The notes under the pieces: model-generated
Databases searched by the model: none
What the model saw: the letters and a program-made list of their open reading frames with translations, nothing else
What the model was told of the DNA's origin: nothing
Position numbers and translations under genes: made by a program
Origin: Patescibacteria group bacterium
GTDB lineage: Bacteria; Patescibacteriota; Microgenomatia; UBA10105; UBA927
Length of the DNA stretch: 52,738 nucleotides
Direction of reading: 5' to 3'
NCBI GenBank assembly: GCA_049322955.1
Contig: JBMOPU010000033.1
Location: forward strand, 194,784-247,521
In this document: one piece after another, positions 1 to 52,738 of the stretch
Position numbering within the stretch: the first letter of the stretch is position 1
Layout: every line of letters begins with the position of its first letter

Positions 1-45
1 GGACTTTCCGACATTGGGACGCCCTACAAGGGCAACGACGCCTGA
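1..45 (+). CDS. 3'-terminal fragment of an upstream CDS (partial, product unknown)
   Basis: Frame 1 is open from the window edge to TGA at 43-45 (GLSDIGTPYKGNDA*). Too short to identify. Confidence 0.2.
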   Translation, partial: GLSDIGTPYKGNDA

Positions 46-87
46 TTTCATTTCCTGCATATTATACTATAAAATGAAGCCCGTAGT

Positions 88-618
88 ATGAAACAGCTCT
101 CTGACGAATTACTGGTACGAGAGGTACAGGAGGGGAACATTTCCGCTTTTGAAACCCTGGTTGCCCGATATCAACGGAAACTCACATCATTTGTGGGCTC
201 CTTATTGCATGATCCCGAATCATCTCAGGATGTCGTACAGGATACGTTTATCCGACTGTATAAGACAATCGAACGCATAGATACCTCAAAGAAATTCTCA
301 TCCTATTTGTATGCAATAACCCGTAACCAGGCAATAAGCTTTTTACGGAATAAGAAAAAACATGCGACGCTTACCGAGGCAAATGAAATTGCGTCAAATG
401 ATTCACCGGAAAGCCTCTATGAACAGGCAAATCTTGCAAAGGATATAGAGACCGCACTGGAAAAGATAGACAATAAGTATCGCAAAGTTATTACTCTTTA
501 CTATTATGATAATTTGTCGTATGAACAAATAGGCAAGTATCTGCATTTGCCGGTCAATACCGTGCGCACACACTTAAAAAGGGCAAAAGCGGCATTGAAA
601 ACACTCTTGAAATCATGA
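88..618 (+). CDS. RNA polymerase ECF-type sigma-70 family factor
   Basis: 176 aa. Region 2-like FETLVARYQRKL...VQDTFIRLY and a region 4 HTH (LSYEQIGKYLHLPVNTVRTHLKRAK), typical of sigma-24/ECF factors. Confidence 0.9.
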   Translation: MKQLSDELLVREVQEGNISAFETLVARYQRKLTSFVGSLLHDPESSQDVVQDTFIRLYKTIERIDTSKKFSSYLYAITRNQAISFLRNKKKHATLTEANEIASNDSPESLYEQANLAKDIETALEKIDNKYRKVITLYYYDNLSYEQIGKYLHLPVNTVRTHLKRAKAALKTLLKS

Positions 619-1016
619 AAAAAACCGATATGACAAAAAAGGTCATGAACGAAGTTGCTTCGTTTGAAGAACGAAGGTCACGATCGTGGTTTATTGCGTT
701 TTGTCTCACGATTTTCGTTCTTTTCGGCAGTATTGTCGGCGCGATTGTTCGTACGTACATGATATTGTCATACCGACGCGCACTTGATGTGCTGGAAATC
801 TTCGGCGAAGATCGGGAGATTTTTCTTGAATATTGGCAGGATGCTCTATTTATCTTTTTTTCTGAATTACCTCGGGGGACGGTATTATTTGCGCTGTGTT
901 TTTTGATACTGCTTGTCGTATATTGGATGCATGCAAAACATCAGATGCGTATTACGGCACGTCGTCTGTCAGAGCTTGCAAAATTGAAGAAAAGTCGTAA
1001 CAATACAAACGAATAA
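615..1016 (+). CDS. putative anti-sigma factor / membrane protein
   Basis: ATGA overlap with the sigma gene. Short N-terminal cytoplasmic segment followed by hydrophobic helices. The call rests on position and topology only. Confidence 0.45.
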   Translation: MKKTDMTKKVMNEVASFEERRSRSWFIAFCLTIFVLFGSIVGAIVRTYMILSYRRALDVLEIFGEDREIFLEYWQDALFIFFSELPRGTVLFALCFLILLVVYWMHAKHQMRITARRLSELAKLKKSRNNTNE

Positions 1017-1027
1017 AAAGGAGGCAT

Positions 1028-1468
1028 ATGAAAAAATATCTCCCGTTACTCATCATTGCTGTCGTTATTTTCGGAGCTATCGTCGGGCTTAAAAAAATAA
1101 GAAATGAGCAAAATGTAAATCCTATTGCCCCGCTTACCACCACGATTATCCCGAACAATCAGGAAGACTCCGTGAATGAATCTCCTGAGCTAACGGGCAC
1201 GGTTAGTCGGGGATCGGCCATTACGCTTGTCGTAACCAGCCCTCAAGATAATTCAACGGTAACCACGGGAAGCTTGGTCGTACGCGGAAAAACGGTGCCG
1301 GGAGCGGAGGTATTCGTCAATGACGCGGAGACTCGGGCAGACACGGGCGGCAACTTCTCGGTGACCATTAGTCTTGATGAGGGGGAAAACTATATCCTTG
1401 TGGTAGCCAATGATCCGCAAGGGAACTATTCCGAAAAGGAAATTACCGTGATCTATGAGACGCAGTGA
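1028..1468 (+). CDS. membrane-anchored protein with bacterial Ig-like beta-sandwich domain
   Basis: GGAGG 6 nt upstream. N-terminal TM/signal anchor. C-terminal GKTVPGAEVFVND...GNFSVTISLDEGENYILVVAND resembles Ig-like/Gmad2-type domains. Confidence 0.55.
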   Translation: MKKYLPLLIIAVVIFGAIVGLKKIRNEQNVNPIAPLTTTIIPNNQEDSVNESPELTGTVSRGSAITLVVTSPQDNSTVTTGSLVVRGKTVPGAEVFVNDAETRADTGGNFSVTISLDEGENYILVVANDPQGNYSEKEITVIYETQ

Positions 1469-1516
1469 AACTTTTTTAAACCGTTTAGCGTATTACATAC
1501 AGAAAGGGAATATTGT

Positions 1517-2272
1517 ATGAACACAAATCAAAAAACAGCCATCCTTGCACTTTTTCTTACGTTTGCTAGCGTTACTCCCAAAGTATTTGCTTCTTCAATT
1601 GCCGAGGCTCGGGAAGAGCGGAAGGAGGCAAGACGCGAATACCGGGAAGAAAAAAAGAATCTTTTTGAACAGTTCAAAGAACGGTTTAGTTCACGAGCCG
1701 CCGAGGTGAGAAACTTTATGAGCGCGCGAGTGAATGTAAGTAACGCAAAAGTAACGGCAAAAACAGATTCCACTCTTACGATTGAGAAAGATGGAAAAAG
1801 TTATACCGTCAATGTTGACAACAAAACGCAGATTCGCCGCAGATTCTGGGGCAAATCGAATCTTTCAGAGTTTAGTGTCGGAAATATCGTGAATGTTATC
1901 GGTATCTGGACGGATGATTCCCATACCACGATTACCGCACGCCTGATACGCAATCTTTCCATCCAAAAGCGATTCGGCGTTTTCTTCGGTGAGGTCAAAT
2001 CGCTTGTCGGGAACGGTTGGGTGATGAGCACCAAGAGTGAAAACAGAGCGGATCAGACAGTTACCGTCACCGAAAGCACAAAGTTTGAAAATCGGAAAGG
2101 GGAAACCATTACCAAAGCAGATGTGGTCGTAGGACACAGGGTGCGTGTTCGGGGGCTTTGGGACAAATCACAAAATACCATTACTGAGGTAACACAAGTA
2201 AAGGATTTTAGCCTGCCGAGTGTTTCTGAAGTTACCGTAACGGCAACCGTCACCGTTACTCCGACCCCCTAA
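1517..2272 (+). CDS. secreted protein with two DUF5666-like repeats
   Basis: Signal peptide (ILALFLTFASVTPKVFASS). Two internally similar beta-rich repeats. Low-complexity TVTATVTVTPTP tail. Confidence 0.55.
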   Translation: MNTNQKTAILALFLTFASVTPKVFASSIAEAREERKEARREYREEKKNLFEQFKERFSSRAAEVRNFMSARVNVSNAKVTAKTDSTLTIEKDGKSYTVNVDNKTQIRRRFWGKSNLSEFSVGNIVNVIGIWTDDSHTTITARLIRNLSIQKRFGVFFGEVKSLVGNGWVMSTKSENRADQTVTVTESTKFENRKGETITKADVVVGHRVRVRGLWDKSQNTITEVTQVKDFSLPSVSEVTVTATVTVTPTP

Positions 2273-2293
2273 GTTAGGATTTCGGATCCCTGT

Positions 2294-2324
2294 ACCCAGC
2301 CCTTCACGAAGGGCTGGGTTTTTG
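2294..2324 (+). terminator. rho-independent terminator
   Basis: ACCCAGCCC-ttcacgaa-GGGCTGGGT followed by TTTTT, 22 nt after the stop at 2272. Confidence 0.65.
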
Positions 2325-2334
2325 GTGTGATAGA

Positions 2335-3162
2335 ATGATGCACATGTCCGCATCAGTGAATGATATCGGGTCATTTCGGCGTATGATTTTTGCGTGGTGG
2401 AAAACACATCGAAGAGATCTGCCGTGGCGACATACACGGGATCCGTATAAAATTCTTGTTTCGGAAGTGATGTTACAACAGACCCAAGTATCGCGGGTTC
2501 TCCCGAAATATGATGAATTTCTTGGCGAATTTCCTACGGTTCATGCGCTTGCAAAGGCAACACCCGCACACGTACTCAGAGCATGGCGGGGGATGGGATA
2601 TAACCGTCGAGCATTGTACCTCAAAAAAACGGCGGAAGCCGTTGTCTCCGAATATCACGGGATATTTCCGGATAGCGAGTCACAACTCATGAAACTGCCG
2701 GGATTGGGTAAATATACAGCTCGAGCAATTATGGTATTCGCTTTTGAAAAGGATGTCGGGATGGTGGATACCAATATACGACATATTATTACTCACTTTC
2801 TTTATAAAGGGTTGCCGCAGAAGGAAAAAATTATTGAAGCTACCGCGGATCAAATTGTGCCGAAGGGAAAATCCTGGGAATGGCATCAGGCGCTTATGGA
2901 TTACGGCGCTCTTGCCATGCAAAGCGAAAAGAAATCCATGAAACTTGTCAAAAAACAGACTTCATTTAAGGATTCTAACCGTTTTTATCGGGGAAGAATC
3001 GTTGACATGTTACGCTCGGGTAAGACGGGGAGAACACATCTTCTTCTGGATCTTACAAAAAAATACGGGAAGGATAAAAAATTTATCGAAGGGATTATCT
3101 CCGGACTTATCCGTGACGGGCTCGTTGTCGTGCAAGGCACGTCACTTTCTCTTCCGACGTAA
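2335..3162 (+). CDS. HhH-GPD adenine DNA glycosylase (MutY-like), cysteine-free
   Basis: RDLPWR...DPYKILVSEVMLQQTQV, LPGLGKYTARAI (HhH) and VDTNIRHI (catalytic Asp) match the MutY/Nth family. No Fe-S Cys motif and no NUDIX-like C-terminal domain. Confidence 0.8.
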   Translation: MMHMSASVNDIGSFRRMIFAWWKTHRRDLPWRHTRDPYKILVSEVMLQQTQVSRVLPKYDEFLGEFPTVHALAKATPAHVLRAWRGMGYNRRALYLKKTAEAVVSEYHGIFPDSESQLMKLPGLGKYTARAIMVFAFEKDVGMVDTNIRHIITHFLYKGLPQKEKIIEATADQIVPKGKSWEWHQALMDYGALAMQSEKKSMKLVKKQTSFKDSNRFYRGRIVDMLRSGKTGRTHLLLDLTKKYGKDKKFIEGIISGLIRDGLVVVQGTSLSLPT

Positions 3163-3165
3163 TGA

Positions 3166-3495
3166 CTATCTGTTATCTCCTTCTCCGGAAAGTACTCCCC
3201 GCTCTTTTCTGTCCGTAACCTTTGCGGTATTTTGCACCGCAACTTCCTCAAGGCTCACCCCGAGTTCCGTAGCGCAGGCGGTGAGATACCAGAGTACATC
3301 GCCCAGTTCTTTGATCATTTCCTTACGTTTGTCGTCCGTCAGTATTCCGTGTGAGTCCCTGATAAGTTTTTTTACTTTATCGGCCACCTCACCAGCCTCA
3401 CCGGCAAGTCCCAAGGTGGCATAGGCAACATTATTTCCCTGCGAAGGATAAATAGAGGTTTTTTTTACCACATTTTGATAATCATCAAAGTTCAT
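3166..3495 (-). CDS. MazG-like nucleotide pyrophosphohydrolase
   Basis: 109 aa. LGLAGEAGEVADKVKK...ELGDVLWYL is the all-alpha NTP-PPase (MazG) signature. Confidence 0.8.
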   Translation of the reverse strand: MNFDDYQNVVKKTSIYPSQGNNVAYATLGLAGEAGEVADKVKKLIRDSHGILTDDKRKEMIKELGDVLWYLTACATELGVSLEEVAVQNTAKVTDRKERGVLSGEGDNR

Positions 3496-3534
3496 ACGTT
3501 ACTTTTGATAGTTTTTGCCGTCAATGAGTTCCGA

Positions 3535-4362
3535 TTAACTGTTCAGTATGTATAAGTCCTGGCCGTACGTATTGATACCGACGTGTGTTGCTTTGCCCAC
3601 CAATACCGCTTCATACGGCCTACACGCACGACACCCGTCTTCACGACATTTGAAGTGTCCGAGTTTCCGAGCCAGCGCCACTTTTTTAGCGAGTTCCATC
3701 ACTCGTTTTTCGGCGGCTTCTACGTCGGGAAGAGGCATATCCGTGGGAGTGTCATCACGATCCAGATACCAATAGCTGATTGCGCTGATCGGTTTGGTTT
3801 GGGTATGACTGGTCAGGAGATAGTATATGGGAAGTTGCAGGGAATCGGGATCCTCATCAAATTTGCCGGTTTTAAAATCGATAATTCTTACGCTATCCGT
3901 ATCTTCCCGATATTCGAGCCAGTCAACCTTGCCGCATAAAATAATATTATCCTCCTCCGAAAGCCAATAATAGGGGAGTTCCTGGCGGATCTTGATGGCT
4001 TTATTGGCGAGCGGACCCGGATGTGCGGATACTCTCGCGATCATCTCCCTGGCGCGTGATTTAAACTTTTCTTCCTGATCATTGTCGGTAAATCCGCCCT
4101 TGATCCCTGTGACATTTTGCCATAACAATTCAAAGGTTTCGTGTAACGGCTTTTGAAACCGTAACTCAGAGGGAAGTTTCGAAAGAGAATCGATCGTGTC
4201 ATGGACAACTTGTCCGAGCGCGAGCGGCGGTTCCATAACTGAAATTTTGCGATTCGTTTTTGGATCACGATAGACGTTCCGTAAGTAGTATGCACGCGGA
4301 CATTTGAGATAGTCGCTGATCGACGAATGGGAAACCCACACCGCTGAATATTTATCCTTCAT
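3535..4362 (-). CDS. PD-(D/E)XK nuclease family protein (Cas4/RecB-like, 4-Cys)
   Basis: N-terminal YLKCPRAYYL, core D...IIDFKTGK, and C-terminal CREDGCRACRPYE as in Cas4/AddB-type Fe-S nucleases. No CRISPR context. Confidence 0.75.
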   Translation of the reverse strand: MKDKYSAVWVSHSSISDYLKCPRAYYLRNVYRDPKTNRKISVMEPPLALGQVVHDTIDSLSKLPSELRFQKPLHETFELLWQNVTGIKGGFTDNDQEEKFKSRAREMIARVSAHPGPLANKAIKIRQELPYYWLSEEDNIILCGKVDWLEYREDTDSVRIIDFKTGKFDEDPDSLQLPIYYLLTSHTQTKPISAISYWYLDRDDTPTDMPLPDVEAAEKRVMELAKKVALARKLGHFKCREDGCRACRPYEAVLVGKATHVGINTYGQDLYILNS

Positions 4363-4364
4363 AG

Positions 4365-5207
4365 TTAACGGATCAGAAAAATGCCGATCGTGGTGAGTAT
4401 AGCACCAACAATTTTTTTGCCAATATGGGATCGTTCTTTGAGGAATATAGCACTCAGAATGACGGTCAAAATTATGGATACCCGTCCGACGGCGCTCAGC
4501 TGAGACACATATGCTCCCAGTTGCATGGGGATGTAAAACATAAGGGCGGCGAACGTATACAATACGCTATATACGATAAGGTTTACATCGACTGATTTTA
4601 TTGCGGTCGGGAGCTTTGCTGTCGTCCTGGGGAATACAATAAGCAAGAGTACCCCGATGCAAAACGATCCGACGGGGAGATAGGAAATCGCATCGTAGGA
4701 TTTGAGGATAACGGCATCAAAAATAACCGCAGAACCGAAACACGCCGCACCGAGTATTGCTTGCCACGCTCCCGTATGAAGGCGCAGTTTGTGTCTGGAA
4801 AAATTAATGATAACCACGGCTAAAAGTATGAGGATTACGCCGATCAGCTGTGTGCCGTTAAGTCGCTCATGGAGGAAAAAATACGAGAGGATGACGGTTA
4901 CGAGTGTCCCCATACTGCCTAAAATACTTATATCGGAAGCCTCGGTCGTTTTGGCGGATCGAAAGAAAAATATACTGCCGAATCCGTAGAGTACCGCGAT
5001 TGCGGCCATGGGAACCGCCACTTCTTTTGGCGGCAGGTGAAAGCCGAAAACAAGTGCCACGATAAAACTGGTAAGACTCAAAAGGAATTCGAAAATAATC
5101 GCCGATGAGACGGGATCGCTGTCGTTCTTCTTCATCGCCAGCCGTTGAAATATTGCGGCGATAGAAAAGCCTATGACATTCAGTGCGCCGAAGAAAAGCC
5201 AATGCAT
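4365..5207 (-). CDS. EamA/DMT family transporter
   Basis: 280 aa with about 10 hydrophobic helices in two EamA-like halves. Confidence 0.8.
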   Translation of the reverse strand: MHWLFFGALNVIGFSIAAIFQRLAMKKNDSDPVSSAIIFEFLLSLTSFIVALVFGFHLPPKEVAVPMAAIAVLYGFGSIFFFRSAKTTEASDISILGSMGTLVTVILSYFFLHERLNGTQLIGVILILLAVVIINFSRHKLRLHTGAWQAILGAACFGSAVIFDAVILKSYDAISYLPVGSFCIGVLLLIVFPRTTAKLPTAIKSVDVNLIVYSVLYTFAALMFYIPMQLGAYVSQLSAVGRVSIILTVILSAIFLKERSHIGKKIVGAILTTIGIFLIR

Positions 5208-5259
5208 CCGTTCATTATACGATTTTTCTTCTGTTGCAACAGAGGAGGAAACAGCGGTG

Positions 5260-6132
5260 TCACGGGGTATTTGCTGATGCGGGAAGACCGAAATGATCGA
5301 AAATCGTCAATATACCGTTGGTATCCACATGTCCGCCGATAAATCCGGCTTCATTTTTGGCACGCACCAATTCTTTCAATGGTTCCAGACCGTTATCGAG
5401 CGTTGCCGCATACCCGCACAGTTCCATAAACTTCCAGTCGCTCGTGCTATCTCCCACTCCCAGTACTTCTTTGGGGTTTAATCCGAGGTGGGTAAAAACG
5501 GTAAGCGCGGCACCTCGTTTGGATATTCCTTTTTGCGCAATTCCGCAGAACTGATGCGGCATCGCGATAGGATGGAGACTCCAGGTAATTTCAACGACAT
5601 CTTTGAAAGGAAGAAGCGTTTTTTCTACGGTAGGCATGCCCGACTCATCCGGAACCACGGGCATTATTTTGTAAATATCCTGGGTGTTCACAACGGAATC
5701 AAACGAATCGACAAATACCGGAGGTTTTTGCAGAATATGAGTGTGTACGCGCGTGAGATCATTCTCCTGATTTTTCAGTACGTAATAATTATCAAGCGAA
5801 TACACCTCCGTGTAAAAGTTATGTTTCATACACGCGGAAACTATTTCTTTTGCCGTTGATCTTTCGAGCGGATGGGTTTCGACAATACGATCCTTTACCG
5901 GATCAATGATGACTCCTCCCGCGTAAGTGATATGCGGATTGGATAGACCCGCATCCGTAATGATCGGGAGTATCGAGTAATGCGGCTTTGCGGTGCAAAG
6001 GATGACGGGAATGCCATGGGTAACGATTGCCCGCATGCGGTTTGAAACATCAGCATGAGGATACGGCGAATTGAATCCGATTTTTTCTCCGACAATGACG
6101 CCGTCGATGTCGAGTATAAGCCCCGTAATCAT
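5260..6132 (-). CDS. Cof-type HAD-IIB family hydrolase
   Basis: Start moved to the ATG at 6132 (MITGLILDIDGVIVGE, which carries the DxD motif). C-terminal GVGDSTSDWKFM motif. Confidence 0.75.
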   Translation of the reverse strand: MITGLILDIDGVIVGEKIGFNSPYPHADVSNRMRAIVTHGIPVILCTAKPHYSILPIITDAGLSNPHITYAGGVIIDPVKDRIVETHPLERSTAKEIVSACMKHNFYTEVYSLDNYYVLKNQENDLTRVHTHILQKPPVFVDSFDSVVNTQDIYKIMPVVPDESGMPTVEKTLLPFKDVVEITWSLHPIAMPHQFCGIAQKGISKRGAALTVFTHLGLNPKEVLGVGDSTSDWKFMELCGYAATLDNGLEPLKELVRAKNEAGFIGGHVDTNGILTIFDHFGLPASANTP

Positions 6133-6228
6133 GCAACAATTATAGCAGAACCGAAGCCACAAAAGATCGGTATTTTCAAAGTGAACGAATAGTTGTATAG
6201 TACGCATACTGCCCCAAAATAATCTTCA

Positions 6229-6936
6229 ATGAAAGAAATAAATTCCCGTCAGGAATCGAGAGAGAGACTTACAGAACGTCCGTTTCATGTCACCATCGTA
6301 GGACCCGCTTGCTCGGGCAAGTCTACGTTACTGGGTACGTTACAGGATCACGGGTATAGCGTACATACCGAACCCGAAAATCCCGTTTTCCCGTTATTTG
6401 TCGAGAATCCCAAAAAATTCGCTTTTGAAAATCAGTTGCATAAAACAATACAGCTTATGCAATTGGAAATTCTTGATACCAAAGCCGAAGGACTTACCAA
6501 CCCGCATTTCCGTGAGAGCGGCGTTTTGGCTACCGAAGTGTATAACCGATATCTGCACGATCAGGGATTGTTATCCGACGATCAATACGGATATCTCCAT
6601 TGGTTACATGAACATCATATGGTAACGTTTCCGAATCCTGATTTGGTTATCTATCTTCATGCGCCTGATGCGGAAATCAGAAAGCGGATGATGAAACGCG
6701 ACGGATTTGTCGCCCATGACCCGGTAGAACTCCAACCGTATTGGGACCGCCTGTTGGTGGACCTGGAAGACAGAGGAGTACCGGTATATCGCATAAATAC
6801 CGGCGATCATCCCGTTGGGGTCACGGAAGAGTTGATTATGAGCCAGGTCGAACGGTTGAAAGAGAGTCAAAACAGCAAGCGAACCAAGCCCGCAACCTTG
6901 CGGTTCCCGAGTCTCGGGCAACATGCCTCACGATAA
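6229..6936 (+). CDS. deoxynucleoside kinase family protein
   Basis: P-loop VGPACSGKSTL followed by EPENPVFPLFVENP...FENQL, typical of the dAK/dCK/dGK family. Confidence 0.75.
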   Translation: MKEINSRQESRERLTERPFHVTIVGPACSGKSTLLGTLQDHGYSVHTEPENPVFPLFVENPKKFAFENQLHKTIQLMQLEILDTKAEGLTNPHFRESGVLATEVYNRYLHDQGLLSDDQYGYLHWLHEHHMVTFPNPDLVIYLHAPDAEIRKRMMKRDGFVAHDPVELQPYWDRLLVDLEDRGVPVYRINTGDHPVGVTEELIMSQVERLKESQNSKRTKPATLRFPSLGQHASR

Positions 6937-6943
6937 CCGTTTG

Positions 6944-8116
6944 TTAGCGTAATGCTTTTTTCCGCAATGCCTCGTGTTGAAATACCCGGTGATAAAAAAT
7001 GAGCGGTAGGAGGAGTAAAAGATGTGCGATAATCATCGCAATGCGGGGCGTTATCCTATCGGCGACGGCGCCGAGAAGAAGCGCAAACATGCCGAATACG
7101 ATACTTCCGCCGAAGGATGCAAGGGAACTCATGGTAGCCCGTTGTGACTCGCTAAACTCCTTCTGCATAAGAGAATTCATCGCAACAGTTCCCGCCCCGT
7201 AGCTAAGTGAGGTCGTGGACATAAGCGCGGGCGAAAGCACGGTCGGGAAGATGAGCGCCGTGAGATTGACGAGTCGGTTAAAAAGAATTTCAACGTTTAA
7301 CACGCGGAGCGGGGTAAATCGATCAATAACTTTGCCGCTCAAATGAAAACTGAAGGCGCCGCCGATATGGGACAATGAGTACGAAATTCCCACCGCCCAG
7401 AGCGGCCAGAGCGAATGAATAAACGCGGAACGCAAAAAGAAGGTAGACTCTCCTATGCCGAACCGAAGCATGCTTGCGATCGTAAGCATGCGGAGTCGAT
7501 AGTTATGCCGAAACTGATGTAAAGACGATGAAAGATGGGTAAAAACGTTTGTCGACTGTTTTCCCCGATGCGGCGGTTCCGCAAATTGTAGTGCGATAAT
7601 GAACGCGGCAATTTGCGGGATCACTGATGCCCACATAACAAGCGGAAACGAACGGGCGGCAAGAAGTCCGCCGATAAACGTTGCCGCCGCCAAGGCAATT
7701 TGGAACATGCCGCTCGTTTTGCCGAGATACGTGTGATATTCCTTTTCTTTTCCTGAGGCGGAAAGCGTGTCATGGAGGAGCGCATCGTTGTTGCCGCTAT
7801 AGAACGCACGCGATACTCCTTGAAACAATGCGCCGATTACCAGCATGCCGTACGACGTTGCCGCCGCGTAACACATAATGCAAAGCACCGAAAAAAACGC
7901 GCCGAACACCGCGGTTTTCTTTCTTCCCACAAAGTCGGAAACAATTCCCGTCGGTACTTCAAAGATGGCGGAGAAAAGATAAGCAAGAGAGAAAATACTC
8001 ATGCCGAGGGTAAAACTCCCCGATACATTTGCAAAATAGATCACGGCTACCGGCGCAAACAGGACAAAGTCCGTACAAAAATTAAACCATGAGAGGAGTC
8101 GTATATTCCGATGCAT
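6944..8116 (-). CDS. MFS transporter
   Basis: 390 aa, 12 predicted helices, DFVGRKK loop motif. Confidence 0.8.
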   Translation of the reverse strand: MHRNIRLLSWFNFCTDFVLFAPVAVIYFANVSGSFTLGMSIFSLAYLFSAIFEVPTGIVSDFVGRKKTAVFGAFFSVLCIMCYAAATSYGMLVIGALFQGVSRAFYSGNNDALLHDTLSASGKEKEYHTYLGKTSGMFQIALAAATFIGGLLAARSFPLVMWASVIPQIAAFIIALQFAEPPHRGKQSTNVFTHLSSSLHQFRHNYRLRMLTIASMLRFGIGESTFFLRSAFIHSLWPLWAVGISYSLSHIGGAFSFHLSGKVIDRFTPLRVLNVEILFNRLVNLTALIFPTVLSPALMSTTSLSYGAGTVAMNSLMQKEFSESQRATMSSLASFGGSIVFGMFALLLGAVADRITPRIAMIIAHLLLLLPLIFYHRVFQHEALRKKALR

Positions 8117-8214
8117 ATATGTGCGTATTATAGCGGATTAATAGGGTATCGCAGGATCGGATGAGGATGCCAAGGTATATAATACAAACGGATGTACCGA
8201 TACCATACCGCTAA

Positions 8215-8670
8215 GAAAGATTTTGTCGACGTCAGACATCATTCCGATGTCTGACTTGTCGTGCCATCGTTTCTTCAACTTCTTTAGGAACCAAGAATAG
8301 AAATCACTGTCCGTTCTGTCTTTGGTCACGTCATTTGGATGAACATACTCCCGGGGATCGGAAAGCAACATGCGGGTCACGGATGAAACCGATAGGACTA
8401 ACCTTTAGGCCGTCTCGAGTAAATCTCTATACCGGAAGGATAAACGGGGATCTCTTGATTGTTCACGAATGCGTTTTCTGCCATAAAATATCCTGCAATA
8501 GGATCGCAGGCGATGATGACGTCTATGCCATTCTCGACCTATTTGAGGCGCCGACTTGTATCAGCAACACTACGCAAACCATGCTATCTCGGCTTAAGAT
8601 ATCGATGCTTACCCGACAAGATGCGGACGAAGTGAAAACCGCACTCTTTGGGAGAGGGAAGATGCCGTGA
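8215..8670 (+). CDS. RNHCP domain protein; no canonical start codon found (possible pseudogene or sequence error)
   Basis: The frame of ORF 8335-8670 is open back to 8215 and encodes FRCLTCRAIVSSTSLGTKNRNHCPFCLWSRHLD...PGDR...C. This conserved zinc-knuckle lies upstream of the first ATG. Confidence 0.6.
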   Translation, partial: ERFCRRQTSFRCLTCRAIVSSTSLGTKNRNHCPFCLWSRHLDEHTPGDRKATCGSRMKPIGLTFRPSRVNLYTGRINGDLLIVHECVFCHKISCNRIAGDDDVYAILDLFEAPTCISNTTQTMLSRLKISMLTRQDADEVKTALFGRGKMP

Positions 8671-8675
8671 TATAG

Positions 8676-9218
8676 TTGATCCATATGCGATATGTGGCTC
8701 TTCTTCGCGGAATAAATGTCGGGGGAAACAATAAAATTAAAATGGCTGACTTAACGCATGCGGTGGAACATGCGGGTTATACCAACGTCACAACATTTAT
8801 CCAGAGCGGTAACGTCATATTTGATTCAGAGATGAGTGATCGTGAGAAAATCGCCAAAGATATCGAACGGGTTATTCTGGATGCGTTCAAACTCGTCATA
8901 CGGGTGGTGATTCGCTCGCTCCCCGAGATGCAAAGAATTGTTGCGAACATGCCTTCGTCGTGGGCAAAAGAGGATCTTCGTAAATATGTTGCGTTCATCA
9001 AAGAACCGATGACCGCCGCCGCCGCCGCAAAGGAAATTCCCGTACGTGAGGGCATCGATATCCTCGATGTGGGTGACGGCGTACTTTATATGGCAACAAA
9101 AACGGAAGGACTCACCAAAAGCGGATACACCAAAATCGTCGGAACGAAAATATATAACGACATGACAATGCGAAACAGTACTACGACCCTAAAAATACTG
9201 TCGCTTATGCGGCAATAA
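8676..9218 (+). CDS. DUF1697 domain protein
   Basis: RYVALLRGINVGGNNKIKMADL is the hallmark N-terminus of the family. The start may be the ATG at 8685. Confidence 0.75.
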   Translation: MIHMRYVALLRGINVGGNNKIKMADLTHAVEHAGYTNVTTFIQSGNVIFDSEMSDREKIAKDIERVILDAFKLVIRVVIRSLPEMQRIVANMPSSWAKEDLRKYVAFIKEPMTAAAAAKEIPVREGIDILDVGDGVLYMATKTEGLTKSGYTKIVGTKIYNDMTMRNSTTTLKILSLMRQ

Positions 9219-9224
9219 TATGCT

Positions 9225-10886
9225 TCAGTGTCGGTGAAATAATCCGTGGAGTTCTTTGAGCGTGAGGAGTATTTTCGTCGGTCTTCCATGCGGACAAGTG
9301 GCGTTGTCGGGAGTTTTCTCCAGTTGATCGGTAATCATTTTCATTTGCTCCGTTGTTAACGGATCTCCCGCCTTTACCGCGGCACGACAGGCGAGGTAGG
9401 ATAGCATTTCCTTGGATGCCGTATCAACGGATTTGGGAGAGCCCTGTTCTTCGATGTCTTCCAACATATCCCGGATAAGCTCGGGGATATCACGGTCACG
9501 AAACAAATCGGGTACATGGGTAACCAGCGTATCTTTCACGACAAATCCGAGAGCGGCAAGCGTATCGCGGTACTCGACAAGCAAAAGTTTTTCCCGGGCG
9601 GTGCATCGAAGGGCAAGCGGAGTCGGCAACGCATATCGTCTGGCGAGTTTTGTTTTTTTGCCGTATATCGATGTAAGTTTTGCAAAAAGTATCCGCTCGT
9701 GGGCGGCATGTTGGTCGATAAGTTGGATACCTTCGGGCGAAGTGACGATAATATACAGGTTGCTGTACTGCACAAAAACACGGGACACATTGATGATGCC
9801 CGTTTCTTGGAGCACCGCTTCTTTAATGCTTTTCCCGGCAACGGTTCCCGTGAGTCCCGCACCGGATCGTTTCCATGATAAGTTCTGAAACGTGAGGTTG
9901 TGATTTGCAAGGGTTTCGGTGACGGCTTGTTTTACCGTTTGGAAAATATATTGCCCGTTTGCAAAACGCACCTCTTCTTTTCGGGGGTGAACGTTTATAT
10001 CGACAAATCCCGGGGGAAGATCGGCAAATAAAACAAAAACGGGATAGGTGGCTGATTCAAGCATCGTGCCGTATGATTCCTTGACCGCCGAGGAAACAAC
10101 ACCGTCACGGACCATACGGGAGTTGATAAATAGGTATTGTTTGGCGGTAGATCGCGCATTGAGTTGCGGTTTGGCGATGAACCCTTCTATCGAAAGATAG
10201 GTATCGTTCGTTGTAATGGGAATAAGCAGAGGAAAGACATCTTCTCCCATAATCTGTTCCACGCGTTCCGCGCGTTTATGTGTCGCGGGATAATACAGCA
10301 ACGTTTTTTTTCCGTGGGTAAGCATAAACTGTACGGACGGATAGCAAAGAGCATAGTTGTTGATGATATCGACACAGAGTCTCAGTTCGGTACGAATCGA
10401 CTTCATAAACTTCTTTCTTGCCGGGATATGGGCGAATAACTGTTCCGCCGTTACGGTCGTCCCGTATGGCATGCCAACCGACGATTCGTCCATCAATTGT
10501 CCGCGTTCGACAGTGATCGAGTACCCCGTAGGGGATTTTGCCGGTCTGCTTTGGATGGTGAGTGTGCTAACGGCGGCAAGGGACGACAGTGCTTCTCCGC
10601 GGAATCCGAAACTTTGTGCCGTATGGAGGTCTTCCAATTCACGGATTTTGCTGGTCGTATGCGGTTTCCACGACTCCATAAGGTCTTCTTTGGACATGCC
10701 CTCTCCGTCATCGGTAACCCGAAGTACGGTTAGTCCGGCATCTTCGAGGGTAACGGTGATATTGGCGGCTTTCGCATCAAGCGCATTTTCAACCAGTTCC
10801 TTGACCGCATACGACGGACGTTCGATCACTTCTCCCGCGGCGATGTTTGCGACCACGAGCTCGGAAAGTTTATGAATTTTTTTCAT
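9225..10886 (-). CDS. mutL: DNA mismatch repair endonuclease MutL
   Basis: GHKL ATPase N-terminus (VVANIAAGEVIERP, ELVENALDA). C-terminal DQHAAHERILFAKL, ACRAAVKAGD and CPHGRP endonuclease motifs. ATG at 10886 chosen over the GTG at 10901. Confidence 0.95.
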   Translation of the reverse strand: MKKIHKLSELVVANIAAGEVIERPSYAVKELVENALDAKAANITVTLEDAGLTVLRVTDDGEGMSKEDLMESWKPHTTSKIRELEDLHTAQSFGFRGEALSSLAAVSTLTIQSRPAKSPTGYSITVERGQLMDESSVGMPYGTTVTAEQLFAHIPARKKFMKSIRTELRLCVDIINNYALCYPSVQFMLTHGKKTLLYYPATHKRAERVEQIMGEDVFPLLIPITTNDTYLSIEGFIAKPQLNARSTAKQYLFINSRMVRDGVVSSAVKESYGTMLESATYPVFVLFADLPPGFVDINVHPRKEEVRFANGQYIFQTVKQAVTETLANHNLTFQNLSWKRSGAGLTGTVAGKSIKEAVLQETGIINVSRVFVQYSNLYIIVTSPEGIQLIDQHAAHERILFAKLTSIYGKKTKLARRYALPTPLALRCTAREKLLLVEYRDTLAALGFVVKDTLVTHVPDLFRDRDIPELIRDMLEDIEEQGSPKSVDTASKEMLSYLACRAAVKAGDPLTTEQMKMITDQLEKTPDNATCPHGRPTKILLTLKELHGLFHRH

Positions 10887-10897
10887 GGTTCTTGATA

Positions 10898-13519
10898 TCA
10901 CGACCTTCGTTTCGGGGCTTTTTTTTCCCGAAGCATTTTTTGTAATCGTACCAACGTATTCATTGCCGCAATCGGGGTGATGTTCGACACATCAACACGC
11001 AAAAGTTCTTTTATTACCTCCGCGTCCGGAGGAGAAGAAGGTTTCTTAGAGGAATCTGCGGCCGGCATAGTCCCGCGGGATTCCAATGAATGAAGCATAG
11101 CGCTTGCGGAGGAAAGCACCTCGTCGGGAATGCCGGCGAGTTTGGCAACGGCGATACCGAACGAATGGGATGCACCCCCGGGGAATAACGTATGAAGAAA
11201 AACGGGGCGGTCGGTATTTCCCGCTACCGCCATATGAAAATTTTTGATACGTGACGGATACTTTTCTTGCAGGAGCTGTAGCTCATGGTAATGGGTGGCA
11301 AAAAGCGTTTTGGGAGCGGGAGAAAAACCGGTAACCAAATACTGAGCCACCGCCCATGCAAGGGATATCCCGTCAAACGTACTGGTGCCGCGTCCGATTT
11401 CGTCCATGATGATGAGCGAGCGGGAAGTGGCATGATGCAATATGTGTGCCGTTTCCGACATTTCCACCATAAAGGTAGAGAGGCCGGACGTAATGACGTC
11501 GGATGCACCCGAGCGCACAAATATGCGATCAACGAGTGATAAATGCGCCGAATTCGCCGGGACAAAGCATCCGATCTGATTCATAAGCACGATGAGGGCC
11601 ACCTGTCGTATGAGCACCGACTTTCCCGCCATGTTCGGACCGGTGATGATTAACAGGCTTTGATTGGTGGTATCCAGATGCACATCGTTGGGAACAAACG
11701 GCTCCTCCGTGGCAAGCAGTCGTTCTACGACGGGATGTCTTCCCTGGATAATACGGATCTCCCCCGAATACAGGAGTTTGGGGCGGACGTAGCGATATTT
11801 TTTGCTGATATGCGCATAGTTCATAATGCAGTCCAGCATGCCGATCGAATATGCCGCCTTTTGCAGATCGGGAGTAAAAGAAAGAACAAAAGAAAGAATC
11901 TCGTTGTACAACGAATACTCCAATTCATTCGCTTTTTCCTGCGCGGTAAGAATGATTTCCTCATGTTTCTTAAGTTCACGGGTGACAAAGCGCTCTCCGT
12001 TCACAAGTGTTTGTTTTCGCTCATAGGTAGTCGGTACGAGATGAAGATTCGATTTACTTACTTCGATGTAAAATCCGAAGACCTGGTTATAGCGAACCTT
12101 AAGCGAGGCGATGCCCGTTTTTGTTCGTTCGGTTTGTTCCATATCGTTCATCCATGTCCTGCTATGGTCGACGGTTGTACGAAGCGCATCAAGTTCCTTA
12201 TTGCGACCGTCTGCGATGATACCGCCATTTTTTACATCTATCGGAGGTTCGGCGATGATATCCCGTTCGATCCGATCAACGACTTTTGTAAGTTTATCCG
12301 AAATATTTTTGAGAATTTCTTTTCCGATTGCCGTGTCGGCAATTGCGGCGTTGGCAAGCGATTGTTTAATCGCAAGGATTGCCCGTACCGAGTGTTTCAG
12401 TGCGATAAGATCACGGGCGTTCCCGATATTGACGGAAAGTCGGGACACCAGGCGTTCGATATCGCCCACGGATTCAAGATTGCTCCGCAACGACTCGCGT
12501 CTTCTGTTATCTTCCGTAAAGCAGGCGACTCCGGCATGGCGATCGGTGATGGCGGATTTATCGATAAGCGGTTTTTTCAGCCATGACCGAAGGAGCCTGC
12601 CTCCCATGGCGGTAACCGTTTCATCAAGGACTGCAATCAGAGAACCGCGCGTATCATCATCGCGGAGCGTGGCAAAAATCTCGAGATTGCGTGTCGTGGA
12701 TTTATCAAGAACCATGGTTGATTCCGTTTCATGCAGAATAATTTTTCGTATGTGCTGTACGCGTGATTTTTGCGTTTCCCGAAGATACCCGATAAGTGCC
12801 GCGGAGTTTTTTATGGAGAGCGGTTTATCGTCGATGCCGAATGTTTCGAGCGTTGCGATGGCAAAGTGTTCCTTAAGCAGTTTCCGCGCGCGTCCCGCAT
12901 AGGTATCCCACAGCGCCAGGGGATATATGTTCATGCCCTGTTGCGTTTTGAGAAATTTAAGAAAAGCCGCATCGTTGTACAGCGCGTCGGGGAGAATGCA
13001 TTCGCTCGGAGAAAGTCGTGCCAGTTCATCCGACAGCCAGGGGAGGTAGTCGCCTTCATGTTCAGAAGCGGCGAAGTACCCGGTAGAAAGATCGGCCGCG
13101 GCAAGGGATACGGCATCATCGGCAATAAGGATACTGACAAGATAATTATTTTCCTTTTTCTCCAACGAATTTTCGTCTAACATCGTTCCGGGGGTTACGA
13201 CGCGAACGACATCCCGTTCGACCAGACCTTTTTTCCCCGGGGGGGAAAGCTGTTCGCAAATGGCGACTTTGTATCCCGCGCGGACAAGTTTCGTAAGATA
13301 CGTATCGACGGCATGATAGGGAATGCCCGCCATAGGAATGCGACCGTCTTTTCCTCCCGCCTTGCCGGTAAGCGTCAGGTTTAACACTTTTGCCCCTACA
13401 TGCGCATCTTCCATGAAGAGTTCATAAAAATCCCCCATGCGGTAAAACATAAGACAATCGGGATATTTTTTCCGAATCTCGTTATATTGACGCATCATCG
13501 GGGTGGAGAACTCATTCAT
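10898..13519 (-). CDS. mutS: DNA mismatch repair protein MutS
   Basis: 873 aa. TPMMRQY...FYRMGDFYELF mismatch-binding N-terminus, Walker A GPNMAGKS, and DEIGRGTST. Confidence 0.97.
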   Translation of the reverse strand: MNEFSTPMMRQYNEIRKKYPDCLMFYRMGDFYELFMEDAHVGAKVLNLTLTGKAGGKDGRIPMAGIPYHAVDTYLTKLVRAGYKVAICEQLSPPGKKGLVERDVVRVVTPGTMLDENSLEKKENNYLVSILIADDAVSLAAADLSTGYFAASEHEGDYLPWLSDELARLSPSECILPDALYNDAAFLKFLKTQQGMNIYPLALWDTYAGRARKLLKEHFAIATLETFGIDDKPLSIKNSAALIGYLRETQKSRVQHIRKIILHETESTMVLDKSTTRNLEIFATLRDDDTRGSLIAVLDETVTAMGGRLLRSWLKKPLIDKSAITDRHAGVACFTEDNRRRESLRSNLESVGDIERLVSRLSVNIGNARDLIALKHSVRAILAIKQSLANAAIADTAIGKEILKNISDKLTKVVDRIERDIIAEPPIDVKNGGIIADGRNKELDALRTTVDHSRTWMNDMEQTERTKTGIASLKVRYNQVFGFYIEVSKSNLHLVPTTYERKQTLVNGERFVTRELKKHEEIILTAQEKANELEYSLYNEILSFVLSFTPDLQKAAYSIGMLDCIMNYAHISKKYRYVRPKLLYSGEIRIIQGRHPVVERLLATEEPFVPNDVHLDTTNQSLLIITGPNMAGKSVLIRQVALIVLMNQIGCFVPANSAHLSLVDRIFVRSGASDVITSGLSTFMVEMSETAHILHHATSRSLIIMDEIGRGTSTFDGISLAWAVAQYLVTGFSPAPKTLFATHYHELQLLQEKYPSRIKNFHMAVAGNTDRPVFLHTLFPGGASHSFGIAVAKLAGIPDEVLSSASAMLHSLESRGTMPAADSSKKPSSPPDAEVIKELLRVDVSNITPIAAMNTLVRLQKMLREKKAPKRRS

Positions 13520-13592
13520 AGATGCAAGTAACTATAACAAAATGCCCGAAGAATTTCTTTTCTTTTATTATTTGCATATACTAGGGGGATCA

Positions 13593-14258
13593 ATGAAAGA
13601 TATACGAATTCATCCGAGTTGGAAAAAAGCGTTACGCGAAGAGTTTGAAAAGCCGTACTGGCAATCCCTTACCGATAACGTAAGGGAGCAGTATCGGACT
13701 TCGGTCGTGTATCCGCCGGGTCCGTATATTTTTCGGGCTTTTGACGTATGTCCCTTGGATAGGGTGAAAGTCGTTATCATCGGACAGGACCCGTATCACG
13801 GTGTCAAACAGGCAAACGGGTTGTCGTTTTCGGTGAATACGGGTTTGCCCCTTCCGCCGTCACTTAAAAATATTTATAAGGAAATTCAAAACGATCTCGG
13901 CATTACTCCTCTTGCGGATGGTGACCTGATACGGTGGGGGAAACAGGGAGTACTGCTGTTAAATAGCGTGCTTACTGTGCTTGCCGGAAAGCCCGGTTCC
14001 CATGCGGGTATCGGATGGGAAACATTTACCGATGCGGTCATCCGCGCCGTCAATACAGAGAGGAAGCATGTGGTCTATATGCTTTGGGGAAAATACGCGC
14101 AGAACAAAGGTGCGATGATCGATACCGCGGAGAATTTAGTGCTTACGTCCGCGCATCCGTCGCCCTACTCGGTATCGATGTTTTATGGGCACCATCACTT
14201 CAGCCGTTGCAACACCTACCTTTCGGAGCACGGCATGGACCCCATCGACTGGCGGTAA
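13593..14258 (+). CDS. ung: uracil-DNA glycosylase (family 1)
   Basis: GQDPYHG and SAHPSPYS motifs. ATG at 13593 preceded by AGGGGGA. The upstream GTG extension overlaps mutS. Confidence 0.93.
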   Translation: MKDIRIHPSWKKALREEFEKPYWQSLTDNVREQYRTSVVYPPGPYIFRAFDVCPLDRVKVVIIGQDPYHGVKQANGLSFSVNTGLPLPPSLKNIYKEIQNDLGITPLADGDLIRWGKQGVLLLNSVLTVLAGKPGSHAGIGWETFTDAVIRAVNTERKHVVYMLWGKYAQNKGAMIDTAENLVLTSAHPSPYSVSMFYGHHHFSRCNTYLSEHGMDPIDWR

Positions 14259-14305
14259 GCGTCATCCCGCTTATCCCCCGAGTGAAAAATAACGCGCTTT
14301 TGCGG

Positions 14306-14311
14306 TATAAT
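14306..14311 (+). promoter_or_regulatory. candidate -10 box (TATAAT) for tRNA-Gln
   Basis: A perfect TATAAT ends 9 nt before tRNA position 1. No convincing -35. Confidence 0.35.
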
Positions 14312-14320
14312 ACCTACACT

Positions 14321-14391
14321 TGCGGGATCGTATAACGGTAGTACGCATCCCTCTGGAGGATGTTATCTTGGTTCGAATCCAAGTCCCGCAG
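14321..14391 (+). tRNA. tRNA-Gln (anticodon CTG)
   Basis: Manual cloverleaf: acceptor TGCGGGA/TCCCGCA (U1-A72 as in bacterial tRNA-Gln); D stem GTAT/GTAC; anticodon stem CATCC/GGATG with loop CT-CTG-GA; T arm CTTGG-TTCGAAT-CCAAG; discriminator G. No encoded CCA. Confidence 0.9.
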
Positions 14392-14393
14392 CA
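14377..14393 (+). repeat. direct repeat copy 1 (tRNA-Gln T-loop/acceptor 3' end, ATCCAAGTCCCGCAGCA)
   Basis: Identical 17-mer at 14557-14573. 13-nt core repeated at 15320-15332. Confidence 0.9.
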
Positions 14394-14431
14394 TATACAA
14401 AAATTGCCCTGAAAAGGCATTTTTTGTATAT
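14393..14431. terminator. A-tract/T-tract palindrome (bidirectional terminator-like) directly after tRNA-Gln
   Basis: ATATACAAAAATTGCC-ctgaaaa-GGCATTTTTTGTATAT. 16-bp arms with one mismatch. Confidence 0.55.
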
Positions 14432-14556
14432 ACAGAGATTTAGGATGAGAACCAACTGCCAACAGGCGTATGGTTCGGGAGTATGAAGCATTATTGAAAC
14501 AACGATTTCAATAATAGCGAAATACTCATGAAACCCCGCTTTGCGGGGTGAACATC

Positions 14557-14573
14557 ATCCAAGTCCCGCAGCA
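14557..14573 (+). repeat. direct repeat copy 2 (exact 17-nt copy of tRNA-Gln 3' end)
   Basis: ATCCAAGTCCCGCAGCA is identical to 14377-14393. Confidence 0.9.
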
Positions 14574-14596
14574 AAATTGAGATATACTACCAATAT

Positions 14597-15112
14597 ATGA
14601 ATAAAACGCACATCCATATTATTAAAACTGGCGGAACAATAGAATTTAAGGATCCAGGATACGAAAACGTTAATACACAGATGATGAAACTTGATACCTC
14701 TATAGATACGTACCTCAAAAATATGGTGAAGCCACACTTTGCCTACACCATTGAATCGGTTTGTGAAAAAGATAGTCGAGATGTTACTGACGAAGACCGC
14801 AATAAACTTATCAATGCAATCGAGCATACTTCTCACTCAAATATTGTTATTACCCACGGTACTTATACCATGGGACAAACCGCCAAATACTTAAATAAAC
14901 ATTTTATTGGCAAAGACTTAAAGAAAAAAATTATCCTGACAGGATCTATGATCCCTGTTGTTGGATTCTCTATGTCAGATGCAGCATTTAATCTTGGCTA
15001 CTGCATGGCATCATTCGATCATTTAAAACCAGGAGTCTATATAAGTATGAATGGTGGAATATTCAAGCCTAATGAGGTAGAAAAAAACTCAGAGCTACTC
15101 AGATTTGAATAA
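14597..15112 (+). CDS. asparaginase N-terminal-domain-only protein
   Basis: 171 aa. IIKTGGTIEF (catalytic Thr motif), VITHGTYTM (HGTDT-like) and ILTGSMIP. Visibly more AT-rich than its neighbours. TATACT ends 8 nt upstream of the ATG. Confidence 0.7.
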   Translation: MNKTHIHIIKTGGTIEFKDPGYENVNTQMMKLDTSIDTYLKNMVKPHFAYTIESVCEKDSRDVTDEDRNKLINAIEHTSHSNIVITHGTYTMGQTAKYLNKHFIGKDLKKKIILTGSMIPVVGFSMSDAAFNLGYCMASFDHLKPGVYISMNGGIFKPNEVEKNSELLRFE

Positions 15113-15151
15113 GCTATAACGACCGTATGGTCCGTGACCGGCACGCTCAGC

Positions 15152-15190
15152 ATATACAAAAATTGCCCTGAACGGGCATTTTTTGTATAT
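15152..15190. terminator. second copy of the A-tract/T-tract palindrome
   Basis: Same arms as 14393-14431, with the loop changed to ctgaacg. Lies 40 nt after the stop of the asparaginase-like ORF. Confidence 0.55.
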
Positions 15191-15319
15191 ACAGAGATTT
15201 AGGATGAGAACCAACTGCCAGCAGGCGTATGGTTCGGGATTGAGGAGCCGTTATCGCAACAACGATTGCGATAACAAGCGGATCAGTCATGGAGTCCCGC
15301 CCTGGCGGGACGAATATCT

Positions 15320-15332
15320 TCCAAGTCCCGCA
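15320..15332 (+). repeat. direct repeat copy 3 (13-nt core of tRNA-Gln 3' end)
   Basis: TCCAAGTCCCGCA is identical to 14378-14390. Flanks diverge (TT...ACA). Confidence 0.85.
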
Positions 15333-15348
15333 ACAAACAAGCGTGTCT

Positions 15349-15855
15349 TTATATCTTCCTGCTATCGTACGCCCAGTGGAGGAGTGCCTGTCGCTGTCGG
15401 GGTCGGCAGGATTCATCATACGGCATACAATATTTTTTGATCTGACTCACATGCCGTCGAATGGCGAGCCATCGTTTGATTTGCCGTTCGTCGTCCTCAT
15501 GGCGTCTTCCCCGATAGTAACGGCAATACCATTGGAACCACCCGCGGGGATCGTCGGGATGTATCCAGTGCTTTCGTATCCATTCGGTAAGCGATTGACT
15601 TGCCGATACGCCGAAATAATTGATTGATGGGTCTGACTTTTCCGGGGAAAGTTTGGCTTTTGCAAACCAGTTCTTGGGAAATTCAGCGATGCAGTCGGTC
15701 ATATATTTCCCCCCGAACACGCCCATCTCAAGCATTTGTTTCGGGGTAAGGTCCGGAGTAAATCGGGGATCAAAGTTTTTCCCTTCCGGTTCGGTGAGAA
15801 CATACCGATAATTCCTCTGCATTTTATCGTTAACGACAATGGTCTTAGGGTGCAT
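15349..15855 (-). CDS. conserved hypothetical protein
   Basis: Long ORF with non-repetitive composition ([11 protein letters not shown]...[28 protein letters not shown]). Internal ATG at 15855 chosen to limit overlap with the upstream gene. Family not recognised. Confidence 0.55.
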
Positions 15856-16615
15856 GGGATTTCGGGGGCAGTGGTATAAAGACGCTGGTTCGTTTTTTGT
15901 ATGCTTCAAAATCTTTTCTTCCCTCGTATTTTTTCTCAAGAAGCGGAACGCCCGAAACAAAAAGTATGAGTCCCGTTATCGTGAGAGGGCCGATAACGGT
16001 GATCCAGGCGCCGGGCAGAGATACGGCTATCAAAAATATACCCCACCACTGGGTGACTTCTCCGAAGTAGTTTGGATGACGGGAGTATCGCCAGAGCCCG
16101 CTCTGGAGAATCTTCCCCTTATTTTTGGGATTGGCGACAAATGTCGCTAACTGCTTGTCGGCAGTGTGTTCAAAGTAAAATCCGATGATCCATACGAGAA
16201 GACCAGCAAAATCCGTATAGCCGAAAATTGAAGAGGCGGACCGGTTTATGAATATGATCGGGAGGGCGATAATATACAAAAGCAATCCTTGAAGCATGAA
16301 GACCTGCAGATAACTCCGGAGGTAAAAATACTTCCATGTTTTTCTCCATTCCTGATATCGCGAGTCTTCCGTTTTCTTTTTATTTCGGTGATAAATATGC
16401 CACGCAAGGCGTATTCCCCAGATACTTACCAAAATATCAGTGACGAACGCTTTTCGTGAGAAACCGAAGAGGGAAAAAGCGGTCCACGCGATGAGTATAA
16501 AACCCATCCCCCATGCGATATCCGCGACGTCATTCCGACGATTGGCGATCGCAATCAGATACCAAAGGGTCATATATCCCCAAAGCGTTATCGCCAAAAA
16601 AATTAAATCGTTCAT
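15845..16615 (-). CDS. DUF1295 / steroid 5-alpha-reductase-like membrane protein
   Basis: [20 protein letters not shown] motif and multiple TM helices. The ATG at 16615 makes an ATGA overlap with the upstream gene. Confidence 0.8.
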
Positions 16616-17043
16616 ACCCGAAGTTTGGTTGCGATAAAAAATGTCAAAACTGACGTGACTGCTGAAATACCCATACCCCACAGAAGGTCAATGATGGTGA
16701 TATTCAGCGGCCAATTCTTGATGGTGGCAAGGTTGGTGAGGTCATAGGTGGCGTATGTAACCAGTCCGAACAGTAAGCCGCTGGTCAGTACTTGCATCCA
16801 CGTTTTTTTGCCGAGAGCGGGTTCCAAAACAAAAAAAACGAGCCCCGCGATAAATATGAGATAAAAAATAAATGCCGCTATCAAGTTGGGAGATTTTGCC
16901 ATCAGATAGCCCAGATGTTTTGCGTACAGATCCTTTGCCAAAACCGTGAGCCAAAGCATGTCTATTGCGAGAAAAACCGCAAGCGCAATACCGTAGAGTT
17001 TGATAAACATATTCCTGCTATCCCGCGGGGGATCCTCCTTCAT
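16612..17043 (-). CDS. DUF2177 membrane protein (start uncertain: 17043 or 17010)
   Basis: [34 protein letters not shown] matches the DUF2177 N-terminus. Four helices. Confidence 0.7.
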
Positions 17044-17147
17044 TAACTGTACTCTGATATCGGCCATGGATACAAGTGCATGATATATACGATCCGTATG
17101 TTGCTTCGAATTCGCCATGGACAGTAGATTTTGGTACGATAGATTAC

Positions 17148-17744
17148 ATGAGAAAAATTATCGTGCTCTCGTTTCTCTCACTCGACGGGGTAATGCAGGC
17201 ACCCGGAGGACCGGAGGAAGATACCAGCGGTAATTTTCTCTACGGCGGATGGACGGTGCCCTACTTCGATTCTGCCGCGGGGAGCATTATGGCAAAACAA
17301 ATGAGTGCTCCCGCAGACCTCCTGCTCGGGAGAAAAACATTCGAAATTTTTGCCTCCTATTGGCCTACGCATGAATCGGATTGGCCGGGCATTAACGCGA
17401 TGACGAAATACGTCGTATCAAACACGCTGACATCTCCTGCCTGGGAAAATTCCGTGGTGCTATCGGGTGATGTTGTGGAAAAACTGAAAAAGCTCAAACA
17501 TCAGGAAGGAAATAATTTACAGGTGCACGGGAGCAGTGAACTCATTCAGACGCTTCTTTCCAACGACCTCGTTGACGAGTTCTGGTTGAAAACGTTCCCG
17601 GTAACTTTAGGGAACGGGAAGCGACTCTTTGCTGACGGTACCATCCCCGCATCTTTTACCGTACACGACGTAGAGGTCACTCCCAAAGGAGTTATTGTTG
17701 CAACCTATAAACGGGCGGGAGATATACAAACCGGATCGTTTTAA
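17148..17744 (+). CDS. dihydrofolate reductase family protein (RibD C-terminal domain)
   Basis: MRKIIVLSFLSLDGVMQAPGGPEED...GRKTFEIF...LQVHGSSELIQTLL is typical of the family. Confidence 0.8.
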   Translation: MRKIIVLSFLSLDGVMQAPGGPEEDTSGNFLYGGWTVPYFDSAAGSIMAKQMSAPADLLLGRKTFEIFASYWPTHESDWPGINAMTKYVVSNTLTSPAWENSVVLSGDVVEKLKKLKHQEGNNLQVHGSSELIQTLLSNDLVDEFWLKTFPVTLGNGKRLFADGTIPASFTVHDVEVTPKGVIVATYKRAGDIQTGSF

Positions 17745-17745
17745 T

Positions 17746-18000
17746 ATGCTTATCTTTCATGTGTTGATCGCCGTTATCGGACTTGTACACGCGGTCGTTA
17801 CCGCGCTTTTTCCGTCGGAGACAAAACTCCGTGTATCCGCCGTACTTGCGGGATGTACGCTGGGAAGCGGAATCATATTGCTTTTCACCTCTTCCTCCGG
17901 GGTTGCGGCGGTGTGCGTACGGGGTATACTTTTTCTCGGGATAATCGGCGTATGTTCCTTTATCGCAAAAAGAAAATTATCCCGCTCATTGCTTTACTAA
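17746..18000 (+). CDS. small membrane protein
   Basis: 84 aa with three hydrophobic segments. The ATG follows the upstream stop by 2 nt. Confidence 0.4.
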   Translation: MLIFHVLIAVIGLVHAVVTALFPSETKLRVSAVLAGCTLGSGIILLFTSSSGVAAVCVRGILFLGIIGVCSFIAKRKLSRSLLY

Positions 18001-18031
18001 TGCTTCCGCCTCCACTATAGTGAGTGTTCGT

Positions 18032-19204
18032 ATGCCGACTCTTTCCGATGATCAACGACGGGCACTTTCCCATGTGATGGAATGGTACCGAAAGGATCGG
18101 GAAAGTATGCAGTATGTGACCCTCGGGGGCTATGCGGGAACGGGGAAAACAACCCTTATCGGGCTTATACGCAAAGAACTTCACACAATTGATCCCGGAC
18201 TTAAGGTCGGTTTTGTCAGTTTCACGGGGAAAGCGGCGCGTATTTTACAATCCAAGGTAAAAGAAGCCGGAGTATTATTCCGACAGGATAGTGTCGGGAC
18301 CATTCACTCGCTCATATATACGCCGATTCTCAATGCGAGTGATGAAATCGTAGGGTGGAAAACCAAGGATTCCATAGAAAAAAATCTTATTATCATCGAC
18401 GAAGCCTCCATGGTGGATGCCGTTATTTGGGAACATCTCCTGTCTTACCGGGTTCCGATGATCGTCGTCGGTGACCACGGGCAATTGCCTCCCATTAACG
18501 GAACATTTTCACTCATGCAATCGCCGAACCTTCGGTTAGAAGAAATTCACCGACAAGCCCGCGAAAATCCGATTATCGCCCTGTCCATAACCGCGCGCGA
18601 GCAGGGGTTTATCAAACCGGGGAGATACGGCAAAAACGTCATGAAATACGGCAGAGATGATGTGGACACGGGAGAAGCCATGCAGGAGATGCTCACCAAC
18701 TACCGTGATGACATGCTCATCCTTTGCGGGTACAACAAGACGCGGAAAAAGCTGAATACCTTTATCAGAAATTCTTTGGGGTTTGATTCGCCCGATCCGG
18801 TGCCCGGAGATAGGGTTATTTGTTTGCGAAATAACCACAAGGCGAAAATCTATAACGGTATGTTGGGAACCGTTACGGCAATTTCCCGAAAAAACGACCA
18901 TGTCTATGCCGCCGATATAGCGCTTGATGGGGAAGAGAGTGAATACTCGGGTCTTATTGCCGTTGAACAATTTAATGCCGATTCCGCCCTCAACTTTACC
19001 CAAAATCGGCGCATGTATAACGGCATCGACTTGTTTGATTTCGGTTACGCACTTACGGTGCACAAAGCACAGGGATCGCAGGCAAAAAAAGTCGTGCTGT
19101 TTGAAGAACGATTTGCCAAAATGACCGATGAGGACTGGAGAAGATGGTTATACACGGCGGTGACCCGTGCTGAAGAAGAACTCACTATCTTTCCCTCCCC
19201 GTAA
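18032..19204 (+). CDS. RecD/Dda-like SF1B DNA helicase
   Basis: Walker A GGYAGTGKTT, IIIDEASMVD, VVGDHGQLPPI, and C-terminal YALTVHKAQGSQ. Confidence 0.85.
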   Translation: MPTLSDDQRRALSHVMEWYRKDRESMQYVTLGGYAGTGKTTLIGLIRKELHTIDPGLKVGFVSFTGKAARILQSKVKEAGVLFRQDSVGTIHSLIYTPILNASDEIVGWKTKDSIEKNLIIIDEASMVDAVIWEHLLSYRVPMIVVGDHGQLPPINGTFSLMQSPNLRLEEIHRQARENPIIALSITAREQGFIKPGRYGKNVMKYGRDDVDTGEAMQEMLTNYRDDMLILCGYNKTRKKLNTFIRNSLGFDSPDPVPGDRVICLRNNHKAKIYNGMLGTVTAISRKNDHVYAADIALDGEESEYSGLIAVEQFNADSALNFTQNRRMYNGIDLFDFGYALTVHKAQGSQAKKVVLFEERFAKMTDEDWRRWLYTAVTRAEEELTIFPSP

Positions 19205-19222
19205 AACGGTATACTATAAGGT

Positions 19223-19798
19223 ATGGCAGAATCTACAATCGACGCCGTCTATGTCAAAAGTATTAACGGCACCGACGATATTATCAATGACAACAAACCG
19301 AAGGTAACATTCATCGGGCGTTCGAACGTGGGAAAGTCGAGTTTGATTAACTCCCTCACCAGCACCAAACTCGCGCGAAGTAGTAGCAGACCGGGGAAGA
19401 CGGTAAAGTTGGATTTCTTTCTCATAAATCGGGCGATATTTTTTGTCGATCTTCCCGGTTACGGATATGCGAGGCGAAGCAAAGAGAGTCTGGAACATTA
19501 CCGAAAACTTATCGCATGGTATCTGTTCCGTTCCGGCGTGGTACATAAACTCATTGTGCTCATTATCGATGCCAAGATCGGGATTACCGACTATGATCGC
19601 GAATCAATAAACCTTCTTATCGACCATCATTTGCCGTTTGTCGTGGCGGCAAATAAAGTCGATAAGTTGAAAGCAAATGAGCGGCATGCACAACTTACCG
19701 CCATCCAAAACGAGCTCGGCGAAATTCCCATGATTGTCTACTCATCCGTAACGGGTGAAGGCAAAGGCGTATTGATGAATCTTATTCTCAAAAAATAA
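19223..19798 (+). CDS. engB: ribosome biogenesis GTP-binding protein YsxC/EngB
   Basis: FIGRSNVGKSSLINSL (G1), DLPGYGYA (G3), ANKVDK (G4). Confidence 0.9.
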   Translation: MAESTIDAVYVKSINGTDDIINDNKPKVTFIGRSNVGKSSLINSLTSTKLARSSSRPGKTVKLDFFLINRAIFFVDLPGYGYARRSKESLEHYRKLIAWYLFRSGVVHKLIVLIIDAKIGITDYDRESINLLIDHHLPFVVAANKVDKLKANERHAQLTAIQNELGEIPMIVYSSVTGEGKGVLMNLILKK

Positions 19799-19820
19799 CC
19801 GGTGCGATTTCTGTGTGCAT

Positions 19821-20330
19821 ATGGATAAAATCCCCGTTATTACCGTTGTTCAGGATATGGACAAAGCAGTCGCCGTGATGCGGGAGGCGGGAAACTGGCT
19901 TCTTACCAGCGGGAAAAATCCCAATAAATGGTGGCACCCCGATTCCCTTACAACGGATTTTTTGCTCAGATACGTCAAACCGCATGAGTTTTATGTGATA
20001 ACGGTCGATGGCATTTCCGCCGCGGCGGTAGTACTTCAAATAACGGATACCCCTCAGTGGAATCATATTGACGGCGATCATCCCAAACGTGCCTTATACA
20101 TTCATTGGTTATGCGTCGCACGCAAATTCGCGGGCAAGGGTATGCCATCCCGTCTCATTGCCCTTGCGGAAGCGACCGCAAGAGATAAGGAAGTAAGGTT
20201 CCTTCGAGTCGACACGAATGCCGATGAACCGAAGTTGCGACGTATGTATGAGTCATGGGGATTTGTGGGTATTGCGGAGCGTAATGAGGGATATCGGAAA
20301 ACAATTTTTTATCAGAAGGAAATCGAATGA
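19821..20330 (+). CDS. GNAT family N-acetyltransferase
   Basis: LCVARKFAGKGMPSRLI (motif A-like) with a C-terminal YESWGF. Confidence 0.7.
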   Translation: MDKIPVITVVQDMDKAVAVMREAGNWLLTSGKNPNKWWHPDSLTTDFLLRYVKPHEFYVITVDGISAAAVVLQITDTPQWNHIDGDHPKRALYIHWLCVARKFAGKGMPSRLIALAEATARDKEVRFLRVDTNADEPKLRRMYESWGFVGIAERNEGYRKTIFYQKEIE

Positions 20331-21028
20331 TGAAAATAAAACTGCTGTCATGGAATATTTGGGGCGGCATTATGTTTCCCGGGATTCTTGGATATCTTGC
20401 CGAGACGAATGCCGATATCGTCGCACTGCAGGAAGTTTGTGAGGAGGAGGGGAGCAATACGGCAGAAAAACTTGCCGAACGGCTCGGCTACCAGTATTGC
20501 TATGCATACAATATGGATTGTTTATGGGAAGGAAAAGCAACCAGGCGGGGGAATGCGATACTCTCAAAATATCCGATTAGGACTATGCACCATTATATAC
20601 TCTCGTCGGTGCTTCCGAGAACGGCAATTCGTGGGGATATTGCGATAGGAAACAGCGTGCTCCATGTCATTTCGATCCATCTCGTTCCGCATTTTCCCGA
20701 TACGCCCCACCTCCAACGGGAACAGGTGACTTCCTTAGTCCGCGACCTTCCGAAGGAAAAGACGGTCATCATGGGAGACATGAACAATGTACCGACAAGT
20801 GACCCGTTAACCGTCATGACGCAGTACTTTACCGATTCAGACGTACGGGGAGTACCGACCTGGTGTTTGTACCCCGACGGACCCGCTCATGAAAAAAAAG
20901 AAAGCGTCGTTTGGAAATATGACTATATTTTATCGACAAGTGATCTTTGCGTAACAGACTTTGCGGTGGGGACGAGCAACGCTTCCGATCATCTTCCCGT
21001 CATCGCCATGCTTACGCTTCCTGAATAA
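20327..21028 (+). CDS. endonuclease/exonuclease/phosphatase (EEP) family protein
   Basis: LSWNIWGG...DIVALQEV N-terminus, GDMN, and terminal SDHLPV. Confidence 0.8.
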   Translation: MMKIKLLSWNIWGGIMFPGILGYLAETNADIVALQEVCEEEGSNTAEKLAERLGYQYCYAYNMDCLWEGKATRRGNAILSKYPIRTMHHYILSSVLPRTAIRGDIAIGNSVLHVISIHLVPHFPDTPHLQREQVTSLVRDLPKEKTVIMGDMNNVPTSDPLTVMTQYFTDSDVRGVPTWCLYPDGPAHEKKESVVWKYDYILSTSDLCVTDFAVGTSNASDHLPVIAMLTLPE

Positions 21029-21090
21029 ACTTTCAGGGATTATACCGGGTAATGTGATACACTCCGAATTGCGCTTTTGCGCTTGTGAAG

Positions 21091-22545
21091 ATGCATCAAA
21101 TCCTAGTAACCATACGAAAAAATTATCCGTTCGCCCTTCTGTGGCTCACCATCCTTTTGTTTATTTCATATTTTTCCTATGTGGGATTCAACAGGCACGA
21201 TAACTTTCATTCAAGAAGATTAGACTTGGGAAACATGGAACAAACAGTGTGGAATGTCATGCGTGGGAACGGTTTCGTGTTGACGGATCCCATGGGGAAC
21301 GGAACCATCTCCCGTCTTGCCGTTCATGCGGATTTTTTGCTCATCGTTATAGCACCCCTGTACCGCCTCTGGCAGGATCCCCGAATGCTTATTCTTATTC
21401 AGGCGGTTGTCGTCGCAATGGGAGCGATACCGGTCTATTGGTTGGCGATACGCTATATCGGCAATCGGAGCACGGCCTTGCTTTTTGCCGTGGCATACCT
21501 TTTGTATCCTCCGATTCAACGCATGGTGCTCCATGATTTCCATGCGGTTGCCCTTTCAATGGCACTTTTGCTGTTTGCCCATTGGTTTATGGAGGAAAGG
21601 CGGTACGGCCTCTTTATCGTGACGGCGTTCTTCGCGGGTCTCGGCAAAGAAACCGTTTGGATGCCGGTTGCACTCATGGGATTGTATATCTTTTTTTTCC
21701 AGAAAAATCGAACGGTCGGCGCGATATGCACACTCGTGGCAGGAGGAATATTTTATTATCTCATGTGGCATGCCATACCTGCCGTAACCTATGACAAACA
21801 GCATTTTGCATTACAGTACCTATCGGAATTCGGTGAGAACCAGAATGCTATTATATTTTCCATACTGGCAAATCCTTTCGCGGTGATAACCACCCTCTTA
21901 CGACCGGACAGGCTTTTCTATTACTCTCAATTGCTGTTCCCGGTGGGATTTCTTCCCGTATTTGCTTCGCCGTATCTGCTCTTTGCCGCACCGAGTATGC
22001 TGATTAATGCGTTAAGTTCCAACGCGCATATGCGTCAGATTGACTATCAGTACACCAGCGAGATAATTCCGTTTATTTTTGTGGCCGCGATTGTCGGGTA
22101 TGCAAACATACGTTCCATTGTTTTGCGTTATGCAATATTCGGAGGAACACGGGTTGTCAGATGGTTGTCATTGTCGGTTATCGGAACCGCGATATATGCG
22201 TCGTACCTCTGGGGAGAGTTGCCGTTAACGCGTCAGGATAGGTTTTTTTATTTTATCTGGGCATTACCGGAAACATCTGTAATGAAGGCAATTGAAGAAC
22301 GGATACCAGAGTCGGCAAGTGTATCGGTGACCAATAATATCGGCTCTCATTTTGCGAAACGGAAGGAATTGTATAATTTTCCGGTCAACGCAATGTCGTC
22401 AGACTACGCCGTGGTACGATTAGGTGATCAGTATGCTTGGCCAAGCGGTAACACACAGCGTGAAACGGTGGATGCTCTGCTTGGAAGTTCCGACCATACG
22501 CTCATTGCCCATGACGGGGAATTTTATGCGTTTATAAAGAAATAA
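21091..22545 (+). CDS. DUF2079 integral membrane protein (putative glycosyltransferase-like)
   Basis: FHSRRLDLGNMEQTVWN...AVHADFLL hallmark. Many TM helices. Confidence 0.8.
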   Translation: MHQILVTIRKNYPFALLWLTILLFISYFSYVGFNRHDNFHSRRLDLGNMEQTVWNVMRGNGFVLTDPMGNGTISRLAVHADFLLIVIAPLYRLWQDPRMLILIQAVVVAMGAIPVYWLAIRYIGNRSTALLFAVAYLLYPPIQRMVLHDFHAVALSMALLLFAHWFMEERRYGLFIVTAFFAGLGKETVWMPVALMGLYIFFFQKNRTVGAICTLVAGGIFYYLMWHAIPAVTYDKQHFALQYLSEFGENQNAIIFSILANPFAVITTLLRPDRLFYYSQLLFPVGFLPVFASPYLLFAAPSMLINALSSNAHMRQIDYQYTSEIIPFIFVAAIVGYANIRSIVLRYAIFGGTRVVRWLSLSVIGTAIYASYLWGELPLTRQDRFFYFIWALPETSVMKAIEERIPESASVSVTNNIGSHFAKRKELYNFPVNAMSSDYAVVRLGDQYAWPSGNTQRETVDALLGSSDHTLIAHDGEFYAFIKK

Positions 22546-22547
22546 CT

Positions 22548-23486
22548 ATGAAAAAAATTGATGTCAGTATTGTTGTTCCATTGTACAACGAAGAAGAAAG
22601 TCTCAATGAGCTTGTCATGAAAACTGATCAGGCATTTGCTGGTTCGAAAAACGTTATCGAGTACATCTTTATTGATGACGGCAGTACGGACGGTTCTTAT
22701 AAAAAATTACTTTCGCTTCGGAAAAAAACAAAAAACTGCGTTACGATCATTCGGTTACGAAAACGCTCGGGCAAATCAGCGGCGCTTGCACAAGGATTCG
22801 GCTATGTGTCGGGAGAGTATATCGTCACCCTTGATGCCGATTTGCAGGACGATCCCTTTGAGGCGCAAAAACTCGTAAGCCGTATGCATGATTCGGTCGA
22901 TATGATTGTCGGTTGGCGTGAGAAAAGACAGGATTCTCAGGGTAAACTTGGCGTTTCAAAACTGTTTAATTGGGGAGTATCACTGTTTTCGGGTATCCGA
23001 TTGCATGACATGAATTCCGGTCTCAAGGTAATGCGAAAAATCGTGGCGGATGAGATTGATCTTTATGGAGAATTACATCGGTTTATACCCGTGTTGGCAC
23101 ACGCGCGTGGATTCCGGGTTATTGAGGTTCCCATCCTTCATCATGCGAGAAAGTTTGGAAAATCGAAATTCGGAGTAGAACGGGTATTTGCGGCCTTTGA
23201 TTTGCTCTCTACCTTGTTTCTTTCGGGATTCGGTACCAGACCGCTTATTGTGTTTGGACCTGTCGGAGTGGGGTTGGTGGGAGCGGGAATCATTGCGCTT
23301 ACCTATCTGTCGACATTGCATTTTTTGGGACAATCCATCGGTACGCGCCCGCTTTTATTGCTCGGGGTGTTATGCATCGTATTCGGGGTACAGCTTCTTT
23401 CAACGGGGTTGTTGGGTGAACTTATTATTAGTACATCCGCCGGGAGGAGAAAAGTATCCGTCTCGTCGGTGATAAAACCGCAATGA
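22548..23486 (+). CDS. family 2 glycosyltransferase (polyprenyl-phosphate glycosyltransferase type)
   Basis: VSIVVPLYNEE, IDDGSTDGS, LDADLQDDP, and two C-terminal TM helices. Confidence 0.9.
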   Translation: MKKIDVSIVVPLYNEEESLNELVMKTDQAFAGSKNVIEYIFIDDGSTDGSYKKLLSLRKKTKNCVTIIRLRKRSGKSAALAQGFGYVSGEYIVTLDADLQDDPFEAQKLVSRMHDSVDMIVGWREKRQDSQGKLGVSKLFNWGVSLFSGIRLHDMNSGLKVMRKIVADEIDLYGELHRFIPVLAHARGFRVIEVPILHHARKFGKSKFGVERVFAAFDLLSTLFLSGFGTRPLIVFGPVGVGLVGAGIIALTYLSTLHFLGQSIGTRPLLLLGVLCIVFGVQLLSTGLLGELIISTSAGRRKVSVSSVIKPQ

Positions 23487-23752
23487 AGATATCGTTTGAT
23501 GCTTGGGTCATTTTCGGATTTTTAGCACAGTTCGTTTTTTTTCTCCGGTTCGCCGTACAGTGGTGGGCATCGGAAAAAGAAAAAAAGAGTGTCGTGCCGC
23601 TCAGTTTTTGGTATCTGAGTATTGTCGGGTCTGTGATGATACTTATCTATGCGATACGTCGGGAAGATATTGTGTTTATCACCGCGCAGTTTTTGGCGCT
23701 TATTATCTATATACGCAATATCATGTTGCACAAACAGAATACACAGATATAA
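23483..23752 (+). CDS. lipid-A-disaccharide synthase N-terminal (LAB_N) domain membrane protein
   Basis: FGFLAQFVFFLRFAVQWWASEK...FWYLSIVGS. ATGA overlap with the GT2 gene. Confidence 0.75.
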   Translation: MKISFDAWVIFGFLAQFVFFLRFAVQWWASEKEKKSVVPLSFWYLSIVGSVMILIYAIRREDIVFITAQFLALIIYIRNIMLHKQNTQI

Positions 23753-23780
23753 AAAACCGGCCCCTACAGAGCCGGTTTTT
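23752..23780. terminator. bidirectional terminator between convergent genes
   Basis: AAAAACCGGC-ccctacaga-GCCGGTTTTT. Confidence 0.65.
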
Positions 23781-23796
23781 ATATCGTATAAGTAGA

Positions 23797-24249
23797 TTAC
23801 TCGACCGTTACCGTTCCCTTCATCCCCATAGCCCGATGTTTTCCGACGGAACAGTAGTATTCAAACGAGCCTGCTTTGTCCGGGGTGAACTCAACGGTAT
23901 CCGTCTCACCGCCGTTTATGACCTTTGTCTTTACCCCGAGCTCATCAATCACAAAGTCATGCGGCATTTTGCCGGTGTTTTTGAGGGTAAGTTTGACAGT
24001 TTCTCCTTTTTTGAATGTTAGGGTTGCAGGAGCAAATTTAAATTCAAACCCTTCTACGGTGATTTCTTTCACTGTTCCTTCTTCCATAATCCCTGACGGG
24101 CTGGAAGAGTCTGCGGGAGTTACGGTTTCCTGCATCATCTTCTTTTCCGATTCCATGCTATCGGATTGCGGTTTGGTGTTCGTTACATACCAAATGCCAC
24201 CCGCGGCAAGAGCGATCAATATCAATACGATGACGATATTATTTTTCAT
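23797..24249 (-). CDS. membrane-anchored cupredoxin domain protein
   Basis: N-terminal anchor. MPHDFVID...YYCSVGKHRAMGM supplies His/Cys/His/Met type-1 copper ligands. Confidence 0.8.
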   Translation of the reverse strand: MKNNIVIVLILIALAAGGIWYVTNTKPQSDSMESEKKMMQETVTPADSSSPSGIMEEGTVKEITVEGFEFKFAPATLTFKKGETVKLTLKNTGKMPHDFVIDELGVKTKVINGGETDTVEFTPDKAGSFEYYCSVGKHRAMGMKGTVTVE

Positions 24250-24304
24250 AATTTTTATCTCCTTTGTATTTTATATTACAGTATAAAATATCGGGACGCG
24301 AGTA

Positions 24305-24748
24305 TCACTTTGCACTCGGCGTTGATTCCTCCATGCGTCGGAGAATTGGGTTGATTTGAATGTTTTGCGCGGTAACTGATCCGTCGGCATTTTCCGATCC
24401 GAATACGGCGACTTGAGTTCCCGATATGAGATCGGATATTGTTCCTTCCGAGGCTTTGTTTATCTGCGTTTTCTCGGAAAGCAGGATGATTTTACTGCTT
24501 CCGTCAGGAAGCTTCACCGTGATGGACTTGGCGTCCGTTTTCATGATTTCTCCTCCCACCGGTCTTAATCCGCCGCGCATGCCGTTTCCGGTTCCCATCA
24601 TCGTTCCCGCTCCTCTGCCTGAGAAATTAGCGCTTCCCCGGGTGAAAAACTGCCCGCGTTTGGTTTGTTGATACTTTGTGCCCGCAAAAAAACCGCCGCC
24701 AGCCGCAATCGCGACTCCCAAGACAATGACCATCATTTGTTGTTTCAT
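24305..24748 (-). CDS. secreted/anchored Gly-rich protein with DUF5666-like C-terminal repeat
   Basis: N-terminal anchor, a GRGAGTMMGTGNGMRGG tract, then a beta-rich segment similar in style to 1517-2272. Confidence 0.5.
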   Translation of the reverse strand: MKQQMMVIVLGVAIAAGGGFFAGTKYQQTKRGQFFTRGSANFSGRGAGTMMGTGNGMRGGLRPVGGEIMKTDAKSITVKLPDGSSKIILLSEKTQINKASEGTISDLISGTQVAVFGSENADGSVTAQNIQINPILRRMEESTPSAK

Positions 24749-24891
24749 ACGTATGCTCCTCCTTTGTTCATTATCATATAGTCTGCTGAAATACTGCTGA
24801 ATTTATACAGAGAAAAAGTAATACGAGTTATCGTTCGGCTACAGCCATGCCGCGTGTCGGGGGAAAAATTGGTAATTTTGCCTCGGGAGGT

Positions 24892-26115
24892 TCACTCGTA
24901 TCGCAATGCCTCAATAGGTTGCAAGTCTGCGGCTTTGCGGGCTGGGTACCATCCGAACAATATCCCTATTGCACCCGACACTCCGATAGCGAGTATGACG
25001 GCATACGGTGATACGGTAAACGGCATGTTCATTACTCTGGTAAGCGCGTAGGAAATTGCAATGCCCAAGAGCATCCCCGCAAAGCCGCCGATAATCGTTA
25101 AAAGAATCGCTTCCGTCAGAAACTGGGTGATAACAATTTTTTTGGTCGCCCCTAATGCTTTGCGTAGTCCTATTTCCCTCGTACGTTCCGTAACGGTCAC
25201 GAGCATTATGTTCATAATCCCGATACCTCCCACCAGAAGAGAAATGGCGGCTATTCCTCCCAATAAGGTGGTAAATGTTCCCGTGACCTGCGAGACGGTA
25301 CTCAAAATATCATTCTGCGAAAGAATCATAAAATCTGCGCCCGCGGGATCGGAAATACGATGCCTGTTCAAAAGAAAATACCCTACCTCATTTTGCGCAT
25401 CGGTCATGACGTCAGCGCTTTTTGCCTCTATGGCGATGCTGGATAAATGGCTTGCACCGAAAAGTATTTTTTGTGCGGTGGAAAGGGGAACATAAATGGC
25501 ATTATCGGGATTAGTAAAGCCGGTTCCTCCTTTGCTGGCGGTAATTCCTATCACGGTAAGCGTTTGTCCGTTTATTCTGATAGTTTGCCCGAGCGGATCA
25601 ATGCCTTCACCGAATAAATCAGAAGCGACCGTAGGACCAAGCACCGCAACTTTTGATAATGCCGAAATATGAGACTCGGTAATGAATGTTCCTGAAGAAA
25701 GGGTGACTTTCCGCATGTCGGCGTATTGCGGTTCGACGCCGGTTATTTGCGTGTTCGTGTTATTTCTGCCGGCTGTCACCTGACTTCGACCGCTATACTC
25801 CGGGGAGACACGGGAAACGGTGGAAAGCGACGGTGCCGACTTTATCGCTTCAGCATCCGCATTCGTAAGCGTCGTGCCTCCTCCGGCGGCACCCCGTATG
25901 CCGCCGCTACTCATACTTCCTGGCTGTACCGTCAGAATATTTGAGCCCAACGATTGAATCTGATTTTCGACGGATTTTTGACTGCTTTGTCCGAGACTGA
26001 TAAGTGCAATCACGCTTCCGATGCCGATAACAATCCCCAGGATTGCAAGCCCCGTTCTCAGCTTGTTGATCGAGAGTGTTCCCAACGCTTCGATAAATAT
26101 TTCCCGGTATTCCAT
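24892..26115 (-). CDS. ABC transporter permease, MacB/FtsX family
   Basis: MacB periplasmic domain plus an FtsX C-terminal 3-helix bundle (REIGLRKALGA). ATG at 26115 chosen, 4 nt after the ATPase stop. Confidence 0.9.
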   Translation of the reverse strand: MEYREIFIEALGTLSINKLRTGLAILGIVIGIGSVIALISLGQSSQKSVENQIQSLGSNILTVQPGSMSSGGIRGAAGGGTTLTNADAEAIKSAPSLSTVSRVSPEYSGRSQVTAGRNNTNTQITGVEPQYADMRKVTLSSGTFITESHISALSKVAVLGPTVASDLFGEGIDPLGQTIRINGQTLTVIGITASKGGTGFTNPDNAIYVPLSTAQKILFGASHLSSIAIEAKSADVMTDAQNEVGYFLLNRHRISDPAGADFMILSQNDILSTVSQVTGTFTTLLGGIAAISLLVGGIGIMNIMLVTVTERTREIGLRKALGATKKIVITQFLTEAILLTIIGGFAGMLLGIAISYALTRVMNMPFTVSPYAVILAIGVSGAIGILFGWYPARKAADLQPIEALRYE

Positions 26116-26119
26116 AGGA

Positions 26120-26818
26120 TTATCTCGCAACTTTTGTGCGCTTGATATTTTTTTTGTCCGATATAATCTTGCCGTCCTTGAGAATAATGATGCGCGTTGC
26201 ATGGTTTGCAATATCCGGTTCATGGGTAATCATCACGATGGTATGTCCCGCATCGTTTAAGTCTTCAAATATCCTCATGATTTCGTCCGCCTGATGCGAA
26301 GCAATGTTTCCCGTCGGTTCATCGGCAAGAAGAATCGCGGGATTCATGGCAAGACCGCGTGCTATGGCAACGCGTTGCTGTTGTCCCCCTGAAAGTTGAT
26401 TGGATGTATGTTCCATACGATCCTTCAGTCCCACCATTTCCAGATATTTTTTTGCCCGTTTGAGACGTTCTTCTTTGGGGATTCCGGCATACATCAGGGG
26501 AACGGTTACGTTTTTTATTGCGGTGGTGCGGGGAAGCAGATTGAACGCCTGAAATATAAAACCGATTTTTTTATTTCGTATGACTGCCAGATCATCTTCG
26601 GATAGCGAGGATACTTTCTCTCCGTCAAGTATATACATGCCGCTCGTAGGGAGATCGAGAGCGCCGAGGATGTGCATGAGGGTTGATTTCCCCGATCCCG
26701 ACGGTCCCATGATGGCGACGAATTCTCCCTTTTTGATTTCAAATGAAACATCATCGAGAGCGATGGTTTCTATCGCTTCCGTCTTATAGATTTTAGTGAT
26801 ATGCCGAATAGAAATCAT
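26120..26818 (-). CDS. ABC transporter ATP-binding protein (MacB/LolD type)
   Basis: GPSGSGKST, LSGGQQQRVAIARGL, LLADEPTGN. Confidence 0.93.
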   Translation of the reverse strand: MISIRHITKIYKTEAIETIALDDVSFEIKKGEFVAIMGPSGSGKSTLMHILGALDLPTSGMYILDGEKVSSLSEDDLAVIRNKKIGFIFQAFNLLPRTTAIKNVTVPLMYAGIPKEERLKRAKKYLEMVGLKDRMEHTSNQLSGGQQQRVAIARGLAMNPAILLADEPTGNIASHQADEIMRIFEDLNDAGHTIVMITHEPDIANHATRIIILKDGKIISDKKNIKRTKVAR

Positions 26819-26963
26819 ACCTGGCGTGAAATATCTACCATTGCGTTTTACGCGATGGTGCGTTTAATTTTCTTTACTCCAATACATACTTTCCTCGACA
26901 GTTATCTAACCCACGCCCAATGAAGGGAAAAGTTTCGAAATTTTTCCTCCCCGGTCATACATA

Positions 26964-28322
26964 TTATCTGCCGATCATTTGTATTTGTCTGTTTCCGCCG
27001 CTTCCGGTTCGGCCGAACGGGCTAAAAACGGAGGGAGAGGAAGCGGATGTGCCGTTGCCGGTCGCCGTAGTCATTGAGGTTACGACAATATCGCCTTCAG
27101 AAACGCCCGAGATAATTTCCGCCTGACTGTCGCTTATAAGACCCGTTTCAACCTCAACCTGGCTTACCTCGTTATTTTTCATGATCCGCACGGTCGTCTG
27201 TCCGTTTGTTGTGGTCAAGGCTGTTGCGGGAACCACAAGCACATCATCTTTTGTTGCGGTGATGATAGAGGCGCTGGCTGACATATTGGGGAGCAGTCCC
27301 TCAAGCGGCGAGTCAAGTTTGACGATCGCAGGATACGTTGTGACTCCCGATGATTCCGTACCGATCGTATCGATGCTGACGACTTCTCCGGTAAAGGTTT
27401 TATCGCCGAATGCGTCAAAGGTAAGCGTTGCTTTATTACCCGCTTTAATTCTGGGCGCATCGATTTGAGTGACATTAAGACTGATCGTGGGAGGCGCCGA
27501 TGTTTTGACGCTGGCAATCCGTTGCGATGTAGAACCTCCTGAGGAATTTGTCTGTGCGGTGATAACCGTTCCCGGTTGCAGGGAAAGTCCTGTTATGGTC
27601 CCCGAAATCGGCGCAACAATGATGGCCGAAGATTGCTGGTAGGAATACCATGCAGAAGAGAGAGATGTCTGTGCCTGTATGATCGCTTTTTCCTGAATTT
27701 TATATTTCGCCTCCGATGCAAGCCAGTCATTTTGTGTGATGACAAAATCCGTAAGCTGACGGTTTGCGGTATTGGGAGTATCATCGGCATTTTCATATGT
27801 GGCGTTCGTCGCCTTGCTCATGTAGGACTCCCATTCGGTCAATAGTGTTGATTGGATTGTATAGAGGTTTGCCTTTGCGGTTTCAAGATTGTTTTGTGCG
27901 CTTTGATAACTCGCATATGCCTGCTGTGACCGCTGTTGACCCGTAAGATCAAGATCGAGTTGTGCTATTTTGTCTCCCGCTTTTACGGTGTCGCCGTCTT
28001 TGACATAGACGTCGGTTACCACACCCGACGCCTGTGTTGTCACTTCAGCGCTATTTGCGCTCGAAACTTGTCCGGATACCGATACTGCGGCAACCAATGT
28101 GCCTTTTTCTACAATCGCCGTCTGATAGACCGGTGTTGTTTTTTTGGAGGTGGAAATCTTCTGAATGCCGAACCACCCGATGACAAGAATTAACAAAATC
28201 ACCCCGCCCTTTTTTATCCGGGGAAGCGTGAGAAAGCCCTGATACACTCGTTTCATACCGTCCATCATACCGGTGCATACTGAAGTAAAGCTGAAGGTTT
28301 TTGATACGGGTTTTTGTTTCAT
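26964..28322 (-). CDS. efflux periplasmic adaptor (HlyD/MacA family membrane fusion protein)
   Basis: Anchor, lipoyl-like VKDGDTVKAGDKIAQLD, a coiled-coil section, and a beta-barrel C-terminus. ATGA overlap with the kinase gene. Confidence 0.85.
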   Translation of the reverse strand: MKQKPVSKTFSFTSVCTGMMDGMKRVYQGFLTLPRIKKGGVILLILVIGWFGIQKISTSKKTTPVYQTAIVEKGTLVAAVSVSGQVSSANSAEVTTQASGVVTDVYVKDGDTVKAGDKIAQLDLDLTGQQRSQQAYASYQSAQNNLETAKANLYTIQSTLLTEWESYMSKATNATYENADDTPNTANRQLTDFVITQNDWLASEAKYKIQEKAIIQAQTSLSSAWYSYQQSSAIIVAPISGTITGLSLQPGTVITAQTNSSGGSTSQRIASVKTSAPPTISLNVTQIDAPRIKAGNKATLTFDAFGDKTFTGEVVSIDTIGTESSGVTTYPAIVKLDSPLEGLLPNMSASASIITATKDDVLVVPATALTTTNGQTTVRIMKNNEVSQVEVETGLISDSQAEIISGVSEGDIVVTSMTTATGNGTSASSPSVFSPFGRTGSGGNRQIQMIGR

Positions 28323-29335
28323 ACGAATGTAACGGTAAAGGTGCTCCCCCCGTTTATTTTACTTGTCGCGCTTATCGTTCCGTTATGCGCGGTCATTATT
28401 TTCTTGGCGATGGATAAGCCCAACCCGTAGCCGTTTTTGGCGTTTTTCGTCCGTGCGGTATCAGCACGATAAAATCGGTCAAAAATACGAGGCAGATCTT
28501 TTTTGGCGATACCGATCCCGTCATCGCTGACGGTGAGCATTACTCCTTTATCTTTTTTCTCGGTGTGAATATTGATCGTTCCGTTATTTTTTCCGTATTT
28601 GATCGCATTATCCAAAAGGATAACGATGAGATCCCGGATGCTATAACGGTTACCGAAAATGGTGTGGTCGACTACCGGACCCGTGATTGTTATATGTTTT
28701 TCTTCGGCAAGAGGGGTCATCTGTTTTATGGCTGAAACAACGGTATCCCGAAGGGAAAATTTCTCGAAGGAATTCGTTATGGGCTTTTGATAACGGGTAA
28801 GCGAAAGCAAAGAATCGGACAGTCTTTGGAGCGTATCGACATCGGCGATACTTTCTTTTATGACGGTTCTTGCCTCGGCAAGACTCAGATGCTTGTCCCG
28901 CAGTGATACTTCCATCGTGCTCTTTAACGCGGTGAGCGGGGTTCTGAGTTCATGGCTCGCATCCGATATGAAACGGTTTTGTTCATCGACCATATCGGCT
29001 ATCGGAGTAAGGGTTCTTCCCGCAAGGAGATAGCCAAGTGCTCCGGCAAGAAAAAATATTGAACCGTTCACGAGCGCCAACATGGTGAGTATTCTGTTTT
29101 TGACGTAGAGCAAAAGTTCCGGATCGGGGAGCGGAGGGGGAAAGTTCTCACTGAGTGGAATCACCACTGTGTCCCGGAGTCTGTTTTCAATACGATACCG
29201 CTGAATTCTGCTCATCCGTTCGAGTTCTATGGTCAATGCCCGGTAAATGACCGCGCTAAAGGAAAGACTGACGAGCATGATAATCAGTAAATACCAGGCG
29301 GTGAGTTTGAGACGTGCGGTTTGAAATATGCTCAT
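28319..29335 (-). CDS. sensor histidine kinase
   Basis: Two TM helices, H-box FISDASHELRTPLT, N box DNAIKY, G boxes DDGIGI and GYGLGLSI. Confidence 0.9.
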   Translation of the reverse strand: MSIFQTARLKLTAWYLLIIMLVSLSFSAVIYRALTIELERMSRIQRYRIENRLRDTVVIPLSENFPPPLPDPELLLYVKNRILTMLALVNGSIFFLAGALGYLLAGRTLTPIADMVDEQNRFISDASHELRTPLTALKSTMEVSLRDKHLSLAEARTVIKESIADVDTLQRLSDSLLSLTRYQKPITNSFEKFSLRDTVVSAIKQMTPLAEEKHITITGPVVDHTIFGNRYSIRDLIVILLDNAIKYGKNNGTINIHTEKKDKGVMLTVSDDGIGIAKKDLPRIFDRFYRADTARTKNAKNGYGLGLSIAKKIMTAHNGTISATSKINGGSTFTVTFV

Positions 29336-30006
29336 ATGCAGATTTTATACCCGAATCCGCGTACAGTGCGGATAAGATGTTCCGACTCTGGATATGATGC
29401 GTCTATTTTATTGCGAAGATTTTTTATATACACCTCGATCGTATTGGGGAGTATGTCCGCGTCATAATCCCATACATGCGCGATGATCTGATCACGACTG
29501 AGCACCGTGTTCGGGTGACGCATGAGATACTCCAGAAGAGAAAATTCTTTGCTGGAGAGGGGTATGGTGACACCGCTTCGTTTCACTTCATAGGACCGCG
29601 TATCGAGGGTAAGGGGCCCGACGGAAAGCATTGTTCCGAGCGAGGATTTGGGTCTTCGGGTAAGCGCCCTGATACGGGCAAGGAGTTCTTCGAAAGAAAA
29701 CGGTTTGGTCAGATAATCATCCGCTCCGCTATCAAGCCCCGTTACTTTGTCTTCCGTTTGTCCCTTGGCAGTGAGCATAAGGATCGGCGTATGGATGTTT
29801 GCGTGACGGAGTTTTTTCGCGATGGTGATGCCGTCCATCCCCGGCAACATGATATCAAGCAATATGCCGTCGTATTCTTCGGCGGATGCCATGTCATAGC
29901 CGTCCGTTCCCGTGTATGCCACGTCCACGGCATACTTTTCCTGCTCAAGTCCTTTTTTTATTGCGGCGGCTATCTTATGTTCGTCTTCGACAACGAGGAT
30001 TCTCAT
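29332..30006 (-). CDS. OmpR-family response regulator
   Basis: MRILVVEDE...LLDIMLPGMDG receiver domain plus a winged-helix C-terminus (TVRGFGYK). Confidence 0.93.
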   Translation of the reverse strand: MRILVVEDEHKIAAAIKKGLEQEKYAVDVAYTGTDGYDMASAEEYDGILLDIMLPGMDGITIAKKLRHANIHTPILMLTAKGQTEDKVTGLDSGADDYLTKPFSFEELLARIRALTRRPKSSLGTMLSVGPLTLDTRSYEVKRSGVTIPLSSKEFSLLEYLMRHPNTVLSRDQIIAHVWDYDADILPNTIEVYIKNLRNKIDASYPESEHLIRTVRGFGYKICI

Positions 30007-30063
30007 GCCCTCATTATAATCGCTTTACTGAAAACGGGCTGAAAGGGGAGTGGCGGGGATAAC

Positions 30064-30441
30064 TTATTTGGCGCCGAAAAATTGCAGAATGTTTCCCTCG
30101 GGATCGGCAATCGTCATACACCATACCGTTCCCGTCGGAGAAAGGAACGGCTTGGCTATCCAGGTAACCGGTTTATCCTTGATTTCCTCATAGGAAGCGG
30201 AAATACTCTCCACGGGAAACCCGATCATTATCCGGTACGGATCCTTATTGCTTCCTTGTACTTTGTCGTGTTTCCCGACGGCAAAAAAGGTGTCTCCGAA
30301 ATCAAAATCAATGCAGGAATCATCCGGTAGTGTGGTTTTCCCCCGGACTGAAAATCCTAAAACATCCCGATACCATTCGGCGAGTTTTTCGTGATCTTGG
30401 GACCATATGATTGCGGAAAGGGTTTTGGCTCGAAGTTTCAT
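30064..30441 (-). CDS. VOC (glyoxalase/bleomycin-resistance) family protein
   Basis: 125 aa. WYRDVLGF and DPEGNILQF are typical paired beta-alpha-beta-beta-beta elements. Confidence 0.7.
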   Translation of the reverse strand: MKLRAKTLSAIIWSQDHEKLAEWYRDVLGFSVRGKTTLPDDSCIDFDFGDTFFAVGKHDKVQGSNKDPYRIMIGFPVESISASYEEIKDKPVTWIAKPFLSPTGTVWCMTIADPEGNILQFFGAK

Positions 30442-30500
30442 AGATAATCTCTGACGATTTACCTATATAATAGTAGGAATGACACGGAAGTCAACAACGT

Positions 30501-30983
30501 ATGAGAACGGCAATTCCTTATAAAAAACCCGCACGCATTCCTTTTACCCGTGAAGGATATCAGGAGATTCTCAAACAACAGAAGGAGTTTCTTCATGACA
30601 GACCAGCCGCGGTCGAAAATCTGAAGAAAGCCAGGGAAATGGGTGACCTTTCGGAAAACGGTTATTACAAAGCCGCCCGACAACGCCTTTCTTTTATCGA
30701 CGCACAGCTTCGCAGACTGGATCGCTTGGTCAGGTTCGGGAGCGTCATTGATAAACCCGTGCTTACCGGGGTTATCGGATTCGGATCTACCGTTACGTTA
30801 TCGGGTGCCGCGATGCGGCGTACGTTCACGATCGTCGGAGGATATGAGTCCAATCCCGCGGAGAACTCCATATCCCATATTTCCCCTCTGGGTAAAGCCC
30901 TTATGGGACACAAGGCAGGTGATAGGATTGCGCTTGATGCCCCGAAAGGGAGGGTAGAATATACGATCGAGTCGGTGACCTGA
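30501..30983 (+). CDS. GreA/GreB family elongation factor (divergent paralog)
   Basis: GDLSENGYYKAARQ coiled-coil tip motif and a C-terminal globular domain (ISHISPLGKALMGHKAGD). Confidence 0.8.
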   Translation: MRTAIPYKKPARIPFTREGYQEILKQQKEFLHDRPAAVENLKKAREMGDLSENGYYKAARQRLSFIDAQLRRLDRLVRFGSVIDKPVLTGVIGFGSTVTLSGAAMRRTFTIVGGYESNPAENSISHISPLGKALMGHKAGDRIALDAPKGRVEYTIESVT

Positions 30984-31032
30984 AAAACATTCGGGTGTTA
31001 TGATAGTGATACGGAACAATAAAGGAGGAACC

Positions 31033-31230
31033 ATGAAACTTAAAATGTCAGCATTCGATTGGGCGGCATGGATTTTTGTCGTAATAGGAGCAATTAACTG
31101 GGGACTGACCGGTCTGTTCTCATTCGATGTGGTGCAGATTGTTTTCGGCACCAGTCCGTGGCTTGCAAAGCTCGTTTATGCGCTGATAGGGACGTCCGGT
31201 GTTTATTGGCTGGTGAAGCTTATCCGGTAA
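31033..31230 (+). CDS. DUF378 membrane protein
   Basis: AAWIFVVIGAINWGLTGLF...LVYALIGTSGVYWL. AAAGGAGG lies 5 nt upstream of the ATG at 31033. Confidence 0.8.
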   Translation: MKLKMSAFDWAAWIFVVIGAINWGLTGLFSFDVVQIVFGTSPWLAKLVYALIGTSGVYWLVKLIR

Positions 31231-31274
31231 GAGTGCGGTTCTCTTTTTTTGTGAAATAGGTTACTATACACTTC

Positions 31275-32048
31275 ATGAAAAAGCTGTTGGGTGTTTTCGC
31301 CCATCCCGATGATGAATCCTATATGGCGGCTGGTACGCTTGCCAAATACGCGAAGGCCGGGTGGAAGATTGACCTTGTCTGTGCCACCCGCGGAGAAGAT
31401 TCTGCTCGCGGCAGTTTTACTGCGACCGATAGCGATACCTTCGGCGGTGTACGGCAGAAAGAATTGGAACTCGCCGCATCGCAGATCGGTGCCTCCTCGA
31501 TAACGTTTCTTGATTATAAGGACGGGAAGCTATCATCCCAGACACCCGGGGATGTTGAAGAAAAACTTATGAAAGTCCTTCGGGAAAATAAACCCGACGT
31601 CGTTATCACGATGGAACCTTCTGGAGTGACGAACCATCCGGATAACGTAAAACTTTCCCTTTCCACAACCTTTGCATTCCAAAAATACGCCGCTGATCGT
31701 CATGAGGAAAATCCTGCGGACGAAAATCCTCCGAAGCTTTATTATGCCTGCATGCCCGACAGTATCGTATCGTATTTCATCAAAAAAAAGTATTTCTCTG
31801 GCGAATCGTTCGGCAAACCCTGGAGGGGTATTGATGACAAAAAAATCACCACGGTCATCGATATAAAAAGACAAAAGGGAGTGAAAACAAAAGCGTTGTT
31901 TTCGTATGAAAGCCAAAAAGAAGAAATGGAAGCGTATATTGCAATACCGCACAATCCTTTTCTGAGTCAGGAGTATTTTATCCTGCGGTACGTGGGTATT
32001 GTCGAAGCATTTATGGGAAAAAACGATCGTGTTTCCGACAGACTATGA
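31275..32048 (+). CDS. PIG-L/LmbE family deacetylase
   Basis: GVFAHPDDESYMAAGT zinc-binding motif. ATGA overlap with sufC. Confidence 0.85.
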   Translation: MKKLLGVFAHPDDESYMAAGTLAKYAKAGWKIDLVCATRGEDSARGSFTATDSDTFGGVRQKELELAASQIGASSITFLDYKDGKLSSQTPGDVEEKLMKVLRENKPDVVITMEPSGVTNHPDNVKLSLSTTFAFQKYAADRHEENPADENPPKLYYACMPDSIVSYFIKKKYFSGESFGKPWRGIDDKKITTVIDIKRQKGVKTKALFSYESQKEEMEAYIAIPHNPFLSQEYFILRYVGIVEAFMGKNDRVSDRL

Positions 32049-32845
32049 AACTTATTATTTCTAAACTTAAAGCGGGAGTTGAAGGCAAAGAAATACTTCA
32101 CGGGGTTGATATGAGCATTAATCGTGGGGAAGTGCATGCCGTCATGGGTCCAAACGGAAGCGGCAAATCAACGCTTGCTCAGGTACTTTTGGGACATCCG
32201 GCGTACGAAATAACCAGTAAGACTTCCAAAATTCTTCTTGACGGGAAAAACATCCTTCCGTTAGAGACGGAGGAGCGGGCAAAAAAAGGATTGTTTCTCG
32301 CGTTCCAATCTCCGGTTGCCATCCCGGGTGTTACGGTGATGAACCTGCTTCGTGCGGCATACGACGCGCATACCGCAAAACCGGTAAAGAAAAATGATAG
32401 TTCCGTGCAAAATCCGGTGCTCGCCCGTCGATTTCAGGTGGGGGGCATGTCGATCGGCGCATTTACCGATCACGTTAAATCGCACGCAAAAATCCTACGG
32501 ATTACCGATGACATGTTACGGCGCGGTATTCATGACGGATTTTCCGGAGGTGAAAAGAAAAAAATCGAAATGTTGCAGGCGTTGGTACTGCCGCACCAGT
32601 TTGCCGTTTTTGATGAAATAGATACCGGACTCGATGTCGATGCGCTTCGCACCGTATCGAAGGGTATTGCACTTCTTCGTAAACAAGGGGTCGGTGTGCT
32701 TATTATCACGCACTATCAGCGCATCCTCCGCTATGTAAAACCGGATGTCGTGCACGTCTTGGTTCACGGTAAGGTGGTGGACAAGGGAGATGCCTCACTC
32801 GCGCGCACTATAGAAACCAAAGGATACGGCAAATACCTCTCCTGA
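32045..32845 (+). CDS. sufC: Fe-S cluster assembly ATPase SufC
   Basis: GPNGSGKST, FSGGEKKKIEMLQ, FDEIDTGLD. Confidence 0.93.
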   Translation: MKLIISKLKAGVEGKEILHGVDMSINRGEVHAVMGPNGSGKSTLAQVLLGHPAYEITSKTSKILLDGKNILPLETEERAKKGLFLAFQSPVAIPGVTVMNLLRAAYDAHTAKPVKKNDSSVQNPVLARRFQVGGMSIGAFTDHVKSHAKILRITDDMLRRGIHDGFSGGEKKKIEMLQALVLPHQFAVFDEIDTGLDVDALRTVSKGIALLRKQGVGVLIITHYQRILRYVKPDVVHVLVHGKVVDKGDASLARTIETKGYGKYLS

Positions 32846-32878
32846 AAAGACGCACGGGTTTGTCCGCAGGCTTGAGGA

Positions 32879-34282
32879 ATGCATATGAATACCAAATCAC
32901 CCATCAGTGACAAGTATCGGTACGGGTTTCATAAGCCCGAGCGGTATGTGTTTAAATCCGAAAAGGGATTATCCGCGGAAGTTATCAAAAACATCAGCGC
33001 ACACAAGCACGAACCCGCGTGGATGCAGGAACGTCGGCTCATGGCATATAAAATTTTTGACAAGAAAAAAATGCCGTTATGGGGAGCGGATCTTTCGACC
33101 ATCGATTTCGATGACATTTATTACTACATAAAACCCACCGAAAAAGGCGTATCCCGCTGGGAGGATCTTCCCGGTGAAATCCGCGACACCTACGACAAAA
33201 TAGGTATTCCCGAAGCGGAAAAAAAGTTTTTGGCGGGGGTGAGCGCGCAATATGAAAGCGAAGTGGTGTATAAAAGCATCCAATCCGCACTATCCAAAAA
33301 AGGGGTAATCTTTCTCGATATGGATTCGGGTCTTCGGGAGTATCCGGATCTGGTACGGCAGTATTTCGGTACCGTTATTCCTTCGGGTGACAATAAGTTT
33401 TCCGCGCTCAATACCTCAGTGTGGAGCGGGGGATCGTTTGTGTATGTCCCGAAGGGAGTGCACGTCGACTTGCCCCTGCAGGCGTATTTCCGCATCAATG
33501 CGGCCAATATGGGACAGTTCGAACGGACGCTGATCATTGCAGAAGAAGGAAGTTACGTCCATTATGTCGAAGGATGCACTGCTCCCATCTATACCACCGA
33601 CTCATTGCATTCGGCGGTTGTTGAAATCGTCGTCAAAAAAGGAGCACGGGTTCGATATACTACCATCCAAAACTGGAGCAACAATGTCTATAACCTTGTG
33701 ACAAAACGCGCCAGAGTAGAAGAAGAAGGAACCATGGAGTGGGTGGACGGCAATCTGGGAAGCAAGATTACCATGAAATATCCGAGCGTGTATCTTATGG
33801 GGAGAAAAGCCAGGGGAGAAGTGCTCTCTATCGCCTACGCGGGTGCAAACCAGCATCAGGATGCGGGAGGCAAAGCGGTGCACTATGCTCCGGAGACAAC
33901 TTCACAGATTATCTCTAAATCAATTAGCCGAGCCGGGGGAAGGACCTCGTATCGGGGACTTGTTGAAGTGTTCAAGGGAGCAAAGGGGTGTAAATCAAAA
34001 GTTGTTTGCGATGCCCTGTTATTGGATGAACGTTCACGATCCGACACGTATCCCACCATGAAGATCAACGAGCCGCAAACGCAAATTGAGCATGAAGCTA
34101 CCGTATCCAAAATAGGGGATGAGCAACTCTTTTATCTCCAAAGTCGGGGGATCAACAAATCACAGGCGGAGTCGATGATAGTTAACGGCTTTATCGAGCC
34201 GATCGTCAAAGAATTACCGCTTGAGTATGCCGTCGAGATGAACCGGTTGATCCAACTCCAAATGGAAGGATCGGTCGGGTAA
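32879..34282 (+). CDS. sufB: Fe-S cluster assembly protein SufB
   Basis: 467 aa. [26 protein letters not shown] and [20 protein letters not shown] are highly conserved SufB blocks. Confidence 0.95.
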
Positions 34283-34297
34283 TGAGGGATACGCACG

Positions 34298-34936
34298 ATG
34301 AAAACGATTTCTAAAAATACCACAATTATTCGCGAAATAACTTCGGGTGAAGCCCGCGATGATTTTGCCGTTACAAAAGGAGCGACGCTTACCGTCGTAT
34401 ATCTCGTCGCGGCAAAGACCGATATATCTATCAAACCGACCGTGCATCTTATGGGGACGGGATCCGTTGCAACTGTTATAGGAATAATCGCGGGGAAAAA
34501 AGATGCGATGGTGAAGGTGAGTACGTTACAGCACCACAAGGCAAGGCAAACTACCAGTAATTTATTGGTAAAAAGCGTTCTCTCCGATGCCAGTCAGTGC
34601 GCTTATGACGGCAGTATATCGGTCGACAAATCAGCGCAGAAAACAGACGCGTATCAGCGAAATGAAAATCTTCTGTTGGACGAAAACACACAGGCAACGT
34701 CTTCACCAGCCCTGGAAATTCTTGCAAATGACGTACGGTGTACGCACGGAGCGGTTGTCAAAACGCTTGATCAAAATGAACTTTGGTATCTGAAAAGCCG
34801 GGGCATTGACGAAAATCTCGCACGTACTATGATAGCAAGTGGGTTTCTAAGTAGCGCATTGTCCCTCGTTTCCGACGAGAAAGAAAAGGAGATGCTTCAA
34901 GAACGCGTCGCATCATTCTTTACGACCTATGGATAA
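34298..34936 (+). CDS. sufD: SufD-like protein (short, beta-helix core only)
   Basis: 212 aa. QRNENLLL...LEILANDVRCTHGAVVKTLDQNELWYLKSRGI is the SufBD core. About half the usual SufD length. Confidence 0.75.
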   Translation: MKTISKNTTIIREITSGEARDDFAVTKGATLTVVYLVAAKTDISIKPTVHLMGTGSVATVIGIIAGKKDAMVKVSTLQHHKARQTTSNLLVKSVLSDASQCAYDGSISVDKSAQKTDAYQRNENLLLDENTQATSSPALEILANDVRCTHGAVVKTLDQNELWYLKSRGIDENLARTMIASGFLSSALSLVSDEKEKEMLQERVASFFTTYG

Positions 34937-35240
34937 CCAGGATTTCGTTTGCAAAGTTACCGATCTTGCACCCGGCAGTATGAAAACGTTTACGGTGAAC
35001 GGGAAACAAATAGCCCTGGCAAATGTCGACGGGGAGTTTTTTGCGGTGGACGACAGGTGTTCACATGAACAATGTTCGTTGGGATCAGAGGGAGCGCTCG
35101 ACGGTAACGTGATTGTCTGCGGATGTCACGGCGGGATGTTTGATGTGACGACGGGATCCGTTATGGCACCGCCTCCTCCTTCCCCCGTACGCTCGTATGA
35201 GGTGCATATTGCCGACGGAAACGTATTCGTTGCCGTATAA
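34929..35240 (+). CDS. Rieske [2Fe-2S] domain protein
   Basis: CSHEQCSL...CGCHGGMFD (CxH...CxxH). Confidence 0.85.
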   Translation: MDNQDFVCKVTDLAPGSMKTFTVNGKQIALANVDGEFFAVDDRCSHEQCSLGSEGALDGNVIVCGCHGGMFDVTTGSVMAPPPPSPVRSYEVHIADGNVFVAV

Positions 35241-35250
35241 CCGAATCGCT

Positions 35251-36480
35251 ATGTTTGATGCAAAAAAAATCCGTGACGACTTTCCCCAACTTGCACGCCT
35301 GATAAACGGTAAGCCGATCGTGTACCTTGATTCCACCGCAACGTCGCTTAAGCCTCAGGAAGTCATCGACAAGGAAAATGAGTATTACACGAAATACACG
35401 GCCAATGTGTTTCGCGGCATTTATACGACCAGTGAAGAAGCGACCGCGGAGTACGAGAAGGCACGCAAACTTACCGCCGATTTTATCGGCGCGGTATCTC
35501 CTGATGAAATCGTTTTTACCAGAAACGCATCGGAATCAATCAATCTGGTCGCCTATAGTTATGTATTGAACGATTTTTCGGAAGGTGACCGTATCATAAC
35601 CAGCATCGTCGAACATCACTCCAACTTCGTTCCCTGGCAACAGCTGGGAAACCGCAGGGGAGTGGCGGTGGATTTGTGGTATGCGGACAGGGAAGGTAAC
35701 CTGGAGGTTTCTGCACTCGAAAAACTTCTGACTCCCAAAACCCGACTCATTGCAATAACCGCGGCATCAAATGTGCTTGGAACTATCACTCCGATCAAAG
35801 AAATTGTTCGAACAGTTAAACGATTCAATCCGAGGTGTTTGGTGCTTGTTGATGCGGCACAGGCCGTGCCTCATATGCCGGTTGATGTGCAGGCGTGGGG
35901 AGCAGACTTTGTCGCGTTTTCCAGCCATAAGATGTTGGGTCCCACCGGTATCGGGGTGCTCTGGGCAAAGGCTGAACATTTGGACGCCATGATGCCGTTT
36001 AATTATGGCGGTGACATGATATCCGAGGTGCATGTCGATAAAACGGTGTTTAAAAAACCTCCTCATAAATTCGAAGCGGGTACGCCGCATATCGCGGGGG
36101 TCATCGGATTCGGCAAGGCGGTGGAATATCTTACGAAATTGGGCATGGAAAATGTACGACAGCATGAAAAAGAACTTGTTGCCTATGCCATGGAGCAATT
36201 TACCCGAGTGGAAGGCCTGAGCTTTCTCGGTCCCAAAGATCCCGAAGTCAGAGGCGGCGTATTTGCCATGACCCTTGCCGGTACTCATCCGCATGATATT
36301 GCTCAGCTTCTCAATGAAGACAATATCTTTATCCGTGCGGGCAATCACTGTGCCATGCCGCTTCACGAATGCTATAACATTGCCGCCACGGCGCGCGCAT
36401 CGTTTTATGTCTATACCACCCGCGATGATATTGATATGTTGGTCGCGGCATTAACAAACGTCAAAAAGATGTTTTCGTAA
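35251..36480 (+). CDS. sufS: cysteine desulfurase SufS
   Basis: DFPQL...YLDSTATS, FSSHKMLGPTGIG (PLP Lys), RAGNHCAMPL (catalytic Cys loop). ATG at 35251 chosen. Confidence 0.93.
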   Translation: MFDAKKIRDDFPQLARLINGKPIVYLDSTATSLKPQEVIDKENEYYTKYTANVFRGIYTTSEEATAEYEKARKLTADFIGAVSPDEIVFTRNASESINLVAYSYVLNDFSEGDRIITSIVEHHSNFVPWQQLGNRRGVAVDLWYADREGNLEVSALEKLLTPKTRLIAITAASNVLGTITPIKEIVRTVKRFNPRCLVLVDAAQAVPHMPVDVQAWGADFVAFSSHKMLGPTGIGVLWAKAEHLDAMMPFNYGGDMISEVHVDKTVFKKPPHKFEAGTPHIAGVIGFGKAVEYLTKLGMENVRQHEKELVAYAMEQFTRVEGLSFLGPKDPEVRGGVFAMTLAGTHPHDIAQLLNEDNIFIRAGNHCAMPLHECYNIAATARASFYVYTTRDDIDMLVAALTNVKKMFS

Positions 36481-36481
36481 C

Positions 36482-36862
36482 ATGGATCTATATCGCGAGC
36501 AAATACTCGATCACTATAAGCATCCCCGAAATTTCGGTCATCTGGATGGTGCCGATGTGAAAAGCGAGGAAGTCAACGTCAGTTGCGGTGATCGCATCAT
36601 GATAGAAGTGAAACTTACTCCGAAGGGAGAGTCCCCGCAAAAAATAGCCGATATCCGCTTTAGCGGGGAGGGATGCGCCATCAATCAGGCATCGGCATCA
36701 CTGTTGACCGAGAAAGTGATCGGTATGGAAGTATCGGAGGTGATGAAACTTGATCTTGCCGTGGTGGAATCATTACTCGGGACAACGCTCACCCCTTCGC
36801 GGGTAAAGTGTGCTATCCTACCGCTTGAGGCGATACAAAAAGCGGTGCAATCTGTAAGATAA
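36482..36862 (+). CDS. sufU: SufU/IscU-like Fe-S scaffold (NifU N-terminal family)
   Basis: HYKHPRNFG, NVSCGD, GEGCAINQASAS, and RVKCAILP. Confidence 0.88.
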   Translation: MDLYREQILDHYKHPRNFGHLDGADVKSEEVNVSCGDRIMIEVKLTPKGESPQKIADIRFSGEGCAINQASASLLTEKVIGMEVSEVMKLDLAVVESLLGTTLTPSRVKCAILPLEAIQKAVQSVR

Positions 36863-36904
36863 TTCATTGTTAATGAAGCCGTGAATGCGGTATAGTAAAT
36901 CATT

Positions 36905-37159
36905 ATGGATCCGAATGACCCGAAAGTAGTACGAAAAATAAGAAATCTTACGATGCGCATTGATAGGGATTTGTGTATCGGCGCCGCTACCTGTGTCGCG
37001 CTCGCTCCCAAAGCGTGGGCGCTTGATGATGAGGCAAAAGCAATTATTCTGGATACCTCTTCCGAGGAAACGGATGACGCGTTGCTCGAGGCCGCAAAGG
37101 GGTGTCCTGTTATGGCAATCTTCTTAACCGATGAAAACGGTAAGCAGGTGTATCCCTAA
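36905..37159 (+). CDS. small ferredoxin (single-cluster type)
   Basis: IDRDLCIGAATCVALAP...AAKGCPVMAI. Confidence 0.72.
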   Translation: MDPNDPKVVRKIRNLTMRIDRDLCIGAATCVALAPKAWALDDEAKAIILDTSSEETDDALLEAAKGCPVMAIFLTDENGKQVYP

Positions 37160-37203
37160 CGCATGATTTGTCGATTGCTCCCCGACAACATACAATAGAT
37201 ACT

Positions 37204-38937
37204 ATGGTCGATAACGTCACATGGAAAATCGGCGGTGAAGCGGGCTTCGGCATCATGTCCGCCGGCAACGTACTCGCCAAAACATTTACCCGGGCAGGTT
37301 TTCATATTTTTGCCGTCAATGATTATCCCTCGCTTATTCGCGGCGGGCATAACGTCGTTTCCGTACGCATCGGGAGCACTCCCTTTTCCGGCATTAACCG
37401 CGATCTCCATATCCTTGTGGCGTTAAACAGTGAAACCGTGATCCTTCACAAAGATGAACTGAGCCCCGGAGCGCTGGTGTTGTTTGATCCGTCGGAAAAA
37501 GAGTGGACGACCGCCGATTTTCCCCGCGAGGTAGTATTGCTCCCCGTGCCGCTTAAAGATATTGTGACCGGTCTCAAAGCCGATCTCGTCATGCGAAACA
37601 CCGTGGTGTTGGGAGCGTCAGTCGCACTTTTGGGAGCCCCGTTTGAGGCGTTGCTTTCGGTCATTCATGACCAATTCATACATAAAGGGCAGGAAGTGGT
37701 GGATCAGAACGAAAAAATCGCACGGGCAGGGTACGACTATATAAAAGAACATTTTTCGGACAAAACGAGCATGCACCTTTCCCCGGGGACGATCACGGAA
37801 AAACAGCTCGTCATAAACGGAAGCGAGGCTGTGGGATTGGGTGCGATAAAGGCGGGGCTCAAGTTTGCCGCAATTTATCCCATGACACCGATTAATGCGC
37901 TCATTGCATTTCTTGCCGATCACGCAAAGGAACTCGGGGTTGTCTATAAGCAACCGGAAGATGAAATTGCGGGGATTACGATGGCAATAGGGGCCTCTGT
38001 TGCCGGCGTGCGCAGTATGGTTGCAACCTCCGGCGGCGGATTTGCCCTGATGGTGGAAGGATTATCGCTTGCCGGAATGATCGAAGTGCCACTGGTCATC
38101 GATCTCGGGATGCGGGTGGGTCCCGCAACCGGCATGCCTACCTATACCGAACAGGGAGAGCTATTGTTTGCCATCCATGCGGGACACGGTGAATTTGCCC
38201 GTATTATTTTGGCTCCCGGAGACGCGGAGGAAGCATATCATTTGACAATTGATGCGTTCCAGCTTGCCGATGCATATCAGGTGCCCGTGTTTGTATTGAC
38301 CGATAAGTATCTTAATGAAAGCCAGTGGTGTATGAAACTTTCGCATTTCCAAAAACCCGTCGTTATCGATCGCGGTAAGCTTATCCTTGGCGATACCGGA
38401 AAACCCGAAGGGATATTTGAGCGGTATGATACGTCAGTTTCTGACGGTGTGTCTCCCCGTAGTGTGCCCGGCACCAAAAACGGGCAATATTATGCTAACT
38501 CCTATGAACATGACGGAACGGGCCATGTGACCGATCATGCGGACAAACGCCGCGAGATGGTGGAAAAACGGCTCCGGAAAGTGCAATCGATAGAATCGGT
38601 TGTTCCTCCTCCCGTAACCTACGGTGACACGGACGCCGAACTCACGCTTGTTACTTGGGGGACGACCAAAGGAGCGGTGATAAGCGTTATGGAAACACTT
38701 CGATTGCAAGGTAAGAAAGTCCGTGTCGTTACCTTCCCATGGATATATCCGTTCCCTGTTTCAGCTACCAAAGAAATCCTAGGGAAAGCAAAACGTGCGG
38801 TTGTTATTGAGCAAAACGCGACCGGACAACTCGCATGGCTCATCCGTGCGGAGACGGGTATCGATATTGCCGAAAAGTTTATAAAATATGACGGGAGGCC
38901 TTGGCTCCCGGAGGAGTTACTCGAAAAACTGAAATAG
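37204..38937 (+). CDS. 2-oxoacid:ferredoxin oxidoreductase, fused gamma/alpha subunit
   Basis: N-terminal gamma-like IGGEAGFGIMSAGNVLAK...SLIRGGHN, then alpha domain GSEAVGLGAIKAG...YPMTP. ATG at 37204 preferred to the TTG at 37168. Confidence 0.88.
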   Translation: MVDNVTWKIGGEAGFGIMSAGNVLAKTFTRAGFHIFAVNDYPSLIRGGHNVVSVRIGSTPFSGINRDLHILVALNSETVILHKDELSPGALVLFDPSEKEWTTADFPREVVLLPVPLKDIVTGLKADLVMRNTVVLGASVALLGAPFEALLSVIHDQFIHKGQEVVDQNEKIARAGYDYIKEHFSDKTSMHLSPGTITEKQLVINGSEAVGLGAIKAGLKFAAIYPMTPINALIAFLADHAKELGVVYKQPEDEIAGITMAIGASVAGVRSMVATSGGGFALMVEGLSLAGMIEVPLVIDLGMRVGPATGMPTYTEQGELLFAIHAGHGEFARIILAPGDAEEAYHLTIDAFQLADAYQVPVFVLTDKYLNESQWCMKLSHFQKPVVIDRGKLILGDTGKPEGIFERYDTSVSDGVSPRSVPGTKNGQYYANSYEHDGTGHVTDHADKRREMVEKRLRKVQSIESVVPPPVTYGDTDAELTLVTWGTTKGAVISVMETLRLQGKKVRVVTFPWIYPFPVSATKEILGKAKRAVVIEQNATGQLAWLIRAETGIDIAEKFIKYDGRPWLPEELLEKLK

Positions 38938-39005
38938 TGGCGTTCCATCGTTTCATCGAAACCATAAAGCCGATGTAACGAAGCAACGACACACGATAAA
39001 CCATT

Positions 39006-39869
39006 ATGGCAACACTGACCGCAACATCGTATAACACGGGATTTCTCCCTACCTGGTGCCCGGGATGCGGCGACTTCGGTATCTGGAAGTCTTTGCAGGG
39101 TGCGTTTGCGACCATGGGGATCGGTCCCGATGACGGGCTGGTTGTGTACGGCATCGGATGTCACGGGAATATGTATGACTGGATGCGGATGTACGGATTT
39201 GCGGGACTTCATGGTCGTACCCTTCCAGTAGCCCAAGGGGCAAAACTCGCCAATCATAATCTTCCCGTGGTGGTCGTATCGGGTGACGGGGATTGTTTGG
39301 GTGAGGGAGGCAATCATTTCATGCATGCCGCCAAACGGAACCCCGATATCACGGTAATATTGCATGATAATCAGGTGTATGGCTTAACGACCGGTCAGGC
39401 ATCTCCTACGGCAAAGCCCGGCTTTAAAACCAAGTCGACACCGGAAGGTGCTACCGATGCGCCGATGAATCCTTTAGCACTTGCTATCGTCACGGGCGCC
39501 ACGTTTGTCGCTCGCGGATTTGCCGGCGATCTCCCGGGACTTACCGCAATCATGGTGGAAGCGATGAAACACAAAGGGTTTGCCGTGGTGGATGTATTAC
39601 AGCCGTGCGTCACGTTCGACAAAGTGCATACCTATCAGTGGTATCGACAGCGGTTATACAAGTTGGAACAGGAAGGGTATGCCCCGACCGATAAGCTCAA
39701 AGCGATTGAAAAGGCCATGGAGTGGGGTGACAAAATACCCCTCGGCATCTTTTACAAAGAAGAAAAACCGACGAGCGAAGCATTAGAACCGGCACTTTCC
39801 GGTGAACCGCTCGTGAATCTTCCTTTGGAAGTGGCCCATTGGGATAAGCTTCTGAACGAATTTGTGTAA
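39006..39869 (+). CDS. 2-oxoacid:ferredoxin oxidoreductase beta subunit (TPP-binding)
   Basis: WCPGCGDFG and VVVSGDGDCLGEGGNH...NQVYGLTTGQ. Confidence 0.9.
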   Translation: MATLTATSYNTGFLPTWCPGCGDFGIWKSLQGAFATMGIGPDDGLVVYGIGCHGNMYDWMRMYGFAGLHGRTLPVAQGAKLANHNLPVVVVSGDGDCLGEGGNHFMHAAKRNPDITVILHDNQVYGLTTGQASPTAKPGFKTKSTPEGATDAPMNPLALAIVTGATFVARGFAGDLPGLTAIMVEAMKHKGFAVVDVLQPCVTFDKVHTYQWYRQRLYKLEQEGYAPTDKLKAIEKAMEWGDKIPLGIFYKEEKPTSEALEPALSGEPLVNLPLEVAHWDKLLNEFV

Positions 39870-39898
39870 CGCGTCTAACCCTATATAAAAATCGGGGG

Positions 39899-39926
39899 TT
39901 GACATTTATTTAGCACTAGTTATACT
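39899..39926 (+). promoter_or_regulatory. sigma-70-type promoter of lon (TTGACA-N16-TATACT)
   Basis: Perfect -35 at 39899-39904. -10 TATACT at 39921-39926. ATG 16 nt downstream of the -10. Confidence 0.7.
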
Positions 39927-39936
39927 AGAGTGCTAA
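39910..39936. promoter_or_regulatory. CIRCE operator (HrcA-binding inverted repeat)
   Basis: TTAGCACTA-gttatacta-GAGTGCTAA versus consensus TTAGCACTC-N9-GAGTGCTAA. Overlaps the -10 box. Confidence 0.8.
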
Positions 39937-39942
39937 ACACCT

Positions 39943-42360
39943 ATGAGTACTTCACTTGATAACGTAAATCAGATTTTGCCCGTCGTTCCCATCCGTGACG
40001 GTATCGTGTTCCCGGGAACGGAAATGATTTTAACCTTCGGGCGACAACGATCCGTCGCCGCCATCGAAGCCGCACAAAACGCGGGCAAGCGAGTCGTGCT
40101 GGTGATGCAGAGAAACCCCAACATCAACGATCCGACGCCCAGTGACTTAAACCAGATCGGCACCGTCGGTGAAATTGTGCAGATGATGCGCAACGAAGGA
40201 GAAATAAACGCTCTCGTTCGCGGAATTGCGAAAGTGGAACTGACTTCCTATGAAGCCGTTGAGCCGTTTTTTGTCGCCCGCGTTGCGGAAGTGGCGGATG
40301 TTATCGAAGATGACGAGGAAACCAAAGCACTCTTTAATCACCTGACCGCGCAACTCCGCCAGGCGGTGAAGCTCGGGAAAACCATGGATTTTCTGACATT
40401 CATGAACATCATGTCGGGGATGTCTCCCGCAACCCTTTCCTACCAGCTTGCCGGCGTTCTTGACACCAAGCCCAGTGAACGACAGGAACTGTTGGAGATA
40501 AATTCCGTCAAAGCACGATTTGAAAAAGAAGCCTCATACCTTGCCAAAGAAGTGAAAGTGCTTGAGCTGGAAAGAAAAATCGCGACCAAAACCCAGGAAA
40601 AGTTTGAAAAGAATGTCAAAGAACAGGTACTTCGTGAACGGATCAAGACCATCGAAAAAGAACTCGGTGATGATGATGAAAATAAAGAATTTAAAGAAAT
40701 CGCCGACAAGATCAAAAAAGCGGGTATGCCCGTCGAAGTACGCGAAAAAGCGGAAAAGGAACTGAGGAGACTCACCCAAATGTCACAGTATAACCCCGAG
40801 GCATCCTATGTCCGCACCTATCTCGATTGGTTAGTAGAAGTTCCCTGGCAGGATGAAAACATCAATAAAGTAAATCTTGCCGATGCCGAAAAGGTATTAA
40901 ACGCCGATCATTATGCGTTGGGAAAGATAAAGGAACGTATTTTGGAATTTTTGGCGGTGATGAAACTCCGAAACGCATCGACGGAGCTTTCCGACAAAGA
41001 GAGCAAGTCGGAAAAAGAGAAGAAAGAGGAAAAGAAAGGCAGTAAATCAGCACCCACGATTCTGTGTTTCGTGGGACCTCCAGGAGTGGGAAAGACCTCG
41101 ATCGGGAAATCCATTGCACGAGCGTTGGGTCGAAAATTCGTCAAAATGTCATTGGGCGGCATACGGGATGAAGCGGAAATCCGCGGTCATCGCAGAACCT
41201 ACGTCGGTGCCATGCCGGGACGCATCATTCAGGGCATCAAACAGGCGGGTACCAAAAGCCCCGTATTCATGCTCGATGAAATCGACAAGGTGGGAGCAGA
41301 CTTCCGCGGTGATCCTTCCTCGGCTCTTTTGGAAGCGCTTGATCCCGAACAAAACTATGCATTTTCCGATCATTATCTGGAGGTTCCGTACGATCTGTCG
41401 GAAGTGTTTTTCATCACAACCTGTAATCAGCTCGACACGATCCCGCCTGCTCTTCGGGACCGGCTGGAGATTATCCGCTTTGCGGGATACACGGAAGATG
41501 AAAAGTATCATATTGCCAGCGACTATCTGTTTGAAAAACAACGCGTGATTCACGGGGTACCCAAAGGGGTCGTTGACCTTTCCGAAGAAGCAATGCGGGA
41601 AATTATCCGCCGTTACACGCGGGAGGCGGGAGTACGTAATCTGGAACGCGAAGTGGCGACCGTGTTTCGAAAAACCGCCAAGAAAATAGCGGAAACCGAC
41701 GGCAAAGAGACGAAAAAGTACAAAATTACGCCGGATGATTTGCAGAGTTATCTGGGACCCACGAAATTCACCTCCTCGCTTGCCGAGAAGAAAGATGAAG
41801 TCGGCATGTCCACGGGACTTGCCTGGACGGAAGCGGGTGGCGACATCTTATTCATCGAAGTAGCGCTTATGCCGGGTCGCGGTACACTTATCCTCACGGG
41901 ACAACTCGGTGAAGTCATGAAGGAATCCGCACAAGCGGCCATGTCCTATGTGCGGAGCCGCTATAAGGCACTCAAATTGCCGGAGAAGTTCTATCAGAAA
42001 CTTGATGTCCACGTTCATGTGCCGGAGGGCGCGGTTCCCAAAGACGGTCCGTCTGCAGGGGCGGCGATTGCAACTGCTATCGTATCCGCATTAAGCAAAA
42101 AAGCGGCCAGACGACTGGTTGCCATGACGGGGGAAATCACGCTTCGCGGCAGGGTACTCGAGATCGGCGGAGTCAAAGAAAAAGTGATCGCCGCACACAG
42201 GGCGGGAATTAAGGAAGTAATTCTTCCCAAGAATAACAAAAAAGATTTGGAAGATATCCCGAAAAAGGTATTAAGCGACGTGAAGTTTCACTTTGTCGAA
42301 CACATGGATGAGGTGCTAAAGGTCGCAATCCCTCCACTTAAGTTTTCCGCAAAGGCGTAA
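39943..42360 (+). CDS. lon: ATP-dependent Lon protease (LonA)
   Basis: 805 aa. LON N-domain, Walker [10 protein letters not shown], and protease DGPSAG...GEITLRG with the Ser-Lys dyad. Confidence 0.97.
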
Positions 42361-42363
42361 GCG

Positions 42364-43311
42364 CTATTGCAGGTAGTCGTACACCAGCTTGGAGACGTCG
42401 GCCATGAGGGCGTCGGTTTCTTCGTTTTCCGCCGCACCGCTGATAAACAATCCGATATAATAGGTGATCTTGCCGTCGGTGACGATTCCCGCGTCATGGA
42501 TAATGCCCACTTCCGTGCCGATTTTGTGATATGTAAGTGCTTTGTCGGGAAGTTTGGCGGGTAGGCGGGTTTCGTGATCGGTGTCCTTAAAAAATGAGAG
42601 CATCTCCTGGGTGTGTGCACTGTCGGTTATTTTGCCCTCGTAAATCATGCGGAACAGTTTGGCGATATCCTGGTTTGAGGTGTTGTTTTTTACCATGTCG
42701 GTTTGGGTGAGCCCCCATTGGGTGACGATTTCGGAAAGGCGGGGGAATCCGATGATGTGATTGGCGAGGATGTAGGCGGCAGTGTTGTCGCTTTGTTTGA
42801 TCATGAGTTTGGCGAGCGTTTTGATCGAGTAGACCGAGCCGGGTTTGTCATAGCGGATTGAGCCTGTGCCGTAGTCCTGGATGTCGGAAGCCTGTACGGT
42901 GATATCCCGATCTAAATCGATTTCGTCTTTACCCGCAAGGTAATACAGGGCGGCGATAATGGGTACTTTATTCACCGACGCCGCGACAAAAATTTCTGCC
43001 TCACTTTGTCGAAGTGAAAAATCACCGCCGTATTGTTCGACAACTATTGAGTAATCGTTCCAGGCGCCGTTCACTGTCTGCTCGATCTTTTCGGCAAGAT
43101 CGTCGGCGCTTTTCTGCTTTTTGAAAAAAGTAAATGATTTTGCGGGCGCTTTGGTAGGTTGGACAAAAGTCTGATCATCGGGAATAGGAGAAATTACCGT
43201 GTTTTTGCCCCCCGTGATGAGTTTCAACGCGCCGATGATGAGCCACCCGATAAACAGAAGCAGGAGAATGAAACGAGGCCATCGGTTCTTTTTCTTCCTC
43301 TGAAAATCCAT
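42364..43311 (-). CDS. membrane-anchored class A beta-lactamase-like serine hydrolase
   Basis: SVNK (SxxK), SDN and an HKIGT (KTG-like) motif after an N-terminal anchor. ATG at 43311 chosen. Confidence 0.75.
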   Translation of the reverse strand: MDFQRKKKNRWPRFILLLLFIGWLIIGALKLITGGKNTVISPIPDDQTFVQPTKAPAKSFTFFKKQKSADDLAEKIEQTVNGAWNDYSIVVEQYGGDFSLRQSEAEIFVAASVNKVPIIAALYYLAGKDEIDLDRDITVQASDIQDYGTGSIRYDKPGSVYSIKTLAKLMIKQSDNTAAYILANHIIGFPRLSEIVTQWGLTQTDMVKNNTSNQDIAKLFRMIYEGKITDSAHTQEMLSFFKDTDHETRLPAKLPDKALTYHKIGTEVGIIHDAGIVTDGKITYYIGLFISGAAENEETDALMADVSKLVYDYLQ

Positions 43312-43367
43312 GCCAAGATTGTAACATTTTGTTGTAAATATCTGATAGGAGCGATATACTCCCCCCA

Positions 43368-44303
43368 ATGACAACTGTGGAGCGACAACAGCACGTGTCG
43401 CAGGAACGATTTCCGTTGTTCGATCCGGAACAGTATGTCCGTCGTATTGAAGAGGCAAAGTCATATATTAAAGAACGGCTCCCCGAAGGATTTGTCCCCA
43501 AAGTAGTGCTCACCTTAGGTTCCGGCGGGTTGGGAGTAATCGGTGATGAAATACAAAAACTCGCGGTGATTCCGTATGAAGAGATCCCCGGGTTTCATAA
43601 ACCCACCGTGGTAGGACATGCAGGCAACCTGATTGCGGGGTATCTTGAAGGAGTTCCGGTGATCGGTTATCAGGGACGGCGGCACTATTACGAAAGCGGC
43701 GGCCAACCCAATCAGGTCATCGCGTTAAAAGATGTCGTGTTTCCCGTCTATGTCGCTCGTGCGTTGGGAGCCGATACCTATATCGCGACCAATGCCGCAG
43801 GTGGACTGGAGCAAAAGTTCAGGCCGGGCGACCTTATGGTGATTACCTCACACTTGGATATTTATTTCCCTAATGTGTTGCTCGGCCCCCAAGTGCAGTT
43901 TATGAACGCCGAGCGATTCCAGCCTCAGCACGGGCAGTATAACGCCGAACTTCGGGACATGCTTCTTCATGCGGCAACGCATACGGGAGAAGCGGACAGG
44001 GTACACGAAGGGGTGTATGCGGCGCTCACTGGTCCGACGTTTGAATCGGTTGCCGATTCGCAGGCGCTCCGGCGATCGGGGGTATCCGCCGTGGGCATGT
44101 CCACGGTACCCGAAATCATCACGGCATCCAATATCGGCATGGAAACACTCGGCGTATCGCTCGTATCCAACGTCATCGCCCCCGACGGTACCAATGCCAC
44201 AAGCCATGAGGAAGTGACGGCGGCGCTTCAGGATTCCGCAACCAAAAACCGGGTCGCCAACCTTTTCCGCGAATTTTTCCGTATCTATAACGGTTCGCAC
44301 TAA
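43368..44303 (+). CDS. purine nucleoside phosphorylase (PNP family, PunA-like)
   Basis: LGSGGLG, GHAGNLIAGYLEGVPV, GRRHYYE, VGMSTVPE. Confidence 0.88.
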   Translation: MTTVERQQHVSQERFPLFDPEQYVRRIEEAKSYIKERLPEGFVPKVVLTLGSGGLGVIGDEIQKLAVIPYEEIPGFHKPTVVGHAGNLIAGYLEGVPVIGYQGRRHYYESGGQPNQVIALKDVVFPVYVARALGADTYIATNAAGGLEQKFRPGDLMVITSHLDIYFPNVLLGPQVQFMNAERFQPQHGQYNAELRDMLLHAATHTGEADRVHEGVYAALTGPTFESVADSQALRRSGVSAVGMSTVPEIITASNIGMETLGVSLVSNVIAPDGTNATSHEEVTAALQDSATKNRVANLFREFFRIYNGSH

Positions 44304-44321
44304 GCGGAGTATACTGTACTT

Positions 44322-44792
44322 ATGCACATTACCATTCGTCGCGCAAAACTTTCCGATCTTGATGCAATCTGTACCCTCAGCCAGTCACTCTTTGAACACG
44401 AGCGGCAATTTACCGATGAGTATGACATGGGATGGTCGCACGGGGTGGCGGGGAGAAAGTTTTTCACCAAAATGCTTCGGAGTAGGAAAGCCTTTGTCTT
44501 GCTCGCTTTGGCTGAAGAAAAAGTCGTGGGCTATATCTTGGTAAAATTCCTCACCTTTTCCTGGCGGGCATATAACCCGATTGCCGAGCTTACGAATTTG
44601 AGCGTTGACCCCATGTTTCGCGGGCAGGGGATAGGCACTAAACTGGTGGAAAAGGCCGTTGCGATTGCCAGAAAGCGGGGGGCCAAACGGATGAGTGTGG
44701 AAGGATTGCATGACAATGTGCGAGCACTCAAGTTTTATAAAACCCAGGGGTTCCGCTCTTTTAGTGATACCCTGCTTCTTACCCTGACATAA
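44322..44792 (+). CDS. GNAT family N-acetyltransferase
   Basis: VDPMFRGQGIGTKLVEKA (motif A) and YKTQGF. Confidence 0.85.
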   Translation: MHITIRRAKLSDLDAICTLSQSLFEHERQFTDEYDMGWSHGVAGRKFFTKMLRSRKAFVLLALAEEKVVGYILVKFLTFSWRAYNPIAELTNLSVDPMFRGQGIGTKLVEKAVAIARKRGAKRMSVEGLHDNVRALKFYKTQGFRSFSDTLLLTLT

Positions 44793-44837
44793 CCCCTCTC
44801 GGTTTGGCACATCGGAGTGTGATAAAATGTGATATAC

Positions 44838-44930
44838 GCGCCCCGTTCGCAATCCAGGAGTGAACGAGCAGAGTCATCGAAGCGAGTACTACTCCTGGTG
44901 AGTGCCACGTACCCGTGGTCAGTCCGGCGC
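44838..44930 (+). repeat. tRNA-Glu-associated structured module, copy G1 (diverged)
   Basis: GCGCC...GGCGC closing helix. Shares GTTCGCAATCCAG and CTGGTGAGTGC blocks with G2. Helices CCAGGAGT/ACTCCTGG and GCCACG-tacc-CGTGGT. Confidence 0.65.
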
Positions 44931-44948
44931 AATTAACAACTAAATATC

Positions 44949-45022
44949 GCCCCGTTCGTCTAGCGGCCTAGGACGGTTCCTTCTCAAGGAACAAATCGCC
45001 GGTTCGAATCCGGCACGGGGTA
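44949..45022 (+). tRNA. tRNA-Glu (anticodon CTC)
   Basis: Manual cloverleaf: acceptor GCCCCGT/ACGGGGT (G1-U72 wobble); D arm GTCT-AGCGGCCTA-GGAC; anticodon stem GTTCC/GGAAC with loop TT-CTC-AA; T arm GCCGG-TTCGAAT-CCGGC; discriminator A. Confidence 0.85.
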
Positions 45023-45024
45023 CA

Positions 45025-45067
45025 TGCATAAAAAAAAGTCCCGCTTTGGCGGGATTTTTTTTATGCA
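45025..45067. terminator. long A-tract/T-tract palindrome (bidirectional terminator) directly after tRNA-Glu
   Basis: TGCATAAAAAAAAGTCCCGC-tttg-GCGGGATTTTTTTTATGCA. Confidence 0.75.
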
Positions 45068-45096
45068 CATATGTCCTGTGCTGAATTATCGAATCA

Positions 45097-45192
45097 GTTC
45101 CCGGTTCGCAATCCAGCAGTAGATAATTCGATTCGTAGAGAATTATTGTACTGCTGGTGAGTGCAGTGTGGTCACTGCAATCCGGCACGGGA
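45097..45192 (+). repeat. tRNA-Glu-associated structured module, copy G2, ending in a 13-nt copy of the tRNA-Glu 3' end
   Basis: CCGGTTCGCAATCC, then CCAGCAGTA/TACTGCTGG enclosing ATAATTC/GAATTAT, then GCAGTG-tggt-CACTGC, then AATCCGGCACGGG (identical to 45007-45019). Confidence 0.7.
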
Positions 45193-45235
45193 TGCATGTT
45201 AAAAATCCCGCACAAACGCGATAGAATATCATTGT

Positions 45236-45718
45236 ATGAATTCATATGGTCACGAATTTGAACATATGGGAACTCGTCGGGAACAACTATTGTCCCGATT
45301 ATCACATTCACTGAATAAATACGGTGTCGCCCAAAATTTGGAAGCGAAAGAACTTTGTTTCGATAACTATCGGCGCTCACTTCAATTCTTACGTAAAAAA
45401 CTCACCTCGTCCGGATTACGTATAAGAGAGTGGAATTTGTTTGGTAGCATGGCGCCTGTTCTCAGGCTTCCGTTCTTACAATCTATATTGTTACCGGTAT
45501 CGAAAGCCCGCTTGGGAATTTACCCGCTCGAATATACACTCGAGGATGCACTCGCAACCGTCACCTCCGGTCATAACGCAAGAAATTTACCTTCTGATAT
45601 TGATCTCATTTTAGATGCAGACAATGGCAATATTTCACCAAGAGATCAATCGTATATCAAATATTTCGCTCGCAAAAGTACGTTTGATGAATACGGAGTG
45701 TTTGTACAGTTTAAGTAG
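45236..45718 (+). CDS. hypothetical protein (weak, split nucleotidyltransferase-like motifs)
   Basis: 160-aa ORF, AT-rich by eye. FGS ... SDIDLILD resembles the minimal NTase G[GS]...DxD pattern, but with unusually long spacing. Confidence 0.45.
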   Translation: MNSYGHEFEHMGTRREQLLSRLSHSLNKYGVAQNLEAKELCFDNYRRSLQFLRKKLTSSGLRIREWNLFGSMAPVLRLPFLQSILLPVSKARLGIYPLEYTLEDALATVTSGHNARNLPSDIDLILDADNGNISPRDQSYIKYFARKSTFDEYGVFVQFK

Positions 45719-45804
45719 CATGCAAATTCTTCCGATTCTTCTTATTTTGTCTCAATACCATTACAAGGAAAAGATCTCTCTTCAGCCCTATAGTACGCTC
45801 TCCG

Positions 45805-45813
45805 TGTTATAAT
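45805..45813 (+). promoter_or_regulatory. extended -10 promoter element (TGtTATAAT)
   Basis: TGTTATAAT ends 14 nt upstream of the ATG at 45828. Confidence 0.5.
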
Positions 45814-45827
45814 CTGCTTTCATAGGT

Positions 45828-46304
45828 ATGGCTAAGGAACGTCCTCCAATTTACGAACATCTTGTCGCATCAGAGGAGATGGTCGAGTACGCGCGCGTGC
45901 TCCGATCCGTTGCAAAGGGGGGGAGTAATGTTGTGGAGACAGCGGACTGGACGGTACAGAGTTTCCCTCATGCTCAATATGCGGCTGATTGTGTGTTTCA
46001 CCCTGACGGCACGGAGCAGGCGGTATTTTCATTTGTCATGGCGGAACGTAGCCAACAGATAGAAATGGAAAATACGCATCGTCGTGCCCGCGGGGGATGC
46101 GGGGTAAGCGCGTTTTCCCACCTGGAACACATGGCGGCCGCCCTTTCCCGAATGGAGAATAAACCGGTACGGATGACCTACCCTCTCTATGGCCAAAAGG
46201 ACACCGAGCAGTTTCTTCTGCGTCGCGGGTACAACACAGTACTATATTTTCCGATGGGTTCTCTTGTCCCCGCACGAGCACTTGCCTGGACATATGACGA
46301 GTAG
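45828..46304 (+). CDS. hypothetical protein (possible GNAT-like fold)
   Basis: 158 aa. HRRARGGCGVSAF...FLLRRGY loosely resembles acetyl-CoA-binding motif A. Confidence 0.45.
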   Translation: MAKERPPIYEHLVASEEMVEYARVLRSVAKGGSNVVETADWTVQSFPHAQYAADCVFHPDGTEQAVFSFVMAERSQQIEMENTHRRARGGCGVSAFSHLEHMAAALSRMENKPVRMTYPLYGQKDTEQFLLRRGYNTVLYFPMGSLVPARALAWTYDE

Positions 46305-46366
46305 TTTTTCCCGATGTGTGGAGAGCAACCAACTTCCGAAGTGTGAGGCACGGAGAATTGACTCCA

Positions 46367-46741
46367 TTAGATAAGTTTGCGGGCTATGGATTCCAGAATC
46401 TTGCGATACGGCTTTTGCAACAGAGGGCGGGAATCCAGTTCATTTTTCAGTTCGTTATGGAACATCTCCCGTTCAGTATCGGTAAGAGCGATGATACCCG
46501 TTTCCTCGCCGCGTTGTTCATGTCTGTGTCCGTATCTTTTTACCACTTCATCGTGATCACGGCCGAATATTCGGAAATACACATCGTTAAGTTTTTGTGC
46601 CCGGAATTCGCCGGTTGTTGCAGGAAAGCGCCCTGCAAAAGTCGGATCGTCAGTTGCCCCCCGGAGAATAATGTTCAGAAATACGGCCGTGTGACCGAGC
46701 TCCTCCTTTGTCAGGTTAAGGTGATGTAATTGTTCAGTCAT
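46367..46741 (-). CDS. hypothetical protein
   Basis: 124-aa ORF with balanced charged/helical composition. Preferred over the overlapping plus-strand ORF 46316-46729, which is Cys/Phe-rich. Confidence 0.45.
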   Translation of the reverse strand: MTEQLHHLNLTKEELGHTAVFLNIILRGATDDPTFAGRFPATTGEFRAQKLNDVYFRIFGRDHDEVVKRYGHRHEQRGEETGIIALTDTEREMFHNELKNELDSRPLLQKPYRKILESIARKLI

Positions 46742-46898
46742 ATGATGGCCGATGGTAATTGTATCAAATTACTCGGATGATCCCGATTTCATGGTTTTAC
46801 TCACGGTCAGTTTTAGTTCGGACATCCGGAGAGGAATCTTCCCGATGGTGATAAACTTCAATATCTTCCGCTACAGAAAATAATCCGAGGTGAAAAAA

Positions 46899-47348
46899 TC
46901 AGTTATTTGGCGCGCGAAGAATCGGCGCTTCTTCAATTTTAATCGGCTTTCTGCGGGGATCTATGGTATAGGTAATTGGCTCCACGGCGACGTCCTCATA
47001 GTTACCGTACCAGGCATTTTTATCCATTTTCTCTGATGCCTCAATGTAACGGGTAAGCAACAATTGCCGCACGGATTCGGGATCAGAATGCGTTGCCTTT
47101 GCAACCTCTACCAGTAACCGTACCAATACGTCTCCACGAATGTCTCGGGGGAGTCGGGAGTAGTTGGTATAGAGTGTTACTTCGTGTCCTCGTATGGTTT
47201 TTTTGCCGCGGCGAACAAGTTCGCCTTTTTCATACGCAAGTGTATAGCGGGTGGGTTGCAGAGTCTCTTTCACGGAGCCATTATTATAGGACATTTTACT
47301 CGTTTCCACAAGCGTACTGGGTGAGAAACCATACGTTTGTAAGCTCAC
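46899..47348 (-). CDS. hypothetical protein
   Basis: 149-aa ORF starting 6 nt downstream of the pspC-like gene, suggesting co-transcription. Confidence 0.45.
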   Translation of the reverse strand: MSLQTYGFSPSTLVETSKMSYNNGSVKETLQPTRYTLAYEKGELVRRGKKTIRGHEVTLYTNYSRLPRDIRGDVLVRLLVEVAKATHSDPESVRQLLLTRYIEASEKMDKNAWYGNYEDVAVEPITYTIDPRRKPIKIEEAPILRAPNN

Positions 47349-47354
47349 AAACGA

Positions 47355-47561
47355 TTAGCTTTCGGAGGGAATGAAAATCCAGCAGAGGATGTAGGGGATG
47401 ATCCCTGGTACCCCGCCGGGGAGCAAGGCAAATACCCACAGCAAACGGACAAGGGTAACGTCCACGTTGAGGTAATTGGCTACCGCAAGGCACACGCCCG
47501 CGATCTTCCGGCCTTTTTTGGGACGCACTAATTTTTTGATTTCCGACTTTGCCATATGCAT
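47355..47561 (-). CDS. PspC domain-containing membrane protein
   Basis: KIAGVCLAVANYLNVDVTLVRLLWVFALL...IIPYILCWIFIP is the PspC domain signature. Confidence 0.8.
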   Translation of the reverse strand: MHMAKSEIKKLVRPKKGRKIAGVCLAVANYLNVDVTLVRLLWVFALLPGGVPGIIPYILCWIFIPSES

Positions 47562-47620
47562 GCAGTATATACCCGAGTCTTTCCCACTGTACAGAGGTTC
47601 CGTGTTATAGTGGAGGGGTT

Positions 47621-48136
47621 ATGGAAGAATCGTCCCAAACACCGATCTCCAAAGAACCCGTGAGCTTGCCCGCCAAGGAACGGGAGGCGACGATCACAAA
47701 TTTCCGCGAAAAACGGCTAGTCATGTGGAAAACACTCGTAGATACCATGAAGAAACACCCCAACGTTTCCCGGGTGCTTTCCGCCGCAGTTAATGCCACC
47801 GTGGGATCATATGTGAAGTTGAGTGCCGAAGCCTACACGGGAAAAACCATTGATCAGCAGAATCTCACCCCGCTAGGACGGATTGTCCATGCGTTTATTG
47901 TGGGCACGGGGCTTGCATCGTACGGACTCGTCGCCGCGGGAAGACCGGAAATTGCGGCAGTAGCATACGGCTCGTCGTGGGCGGCATACGCCATCATGTA
48001 CGGCCCTGAAATTATCGCCCCGACACTCCGCGCGGCGGCAAAGGGTATTGAGACAAAGCACCAGACTACCGCAAATATTTTGCAAGCGGTCGCCGCGGTG
48101 GTAGAGAAACCAAAGAAATTGTTTTTTAAGATATAG
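47621..48136 (+). CDS. hypothetical protein with hydrophobic C-terminal half
   Basis: GGAGG 5 nt upstream of the ATG at 47621. Ala/Gly-rich helices. Confidence 0.45.
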   Translation: MEESSQTPISKEPVSLPAKEREATITNFREKRLVMWKTLVDTMKKHPNVSRVLSAAVNATVGSYVKLSAEAYTGKTIDQQNLTPLGRIVHAFIVGTGLASYGLVAAGRPEIAAVAYGSSWAAYAIMYGPEIIAPTLRAAAKGIETKHQTTANILQAVAAVVEKPKKLFFKI

Positions 48137-48138
48137 TC

Positions 48139-48309
48139 ATGGACGAACTTAACGAAATTATCGAACACCTTGTCTCGCTTGGTGAAGATAGGGATGAATT
48201 GGAATTTTGGCGTACGGTGGCACCGTCATTCCCTCCTGACAAGCAACGGGAACTTATCAACAATCTAACCGAAGAACTTCAGTCACTCCAAAAATCGTCC
48301 GAATCCTAA
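48139..48309 (+). CDS. small hypothetical protein (56 aa, below the ORF-track cutoff)
   Basis: ATG 2 nt after the upstream stop. MDELNEIIEHLVSLGEDRDELEFWRTVAPSFPPDKQRELINNLTEELQSLQKSSES, acidic and helical. Confidence 0.35.
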   Translation: MDELNEIIEHLVSLGEDRDELEFWRTVAPSFPPDKQRELINNLTEELQSLQKSSES

Positions 48310-48356
48310 CTTTTCGCCAGTAGAGGAAGGTGACAACATTTGATATACTATAGGGT

Positions 48357-48896
48357 ATGTCAAAAGAACACGGCGATGAGCTACTCAGCAAAATGTTCCC
48401 GCGGGCACGATTTATTGATCGCATCGAATCGATCGTACTGCAGGAGGGAAACGATGCAATCCACGTGTATCCTTTGGAGTTTACATTCGACCATATTGCG
48501 CTCTATCAGGCGCATACGGAAGAGTTGGCGGGGATGGTGGAACACGCAGATACCCGTGTTGCGGTCGCCGGTCAGCAAATTCCTGTGCGTATCAACCGTA
48601 TCCGTTCGATTCACACCCTGCCTGATAATCGTGTATTTACCCGAAGCAGATATGCCGGTCCGTTTTCACTTGATACCTGTCTCGGAAAATGGGGATTACC
48701 ACGGTGGTTTAGCATAGCAAAACCGTCCCATAAACTGATTCGCGACTTGGATATCGCGATAGATAAAGCAGTCGTGCACGATGTGGGCTATTTCAATATT
48801 CCCAATGAATTTGAACTTGCTAGCAAAAATATTCATATCGAGCGGCAGGGATTTACGATTGTTGATATTGCCGCCATCCTGGAGCGGATATGGTGA
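48357..48896 (+). CDS. hypothetical protein
   Basis: 179-aa ORF. No recognisable motif. Confidence 0.45.
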   Translation: MSKEHGDELLSKMFPRARFIDRIESIVLQEGNDAIHVYPLEFTFDHIALYQAHTEELAGMVEHADTRVAVAGQQIPVRINRIRSIHTLPDNRVFTRSRYAGPFSLDTCLGKWGLPRWFSIAKPSHKLIRDLDIAIDKAVVHDVGYFNIPNEFELASKNIHIERQGFTIVDIAAILERIW

Positions 48897-48935
48897 TCTC
48901 CGCAACCCCCATGTCGGCGGTGCTATACTGACCGT

Positions 48936-49355
48936 ATGTCCTGGTTTATTTATGCCATCCTTTCCGCTGTTTTTGCCGCTCTTACGGCGATTCTTGCCAA
49001 AATAGGCATAAAAAACGTCGATTCGAATCTGGCGACCGCCGTCCGCACGGTCGTTATCCTCCTTTTTGCCTGGGGTATCGTGTTTTGGCAGGGAACGGCA
49101 AGCAAGCTCACCGCAATTTCCCAGTATTCGCTGGTGTTTCTGGTGCTCTCGGGAGTGACGACGGGTCTTTCCTGGCTGTTTTATTTCCGGGCGTTGCAGG
49201 TAGGGAAAGCGTCACAGGTTGCCCCGATTGATAAGTTGAGTCTTGTTATCACCATCATTCTTGCCGCCGTTATTCTCAAGGAGAAAGTAAGCGTTTCCAC
49301 CCTTATTGGCGGTATCCTTATGGCCGTGGGAGCCCTGTTAATTAGCCTCGGATAA
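48936..49355 (+). CDS. single-EamA-domain (DMT superfamily) small transporter
   Basis: 139 aa, 4-5 helices. ILSAVFAALTAILAKIG...YFRALQVGKASQVAPIDKLS. Confidence 0.8.
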   Translation: MSWFIYAILSAVFAALTAILAKIGIKNVDSNLATAVRTVVILLFAWGIVFWQGTASKLTAISQYSLVFLVLSGVTTGLSWLFYFRALQVGKASQVAPIDKLSLVITIILAAVILKEKVSVSTLIGGILMAVGALLISLG

Positions 49356-49379
49356 CCCCGTATGTGCCTAGTTTCTGCC

Positions 49380-49408
49380 TTGACAACCAAAAAGTAGTTT
49401 GAGACAAT
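49380..49408 (+). promoter_or_regulatory. candidate greA promoter (TTGACA-N17-GACAAT with upstream TG)
   Basis: Perfect -35. Weak -10 preceded by TGa. About 100-nt leader. Confidence 0.4.
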
Positions 49409-49456
49409 CTAACGTACGTCTGACGGCTAACGAGTCGAAAAGGCGAGAAATTATCG

Positions 49457-49492
49457 CTTCCCTGGCATTAAATACCGTGGGGAGTTTTTTTT
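49457..49492 (+). terminator. terminator-like hairpin plus T8 inside the greA leader (possible attenuator)
   Basis: CTTCCC-16 nt-GGGGAG followed by TTTTTTTT. Ends 15 nt before the greA ATG. Confidence 0.35.
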
Positions 49493-49507
49493 AAACGAGA
49501 GGATCGT

Positions 49508-49969
49508 ATGAACAACAACCATATTGTCGTTACCAAAGAAGGATTAGACACGCTCAAAGCGGAATATGACGAACTGATAAATGTCAAGCGCCCCGCGGCT
49601 GTCACCCGGCTTGCCAATGCCCGTGAACAGGGTGATTTGTCTGAAAATAGCGAATATACCGATGCCAAACAAAATTTGGCATTCATTGACGGCAGAATCG
49701 CCGAACTCGAAATCGTGCTTCACGACGTACAGGTCGTCACCACCCACACCAAAGGTCACGTGGACGTGGGATGCAAAGTCACGCTTCATATAAACGGCAA
49801 AAAAGAAGTATTCACCGTCGTCGGAGAATGGGAGGCGGATCCGTCAAGCAAGAAGATCTCCCACGAATCGCCGCTTGGCAAGGCACTCCTTGGCAAGAAG
49901 GTAGGCGAGCAGGTTGAAGTGGAAGCGCCGGCGGGCAAGATCCACTACAAGGTTTTACATATAGAGTAA
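49508..49969 (+). CDS. greA: transcription elongation factor GreA
   Basis: 153 aa. GDLSENSEYTDAKQ tip, ISHESPLGKALLGKKVGE. Confidence 0.92.
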   Translation: MNNNHIVVTKEGLDTLKAEYDELINVKRPAAVTRLANAREQGDLSENSEYTDAKQNLAFIDGRIAELEIVLHDVQVVTTHTKGHVDVGCKVTLHINGKKEVFTVVGEWEADPSSKKISHESPLGKALLGKKVGEQVEVEAPAGKIHYKVLHIE

Positions 49970-49990
49970 AACCCAAAAACATTGAAACCG

Positions 49991-50014
49991 AAACCCGCCG
50001 AAAGGCGGGTTTTT
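49991..50014 (+). terminator. rho-independent terminator after greA
   Basis: AAACCCGCC-gaaa-GGCGGGTTT followed by TT. Confidence 0.7.
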
Positions 50015-50118
50015 AGTACGCACGCGTGAACAACGAAAGAATATCGGCAAGTCTCATATGAGAATAATGGGTACTGATTGAATAGATCAAAGTAATATAC
50101 GATAATCGGAGTACGCAT

Positions 50119-52182
50119 ATGGCAACAATTGACACGCTGAAAAAAATACGACTTGAGAAGCTGGAAGCCCTGAAAAACCAAGGGATAAATCCTTATCCTG
50201 CAACAGCCCGACGGGATCAACGAATCTTAGATGCCCGTCAGTCACTGAAAAAAGAAGTTGCGGTAGCGGGGAGAATCCGAGGACTCAGAGGGCATGGCAA
50301 AATCATGTTTGCCGATTTTGCCGATGAGAGCGCGAAAATACAGCTTGTTTTTAAAAGTGATTTGGTACATGAGCACGCCTTTACCTTGTTGCCGAACCTT
50401 GATATCGGTGACTTTCTTTCGGTCCAAGGAACGGTTGATACCACCCAGGCGGGAGAAATTTCGATCTTTGTTGCCGATTTTCAGATAATCTCCAAATCAT
50501 TGCGCCCGCTTCCCGATGAATGGTACGGACTTAAGGATGTCGAAGAACGGTATCGGCGGCGTCATTTGGATCTGCTTCTTAACCCCGATGTAAAAGCAAC
50601 GCTCGATAAACGATGGAAGATTGAACAGGCAATCCGCACGTTTCTTTGGAGTGAGGGCTATACGGAAGTTGAAACGCCGATTCTCCAGCCGTTATACGGG
50701 GGAACCAACGCAAAGCCCTTTACCACGCACCTTAACGCGCTTGATGTCGATTTTTATTTACGGATTGCGCCTGAGCTTTATCTCAAACGGCTTATTGTCG
50801 GCGGCTACGAGCGCATATTCGAAATCGCGAGAAATTTCCGCAATGAAGGAATGGATGCCACGCATCAGCCGGAATTTACCATGATGGAATTTTATGAAGC
50901 GTACGCGGATTATCATCGCATCATGGATCTTACCGAAGACCTCATCAAACATGCCGCACAAGCGGCGAATCAGAGCTACATGATCACGATCGACGGAAAA
51001 TCCATAGATATTTCCGGCAAATGGCGACGCATTACCGTGGATGAAGCACTCAAAGAATACGCGGGCATCGAATGGCAAAAAATTTCGGAAGAAGAAATCA
51101 AATCCCGACTCGAAAATGCCGGTGTTCAGGTTACCGGTGAGTGGAGCAGAGACAAAGCGCTTTTTGCGTTATACGACCATTTCGTGACACCGAAACTTAT
51201 CGAACCCACGTGGGTAATTGATTATCCGCGTGCCGTAAGCCCGCTTTCCAAAGAACACCGCACGAAAGAAGGCCGTGTAGAGCGGTTTGAAGGATATGTG
51301 GGGGGAAAAGAAATCTGTGACGGATGGAGTGAGATTAACAGCGGATTAGAGCAACGATCAAGGTTTGAACAAGAACAGCGCAACATGAAAGCGGGGGATG
51401 CGGAAGCACAGCCGCTCGATGAAGATTTTATCCAATCACTCGAATACGGAATGCCGCCTTTGGGGGGCATCGGTATCGGGATTGACCGATTAGTGATGCT
51501 TATTACCAATACGTGGATGATTCGGGAAGTGATTCCGTTCCCGCTCATGCGCCCCGAATCGATCTCCGGCACGGTTGCCGCGGTTTCCCTCAAGAAAGGT
51601 GAGGATAAGGATACAAGTGTATCGAAAAAAGTCGCGATGGATCTATTGCACGAGCATACGAAGAATGAAAATTTGCGGCGCCATATGTATGCCGTGGGAT
51701 ACGCCATGCGCGCACTCGCGGAAAAACTCGGCGGGGACTCAGATACCTGGGAAGTCATGGGATTGCTCCATGATGCCGACTGGGAAAAAACAAAAGATGC
51801 ACCGCATGAACATACCAAATTGACCCTTTCATGGCTTGCCGAAAAAGGGGTGACGGAAGGACGGTTGGTGCATGCCCTCATGTCCCACAACAGAAAGCAC
51901 ACGGATCTTGCCGAACTTGAGGGACTCATGGAATGGGCGCTGGAAACCGTGGATGAACTTACCGGATTTATCGTGGCCGTTACCCTTATGCGACCGGAAA
52001 AGAAACTCGAAAGCGTTGATGTCGCGGCAGTGATGAAAAAGTGGAAAACAAAGGCTTTTGCCGCGGCGGTGGATAGAGATCAAATCGCCCAGTGTGAGGA
52101 AAAATTGGGGATTCCGCTTTCGGAATTTATCACCATAACGCTTACCGCCATGCAAGCGCATCACGAAGAATTGGGGCTATAA
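50119..52182 (+). CDS. lysS: lysine--tRNA ligase (class II) fused to a C-terminal HD-domain hydrolase
   Basis: LysRS core to about residue 487 (FRNEGMD, EFTMMEFY, GIGIGIDRLVML, FPLMRPE). Then a linker and an approximately 180-aa HD domain (HMYAVGYAMRALAEKLG...GLLHDADWEK...HALMSHN). Confidence 0.93.
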   Translation: MATIDTLKKIRLEKLEALKNQGINPYPATARRDQRILDARQSLKKEVAVAGRIRGLRGHGKIMFADFADESAKIQLVFKSDLVHEHAFTLLPNLDIGDFLSVQGTVDTTQAGEISIFVADFQIISKSLRPLPDEWYGLKDVEERYRRRHLDLLLNPDVKATLDKRWKIEQAIRTFLWSEGYTEVETPILQPLYGGTNAKPFTTHLNALDVDFYLRIAPELYLKRLIVGGYERIFEIARNFRNEGMDATHQPEFTMMEFYEAYADYHRIMDLTEDLIKHAAQAANQSYMITIDGKSIDISGKWRRITVDEALKEYAGIEWQKISEEEIKSRLENAGVQVTGEWSRDKALFALYDHFVTPKLIEPTWVIDYPRAVSPLSKEHRTKEGRVERFEGYVGGKEICDGWSEINSGLEQRSRFEQEQRNMKAGDAEAQPLDEDFIQSLEYGMPPLGGIGIGIDRLVMLITNTWMIREVIPFPLMRPESISGTVAAVSLKKGEDKDTSVSKKVAMDLLHEHTKNENLRRHMYAVGYAMRALAEKLGGDSDTWEVMGLLHDADWEKTKDAPHEHTKLTLSWLAEKGVTEGRLVHALMSHNRKHTDLAELEGLMEWALETVDELTGFIVAVTLMRPEKKLESVDVAAVMKKWKTKAFAAAVDRDQIAQCEEKLGIPLSEFITITLTAMQAHHEELGL

Positions 52183-52214
52183 TTTTTTCACCTCACAACG
52201 TACGCTGGTGATAT

Positions 52215-52738
52215 ATGAAAAAGCAAAAGAAAAAAAGCGGGAACCGTTTGCCCCGTCGCGCGTTCACCCTCTGGAAGCCGTTATTTTGGGGAAGTCTGAT
52301 GATCACCGCACTTGCTGGGCTTGCCTGGTATGTACTGCTTCCCACAACGCAATACAGACTCCGGCGCGCTCTTATCCAGCGCAAATACCCCGATGCGAAC
52401 CAGTATCGTCGCCCCGTATTCCCGCTTCAATTTGCAGAATCCTCACCGGTACAGCGAACCTACTATCTATATCGTCTTTCGACATCGCAGGGAACGCTTG
52501 CTGAAATATATAGGAAAGAAGATGCGCCGTGGCGGACGAGTGCGATAGTGAGTGACGGCGTCATATACGTCGCGGATGGAAAAGCGCTTTATGCATTGCG
52601 CGGTACGTCCGGGGAGAAAGAAAAGATGTATGAAATCTCCGGCGATAACACCGCACTTTATCTGGTAAATAGCGCAGATGATGGCGTATACACCGTCCGA
52701 TTCAACGATGAAACCGATTATTCCCAAGATATGCAGGT
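52215..52738 (+). CDS. membrane-anchored hypothetical protein (5' partial, runs off the window)
   Basis: ATG at 52215; the frame is open to the window end, so it is absent from the ORF track. MKKQKKKSGNRLPRR, then a TM helix, then a beta-propeller-like DGVIYVADGKALYAL. Confidence 0.5.
   Translation, partial: MKKQKKKSGNRLPRRAFTLWKPLFWGSLMITALAGLAWYVLLPTTQYRLRRALIQRKYPDANQYRRPVFPLQFAESSPVQRTYYLYRLSTSQGTLAEIYRKEDAPWRTSAIVSDGVIYVADGKALYALRGTSGEKEKMYEISGDNTALYLVNSADDGVYTVRFNDETDYSQDMQ

Follow-up and report, generated by a model that had tools for sequence, protein, structure and literature searches.

Predicted four-way junctions built from copies of tRNA 3′ ends behind tRNA-Gln and tRNA-Glu genes in Patescibacteria

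Introduction

In the Patescibacteria genome studied here, the tRNA-Gln gene is followed by two further copies of its own 3′ end in direct orientation, and the question raised by this locus is what the two stretches of DNA between the copies are. The segment from the T-loop to the 3′ end of a tRNA is a common position of integrase att sites. Tycheposons are integrated serially at one tRNA and leave partial tRNAs behind (10.1101/2020.12.28.424599), and partial tRNA genes are also left by integrated elements (PMC9897764). The original prediction, made from the window of 52,738 nucleotides (the whole stretch of DNA that was analysed), took the two stretches for tandem mini-inserts that are either mobilised in trans or decayed. 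Here, we describe the structure, conservation and surroundings of these stretches, together with a second example behind tRNA-Glu.

Three copies of the tRNA-Gln 3′ end

The tRNA-Gln(CTG) gene was located at 14321-14392 on the + strand by ARAGORN and by the Rfam tRNA model (58.6 bits). It does not encode CCA, and it is preceded by a sigma-70-like promoter identified in a promoter scan (GTGAAA-18-TATAAT, 14282-14311, + strand). In the related locus L014 the tRNA is identical in 72 of 72 nt, and the -10 box of the promoter is also present with the same spacing to the tRNA; in L018 the tRNA is identical up to the end of the contig.

The first copy of the repeat, the 17-mer ATCCAAGTCCCGCAGCA at 14377-14393, belongs to the real tRNA and comprises the end of the T-loop, the 3′ strand of the T-stem, the 3′ strand of the acceptor and the discriminator. 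As originally predicted, it recurs exactly at 14557-14573, and its 13-nt core TCCAAGTCCCGCA is found again at 15320-15332, where 15 of 17 positions match over the third copy (15319-15335, TTCCAAGTCCCGCAACA); all copies are on the + strand. Sequence comparison also bore out that the first insert contains no credible ORF and that the second insert ends in another copy of the same module, with 84% identity over 183 nt. A 24-mer of the module, GATTTAGGATGAGAACCAACTGCC, occurs exactly twice, with no match in 100 shuffles.

Just before the second module lies a degenerate segment (15121-15147, + strand; CGTATGGTCCGTGA..CCGGCACGCTCAGCA) that is T-arm-like, resembles the 3′ strand of module helix P2 and ends in CAGCA immediately ahead of the hairpin H2 described below. 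It had been proposed to be a remnant of another tRNA 3′ end, and its part GGTCCGTGACCGGCACG does match the T-arm/acceptor segment of tRNA-Glu in 13 of 17 positions, although at 15129-15145, one position away from where it was first placed. Since 20% of random windows score as high, this match is not significant alone, and neither is the similarity of the segment to the Gln module. The tRNA-Glu relic was therefore rejected, and a 16-nt exact match between the segment and mutL was treated as chance. The genes upstream of the array are those for uracil-DNA glycosylase, mutS and mutL. Look-ups of several homologues of the uracil-DNA glycosylase and of a 168-aa protein (L016, L017, L021 and P0128) returned no locus with tRNA-Gln.

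Predicted fold of the Gln modules

Structure prediction resolves each insert into a unit in which a hairpin resembling a terminator precedes a four-way junction of ∼135 nt. Hairpin H1 (14394-14430, + strand) has an AT-rich stem of 14 bp, GC at the top and interrupted by an internal U.U mismatch, together with a U-tract; it is terminator-like on both strands and is retained in L014 and L018 with compensated changes and with the U.U mismatch present. Its paralogue in the second unit is H2 (15153-15189, + strand). The junction of module 1 (14435-14567, + strand; MFE -69 kcal/mol, z = -7.9) is composed of helices P1 (14435-48 with 14555-67), P2 (14449-76), P3 (14479-14527, with a GRA/GRA internal loop and a CAACGA loop) and P4 (14533-49). 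The corresponding helices of module 2 (15194-15329, + strand; MFE -74 kcal/mol, z = -7.8) are P1 (15194-207 with 15317-29), P2 (15208-35), P3 (15238-88) and P4 (15294-311). Between the two modules, 8 of 46 pairs are changed on both sides, with full compensation, and none is broken.

In the predicted fold, the tRNA-like tail pairs with an upstream antisense stretch to form the closing helix of the junction, so that the second copy of the repeat provides the P1 3′ strand and the single-stranded tail of module 1 and the third copy provides those of module 2. By this model, only one of the three repeat copies is part of the tRNA-Gln gene itself, and the other two close a conserved folded element. 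The P1 duplex is imperfect and contains a bulged base that is conserved. On its 5′ side, the junction has an arm that would be approximately antisense to the T-arm and the acceptor 3′ strand of the tRNA; this arm would form P2 with a downstream sense fragment of the T-stem and T-loop and P1 with the downstream copy of the tRNA 3′ end, leaving P3 and P4 in between. The tail, being half of the closing helix, would therefore be kept. At both tRNAs discussed here, the antisense arm and the tRNA 3′ end lie in mirror symmetry on the two sides of the hairpin, and folding predicts that the arm pairs with the tRNA once the tail is absent.

For the Gln modules, the two strands are about equal in folding stability; the + strand contains 9 G.U pairs against 2 A.C pairs. 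Between hairpin and junction the promoter scan found nothing convincing, and the hairpin has the appearance of an efficient terminator. A riboswitch-like alternative, in which the 3′ strand of P4 and the tail form an acceptor-like helix, was considered for the window copies and rejected, since neither L014 nor the partial copy of L018 conserves it.

A second example behind tRNA-Glu

The tRNA-Glu(CTC) gene (44949-45023, + strand) is also followed by a long terminator-like hairpin (45026-45066, + strand), with a GUCCCGC/GCGGGA top, and by a four-way junction (45067-45199, + strand; MFE -81.8 kcal/mol, z = -9.4). The 3′ strand of its P1 copies the 3′ end of tRNA-Glu, and the 5′ strand is the antisense of that end, weakened by transitions to G.U pairs. 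The + strand folds better than the - strand by 11 kcal/mol. Outside the tRNA-derived parts, the Gln and Glu modules have no sequence in common, and their tails differ (TCCAAGTCCCGCA in the Gln modules, AATCCGGCACGGG in the Glu module). On the predicted structures, the Glu module is an independent second example of the same architecture, built from the 3′ end of its own tRNA. The direct repeat at this locus (45179-45205, + strand, 81% identity to 45007-45033) contains the tRNA-Glu 3′ end and also the start of the hairpin; this extension past the tRNA end is unlike what would be expected of a plain duplication of an att core.

Conservation and distribution of the modules

The module is present at the same locus in the window species and in two related species. 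Module copy 1 is 83% identical to its L014 orthologue, whereas the flanking genes are only 51-58% identical at third codon positions. Covariation was analysed in the four full copies available (two from the window, one each from L014 and L018), which come from three close species and were aligned by fitting to the model, with uncertain placement of P1/P2 in L018. In this set 97% of cells are paired and double changes occur in 20 of 46 pairs, a level that was matched in 0 of 500 shuffles; when the partners were slid by 1-3 columns, only 29-48% of cells were paired and at most 3 pairs had double changes. Two unpaired features of P3, its CAACGA loop and its symmetric GRA/GRA internal loop, do not vary among the four copies. 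These comparisons establish the fold and the selection that acts on it. Judged by their sequences, the ∼180-nt modules are paralogues, kept as structured units by purifying selection, and not recent or decaying mini-inserts.

The history of the array can be read from the relatives. L014 and L018 each have one full module and a further one of the module-2 type that is truncated at its 5′ side; two copies were therefore present before the species split, and the present state of both loci points to imprecise deletions. In L020, a full-length pseudo-tRNA-Gln lies directly behind tRNA-Gln. It shares a 31-nt 3′ end and has a P4-like hairpin in place of the anticodon arm, which suggests that the modules may have originated by tRNA duplication. 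A precise empty site, with the tRNA joined to the distal flank, was found at none of these loci. Three conspecific contigs are 100% identical in the region, an identity that is uninformative because these contigs vary only in recombination patches.

Further copies were sought by several routes. With Rfam 15, no family reached the gathering threshold apart from the two tRNAs, and the sub-threshold matches were all on the terminator hairpins; likewise, ARAGORN and the Rfam tRNA model called only 14321-14392 and 44949-45023, so the modules are not detected as tRNA-like. A covariance model (R1) recovered the two Gln copies of the window and no further copy there or in 11 related loci. A gapped pattern, GGAT(GA/TC)GAACCA..TGGTTCGGGA, was scanned in public viral, metagenome and genome contig collections, which apparently do not include the window's own genome, and gave 0 matches in viral contigs and 2 each in metagenome and genome contigs, all four by chance within unrelated sequence, 3 of them clearly coding. 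The additional copies and the integrase-bearing parent element that had been looked for on the original prediction were not found, the former in these collections and the latter in the window ORFs or the same scans. Viral contigs were also scanned for window-type and L010-type 3′ ends of tRNA-Gln as possible attP sites, with no match. A literature search found no description of such modules; the element is undescribed and occurs in a small group of Patescibacteria behind tRNA-Gln or, in another version, behind tRNA-Glu.

Genes behind the modules

The AT-rich ORF of the second insert (14597-15112, + strand), predicted as such, has a GC content of 35.5% (48% for the window) and a GC3 of 34% (51-57% in neighbouring genes), and the segment is thus compositionally foreign relative to its flanks. 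It encodes a short-chain, single-domain L-asparaginase of 171 aa (PF00710, Asparaginase N-terminal, 3e-24) with PDB matches to asparaginases of 185 aa, among them 8UOO (1e-21). Among its 1321 homologues, all source names given are Patescibacteria, and the gene is AT-rich in every genome examined. The promoter scan found nothing promoter-like ahead of the start codon as far back as the module tail.

The asparaginase gene is absent from the relatives that carry modules. In L010, a homologue with 70% protein identity adjoins tRNA-Gln, with the tRNA inverted, in a locus that is syntenic with the helicase and EngB genes of the window (78.7% and 79.6% amino-acid identity). The gene has therefore been linked to this locus for longer than any single insertion, and the idea that the asparaginase is element cargo only was rejected. 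L010 and L011 share 1085 bp at 100% identity and are unrelated from the exact 3′ end of tRNA-Gln onward, where L011 has a Dsr1/SIR2-like defence gene. From these sequence comparisons, the tRNA-Gln 3′ end is an active recombination point in the genus.

Gene content behind the modules varies between species. AT-rich genes begin 8-41 nt past a tail in three cases, namely the asparaginase, an HEPN gene in L018 (36.7% GC) and ORF 45236-45718 behind the Glu module (41% GC), for which Pfam and PDB sequence searches gave no match. No integrase, recombinase or transposase domain was found by Pfam in 47 window ORFs, six of which had no Pfam hit at all; the scan covered all but a few smaller ORFs. In this respect, too, the original prediction agrees with the scan.

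Discussion

With moderate confidence, we interpret the modules as a tRNA-derived, lineage-specific and selected structured element in two paralogous copies, probably an RNA. The element would have originated as a tandem duplicate of tRNA-Gln, with the state seen in L020 resembling an intermediate, and the two copies would have been in place before the window species and L014 separated. As to transcription, processing and role, the modules would most likely function as a + strand RNA, with transcription starting at the tRNA promoter and reading through a leaky hairpin; the product may be a stable trailer RNA that doubles as a leader for whichever gene comes next. The tail may retain the attB-like core of the tRNA and could serve as a secondary landing site for foreign DNA, which would explain the AT-rich genes 8-41 nt past the tails.

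Against an RNA speak the terminator-like hairpin with no convincing promoter behind it, the similar folding of the Gln modules on both strands, and the recombination that does occur at these sequences, as seen from the foreign genes beside the tails and the L010/L011 polymorphism. Compensated stems are also found in folded single-stranded DNA elements such as REPINs and integron attC sites, and the modules could instead be folded single-strand recombination sites of the attC type or non-autonomous mini-elements, a reading that we regard as possible but doubtful. The antisense arm and the tail would then form a duplex that mimics the tRNA gene at its 3′ end, and a recombinase encoded elsewhere would join this mimic to the tRNA or to another tail, stacking promoterless cassettes behind the tRNA promoter. 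Such a role fits with the att-like core of its own tRNA (Gln or Glu) at the end of every module, the bulged base of the imperfect P1, the position of the AT-rich genes, the variable gene content and the sequence switch between L010 and L011. However, none of the 47 ORFs scanned has a recombinase domain, the three public contig collections yielded no further copy, and one site-specific enzyme is hard to reconcile with Gln and Glu modules that share only tRNA-derived sequence. Moreover, the presence of the module at one locus in three species, with a divergence close to the rate of the flanking genes, fits vertical descent, and the losses in L014 and L018 are imprecise deletions within a module and not excisions from core to core.

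A direct comparison with integron cassette arrays shows both likenesses and differences. The modules may resemble attC sites in a structure that is conserved over sequence and in an imperfect duplex with a bulged base; in both, each unit stands at the 3′ end of a gene or of a stretch free of ORFs and the next gene follows a few bases on, and the asparaginase ORF is like a cassette in lacking anything promoter-like ahead of it and in differing from the host in composition. In contrast to integrons, no integrase gene (intI) with attI and Pc adjoins the array, no tyrosine recombinase was found among the window ORFs scanned, the R''/R' boxes (RYYYAAC ... GTTRRRY) are absent, and the tails carry in place of a GTTRRRY core the 3′ end of the adjacent tRNA, which differs between Gln and Glu. 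P1 has a conserved bulge and P3/P4 covary, and the module as a whole is a four-way junction and not a single hairpin; DNA and RNA folding are not separated by these data. Unlike cassette arrays, the locus shows no cassette turnover among the three conspecific strains.

The reading from which we started, two tandem integrative elements that are trans-mobilised or decayed (similar to cis-mobilizable elements or tycheposon remnants) with the tRNA 3′ end copies as attL/attR, appears improbable in the light of the conservation data. It retains the direct repeats that span the T-loop to the tRNA 3′ end downstream of an intact gene, the compositionally foreign ORF between tandem copies, the absence of an integrase nearby, the published precedents for serial integration and partial tRNA genes, and the hotspot at the tRNA-Gln 3′ end, which is a live recombination point. 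In cis-mobilizable elements, however, the interior is expected to evolve neutrally once the mobility genes are lost, whereas here it is held at 83% identity against 51-58%, with compensated stems, so a recent or decaying origin of the modules did not stand. The arrangement is also older than the species split, the repeated unit is a whole module of ∼185 nt that contains an antisense copy of the repeat and not the core alone, the tRNA-Glu repeat exceeds the tRNA, and neither a precise empty site nor a parent element was seen in the loci of the relatives or in the pattern scans.

A broader version of the recombination scheme is, in our estimate, a long shot of low probability. Here a so far undescribed tRNA-anchored system of Patescibacteria would use a folded strand, either DNA or guide-like RNA, whose antisense arm and tRNA 3′ end copy together mimic the end of the tRNA gene and form a programmable recombination site, and a recombinase whose gene lies elsewhere would capture promoterless genes (asparaginase, HEPN and others) at sites downstream of tRNA promoters. 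If true, this would be an integron-like cassette platform with its site specificity set by the neighbouring tRNA. Finally, a functionless by-product, in which template switching at a long terminator palindrome extends it and duplicates flanking tRNA sequence while hairpin-templated DNA repair keeps the stems complementary, would fit the mirror symmetry at both tRNAs, the predicted pairing of the antisense arm with the tRNA and the equal folding of the Gln modules on both strands, but is very unlikely because it leaves unexplained the invariant unpaired loops and GRA/GRA internal loop, the excess of G.U over A.C pairs and the 83% cross-species identity where silent sites are near saturation.

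Understood as a selected, tRNA-derived element, the modules are a candidate new family of structured RNAs in Patescibacteria, with no matching family in Rfam 15. Partial tRNA repeats are routinely read as integration footprints, and since here such a repeat would be a structural strand, calls of an "att scar" can hide functional elements. The occurrence of one design at two different tRNAs suggests a general mechanism, which could lie in tRNA transcription and processing or in gene capture at tRNA loci. Accessory gene gain beside tRNAs in small-genome bacteria without resident integrases thereby becomes testable.

Among known elements, REPIN/MITE-like elements are likewise short, non-coding and hairpin-forming with compensated stem changes. 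However, they occur as dispersed near-identical copies, of which there were none in the 52.7-kb window or in the public collections scanned, whereas every module seen lies beside a tRNA and corresponds to that tRNA, and the scan of 47 window ORFs gave no RAYT or other transposase. By analogy with RNAs that come from tRNA precursors or have tRNA-like ends (the leuZ 3′ external transcribed spacer (3′ ETS) in E. coli and the mascRNA/MALAT1 3′ end), the position directly 3′ of the tRNA in the same orientation and the tRNA-like end suggest a link to tRNA transcription or processing. Position and strand agree with a 3′ ETS, whereas the module is much larger and highly structured, contains the tRNA 3′ half in both sense and antisense orientation and is separated from the tRNA by a terminator-like hairpin. 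The modules also share features with pseudo-tRNAs and tandem tRNA duplicates: the degenerate full-length tRNA-Gln copy of L020 occupies the same place, and P4 with the tail resembles its altered anticodon arm and 3′ end, although the modules are not cloverleaves and have gained an antisense arm, P2 and P3.

Folded units behind tRNA-Gln and tRNA-Glu

The 3′ end of tRNA-Gln(CTG) (14321–14392) is present in three copies, as originally predicted: the 17-mer ATCCAAGTCCCGCAGCA occurs in exact copies at 14377–14393 and 14557–14573, and its 13-nt core recurs at 15320–15332. The stretches between these repeats had been regarded as mini-inserts, but both are folded units, a point that the original prediction missed. 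Each unit begins immediately 3′ of a ...CAGCA end with a long hairpin (14394–14430 in unit 1 and 15153–15189 in unit 2) that is AT-rich apart from a GC top, includes a U-tract, and is terminator-like on both strands. The hairpin is followed by a four-way junction, referred to here as the module (module 1, 14435–14567; module 2, 15194–15329). The two units share one fold (z = −7.9 and −7.8). In P1, GAGAUUU(A)GGAUGA is paired with UCAUCCAAGUCCC, so the closing helix has the tRNA-like repeat as its 3′ strand. P2 combines GAACCA/UGGUUC with a small inner hairpin. The long P3 arm contains a symmetric GRA/GRA internal loop as well as a CAACGA loop, and a GC-rich hairpin forms P4. The junction's 5′ arm, GAGAUUUAGGAUGAGAACCAA, is antisense, with imperfect matching, to the tRNA-Gln T-arm and to the beginning of the acceptor 3′ strand. 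Between modules 1 and 2, both bases are substituted in 8 of 46 pairs with no pair lost, and the 24-nt module seed GATTTAGGATGAGAACCAACTGCC has two exact occurrences versus none in shuffles.

A module of the same design follows tRNA-Glu (44949–45023), with a long hairpin at 45026–45066 and a four-way junction at 45067–45199 (z = −9.4). Here, P1 is formed between a duplicate of the tRNA-Glu 3′ end (AATCCGGCACGGG) as 3′ strand and, as 5′ strand, the antisense of that sequence with transitions that preserve G·U pairing; GGUUCG is present again in P2. The Glu and Gln modules have no common sequence outside the tRNA-derived parts, and neither matched any Rfam family. The direct repeat at tRNA-Glu (27 nt, 81%) does not stop at the tRNA end but also covers the first bases of the hairpin, which fits whole-unit duplication better than att-core duplication.

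At both loci, folding the tRNA together with the hairpin and antisense arm alone gives a predicted structure in which this arm invades the T-arm and acceptor strand of the tRNA. Once the full module is included, a return to the intact cloverleaf and junction is predicted at the Glu locus. The swapped and unswapped folds at the Gln locus are expected to be near in energy, because the tail (the 3′ end of the module) copies the tRNA 3′ end.

Conservation and origin of the module

The arrangement in two contigs of the same species (L001 and L002) is identical to that in the window; they differ from it only by recombination patches and thus add no information. In the more distant L014, whose uracil-DNA glycosylase (Ung) is 82% identical to that of the window, Ung is followed by an identical tRNA-Gln, a hairpin, and one full module, with a module-2-type 3′ half abutting ...CCCGCAG and then the same convergent 168-aa gene; the asparaginase gene discussed below is absent from this locus. 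L018 (79% identical Ung) contains tRNA-Gln, a hairpin, a more diverged full module, and then a fragment comprising P4 and the tail. A HEPN-domain gene (L018 798–1240, minus strand) starts 8 nt past that tail and has a GC content of 37%, versus 51% for the Ung gene.

A covariance model constructed from the window's two copies matched exactly four copies (two in the window, one each in L014 and L018), with no others in the window or at 11 other loci. The four-copy alignment was fitted to the model, and L018 is placed with uncertainty at P1/P2; in this alignment, 97% of cells are paired, with double changes at 20 of 46 pairs. This level of covariation was reached by 0 of 500 shuffles, and versions with slid partners were 29–48% paired. 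Module 1 and the L014 module are 83% identical, whereas identity at third codon positions between the same loci is 51–58% in Ung and the 168-aa gene, indicating that the module is under purifying selection. The two-copy state is older than these species. Viral, metagenome, and genome collections yielded no copies outside this small clade, and literature searches retrieved no description of such modules.

A further relative, L020, whose 168-aa protein is 80% identical, contains a 69-nt pseudo-tRNA-Gln directly 3′ of tRNA-Gln (620–765, minus strand). The 31-nt 3′ ends of the two are identical, and GUCCCGC-UUA-GCGGGA, a GC hairpin with a 3-nt loop, replaces the anticodon arm; its stem is the P4 stem of module 2. 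This looks like an intermediate state, suggesting that the tail and P4 came from a tandem tRNA duplicate.

The best-supported reading, toward which we lean, is that the module is a structured element derived from the tRNA and maintained by selection, most likely as an RNA from the tRNA strand, and that its tail would also offer an attB-like landing site. On the + strand, G·U versus A·C pairs number 9 versus 2, and the + strand fold of the tRNA-Glu module is 11 kcal/mol better than that of the − strand. We regard a folded recombination site resembling attC as a doubtful alternative; Pfam scans of 47 window ORFs detected no recombinase or transposase domains, in line with the original observation that the 52 kb contain no integrase.

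Recombination at tRNA-Gln ends

Recombination at tRNA-Gln ends does occur. Two contigs of a sister species, L010 and L011, are 100% identical over a 1085-bp stretch spanning the tRNA-Gln 3′ end and the asparaginase gene, and are unrelated just past ...CCCAGC (at L010 1–300 and L011 1–510); in L011, a Dsr1/SIR2-like defence gene lies at the junction with the tRNA-Gln 3′ end. In this sister species, tRNA-Gln looks like a live integration hotspot. L010 and L014 are at about equal distance from the window (protein identity between L010 and the window is 78.7% for the helicase and 79.6% for EngB). In L010, tRNA-Gln is inverted with respect to the asparaginase gene, and the locus has no module.

The ORF at 14597–15112 encodes a single-domain asparaginase (PF00710), the closest solved relatives of which are 185-aa asparaginases. 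Its predicted AT-richness was borne out (GC 35.5%; GC3 34% versus 51–57% in neighboring genes). The gene has 35–37% GC in every genome examined (window, L005, L006, L010, and L011), including those with 48% GC flanks, and adjoins tRNA-Gln in two different arrangements (window and L010). The ∼170-aa single-domain form is widespread, with 1321 homologues from Patescibacteria where source names are given. The 574-bp segment 14574–15147 is bounded by a tail (...GCAGCA) on one side and, on the other, by a degenerate ...TCAGCA preceding the unit 2 hairpin, which fits an insertion between two once-adjacent units. Partial tRNAs are well-documented integration footprints (PMC9897764; 10.1101/2020.12.28.424599). 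The original model of decayed or trans-mobilised mini-elements would accommodate these features, and we consider it improbable for modules that covary and are under selection. Least probable is a palindrome by-product without function.

The proposed tRNA-Glu-like remnant (15129–15145) matches at 13 of 17 positions as counted, but the similarity is not significant. Upstream of the unit 2 hairpin, 15122–15137 also matches mutL coding sequence (10103–10118, minus strand) exactly over 16 nt (CCGTATGGTCCGTGAC), probably by chance. Three independent assemblies of this species break within the tRNA-Gln/module region or at its edge (the start of L001 and the ends of L015 and L019, at window positions of about 14338, 14445, and 15338), which could result from the near-identical module repeats or strain heterogeneity.

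The 168-aa protein (15349–15855, minus strand) belongs to no Pfam family and is highly conserved, with >8000 homologues at ≥70% identity and source names that include Patescibacteria, Anaerolineae, and an alphaproteobacterial family. Eight small ORFs form a run (45236–49969) downstream of the tRNA-Glu module, and the five that were scanned gave no significant Pfam match. The first (45236–45718, 41% GC) starts 41 nt past the module tail; Pfam and PDB sequence searches returned nothing for it, and by eye its GS...SDIDLIL stretch is nucleotidyltransferase-like. Further downstream, 50119–52182 encodes a class II aminoacyl-tRNA synthetase (tRNA-synt_2 and OB anticodon-binding domains) with a C-terminal HD domain.

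Follow-up and report, generated by a model that had tools for sequence, protein, structure and literature searches.

A folded module at the 3' ends of tRNA genes in Patescibacteria: a candidate end module for cassettes that lack their own integrase

Several kinds of genomic islands are inserted at the 3' ends of tRNA genes. These include CIMEs, which build up by tandem accretion at tRNA attachment sites (PMC5704250); the tRNA-seeded tycheposon islands, with their partial-tRNA repeats (10.1101/2020.12.28.424599); and the ssrA islands of Dehalococcoides (PMC3146451). Other mobile DNA recombines as a folded single strand. Integrons do so, and so does CTX-phi, whose single-stranded DNA folds into a forked hairpin and is integrated by the host's XerCD (PMC3089051).

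Here we describe a locus from a Patescibacteria genome that has likenesses to both kinds of system. We analyzed a stretch of 52,738 nucleotides (the window). Its features are listed in Table 1.

Two modules and a cassette beside tRNA-Gln

Downstream of a tRNA-Gln(CTG) gene is a tandem array: the tRNA, a first module (E1) with its repeat, a one-gene cargo with a pseudo-tRNA-end (O'), a second module (E2) with its repeat, and the host flank. E1 and E2 represent two alleles of one non-coding, strongly folding module of ~180 nt that lies at the 3' ends of tRNA-Gln genes, and E1 begins inside the tRNA gene itself. Each module is made up of a bidirectional terminator in place of the tRNA's own downstream sequence, a domain closed by a long-range helix (P1), and a 16-17-nt copy of the tRNA 3' end, which supplies the 3' strand of P1. 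The tRNA-end sequence CCAAGTCCCGCA occurs at 14379, 14559, and 15321, while 0.25 matches would be expected by chance. All of the junctions fit the pattern ...C[A/T]GC[A/G].

The two copies had been noticed in a sequence-only reading of this DNA, and a check of the sequence bore this out. As that reading claimed, the first 92 nt are nearly identical (96.7%, with differences only at 14414, 14415, and 14462), and the second halves have diverged (72.4% identity), with compensatory changes that keep the helices. It placed two of the differences in the loop of the palindrome. This is right for one of them, but 14415 (A vs. G) closes the stem, as C.A in E1 and C-G in E2. The reading also overlooked the adjoining tRNA-Gln, the tRNA-3'-end repeats, the low-GC gene, and O'. 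Because these are present, the pair is not a simple duplication of an RNA gene. Instead, E1 and E2 are alleles of a cassette-end module that were set in tandem by insertion. A protein-coding reading of the module fails: three 1-nt indels between E1 and E2 break the frame, and most frames have stops. (An 85-aa ORF that runs across E2 has no counterpart in E1.)

The cassette that the modules bracket has a GC content of 35-39%, vs. 48% for the whole window, and it looks like it was acquired horizontally. The asparaginase-domain gene is the sole ORF within the array, and relatives of its 171-aa protein are mostly from Patescibacteria. O', at the end of the cassette, is laid out over 24 nt just like the tRNA 3' end. 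PHROGs and PADLOC searches with nine cargo and neighboring proteins gave no match. Since the modules bracket a one-gene cassette and end in copies of the tRNA-Gln 3' end, the array looks like a small insertion system at tRNA genes that lacks its own integrase, rather than a free-standing RNA gene.

The palindrome in the first half of the module has the features of an intrinsic bidirectional terminator (a GC-rich stem-loop and a T-run, on both strands). In our terminator scan (5 sites, vs. 1.3 expected), the E2 core was called on both strands. The E1 core (14405-14419) was called on the - strand only, and we infer its + arm from the fold and the T-run. So the palindromic terminator of the earlier reading is confirmed on both strands for E2 and on one for E1. 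We did not find a terminator 3' of the module. The promoter proposed in the same reading (TTGCCC-N17-TATATA) is present, but it lies inside the terminator hairpin, fails a consensus scan, and is altered in two related contigs (L012 and L016). Neither the promoter scan nor the comparison of variants identified a conserved promoter for the module. Elsewhere in the window, at ~23750-23790, there is a host-type terminator that resembles the palindrome.

Table 1. Features of the tRNA-Gln and tRNA-Glu loci (window coordinates).
Feature	Position	Strand	Description
Promoter-like GTGAAA-N18-TATAAT	14282-14311	+	Promoter scan; upstream of tRNA-Gln
tRNA-Gln(CTG)	14321-14392	+	ARAGORN; Rfam tRNA, 58.6 bits
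tRNA-Gln 3' end, ATCCAAGTCCCGCAGCA	14377-14393	+	Sequence repeated at each module's end
Module copy E1	14389-14573	+	~185 nt
E1 palindrome	14393-14431	.	15-16 bp; A-run, GC core, T-run; directly 3' of tRNA-Gln
E1 P1, 5' strand, CAGAGATTTAGGA	14433-14445	+	Complementary to tRNA-end repeat 14558-14568; RNAalifold
E1 P2 hairpin	14449-14476	+	GAACCA...TGGTTC, with GCC/GGC tip
E1 P3, whole	14479-14527	+	Outer helix plus inner hairpin
E1 P3, outer helix	14479-84 / 14522-27	+	GAGTAT/ATACTC
E1 P3, inner hairpin	14490-14515	+	ATTATTGAAA-CAACGA-TTTCAATAAT; perfect 10-bp stem; arms 14490-14499 / 14506-14515, invariant loop CAACGA 14500-14505
E1 P4 GC hairpin	14533-14549	+	ACCCCGC-TTT-GCGGGGT; core CCCCGC-TTT-GCGGGG at 14534-14548
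Direct repeat O	14557-14573	+	End of E1; 17/17 copy of tRNA-Gln 3' end
Junction J2	14573/14574		E1 module/cargo cassette
Cargo cassette	14574-15152	+	By composition; absent from L012, L016, L019
-10-like TATACT	14583-14588	+	8 nt upstream of cargo ATG
Cargo ORF	14597-15112	+	171-aa asparaginase N-domain protein; Pfam PF00710, E=3e-24
Pseudo-tRNA-end O', GGTCCGTGACCGGCACGCTCAGCA	15129-15152	+	24-mer; closes cargo cassette
Module copy E2	15148-15335	+	~185 nt
E2 palindrome	15152-15190		Terminator core 15164-15178
E2 P1, 5' strand	15192-15204	+
E2 inner hairpin	15250-15259 / 15266-15275	+
E2 GC hairpin	15294-15311	+
E2 direct repeat, TCCAAGTCCCGCAACA	15320-15335	+	15/16 match to tRNA-Gln 3' end
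Host gene, 168 aa	15349-15855	-	Convergent, conserved; array's right flank; found in all relatives
tRNA-Glu(CTC)	44949-45023	+	ARAGORN
Second locus, tRNA-Glu and module	44949-45195	+	Architecture as Gln module, sequence unrelated
Glu terminator palindrome	45026-45066	+
Glu closing helix	45071-45083 with 45178-45190	+	Predicted fold; three-hairpin domain
Glu polymorphic cargo segment	45192-45780	+	3' of Glu module
-10-like TAGAAT	45222-45227	+	8 nt upstream of ATG of Glu cargo ORF
Glu cargo ORF	45236-45718	+	160 aa; no family match

Insertions in close relatives and at tRNA-Glu

We compared the array to related contigs. L012, L014, L015, L016, and L017 have a single module of type 2 and no cargo, while L019 and L020 have a single module of type 1 and a ~35-nt remnant of type 2. 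Relative to L016 and L012, the window has 759 extra bp (14394-15152). This segment (a type-1 module, the cargo, and O') is an insertion at the tRNA end, upstream of the resident type-2 module. In its second half, E2 shares 99% identity with the module resident in L016. In its first half, the identity is just 60% with L016 but 96.7% with E1. In other words, E2 is a mosaic of the resident allele (second half) and the type found in E1 and L019 (first half). Because the two halves of E2 differ in their closest relative, the near-identity of the first halves is the product of recombination or gene conversion between the tandem copies, and not of stronger functional constraint.

Several other contigs have parts of this arrangement. 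L021 has the convergent 168-aa gene and no module, and in L011 a degenerate repeat lies directly after the tRNA. We also looked at homologs of the neighboring genes P0144 (in L021) and P0267 (in L031 and L032), but tRNA-Gln no longer adjoins them. Since synteny is lost, they yielded no extra variants.

Is the module found elsewhere? Our covariance model (R1) matched only E1 and E2 within the window, plus a single copy at each related tRNA-Gln locus. A scan of metagenomes identified one real locus, the groundwater contig L022, with a type-1 module at tRNA-Gln(TTG). Its flanks differ, and its module is 81-88% identical to E1. (The two tRNAs, CTG and TTG, are ~81% identical in an alignment, so the modules are no less conserved.) The cargo in L022 is a 164-aa gene that is unrelated to the window's cargo, and O' is common to both loci (22/24 identical). 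A match to GGCGTATGGTTCGGGA-N-CAACGA in a genome contig, from a Rhodospirillaceae MAG, is due to chance, with no tRNA and no module there. With blastn, the module had no match in the phage and plasmid collections, and scans of a viral contig collection with the module patterns, O', and the cargo protein were all negative. Neither R1 nor the genome, viral, phage, and plasmid collections gave the many dispersed copies of a MITE or other dispersed repeat. The module is borne by one lineage, probably Patescibacteria.

The second locus, at tRNA-Glu, also shows a polymorphism at the repeat. At 45178-45191, its module has 14 nt that match the tRNA-Glu 3' end exactly. The window then diverges (ATGCA), while L024, from the same species, retains 17 nt. 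L024 lacks 45192-45780 and has 22 other nucleotides at that place. This polymorphism begins at the end of the repeat, but it is a replacement (589 nt vs. 22 nt) rather than a clean insertion. Three assemblies break exactly at the tRNA-Glu end. The predicted fold of the Glu module is strong (-81.8 kcal/mol, z=-9.6), and its closing helix, with two G.U pairs, has p=0.008 in a position-specific pairing test. The Glu module also contains a T-arm-like sequence, CCGGTTCGCAATCC.

The predicted fold and its conservation

Each helix drawn in the sequence-only reading was found where it had been placed, along with its counterpart in E2. An additional long-range helix, P1, pairs 14433-14445 with 14558-14568 and closes the domain. 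In our model, the domain is a four-way junction with the hairpins P2, P3, and P4, closed by P1. Folded singly, E1 and E2 have z-scores of -9.0 and -6.5, and 0/200 shuffles fold as well.

A search for additional homologs had yielded four more variants on related contigs, so the consensus fold was computed for six distinct variants (E1, E2, L012, L016, L019, and L022). The fold has 64 base pairs in 8 helices, and these are paired in 96.3% of cells across the variants, vs. only 29-43% in controls with slid partners. Double-sided (compensatory) changes are seen in 15 pairs, and 0/500 column shuffles reach the observed values; the six Gln variants are from one lineage, so these covariation counts are not phylogenetically independent. 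The inner stem of P3 has three allelic versions, each of them perfectly paired, with double changes in six pairs. P4 has four differing stem sequences, again all perfectly paired, with double changes in 5/7 pairs. The palindrome (consensus helix 1) has two covarying pairs. The tip of P2 is deleted in L012 and L016. While the stems vary, the loop CAACGA and the junction strands CGGGA (directly 3' of P2), TCATGRA, and GAAYATC are constant. Thus, the earlier claim that compensatory change keeps the helices stands. An alternative pairing, of the 3' arm of the GC hairpin with the tRNA-end repeat, is not kept in L019 or L012.

P1 is present in the minimum-energy fold of all seven sequences (the Gln variants and the Glu module). 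It has two compensatory events among the Gln variants, in L022 (A-T to G-C) and in L012 (G-C to A-T). In the position-specific pairing test, p = 0.0005-0.05 in five of the six Gln variants and 0.2 in E2. If the partner may lie anywhere in the module, then P1 is not significant (p = 0.05-0.2 in the unconstrained duplex test), so the argument for P1 is from position, covariation, and recurrence and not from thermodynamics alone. P1 is weakest in the window's own copies, E1 and E2, which both carry an A.C mismatch. In the Gln and Glu families alike, P1 ends 5 nt short of the junction. In repeat O, the 3' strand of P1 is made up of 14558-14568, which leaves CAGCA, the final 5 nt, unpaired.

In 7/7 sequences, the + strand has the more stable fold (by 1.8-11.4 kcal/mol over the - strand), and a G.U pair in P1 is invariant in 6/6 Gln modules. 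A caveat is that the + strand also has A.C mismatches (~8 cells, vs. ~15 cells with G.U), so the strand signal is mixed.

The module does not match any named RNA family, as the sequence-only reading had supposed: with the Rfam 15 covariance models, only the two tRNAs reach the gathering threshold. At E<=10, the matches within 14250-15400 (mir-9457, SpF41, and Gut-1) are driven by the palindrome and score far below gathering. When tested as a tRNA or tRNA pseudogene, the module is not called (ARAGORN and RF00005 call only 14321-14392 and 44949-45023). We rejected a hammerhead ribozyme, as GGATGAG...CGGGAG is unlike CUGAUGA...GAAA and there is no Rfam match. We also rejected a primer-binding site of the retroviral type. 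The complement spans just 11-13 nucleotides inside the tRNA 3' region, and the tRNA could not prime from it because its terminal nucleotides are not covered.

Candidate roles for the module

Our leading reading, which we hold tentatively and at slightly less than an even chance, is that the module serves for recombination at the cassette ends, in an insertion array that is anchored at a tRNA and lacks its own integrase. The tRNA-end-like sites would be the recombination sites, used by a recombinase that acts in trans, as when elements accrete in tandem after losing their integrase, and the module would be the element's site-bearing arm. The fold of the + strand would present the target-identical repeat as a duplex stem, and the crossover region would lie in the unpaired tail of 5 nt. 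Integron attC sites and the CTX-phi attP(+) forked hairpin work on the same principle. If such a fold is under selection, the compensatory substitutions would be accounted for. The sequence-only reading had offered a structured DNA recombination arm as an alternative, and this is the best fit to the context. As an intermediate for the module alone, a 181-bp double-stranded circle is unlikely.

As in CIMEs and tRNA islands, the units are bounded by partial copies of the tRNA end (17/17 for E1, 15/16 for E2, and 14 nt for Glu), and neither integrase nor transfer genes lie inside the unit. Close relatives show repeat-bounded presence/absence polymorphism (759 bp; 45192-45780), much as strains differ by whole units in the known islands, and newer units lie beside the tRNA with older, decayed ones farther away. 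Unlike those islands, the units are tiny (a 181-nt non-coding module and single-gene cassettes of 579-589 nt), and the examined loci have no integrase or integrase remnant. We found no recombinase domain in the 52-kb window with Pfam and no recombinase in L010, L011, or L022, and a circular or excised form was not observed. Similarly, the array has the partial-tRNA flanks of a tycheposon, but the hallmark genes (tyrosine recombinase and replication) were absent in Pfam and PHROGs searches. And unlike in described CIMEs or tycheposons, the repeat is embedded in a conserved folded module with covarying helices.

The array also resembles integron cassettes, including those in CALINs, in having co-oriented single ORFs of ~0.6 kb. 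As with attC, the site is kept in structure rather than in sequence, one strand folds better, and inverted terminal segments pair into a stem that bears the crossover site. But the module is a four-way junction, while attC is a single bulged hairpin, and the attC core is missing: RYYYAAC is absent from both loci, and the sole GTTRRRY is inside an ORF at 14960. Unlike in integrons, the site sequence is copied from a tRNA 3' end, a tRNA rather than attI anchors the array, and the cargo genes seem to come with a -10 element of their own. Neither IntI nor attI was found near the array in the 52-kb window. Integrase-less clusters of attC sites (CALINs) exist, so the absence of IntI does not by itself exclude attC logic.

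CTX-phi attP(+) has two inverted target-like sequences ~90-115 nt apart that can anneal to an imperfect duplex of the target, as is predicted for the module, and CTX-phi likewise lacks an integrase of its own (PMC3089051). The corresponding helix here, P1, is predicted in 7/7 sequences with two compensatory events, and is significant only if the partner's position is fixed. Unlike for CTX-phi, the target is a tRNA 3' end and not dif, and neither filamentous-phage genes nor a known source of single-stranded DNA is present.

A bolder version would be integron-like, tRNA-anchored gene capture in CPR bacteria, in which small single-gene cassettes are inserted beside a folded module with a closing stem copied from the 3' end of the target tRNA. 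The module would mimic the structure of the target, could be retargeted, and would be recognized as a folded single strand by a recombinase from another locus. For retargeting, one can cite the differing stems that the Gln and Glu modules have on the same scaffold. We think this version is rather doubtful.

The main rival is that the module is an element-borne structured RNA, read from the + strand. It would be a cloverleaf-like four-way junction that acts as a tRNA-like processing or stability signal, or as a small RNA or tRNA decoy. We consider this possible, if on the unlikely side. For example, it could be an RNase P / RNase Z signal that defines the 5' end of the cargo mRNA, like the t-elements of plant mitochondria. 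Like t-elements and mascRNA-type mimics, the module has a cloverleaf topology and lies just upstream of an mRNA. Its closing helix of ~12 bp has the length of the stacked acceptor and T-stem of a tRNA, with a 3' strand that is identical to a real tRNA's. Unlike those mimics, it lacks T-loop and D-loop motifs, it is negative with ARAGORN and the Rfam tRNA model, and its last two acceptor nucleotides are unpaired. The better folding of the + strand and the G.U pairs in P1 (invariant in the Gln modules, two in the Glu module) favor an RNA. The invariant loop and junction strands between variable stems do as well: these are more typical of a structured RNA or a protein-recognized motif, and they count against a recombination arm. 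Also, the topology recurs at tRNA-Glu with unrelated sequence, and module, tRNA, and cargo are co-oriented in all cases. On the other hand, a strong terminator lies directly upstream of the module, no terminator follows it, and its only candidate promoter has the defects described above. Other points against an RNA are the A.C mismatches, which leave the strand signal mixed, and the lack of an Rfam family or tRNA call. Furthermore, an RNA by itself leaves the polymorphisms at the repeat junctions unexplained.

More improbable still is that the modules are passive debris, that is, decayed attachment-site scars and terminators from repeated integration and deletion at the tRNA, whose perfect hairpins persist as terminators or by intrastrand template switching that corrects quasi-palindromes, and not for any function of the fold. 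Tandem decay is the norm for tRNA islands, these loci have scattered, degenerate copies of the tRNA end (the remnant in L019, the repeat in L011, and the T-arm-like sequence in the Glu module), and the palindrome is an ordinary host-type terminator with a similar one elsewhere in the window. But all eight helices, including imperfect ones with G.U pairs, remain paired across 60-90% sequence divergence, and unpaired motifs are invariant, while template switching would leave the loops unconserved. The type-1 module is also conserved between isoacceptor loci at least as well as the tRNAs are (81-88% vs. ~81%), with unrelated flanks and cargo, and the same four-part architecture appears again at tRNA-Glu.

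It is very improbable that the module is a host cis element, namely a structured - strand 3' UTR of the convergent 168-aa gene that ends at the shared terminator. In single-module relatives, the module does span the region from that gene's stop codon to the terminator, so its transcript would cross the module in antisense and then reach the bidirectional terminator, which is also called on the - strand. But the - strand folds worse in 7/7 sequences; no - strand gene leads into E1, the L022 module, or the Glu module; and L021 has the 168-aa gene without the module. Just as far-fetched is that the hairpins are palindromic operators of dimeric DNA-binding proteins, with symmetric changes from co-evolving half-sites: the inner P3 stem does look like a 10-bp / 6-bp / 10-bp operator that changed symmetrically in three alleles, but the GC hairpin changes at 5/7 positions and in loop length, P1 and the outer helix of P3 are long-range and imperfectly paired, and the module has no linked gene for a cognate regulator.

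If recombination depends on the fold, as our leading reading would have it, then this would be the third kind of mobile DNA that imitates its target with a folded strand, after attC and CTX-phi, and the first such system with tRNA genes as its target. For Patescibacteria, whose means of gene exchange are poorly known, it would add a route of cassette capture. If the module is instead an RNA, it would represent a new class of tRNA-mimicking RNA that travels with mobile cassettes. Either way, the order of tRNA, terminator, tRNA-end complement, three hairpins, and tRNA-end repeat is a searchable signature for small integrase-less islands that island finders miss.

The module and its fold

The sequence-only reading had placed two copies of a folded module of about 185 nt, E1 and E2, and their positions were confirmed (Table); the tRNA-Gln gene at which they lie had escaped it. 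Its three differences within the first 92 nt (14414, 14415, and 14462) were recovered, and the second half does diverge sharply: E1 and E2 are 72.4% identical there versus 96.7% in the first 92 nt. Every helix that it drew was found, at the same coordinates. It had not recognized a named RNA family, and no Rfam family matches the module. The copies have no reading frame in common, and searches of phage, plasmid, viral, and representative-genome collections gave no match. Also, a covariance model of the module (R1) added no copies from the window or the fetched loci.

Features of the tRNA-Gln and tRNA-Glu loci
Feature	Position	Description
Left flank		MutL, MutS, UDG; ordinary host genes
tRNA-Gln(CTG)	14321-14392	ARAGORN and Rfam
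Module copy E1	14389-14573	start falls within the tRNA 3' end
Terminator palindrome		part of the helix set
P1 (new here)	14433-14445 with 14558-14568	long-range; directly after the terminator, pairs with the tRNA-end repeat
P2		GAACCA/TGGTTC with a dispensable tip
P3		outer helix and 10-bp inner hairpin, loop CAACGA invariant
P4		GC hairpin, with a short CAT/ATG helix
Cargo ORF	14597-15112	171 aa; asparaginase N-terminal domain, E = 3e-24
O', GGTCCGTGACCGGCACGCTCAGCA	15129-15152	starts 16 nt past the cargo stop codon
Module copy E2	15148-15335
Right flank		conserved 168-aa gene, DUF1295, DUF2177; ordinary host genes
tRNA-Glu(CTC)	44949-45023	sole other tRNA in the window; module plan matches Gln, sequence unrelated
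Terminator palindrome (Glu)	45026-45066	perfect; after tRNA-Glu
Three-hairpin domain (Glu)	45071-45083 with 45178-45190	closing helix
tRNA-Glu 3' end copy	45178-45191	exact
tRNA-Glu cargo	45192-45780	160-aa ORF, no family matches

Both copies fold stably (z = -9.0 for E1 and -6.5 for E2), and for each of them none of 200 shuffles was equally stable. RNAalifold, run on six distinct variants (all at tRNA-Gln and all of one lineage), gave 64 pairs in 8 helices. The stem changes had been called compensatory, and across these variants 96.3% of cells are paired and 15 pairs are altered on both sides; none of 500 shuffles reaches these values, and slid controls gave 29-43% paired and 0-2 double changes. 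P4 occurs in four different perfect versions and the inner hairpin in three. The closing helix P1 has two compensatory events (A-T to G-C in L022, a groundwater contig, and G-C to A-T in L012, a close relative), and in E1 and E2 alike it contains an A.C mismatch. The pairing of P1 is not significant when any place in the module is allowed for its partner. With the position fixed, the P1 segment outperforms random genomic segments in pairing with the repeat, at p = 0.05 (E1), 0.2 (E2), 0.01 (L012), 0.015 (L016), 0.005 (L019), and 0.0005 (L022).

In each of the seven sequences, the + strand folds more stably than the - strand. Because that + strand has A.C-type as well as G.U-type cells, we have only moderate confidence that it is the folding strand. 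This strand bias, along with the invariant loop and junction strands, favors the main alternative to the recombination reading given below, in which the element would carry a structured + strand RNA, for instance a processing signal that resembles a tRNA and precedes the cargo mRNA. We consider this possible but rather unlikely, as the terminator lies upstream of the module, the module has neither a conserved promoter nor its own terminator, and the junctions are polymorphic.

Elsewhere in the window, at 23750-23790, a palindrome with an A-run, a GC-stem, and a T-run (ATATAAAAAACCGGC...GCCGGTTTTTATAT) resembles the module's terminator in style and is a weak covariance-model match. This is probably one of the host's ordinary bidirectional terminators.

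Insertion at tRNA-Gln and evidence for mobility

The module is non-coding, conserved, and able to fold, and repeats of the tRNA end bound it. It forms a tandem array together with a single-gene cassette that was acquired horizontally. The 12-mer CCAAGTCCCGCA from the end of tRNA-Gln recurs exactly at 14559 (the end of E1) and at 15321 (the end of E2), which makes three matches versus 0.25 expected. The segment between E1 and E2 has 35-39% GC, versus 48% on average for the window, and relatives of its cargo protein are mostly from Patescibacteria. O' shares the 24-nt layout of the tRNA end GGTTCGAATCCAAGTCCCGCAGCA and continues directly into E2. No recombinase domains were found in the whole 52-kb window.

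Whole units differ between strains. Two same-species contigs (L001 and L002) share the window's arrangement. In close relatives (L012, L014, L015, L016, and L017, with 90% identity or more in the 168-aa protein), only ~320-350 nt separate UDG from the 168-aa gene. This gap holds the tRNA and one module with an E2-type second half, and no ORF. The comparison shows that the second half of E2 is the resident allele and that 759 bp (14394-15152: the E1-type module, repeat, cargo, and O') were inserted at the tRNA end. L016 is 99.0% identical to E2 in the second half and only 60% in the first. The near-identity of the first halves of E1 and E2 is a mosaic from recombination or gene conversion, with its breakpoint at the invariant TGGTTCGGGA. 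The more distant L019 and L020 (neighbor protein 85% identical) have one E1-type module and then a ~35-nt remnant of an E2-type 3' end, and L019 seems to derive by deletion from an array like that of the window. Its remnant (L019:2796-2860, - strand; CGACGAACATCTTCCCAATCCCATAG) is degenerate, corresponds to the final ~35 nt of an E2-type module, and is the footprint of an earlier two-module array.

The module also occurs at a different tRNA-Gln gene with different cargo. The sole real metagenome match, L022 (from Hainich groundwater), has a tRNA-Gln with anticodon TTG that is ~81% identical to the window's (14 differences in 73 aligned positions) and has different flanks. After this tRNA comes an E1-type module, 81-88% identical to E1, whose end repeat matches its own tRNA (C in place of the window's T). 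Its cargo is an unrelated 164-aa ORF, followed by an O' that is identical to the window's at 22 of 24 positions and then by unrelated sequence. Since only the tRNA, module, and O' are conserved, a unit of module, repeat, one cargo gene, and O' is present at two tRNA-Gln isoacceptor genes.

O' itself (GGTCCGTGACCGNCNCGCTCAGCA; 15129-15152 in the window and L022:1946-1969 on the - strand) follows cargo genes that are unrelated to each other. Its segments are arranged as in a tRNA 3' end, yet it is part of no tRNA. O' was not found in viral contigs.

The two closest homologs of the cargo protein (74-75% identity) are on low-GC contigs, L010 and L011, which have no module. There too, the asparaginase-like gene is downstream of a tRNA-Gln 3' end, with other small genes between. 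This 171-aa protein with only the asparaginase N-terminal domain is found downstream of a tRNA-Gln 3' end in three genomic backgrounds (L010:1-2130, L011:1-1326, and the window), and the intervening small genes differ. The association may mean that the gene belongs to cargo shared by such islands, or that it is functionally linked to tRNA-Gln. (GatD of archaea is homologous to asparaginase.) At L010:2040-2075, the last part of the asparaginase-like ORF together with the next bases (GGTTTGAATAGCCTGCAGATAA) bears a loose resemblance to that contig's tRNA-Gln 3' end. GC content changes from low to higher at the same place, so the island there may have its right boundary at this point.

The host appears to belong to Patescibacteria, judging only from named homologs at ~70% identity; for UDG and the 168-aa protein, most of the named homologs are from this group. 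Even so, the host has MutS/MutL, SUF, pyruvate:ferredoxin oxidoreductase, and an ECF sigma factor, and the window holds two GreA/GreB-family genes (30501-30983 and 49508-49969).

A second family at tRNA-Glu

The tRNA-Glu module folds with z = -9.6, and its + strand is more stable by 11 kcal/mol. Its position-specific pairing test gave p = 0.008, for what is effectively one sequence. As in the Gln modules, the closing helix ends 5 nt short of the junction. The same-species contig L024 lacks 45192-45780 and has 22 other nucleotides instead, with the difference beginning at the end of the repeat. Three other assemblies end exactly at the tRNA-Glu 3' end, and these breaks suggest that the junction varies among strains.

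In both cargo ORFs, a good -10-like hexamer ends 8 nt before the ATG (TATACT in the 14583-14599 region and TAGAAT in the 45222-45238 region) and a Shine-Dalgarno sequence is lacking. The arrangement points to leaderless mRNAs and to promoters borne on the cassettes.

Proposed tandem accretion and other readings

All four junctions fit ...C[A/T]GC[A/G]. We tentatively favor the view that the tRNA-end-like sites would be recombined by a recombinase encoded elsewhere, with integrase-less elements accreting in tandem. Such accretion is known for CIMEs (PMC5704250), and the array resembles it in its repeats, its unit-wise polymorphism, and its lack of an integrase. It can likewise be compared to tRNA-seeded islands, as tandem accretion at tRNA ends.

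The sequence features that define attC are absent here. Hallmark genes, whether of integrons, tycheposons, or filamentous phages, are absent from this locus as well. There is a minor chance that this is an integron-like, tRNA-anchored cassette system with a folded target mimic. That the modules are passive scars, kept by terminator function or palindrome correction, is unlikely. It is very unlikely that the module is a 3' UTR element of the convergent gene, and just as unlikely that its hairpins are protein operators.

As far as we know from literature searches and general knowledge, a covarying fold that contains a copy of the target has not been described for tRNA islands. If accretion by a recombinase encoded elsewhere is correct, then the fold may matter because it would present the tRNA-end site as a stem, much as in integron attC sites and the forked hairpin of CTX-phi (PMC3089051).

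Follow-up and report, generated by a model that had tools for sequence, protein, structure and literature searches.

Organization of the tRNA-Glu locus

An intact tRNA-Glu gene that lies between two copies of the same folded, non-coding segment raises the question of what these segments are and how they came to flank a tRNA gene. The window, by which we mean the whole stretch of 52,738 nt that was analysed, is a bacterial chromosome segment with lon, mutS, mutL, suf genes, greA and lysS. Its uracil-DNA glycosylase has named homologues in Levybacteria, Saccharimonadales and 'Patescibacteria group'. Two tRNA genes were found in it by ARAGORN, Gln(CUG) at 14321-14392 and Glu(CUC) at 44949-45023. 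An earlier note, made from the sequence alone, had described structured copies G1 and G2 upstream and downstream of tRNA-Glu and quoted the blocks and helices that they share. These blocks, the 13-mer and the 11-mer GTTCGCAATCCAG and CTGGTGAGTGC, were indeed found, without any mismatch, at 44845/45104 and 44895/45154 and nowhere else in the 52.7-kb window, and the quoted helices are those of the minimum-free-energy fold, with z-scores of -2.8 (G1) and -4.2 (G2) for the + strand RNA. The locus contains the following features.

44820-44828, + strand: extended -10-like box TGATAAAAT, read from the sequence, upstream of G1
44838-44849, + strand: displaced tRNA-Glu 5' end (nt 1-10, GTTCG-terminated), the left flank of G1
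44850-44919, + strand: module G1, 70 nt (covariance model R1, 84.4 bits, E 3.8e-21), made up of a CAAT junction, the long hairpin P2 with tandem G.A (44854-44898), TGAGT (44899-44903) and P3 (44904-44919)
44920-44930, + strand: CAGTCCGGCGC, the 5' start of a second, older and truncated module that follows G1 in tandem
44931-44948, + strand: conserved pre-tRNA leader AATTAACAACTAAATATC
44949-45023, + strand: intact tRNA-Glu(CUC) (ARAGORN; Rfam tRNA, 57.6 bits)
45024-45067, both directions: palindromic bidirectional intrinsic terminator, borne by the downstream cassette (inverted repeats I2 and I3; terminator scan)
45068-45108, + strand: spacer, degenerate T-arm relic CGAATCAG (45090-45097) and copy of the T-arm 5' half CCCGGTTCG (45100-45108)
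45109-45178, + strand: module G2, 70 nt (covariance model R1, 81.7 bits, E 2.1e-20), made up of P2 (45113-45157), TGAGT (45158-45162) and P3 (45163-45178)
45179-45191, + strand: displaced tRNA-Glu nt 58-70, direct repeat AATCCGGCACGGG, an exact 13-nt match to 45007-45019
45192-45222, + strand: decayed copy of the tRNA terminator (D3 and I1 similarity)

The left flank of G1 contains an exact 11-nt repeat, CGCCCCGTTCG, in which 44839-44849 equals 44948-44958, and the same flank was found at every copy inserted at this tRNA position (the D-type copies defined below). The location of G1 within a displaced tRNA-Glu 5' fragment goes beyond the earlier note, as do the exact module ends (after GTTCG; P3 plus one base) and the assignment of the tRNA-Gln module to a separate sequence family. 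The segment 44920-44930 matches the first 11 nt of a full CAGTCCAGCGC... module in the related locus L011, and ACAAGTAAATAT-type leaders stand directly 5' of tRNA-Glu in L021, L026, L033, L057 and L030. Both GTTCG sites of the intact tRNA-Glu, at nt 6-10 and nt 53-57, are empty.

On the downstream side, tRNA-Glu of the relatives L011 and L030 is followed by wholly different terminators. The left flank of G2 is CCCGGTTCG, and by comparison of 32 units of the G2 type the segment 45068-45108 is the counterpart of a GAACC...GGTTCG hairpin (H0) that is degenerate here. G2 was said to end in a 13-nt copy of the tRNA 3' end; the identity of AATCCGGCACGGG at 45179-45191 with 45007-45019 is exact, although the copy belongs to the flank of G2, outside the module proper. 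The weaker similarity that had been seen beyond it continues into the terminator, with 81% identity over 27 nt after a 4-nt deletion. The two AATCCGGCACGGG repeats are 172 bp apart, start to start, and enclose no ORF. Nucleotides 11-48 of the displaced tRNA-Glu are absent between G1 and G2. The ORF 3' of G2 (45236-45718) had no homologue in Pfam, NCBIfam or PHROGs.

Judging from its sequence, the TGATAAAAT box is likely to be the promoter of a transcript of G1 and tRNA-Glu. It was not called by a simple sigma-70 scan. TGnTAAAAT or TGnTATAAT boxes were found 9-13 nt 5' of GCCCCG at the D-type loci L005, L021, L026, L031 and L057. G2 has the strong terminator upstream, and no promoter was detected for it.

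A family of covarying two-hairpin modules

A covariance-model search had been proposed for the Glu type, and model R1 found only G1 and G2 in the window. Outside the window, a pattern scan in which each species was represented by one genome gave 19 matches, 10 of them true and the rest chance matches without the helices, while a pattern scan of metagenomes gave 46 matches, mostly true. Other genomes were sampled as 2-15-kb pieces. The earlier note had allowed that no such module might exist elsewhere; with duplicates removed, 44 non-redundant copies were found in about 35 contigs. As far as sampled, all copies apparently come from Patescibacteria. The module-bearing MAGs are labelled Saccharibacteria, Gracilibacteria, Gottesmanbacteria and Patescibacteria, and a 'Gammaproteobacteria' label is doubtful. 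Several of the module contigs derive from 0.1-µm groundwater filtrates.

The order of the module is C(A/C)(A/G)T, P2, TGAGT, P3 and one base. P2 rises from an invariant CCAG/CUGG base through a variable stem and a small internal loop to an upper stem, which contains the tandem G.A, and a variable tip, and P3 has 5-7 bp and a loop that is mostly UAAY or UACY. In the alignment of 42 sequences (A2), pairing was present in 96.8% of the cells and double compensatory changes in 14 of the 18 pairs. None of 500 shuffles was as good, slid partners were only 27-58% paired, and P2 and P3 were recovered independently by RNAalifold. The covariation that had been proposed for G1 and G2 as copies of one structured module therefore holds over 42 sequences. 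The TGAGT junction is present in 41 of the 42 and the tandem G.A in 36; G2 has Watson-Crick pairs in its place. G.U outnumbers A.C two-fold (14 vs 7). Since the tandem G.A is conserved and G.U exceeds A.C, the sequences point to the + strand as the folded one. The calculated folding energies do not tell DNA from RNA or the two strands apart.

With Rfam 15 at the gathering score, only the tRNA passed in the window. At E values up to 10, G1 and G2 received weak, sub-threshold and spurious matches in the region 44780-45260, most of them terminator-driven and to leader or sRNA models. Several known elements were rejected as well. The invariant core does not fit a hammerhead, K-turn/box C-D, T-loop, tRNA-Sec, tmRNA or Y-RNA-like RNA by eye, and ARAGORN and Rfam were silent. 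The reading frame of a small ORF, GGATGAGAACC..., is not conserved between loci. No description of the two-hairpin element was found in the literature, in which the closest analogue is the archaeal work in PMC3293823. The element was previously undescribed in the databases and literature searched.

Proposed insertion sites and module boundaries

Every copy except tandem second copies has [G/C]GTTCG as its left flank, with the rare variants GTTTG and GTACG, and the 3' boundary is constant, at P3 plus one base. The right flank is of two types. In T-type copies, including G2, it is AATCC followed by the remaining tRNA 3' end (nt 58-76), which places the insertion between nt 57 and 58. In D-type copies, including G1, it is (G)CTAGCGGCC, that is tRNA-Glu nt 11-20, and the insertion lies between nt 10 and 11. 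The 3' end of the module is the same in both contexts, its orientation is always that of the tRNA, and no repeat flanks the module itself.

T-type copies follow tRNA-Glu and also tRNA-Cys (L025), tRNA-Arg (L040) and tRNA-Asn (L055), with a RibD_C gene between tRNA-Asn and the module in L055. At most of the other loci the repeat comprises the full nt 58-76, compared with 13 nt at Glu and 17 nt at Gln in the window. Among 32 T-type units compared, most left flanks form a hairpin, GAACC(T-stem complement)-loop-(T-stem)GGTTCG, whose upstream arm follows the T-stem of the neighbouring tRNA and has G.U wobbles on the + strand. Genuine tRNA body forms the left flank in L031, L061, L054, L025 and L028, where an intact tRNA cassette framed by inverted repeats occupies the anticodon loop of the outer, module-bearing tRNA. 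An intact, module-free tRNA adjoins nearly all copies. In the 5' copies a D-stem pair is broken, since nt 11 is G or has been lost.

The window contains 59 [G/C]GTTCG sites. Glu-type modules occupy two of them, both tRNA-derived, and a third lies within the tRNA-Gln unit, 5' of its module; the other sites are empty. All 44 copies of the family lie in tRNA-derived sequence and none at a non-tRNA site, which argues that the bare 6-nt target is insufficient for recognition. We also considered the nt 10/11 site as a mimic of the T-arm hairpin, but the proposed hairpin has an energy of -1.5 kcal/mol, no better than that of shuffles, and supports this idea weakly.

The unit at tRNA-Gln

The layout of the Glu locus had been said to recur at tRNA-Gln, and a palindromic terminator, a structured module and a 17-nt 3'-end repeat are present there; the layout also occurs at Cys, Arg and Asn tRNAs.

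14393-14573, + strand: unit after tRNA-Gln, of the same layout as the Glu unit, made up of a terminator (14393-14431), a GGATGAGAACCAA...ATGGTTCG hairpin (14443-14477), a two-hairpin module (14478-14556) and the repeat (14557-14573)

The repeat is a 17-nt copy of the tRNA 3' end, in which 14377-14393 equals 14557-14573. The Gln module was not detected by the Glu-type covariance model; the two types have the architecture in common but no recognisable sequence. L100, whose uracil-DNA glycosylase is 82% identical, has retained the Gln unit along with the tRNA, and there P3 is wholly replaced by a compensated helix.

Variation among relatives

The loci L011 and L030 have the flanking genes of the window in common. 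At the position exactly 5' of the tRNA, which is empty in the window, L011 carries a further unit of 128 bp (GCCCCGTTCG-module-CTAGCGGCC-spacer); a search for empty-site alleles in related genomes had been suggested in the earlier note. On the 3' side of the tRNA, the terminator, hairpin and module of L011 are unrelated to those of the window. The flanking genes of the two are 83-89% identical and differ at 26-43% of third codon positions, whereas G1 and its 5' flank are identical at 81 of 81 positions. L030, at 90-94% identity, is nearer to the window; all that it retains of G1 is a vestige, and it carries three other modules downstream. Relatives thus carry, lack or replace units, in agreement with the earlier description of the downstream segment of about 170 bp as a non-coding insert bounded by a tRNA 3'-end repeat.

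Replacement was also seen at other loci. L047 and L064 have identical left and right flanks and different modules, and L022 and L032 complete a mosaic with them in which the breakpoints fall within conserved blocks. In the tandem arrays of L005, L006, L014 and L030, the GTTCG-proximal copy is intact and the distal copies are decayed. Modules at different tRNAs of one contig are divergent (L025 vs L038 and L040 vs L043). The gain, loss and replacement of modules among near relatives, together with the identity of G1 across genomes that have diverged by about 15%, argue that the modules are mobile or at least horizontally exchanged.

A proposed mobile module at tRNA genes

We propose a site-specific, non-autonomous mobile module of about 70 nt in cassette arrays at tRNA genes, of which G1 and G2 would be two copies, and put the probability of this reading at about 0.5. 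The precise, identical ends in two contexts that share the left flank only, the fixed orientation and the pile-up at the same GTTCG argue for a discrete site-specific insertion. The module would insert one way round, directly 3' of GTTCG in tRNA-derived sequence. A module inserted at nt 10/11 or 57/58 of an essential tRNA with a single gene copy would kill the cell, so modules would be seen in redundant fragments only, and such fragments would be supplied by the build-up of cassettes at the tRNA gene. A downstream cassette would carry its own tRNA nt 58-76 and terminator, so that the gene would stay intact while its old 3' end, with the module, is displaced outward. Upstream units would mirror the downstream ones, with a leader and nt 1-10.

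Scans of the window's ORFs of at least 120 aa detected no transposase, integrase or reverse transcriptase. Since no candidate enzyme is encoded there, mobilisation would have to occur in trans. No protein was common to the module neighbourhoods across loci, and synteny was found only between the window and L011. We infer that the module itself transposes, with a strand-specific folded form (single-stranded DNA or RNA) as its substrate, and by analogy the catalyst may resemble an HUH single-strand transposase, a Rep-type nickase or another site-specific recombinase. The closest likeness is to HUH transposition or a Rep-like nick in a loop, because insertion is defined by the left flank, free of duplication, strand-specific and beside hairpins.

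The IS200/IS605 family and its palindrome-associated derivatives are moved by Y1 HUH single-strand transposases. Like these derivatives, the module inserts one way round 3' of a short motif with no target duplication and no terminal inverted repeats, has a hairpin near each end and strand-specific folding, and may be inserted in tandem because it retains the target motif on its left. Unlike IS200/IS605 elements, the module has its hairpins at distances of only 4 nt and 1 nt from its ends and shows no evident guide/cleavage-site pairing, no TnpA or TnpB was found among the ORFs of at least 120 aa in the window, and the copies are confined to tRNA-derived sequence though GTTCG is common. Folded single strands also serve as recombination sites in integron attC and in the attP hairpin of CTX phage. 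As in these, the structure of the stems is conserved over their sequence, the structured site ends a cassette, and the target is regenerated so that arrays arise. The core sites GTTRRRY/RYYYAAC of attC are absent from the modules, and their target is a tRNA T-loop. An integron attC site was rejected on the junction, which follows GTTCG and reads GTTCGCA, a sequence that does not match GTTRRRY. No association of the module loci with IntI or Xer was shown.

Some observations speak against mobility. The linkers of 4 nt and 1 nt are unlike IS608-type ends, and the mosaics could reflect homologous recombination between serial units instead of transposition. The conservation of the Gln unit with its tRNA in L100 and the perfect conservation of G1 fit selection for a cellular function equally well. 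The proposal also offers no mechanism for the partial duplications of the tRNA on the 5' and 3' sides.

More tentatively, the modules may belong to an undescribed tRNA-directed mobile system in Patescibacteria with a mechanism of a new kind, in which replacement tRNA ends are co-mobilised. In such a system the T-arm, and a site resembling it at the 5' end of tRNA-Glu, would be recognised by the module as folded single-stranded nucleic acid, and the module could be moved by an HUH/Rep-like nick in a loop or by reverse insertion at the RNA level. It would coexist with whole replacement tRNA genes nested in the resident anticodon loop, and its strategy would be to 'break the essential tRNA and bring the spare part'.

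Alternative explanations

The main rival explanation, which is compatible with mobility but on balance doubtful, is that the modules are functional structured RNAs kept by selection, with G1 as a 5' leader domain of tRNA-Glu and G2 and the Gln unit as domains of 3' trailers or stand-alone transcripts. Possible roles would be those of a protein-binding or processing element, or of a mimic or decoy of tRNA fragments. The strong covariation, the near-invariant TGAGT and the conserved tandem G.A are what such an RNA would display. G1 lies between the promoter-like box and the tRNA, and because no terminator intervenes its co-transcription with the tRNA is expected. Selection would also fit the absence of differences in G1 (0 of 81, against flanks diverged by about 15%), the retention of the Gln unit with compensated stems in L100, and the divergence of same-contig modules at different tRNAs (L025/L038 and L040/L043), which are not recent copies. 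However, the closest relative, L030, lacks G1, position and copy number vary among relatives, and extra tandem copies decay. G2 stands behind a strong terminator with no detected promoter and has lost both the G.A motif and the upstream hairpin. The 100% identity of G1 extends to the loop bases, which suggests recent transfer over structural constraint.

Tyrosine integrases of tRNA-targeting islands and prophages cross over in the T-loop, the anticodon loop or the 3' end. The units could be remnants of such islands or prophages, with the repeat as attR, the hairpin region as an attP arm beside attR, and the mini-units as deletion derivatives or satellites, although we regard this as unlikely. 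As in tRNA-targeting islands, element-borne 3' sequence and a terminator restore the tRNA, and the displaced 3' fragment forms a direct repeat. The units also occur in serial arrays (L008, L030 and L036), with the older ones farther from the tRNA, and one cassette has cargo, RibD_C in L055; a Bro-N gene and others that look foreign stand beside units of L018 and L001. The tRNA cassettes that are nested in anticodon loops and end in inverted repeats (L031, L061 and L025) fit this explanation too. Unlike islands, the units are as small as about 170 bp without genes, have a mirror-image 5' version and carry a structured module in the displaced T-loop, where the T-loop is interrupted exactly at the would-be crossover region. 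The same exact-ended module at nt 10/11 of 5' fragments is not predicted by integrase models. No integrase was found in the window (ORFs of at least 120 aa) or beside the units, and two scans of viral contigs gave only chance matches that had neither P2 nor P3. The stems covary like folded single strands, unlike arm sites that bind protein as duplexes.

A new class of bacterial tRNA introns, located at 10/11 and 57/58 and spliced from functional outer tRNA genes, is quite improbable as an explanation of the modules. Introns of tRNA genes have transposed in the Thermoproteales. A study of Archaea describes disrupted tRNA genes and fragments made by the integration of mobile elements (Sugahara et al. 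2012, PMC3293823), and transposing introns at non-canonical positions together with mobile-element tRNA fragments offer a precedent there (PMC3293823). As in that case, related short inserts occur at several positions including the D- and T-arms, a 5' fragment lies upstream of an intact gene, and close genomes are heterogeneous. The module boundaries are exact at tRNA positions, and the outer tRNA-Glu of L031, the sole near-complete outer gene, keeps cloverleaf-compatible exons around two modules. Here, in contrast to the archaeal genes, the hosts are bacteria, and the module-bearing copies are mostly incomplete and stand beside an intact gene: a module-free tRNA of the same anticodon adjoins nearly all loci, the window has no exons between nt 11 and 48, and the altered nt 11 of the 5' copies breaks the D-stem pair. 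No bulge-helix-bulge was seen on inspection; P3, which pairs with itself, directly adjoins the 3' junction, and the two junctions are not connected by a 4-bp helix. Archaeal-type geometry was rejected for the junctions of both the modules and the nested cassettes. A group I or II intron was rejected as well, as the 5' flank ends in G and not U, the module starts with C and not GUGYG, and there is no signature or Rfam match; at 70 nt, the module falls short of the size of known self-splicing introns.

Chance resemblance or a simple local duplication of G1 and G2 is consistent with the presence of only two family copies in the window, but can be dismissed given 44 covarying copies in about 35 contigs and the compensated changes and different flank contexts that separate the two window copies.

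Implications

Covariance model R1 is ready for annotating Patescibacteria genomes, in which the module segments are now unannotated and can mislead the prediction of tRNAs and islands. If the mobile-module reading is true, it points to an enzyme that would recognise the T-arm sequence GGTTCG/AATCC, and to an element with unusually strict structural conservation and target choice. The modules would then parallel, in bacteria, the disrupted, fragmented and nested tRNA genes of Archaea, and the origin of such disruption would be testable in a second domain. The tRNA genes of reduced genomes would be hot spots of a specialised non-coding mobile element, and those of the ultra-small Patescibacteria/CPR bacteria would be fast-changing landing pads for small non-coding mobile DNA.

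Motif upstream of the modules and the Gln-type unit

In T-type units, whose module has a right flank derived from a tRNA 3' end, the motif GGATGAGAACC (in its broader form GAT-N1-3-GAACC) was conserved at many loci on the 5' side of the T-stem copy, and it pairs with GGTTC. Examples of this type of motif are:

L009:2232-2356
L036:8010-8129
window 14443-14453

Judged from its sequence, the motif looks like a degenerate T-loop with the 3' half of the T-stem, from which one T has been lost.

A second module family, consisting of GGAGTATG..., ATGRA, the short hairpin P3 and GAACATC, occurs in the Gln-type unit, found at two loci:

window 14393-14573
L100:2215-2400

The unit and the tRNA were kept together in both genomes, and past the repeat the two genomes have unrelated sequence.

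Nested tRNA genes

Three loci have one tRNA gene inside another:

L031:2300-2760 (- strand)
L061:560-920
L025:6800-7120

The anticodon loop of the outer tRNA holds a complete tRNA (Glu or Cys), which is bounded by inverted repeats of 9-14 bp and has the same anticodon as the outer one, but differs in the acceptor stem or T-stem. The modules of these nests are on the outer tRNA.

Other features of the window and taxonomic labels

A weak partial covariance-model match (15 bits, E 0.023) at 30198-30234 (- strand) covers the upper P2 motif with its tandem G.A; it lies within a glyoxalase-family ORF and is probably due to chance. Other genes of the window are:

14597-15112, 171-aa protein with an asparaginase N-terminal domain alone, immediately 3' of the Gln unit
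30501-30983 and 49508-49969, two GreA paralogues
50119-52182, lysyl-tRNA synthetase with a C-terminal extension, which has a weak HDIG-domain match below the cutoff (24.5 vs 27.6 bits)

The element of Patescibacteria MAGs is also present in MAGs titled 'uncultured Gammaproteobacteria bacterium' (L004, L006, L008, L009, L011 and L014), one of which, L011, has gene order in common with the window. These taxonomic labels look unreliable.

Genes beside and within the units

Genes that look foreign adjoin some units. One encodes a Bro-N domain protein, another an SDH-type ClpP-like protease and a third an rve-family transposase. The loci with such neighbours are:

L018:3471-4385
L001:4205-5131
L031:1024-1902
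L051:2250-2650

A putative frameshifted thermonuclease-like fragment was also noted by eye in L051.

Two further features concern possible cargo:

window 45236-45718, 160-aa ORF directly 3' of the G2 repeat
L055:8531-9420, cassette of ~0.8 kb between tRNA-Asn and a tRNA-Asn 3'-end repeat

The 160-aa ORF had no match in Pfam, NCBIfam or PHROGs. The ORF and ~600 bp after the G2 repeat are missing in both relatives (L011 and L030), where the shared downstream gene comes immediately after the repeat, and this segment may be cargo from an older cassette. Besides a RibD_C-domain gene and a terminator, the L055 cassette contains GGATGAGAACC...GGTTCG with a module; protein-coding cargo can therefore be carried by units.

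Follow-up and report, generated by a model that had tools for sequence, protein, structure and literature searches.

The window analysed here is a stretch of 52,738 nucleotides from a patescibacterial genome (G000), the host being a member of a Gottesmanbacteria genus within the ultra-small CPR. Its two intact tRNA genes, tRNA-Gln(CUG) and tRNA-Glu(CUC), are accompanied by units that contain partial copies of the adjacent tRNA (Table 1). Upstream of tRNA-Glu(CUC), unit G1 begins approximately 10 nt 3' of a -10-like box (GATAAAAT), and its insert follows the GTTCG of a 5' tRNA-Glu fragment, at position 10/11 and outside any T-loop. The truncated insert start that comes next resembles the complete G-insert start, CAGTCCAGCGCTTAAC. 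Downstream of the gene, the palindromic terminator forms the left part of a second unit and is homologous to the terminator after tRNA-Glu(UUC). The A1 segment of this unit is decayed and reads GAACCGG in relatives, its predicted partner being S1, while A2 variants of the CCTGTGCCGG type occur in G013, G014, and G015. The A2:S2 helix comprises 10 bp, two of them G.U, and is the outer helix of the minimum-free-energy fold (z = -6.25). The enclosed G2 insert (fold z = -4.46) consists of helix P1 (CCAGCAG/CTGCTGG), an idiosyncratic long hairpin, P2, and P3 (GCAGTG-tggt-CACTGC). An initial annotation of this DNA had read G2 as a half-site, a 70-nt insert and a second half-site, and a base-by-base check bears this out: without its insert, G2 becomes GGTTCGAATCCGGCACGGG, identical to positions 52-71 of tRNA-Glu(CUC), with S2 lacking the final GTAC of the tRNA. 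The direct repeat GCAATCC lies at 45108-45114 and 45177-45183 as described, however, it is not a target duplication because CARTCC is the conserved 5' end of the G insert; at tRNA-Cys the insert retains CAATCC while the tRNA has ATTCC. The DNA directly 3' of S2 that is missing from the relative G005 is a cargo insertion at the tRNA-like end; it contains a relic half-terminator (ATGCATGTTAAAAATCCCGC) together with a 160-codon ORF (45236-45718) that is unclassified and has no match in Pfam.

Table 1. Features of the tRNA-Gln(CUG) and tRNA-Glu(CUC) loci, in positions of the window
Feature	Position	Strand	Evidence or remark
Intact tRNA-Gln(CUG)	14321..14392	+	
Unit E1	14393..14572	+	fold z = -4.79
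E1 A1, GAACCAA	14449-14455	+	preceded by terminator
E1 S1, TGGTTCG	14471-14477	+	
E1 E-family insert, 79 nt	14478-14556	+	
E1 S2, ATCCAAGTCCCGCAGC	14557-14572	+	
One-gene cargo cassette between E1 and E2	14573..15149	+	
Unit E2	15150..15332	+	fold z = -4.06
E2 A1, GAACCAA	15208-15214	+	preceded by terminator copy
E2 S1, TGGTTCG	15230-15236	+	
E2 E-family insert, 83 nt	15237-15319	+	
E2 S2, TCCAAGTCCCGCA	15320-15332	+	
G1 left flank, GCCCCGTTCG	44840..44849	+	copy of tRNA-Glu(CUC) positions 1-10
G-family insert, copy G1	44850..44919	+	covariance-model match, 88.5 bits
Second G insert, truncated start (CAGTCCGGCGCAATTAAC), then spacer reaching tRNA-Glu	44920..44948	+	
Intact tRNA-Glu(CUC)	44949..45023	+	ARAGORN + Rfam, 57.6 bits
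Palindromic intrinsic terminator	45024..45069	+	ATGCAT A8 GTCCCGC tttg GCGGGAT T8 ATGCAC
A2, TCCTGTGCTG	45074..45083	+	antisense copy of tRNA positions about 62-73
A1, GAATCAG	45091..45097	+	decayed antisense copy of T-stem 5' strand + TTC
S1 sense half-site, CCCGGTTCG	45100..45108	+	T-stem 5' strand + T-loop through position 57
G-family insert, copy G2, 70 nt	45109..45178	+	covariance-model match, 80.8 bits
S2 sense half-site, AATCCGGCACGGG	45179..45191	+	T-loop from position 58, T-stem 3' strand, acceptor 3' strand
G000 DNA missing from G005, directly 3' of S2	45192..45780	+	G000/G005 alignment

The same build had been ascribed to E1 and E2 at tRNA-Gln(CUG), and the half-site and insert coordinates agree with this. 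Between them, the cassette ORF (14597-15112) belongs to the asparaginase family (Pfam PF00710, E = 3e-24), and the cassette terminates in ...GCTCAGC, similar to a tRNA 3' end. Where G000 has E1, the cargo ORF and E2, G005 has one unit; E1 and the cassette are missing from it, and the E2 insert with its downstream flank is common to both genomes with 1 mismatch.

A downstream unit consists, from left to right, of a replacement terminator, a short linker, the antisense segments A2 and A1, and a sense copy, S1 + S2, both copies deriving from the 3' third of the tRNA; a folded insert that is specific to the lineage breaks the sense copy between positions 57 and 58 of the T-loop. The earlier description captured the split sense copy, but not the antisense copies, the counterpart on the 5' side, or the recombinase and nuclease genes discussed below. 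An exact self-copy of at least 13 nt within 450 nt is found at only a handful of the 53 tRNAs in this genome, and the tRNAs with nearby self-copies (Glu-UUC, Cys, Asn, Gln-UUG, Pro, and Trp) all have this architecture. Altogether, it occurs at at least 8 tRNAs here, in at least 14 genomes and on 29 metagenome contigs. With the register allowed for, 16-17 of 17 right-flank positions are identical to the adjacent tRNA, and E-family flanks track T-stem changes of tRNA-Gln in other genomes. The G2 flanks are short (about 8 + 13 nt), and this is all that speaks for a resemblance to tRNA halves by coincidence or assembly artefact; such recurrence, with flanks that co-vary with each tRNA, refutes that explanation, to which we give practically no credence. 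That half-sites match their neighboring tRNA, a point the initial annotation had raised as a check, is the rule, with two exceptions, L406 and L401, whose flanks differ from the adjacent tRNA. These exceptions show the half-sites to be part of the module. The L406 unit recurs in L404 and L420 directly after ...GTAC, and no tRNA was found near it on these contigs (2.5-3.6 kb). Linker, antisense segments and insert are conserved jointly and recur as a single unit at different tRNAs.

The fold of the G insert is conserved. Among 49 distinct G inserts, 97% of cells are paired and double changes occur at 16 of 18 pairs, with 151 compensatory cells observed against 39 +/- 5 in shuffled alignments (none of 500 shuffles attains 151) and at most 51% pairing in slid controls. 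It is preceded by GTTCR in every case. Of 401 genomes of the class searched with the covariance model, 14 have the insert, nearly all of them from one genus or family, and almost all matches lie 60-160 nt from a tRNA. Its start motif was detected in 16 of 61 relatives, with 0-2 matches per genome for the reversed control pattern, and copies were detected on 29 groundwater metagenome contigs. No viral contig carries the insert, and no unit was seen on a phage or plasmid contig; among approximately 70 matches, none lies outside tRNA-derived sequence. The insert families G, E and Pro-type and a 24-nt hairpin, at least four in all and unrelated to one another, share one T-loop position, which extends beyond G and E the proposal that unrelated families follow one design, with a split at 57/58 and flanks from the adjacent tRNA. 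The expectation of a constant split position holds at T-loop 57/58, always after GTTCR, but not for the G1-type insert at tRNA-Glu 10/11. For the E family, a pattern with one mismatch allowed was non-specific, as controls were equally frequent, and a collection scan with a loose pattern of 16 specified bases gave chance matches only. Rfam returned only tRNAs and terminator-like noise at the gathering threshold and at E <= 1. A hammerhead ribozyme reading of CUGGUGAGU, which is similar to CUGAUGA, was rejected on sequence inspection; the invariant core residues A6 and G12 are missing.

In the predicted fold, S1 and S2 each pair with their own antisense copy just upstream and not with each other, and the module would therefore not be folded as a T-arm. 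The suggestion that these are RNAs mimicking the tRNA T-arm is consequently not favored. ARAGORN and Rfam (RF00005, tmRNA) likewise matched only the two intact tRNAs, even at E <= 1, with no cloverleaf or acceptor-T-arm fold in the modules. A1:S1 pairs comprise 80 Watson-Crick, 6 G.T and 2 A.C pairs, and on the tRNA strand G.T exceeds A.C throughout (22:12 in the insert, 6:2 in A1:S1, and 9:1 in A2:S2), which fits single-strand folding of that strand. The modules could be small RNAs, or cis-acting parts of the tRNA precursor, that control maturation, stability or decoying of the tRNA, possibly as decoys against tRNA-targeting nucleases. The strong conserved fold and helices that tolerate G.T over A.C would suit such a role, as would the upstream units, which lie between promoter and tRNA and therefore must be transcribed, and the units at L002 and tRNA-Cys, which have no intervening terminator. 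Furthermore, G1 is as conserved as the tRNA: it shows 2 differences from its G005 orthologue over approximately 115 positions (98% conservation) between genomes whose neighboring genes are approximately 85-95% identical, and host function could be an alternative meaning of this. However, a strong bidirectional terminator precedes most downstream units, at which no convincing promoter was detected, units are absent or replaced between very close relatives and decay in tandem arrays, only some tRNAs in some genomes have them, no Rfam family matches the module, and the half-sites form no T-arm. On balance, we regard a small-RNA role as decidedly unlikely.

Insertion polymorphism is evident among close relatives, which differ in the presence, absence and allele of units; tandem arrays also occur, with decaying units. 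Two units that directly follow ...GGGGTAC in G010 are missing from G016, whose site is empty; L398 and L407 have identical flanks but differ in the unit allele between them; and at tRNA-Glu, the upstream spacer of G005 contains at its 3' end one more complete unit, of 129 nt, than that of G000. Larger DNA occupies the same kind of site. In G014 the order is tRNA-Asn, a 9.1-kb serine-recombinase island, unit, 1.3-kb cargo, unit; in L422 it is tRNA-Asn, a one-ORF cassette, unit; and in L421 a unit follows an island that encodes a serine recombinase and a G2P replication protein of inovirus type. The insertion point of the cassettes and the 9-kb island is precisely the 3' end of a tRNA or tRNA-like sequence, a module marks their far end, and each inserted segment terminates in a short tRNA-end-like core (CGGAGC, CAGC, or GGGGTAC). 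The junctions of the G014 island share GGAGCA, compatible with attP/attB of a large serine integrase. Thus a tRNA-3'-end repeat bounds DNA that is variable between relatives while the tRNA is intact, which is what defines the attachment repeat of islands and CIMEs. Modules occupy some tRNAs of some genomes only. Solo units were considered as proof of secondary-site insertion, an argument weakened by L019, which is the terminal unit of a 9-kb island array.

Most likely, the modules are parts of an undescribed integration system rather than working tRNA mimics. That G2, E1, and E2 are attachment-site modules, or ORF-less mini-units, of tRNA-targeting integrative elements is a reading with about an even chance of being correct. 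It develops the initial suggestion of attP-like arms, the best supported of those made at the time given the polymorphism, the arrays, the distal position at cassettes and island, and some non-matching half-sites. New DNA would enter immediately 3' of the last bases of the tRNA or of S2, and bare units, one-gene cassettes and whole islands would use this same entry point; entry there would therefore leave the real tRNA intact and place the module beyond the inserted DNA. From position 58 to its end, S2 measures about 17-19 nt, approximately the length of one recombinase half-site. Since their genes abut tRNA 3' ends across the genus, large serine recombinases are the probable enzymes of this 3'-side traffic. 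They are present in 13 of 18 genus genomes with a Resolvase + Recombinase + zinc-ribbon architecture, 19 of the 30 genes retrieved converge on a tRNA 3' end within approximately 300 nt (including both chromosomal copies in G000), and the islands of G014 and L421 carry them with a module at the far end. A serine recombinase gene of G000 lies at C12:658970-660496. Within 10 kb of the two G000 recombinase loci there is no module or tRNA-end repeat, and a shared hotspot alone could account for the co-location of recombinases and modules.

Comparison with known systems shows both kinship and departures. Like tRNA-gene islands, prophages and ORF-less CIMEs (e.g., Prochlorococcus tycheposons), these elements leave the tRNA intact with a 3'-end repeat at the far side, accumulate cargo arrays and include mini-derivatives without a recombinase gene. 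Unlike in islands and CIMEs, a conserved folded insert splits the repeat within the T-loop, antisense copies of that tRNA segment come before it, bare units measure no more than approximately 170-250 bp, the recombinases are large serine and not tyrosine enzymes, and a mirror-image 5'-side class exists. Large serine integrases recombine attP with attB through a 2-bp crossover and no long repeat. The domain architecture found here is that of the phiC31, Bxb1, and TP901-1 type, and as with those enzymes island end and target share a short core only (GGAGCA, GGGGTAC) and the gene lies at one island end. However, their sites are duplexes of approximately 40-50 bp, an insert/antisense module is absent from known sites, and tRNA 3' ends are not known to be a systematic target of the well-studied members. 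Serine integrases are not known to need a long structured arm or to recombine attB with attB; the circular junction of a bare unit would resemble attB, not attP, which counts against the spread of ORF-less units by a serine integrase. The conserved insert and A1/A2 are not accounted for by this class of enzyme.

Several other mobilizers were considered and set aside. A Y1 HUH (IS200/IS605-type) transposase, PF01797, is absent from G000, though a target-like GTTCR is present. The IS110/IS1111 bridge-RNA domain PF01548 occurs in 3 of 37 relatives and is missing from most module-carrying genomes. IS91 (target GTTC) is represented by PF04986 only on G000 contig C6, a contig of 55% GC with IS91-like genes that is probably foreign, and in none of 36 relatives. 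G000 also encodes three tyrosine recombinases, putatively of XerCD type.

GIY-YIG nuclease genes characterize a mirror-image class, located upstream of tRNAs. Small GIY-YIG genes lie <150 nt from a tRNA in 18 of 29 cases, and in nine cassettes a copy of tRNA positions 1-12 is followed by a double hairpin, the ORF and then the intact tRNA. GIY-YIG cassettes are located at positions 9-13 of tRNA-Ile, Pro, Gly, Leu, and Asp; the tRNA-Ile cassette of G005 is intact, and variants include copies with in-frame stops and ORF-less 57-nt versions. In this class, a 5' tRNA piece split by a hairpin insert is followed by a GIY-YIG gene or its ORF-less remnant. The organization of a homing-endonuclease cassette was found for this 5'-side double-hairpin class only; no G insert adjoins a GIY-YIG gene at the 29 loci, and the upstream spacers of G units are rejected as relics of GIY-YIG gene ends, with local alignments no better than shuffles (p = 0.18-0.95). 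The free-standing GIY-YIG homing endonuclease SegB of phages T4/T6 reportedly drives tandem tRNA-segment amplification via microhomology, with cleavage of tRNA genes at RAWTSGAAC, the complement of T-loop GTTCSAWTY (PMC13096335). Like SegB, the genes here are small and embedded among tRNA genes. SegB is a phage protein with a DNA-binding domain, whereas the proteins here (approximately 85-110 aa) are chromosomally encoded and consist of the catalytic domain only; unlike SegB, the cassettes carry a replacement 5' tRNA piece.

It may also be that the insert is a tiny, autonomous-looking hairpin element, similar to mitochondrial double-hairpin or palindrome-associated elements, pasted after GTTCR wherever this is harmless, the split tRNA copies being leftovers of pre-existing attachment sites. 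The G insert follows GTTCG in two unrelated contexts, T-loop 57/58 and tRNA-Glu 10/11; nested, tandem or hybrid-flank inserts exist (L026, L012, and G008); and an insert-free pseudo-T-arm with the same antisense segment lies at tRNA-Trp, an uninterrupted copy of the kind that the initial annotation had suggested looking for. The cut reported for the T4/T6 nuclease at the complement of GTTCSAWTY (PMC13096335) and the plentiful small GIY-YIG genes beside tRNAs would also fit. However, the presence of at least four unrelated families at one T-loop position indicates that position matters rather than the targeting of one element, no copy lies outside tRNA-derived sequence, G000 has no HUH transposase, and linker, antisense segments and insert move together. 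We therefore consider such an element rather unlikely. The related idea of decayed tRNA pseudogenes with a T-loop-inserting element gains from the tRNA-Glu 10/11 insert and the insert-free tRNA-Trp copy, but the copies are precise 3' thirds with added antisense segments and not decaying whole tRNAs. Double-hairpin elements of chytrid and fission-yeast mitochondria are short conserved two-hairpin inserts whose copy number differs among close relatives and for which mobility has been proposed (PMC10085805, PMC2800124); they differ in being organellar, mostly intergenic and not tied to tRNA-derived flanks, and have no sequence similarity to the modules. Non-canonical tRNA introns of Thermoproteales likewise place related structured inserts at several tRNA-gene positions including the T-loop. 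Those introns lie in functional tRNA genes and are spliced by an archaeal endonuclease, unlike the fragments here, which stand beside an intact bacterial gene in a genome whose tRNA set is complete without interrupted copies.

In integron attC sites and the attP(+) hairpin of CTX-phi, the latter used by host XerCD, a folded strand rebuilds a duplex recombination site. The modules resemble these in carrying sense and complement on one strand with an unpaired or branched middle, and A1:S1 and A2:S2 helices with a bias to G.T on the tRNA strand are predicted for them. As in integrons there are gene cassettes without their own recombinase, and one island encodes an inovirus-type ssDNA replication protein. 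By contrast, attC/CTX-phi sites are split or consumed after integration, whereas the sense and antisense arms of the module remain side by side at a single end. No integron integrase was identified. The module might thus act as a folded single strand, either the ssDNA of a small circle or inovirus-like element, or RNA, in which antisense:sense pairing would rebuild a duplex replica of the last third of the tRNA and the insert would serve as a branched T-loop spacer. Such a retargetable, nucleic-acid-encoded attachment site is very doubtful. If it were real, changing three short segments would redirect an element to another tRNA, and host or helper enzymes would supply the chemistry.

tRNA genes are classic landing pads for mobile DNA, and the sites they provide have so far been treated as simple duplex repeats. 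Full-text literature searches returned no account of modules like these. In this genome-reduced CPR lineage, tRNA genes host a layered system of modules, one-gene cassettes, serine-recombinase islands (one with filamentous-phage replication genes), and 5'-side nuclease cassettes. In metagenome-assembled genomes, partial tRNA copies of this kind can mislead both the annotation of tRNAs and the prediction of island boundaries. Should the modules be functional as attachment sites, they would offer compact, naturally retargeted integration sites with matching serine integrases, and would allow genomes of 1 Mb to gain and shuffle accessory genes without harming single-copy tRNAs.

The layout that the initial annotation had proposed for G2, the module at tRNA-Glu(CUC), is exact in its coordinates, and removing the insert regenerates the tRNA T-loop, T-stem 3' strand and acceptor 3' strand. 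The common architecture claimed for the tRNA-Gln(CUG) locus is likewise borne out, with E1 and E2 built like G2 around an insert of 79-83 nt that is unrelated in sequence. The GCAATCC repeat at G2 must be read differently, as a target duplication is ruled out by CARTCC being the conserved 5' start of the insert itself. Beyond the tRNA-like end of G2 lies ~590 nt of DNA with an unclassified 160-codon ORF, present in this genome (G000) and missing from its closest relative (G005); at this junction the tRNA-end copy lacks its four final bases, GTAC.

Locations of the modules, their tRNAs and associated genes (C, contigs of G000; L, loci fetched from relatives or groundwater metagenome contigs)
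Feature	Location	Description
Window	C33:194784-247521	part of 1.33-Mb genome, 49% GC, 53 tRNA genes
tRNA-Gln(CUG)	window 14321-14392	
Asparaginase-family ORF	window 14597-15112	171 aa, limited to the N-terminal domain; single-gene cassette flanked by E1 and E2
tRNA-Glu(CUC)	window 44949-45023	
A2 of G2	window 45074-45083	TCCTGTGCTG; antisense copy of tRNA positions 62-73
G2 left half-site, S1	window 45100-45108	CCCGGTTCG
G2 insert	window 45109-45178	70 nt
G2 right half-site, S2	window 45179-45191	AATCCGGCACGGG
DNA 3' of G2	window 45192-45780	
Trp module	C12:431960-432159	after tRNA-Trp
Pro module	C12:654684-654810	after tRNA-Pro-UGG
ORF-less upstream unit	C12:32115-32171	tRNA-Arg-CCG
ORF-less upstream unit	C12:136951-137010	tRNA-Met
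ORF-less upstream unit	C12:579656-579710	tRNA-Leu-CAA
GIY-YIG cassette	C12:496734-497028	5' of tRNA-Ile-GAU; in-frame TAA
GIY-YIG cassettes	L110, L114, L115, L117, L119, L121-L123	at D-stem region of tRNA genes
Large serine recombinase gene	C12:28687-30400	beside tRNA-Ser-GGA
Large serine recombinase gene	C12:658970-660496	beside tRNA-Leu-GAG
L421 island	1700-8800, module-oriented	reverse complement of stored locus
L421 large serine recombinase		Resolvase + Recombinase + zinc ribbon
L421 replication protein		inovirus type, PF05144 Phage_CRI
L421 nuclease		staphylococcal-nuclease family

Comparison of each tRNA of the genome with its own flanking DNA revealed the split-module pattern also 3' of tRNA-Glu(UUC), Cys, Asn (two units), Gln(UUG) and Pro(UGG); the insert is followed by GGCAGGGGGTAC in the Glu(UUC) module and by ATTCCGGCACGCGCCTC in the Cys module. 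At tRNA-Trp the same downstream pattern occurs without an insert, providing one uninterrupted pseudo-T-arm of the kind the initial annotation had suggested looking for; an inverted T-arm copy accompanies it. The Pro module includes the 5' acceptor strand CGGGGTG, which allows an acceptor-like stem to enclose a T-arm interrupted by a 68-nt insert. The expected match between half-sites and adjacent tRNA holds for every downstream module surveyed in G000, but fails in L406 and L401, whose half-sites differ from those of their tRNA. The L406 unit recurs in L404 and L420, contigs of 2.5-3.6 kb on which no tRNA was found nearby, and together with the mismatches this shows that the half-sites are carried by the module.

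A MAFFT alignment of twenty copies of the G insert, the family of G2, gave a three-helix consensus, and a covariance model run on the fetched loci recovered 67 copies (49 distinct). The fold is well conserved: 97% of cells are paired (≤51% in slid controls), double-sided changes occur at 16 of the 18 pairs, and compensatory cells number 151, against 39 ± 5 in shuffles (0/500). The E family is as structured as the G family, and its flanks match the local tRNA-Gln T-stem in G009, G002 and G018. The range of the G insert is narrow, covering 16/61 relatives in a motif search and 14/401 genomes of the class in a covariance-model search, nearly all of them members of one genus or family; a strict pattern detected it in 29 groundwater metagenome contigs and in no viral contigs. 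GTTCR invariably precedes it, and the single split position that had been anticipated, T-loop 57/58, is joined by a second site, GTTCG at tRNA-Glu positions 6-10. An independent hairpin element aimed at GTTCR would be one explanation for the insert; however, several unrelated insert families occupy one identical position, and we consider it rather unlikely.

In relatives the downstream unit runs in the order tRNA, palindromic terminator, conserved linker of ~25 nt, GAACCGG-ttta-CCGGTTCG, insert, and AATCCGG... to the tRNA end. GAACC with the T-stem complement is thus an antisense copy (A1) of S1, and it changes with the tRNA, having CCGG at Glu and Cys, CCAA or CCTA at Gln, and CCCG at a variant of Glu. 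Counterparts of A2, the second antisense segment, are of CCTGTGCCGG type in four further genomes. Positions 45066-45195 are predicted to fold as a four-way junction (-54.7 kcal/mol, z = -6.25), in which two insert hairpins branch between A2:S2 and A1:S1 helices. With each half-site paired to its own complement, the two do not come together as a T-arm in the predicted fold. On the tRNA strand of these helices G.T exceeds A.C (insert 22:12, A1:S1 6:2, A2:S2 9:1), a moderate indication, drawn from mutually related copies, of single-strand folding by the tRNA strand. That the module is a folded single strand rebuilding a duplex copy of its target, and hence a retargetable attachment site, seems to us a long shot. 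The terminator stems supplied by units (window 45024-45069; L005, L017, L019 and L074) are made up of words that derive from the tRNA or the insert, each with its complement (ATCCGG/CCGGAT, GGAGC/GCTCC and AATCCAGCA/TGCTGGATT).

Units also come and go between relatives. G005 has an additional 129-nt unit directly 5' of tRNA-Glu, composed of [1-10], insert, [12-20] and a 39-nt spacer of a type found in other genomes, and tandem units exist. Two units immediately follow ...GGGGTAC in G010; the same site is empty in G016, and G011, G004 and G017 have no units there. The unit allele differs between two metagenome contigs whose flanks are identical. The tRNA-Gln locus of G005 has just one unit, with the insert and downstream flank of E2 save for one mismatch, and is without the entire block of E1 and asparaginase-family ORF (PF00710) that G000 has besides E2; all segments inserted here end ...CAGC, as the tRNA does. 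The proximal tRNA-Asn unit is intact and the distal one decayed. Hybrids that combine a left flank of T-loop type with a right flank of 5' type show recombination between inserts.

A mirror-image class lies 5' of tRNAs (Arg-CCG, Ile-GAU, Leu-CAA and Met), where the intact gene is preceded by a copy of its positions 1-~12, a short double hairpin and the few bases that come next in the tRNA. G1, found 5' of tRNA-Glu within the window, belongs to this class: its left flank, GCCCCGTTCG, equals tRNA positions 1-10, and on its right, in place of a T-stem, lies the truncated start of a further insert. In the ORF-less units at Arg-CCG, Met and Leu-CAA, a double hairpin of ~30 nt, which shows compensatory changes from copy to copy, separates tRNA bases 1-12 from the following 8-9 bases, and the intact tRNA comes after these; the units begin 8-10 nt past a TATAAT box and are therefore part of the tRNA leader. 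That the modules are functional RNA we judge improbable, though less so for the transcribed upstream units; for G2 it is opposed by rapid turnover and by the terminators in between. Of 29 small GIY-YIG genes in the genus, 18 have a tRNA no more than 150 nt away, nine of the 18 forming a cassette of promoter, tRNA 1-12, double hairpin, ~88-aa ORF and intact tRNA; ORF-less versions and degenerate copies with in-frame stops also exist. A T4/T6 GIY-YIG endonuclease has been reported to cut tRNA genes at a T-loop motif, driving tandem amplification (PMC13096335), and may be compared with these genes by analogy alone.

Y1 HUH transposases are absent from G000, and the distribution of IS110 and IS91 genes does not follow that of the modules. 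Large serine recombinase genes are present in 13/18 genomes of the genus, and 19 of the 30 fetched copies (L426-L455) are convergent with a tRNA whose 3' end is ~300 nt away or less, the rest being mostly on short contigs. On L421, a 44.8-kb groundwater metagenome contig, an island sits directly 5' of a G unit, and the 8.8 kb before the unit includes three relevant genes (recombinase, replication protein and nuclease); the island is possibly a filamentous-phage-like element that has integrated in a CPR bacterium. Its recombinase has homologues immediately adjacent to, and convergent with, tRNA 3' ends: at tRNA-Ser-GGA and tRNA-Leu-GAG in G000, and elsewhere at tRNA-Glu, in some cases with an intervening G unit. 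A second CAGGTTCGAG copy is found between tRNA-Ser and its recombinase gene in G000. In G014, tRNA-Asn is followed by a 9.1-kb recombinase island, a G unit, 1.3 kb of cargo and another G unit, with island and cargo both ending ...CGGAGC and only GGAGCA common to the island and target junctions; in L422 the order is tRNA-Asn, one-ORF cassette, unit. Among G000 contigs under 6 kb (30 to 65% GC), several are probably foreign to the genome; C6 (2251 nt, 55% GC) encodes a tyrosine recombinase and an IS91-type Y2 transposase, and C4 (2540 nt) has 0% G+C, presumably masked N. ARAGORN reported no tmRNA gene in G000, which is rated 98% complete.

No description of these modules was found in the literature searchable in full text. 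Their tandem accretion is like the behavior of tRNA-linked islands and CIMEs; however, here the repeat is split and folded with antisense arms, the probable enzymes are serine recombinases, bare units are very small and nuclease cassettes are on the 5' side. An attachment-site reading leaves the conserved insert, the antisense copies and the multiplication of bare units unexplained, the last because the circular junction of a bare unit would resemble attB. We nonetheless find it the best supported of the readings, and see an even chance that G2, E1 and E2 are attachment-site modules, with ORF-less mini-units as the bare form, of integrative elements using the extreme tRNA 3' end. S2 (position 58 to the end, ~17-19 nt) would then approximate one serine-integrase half-site centered on the tRNA end, which may be why the homology begins at the T-loop.
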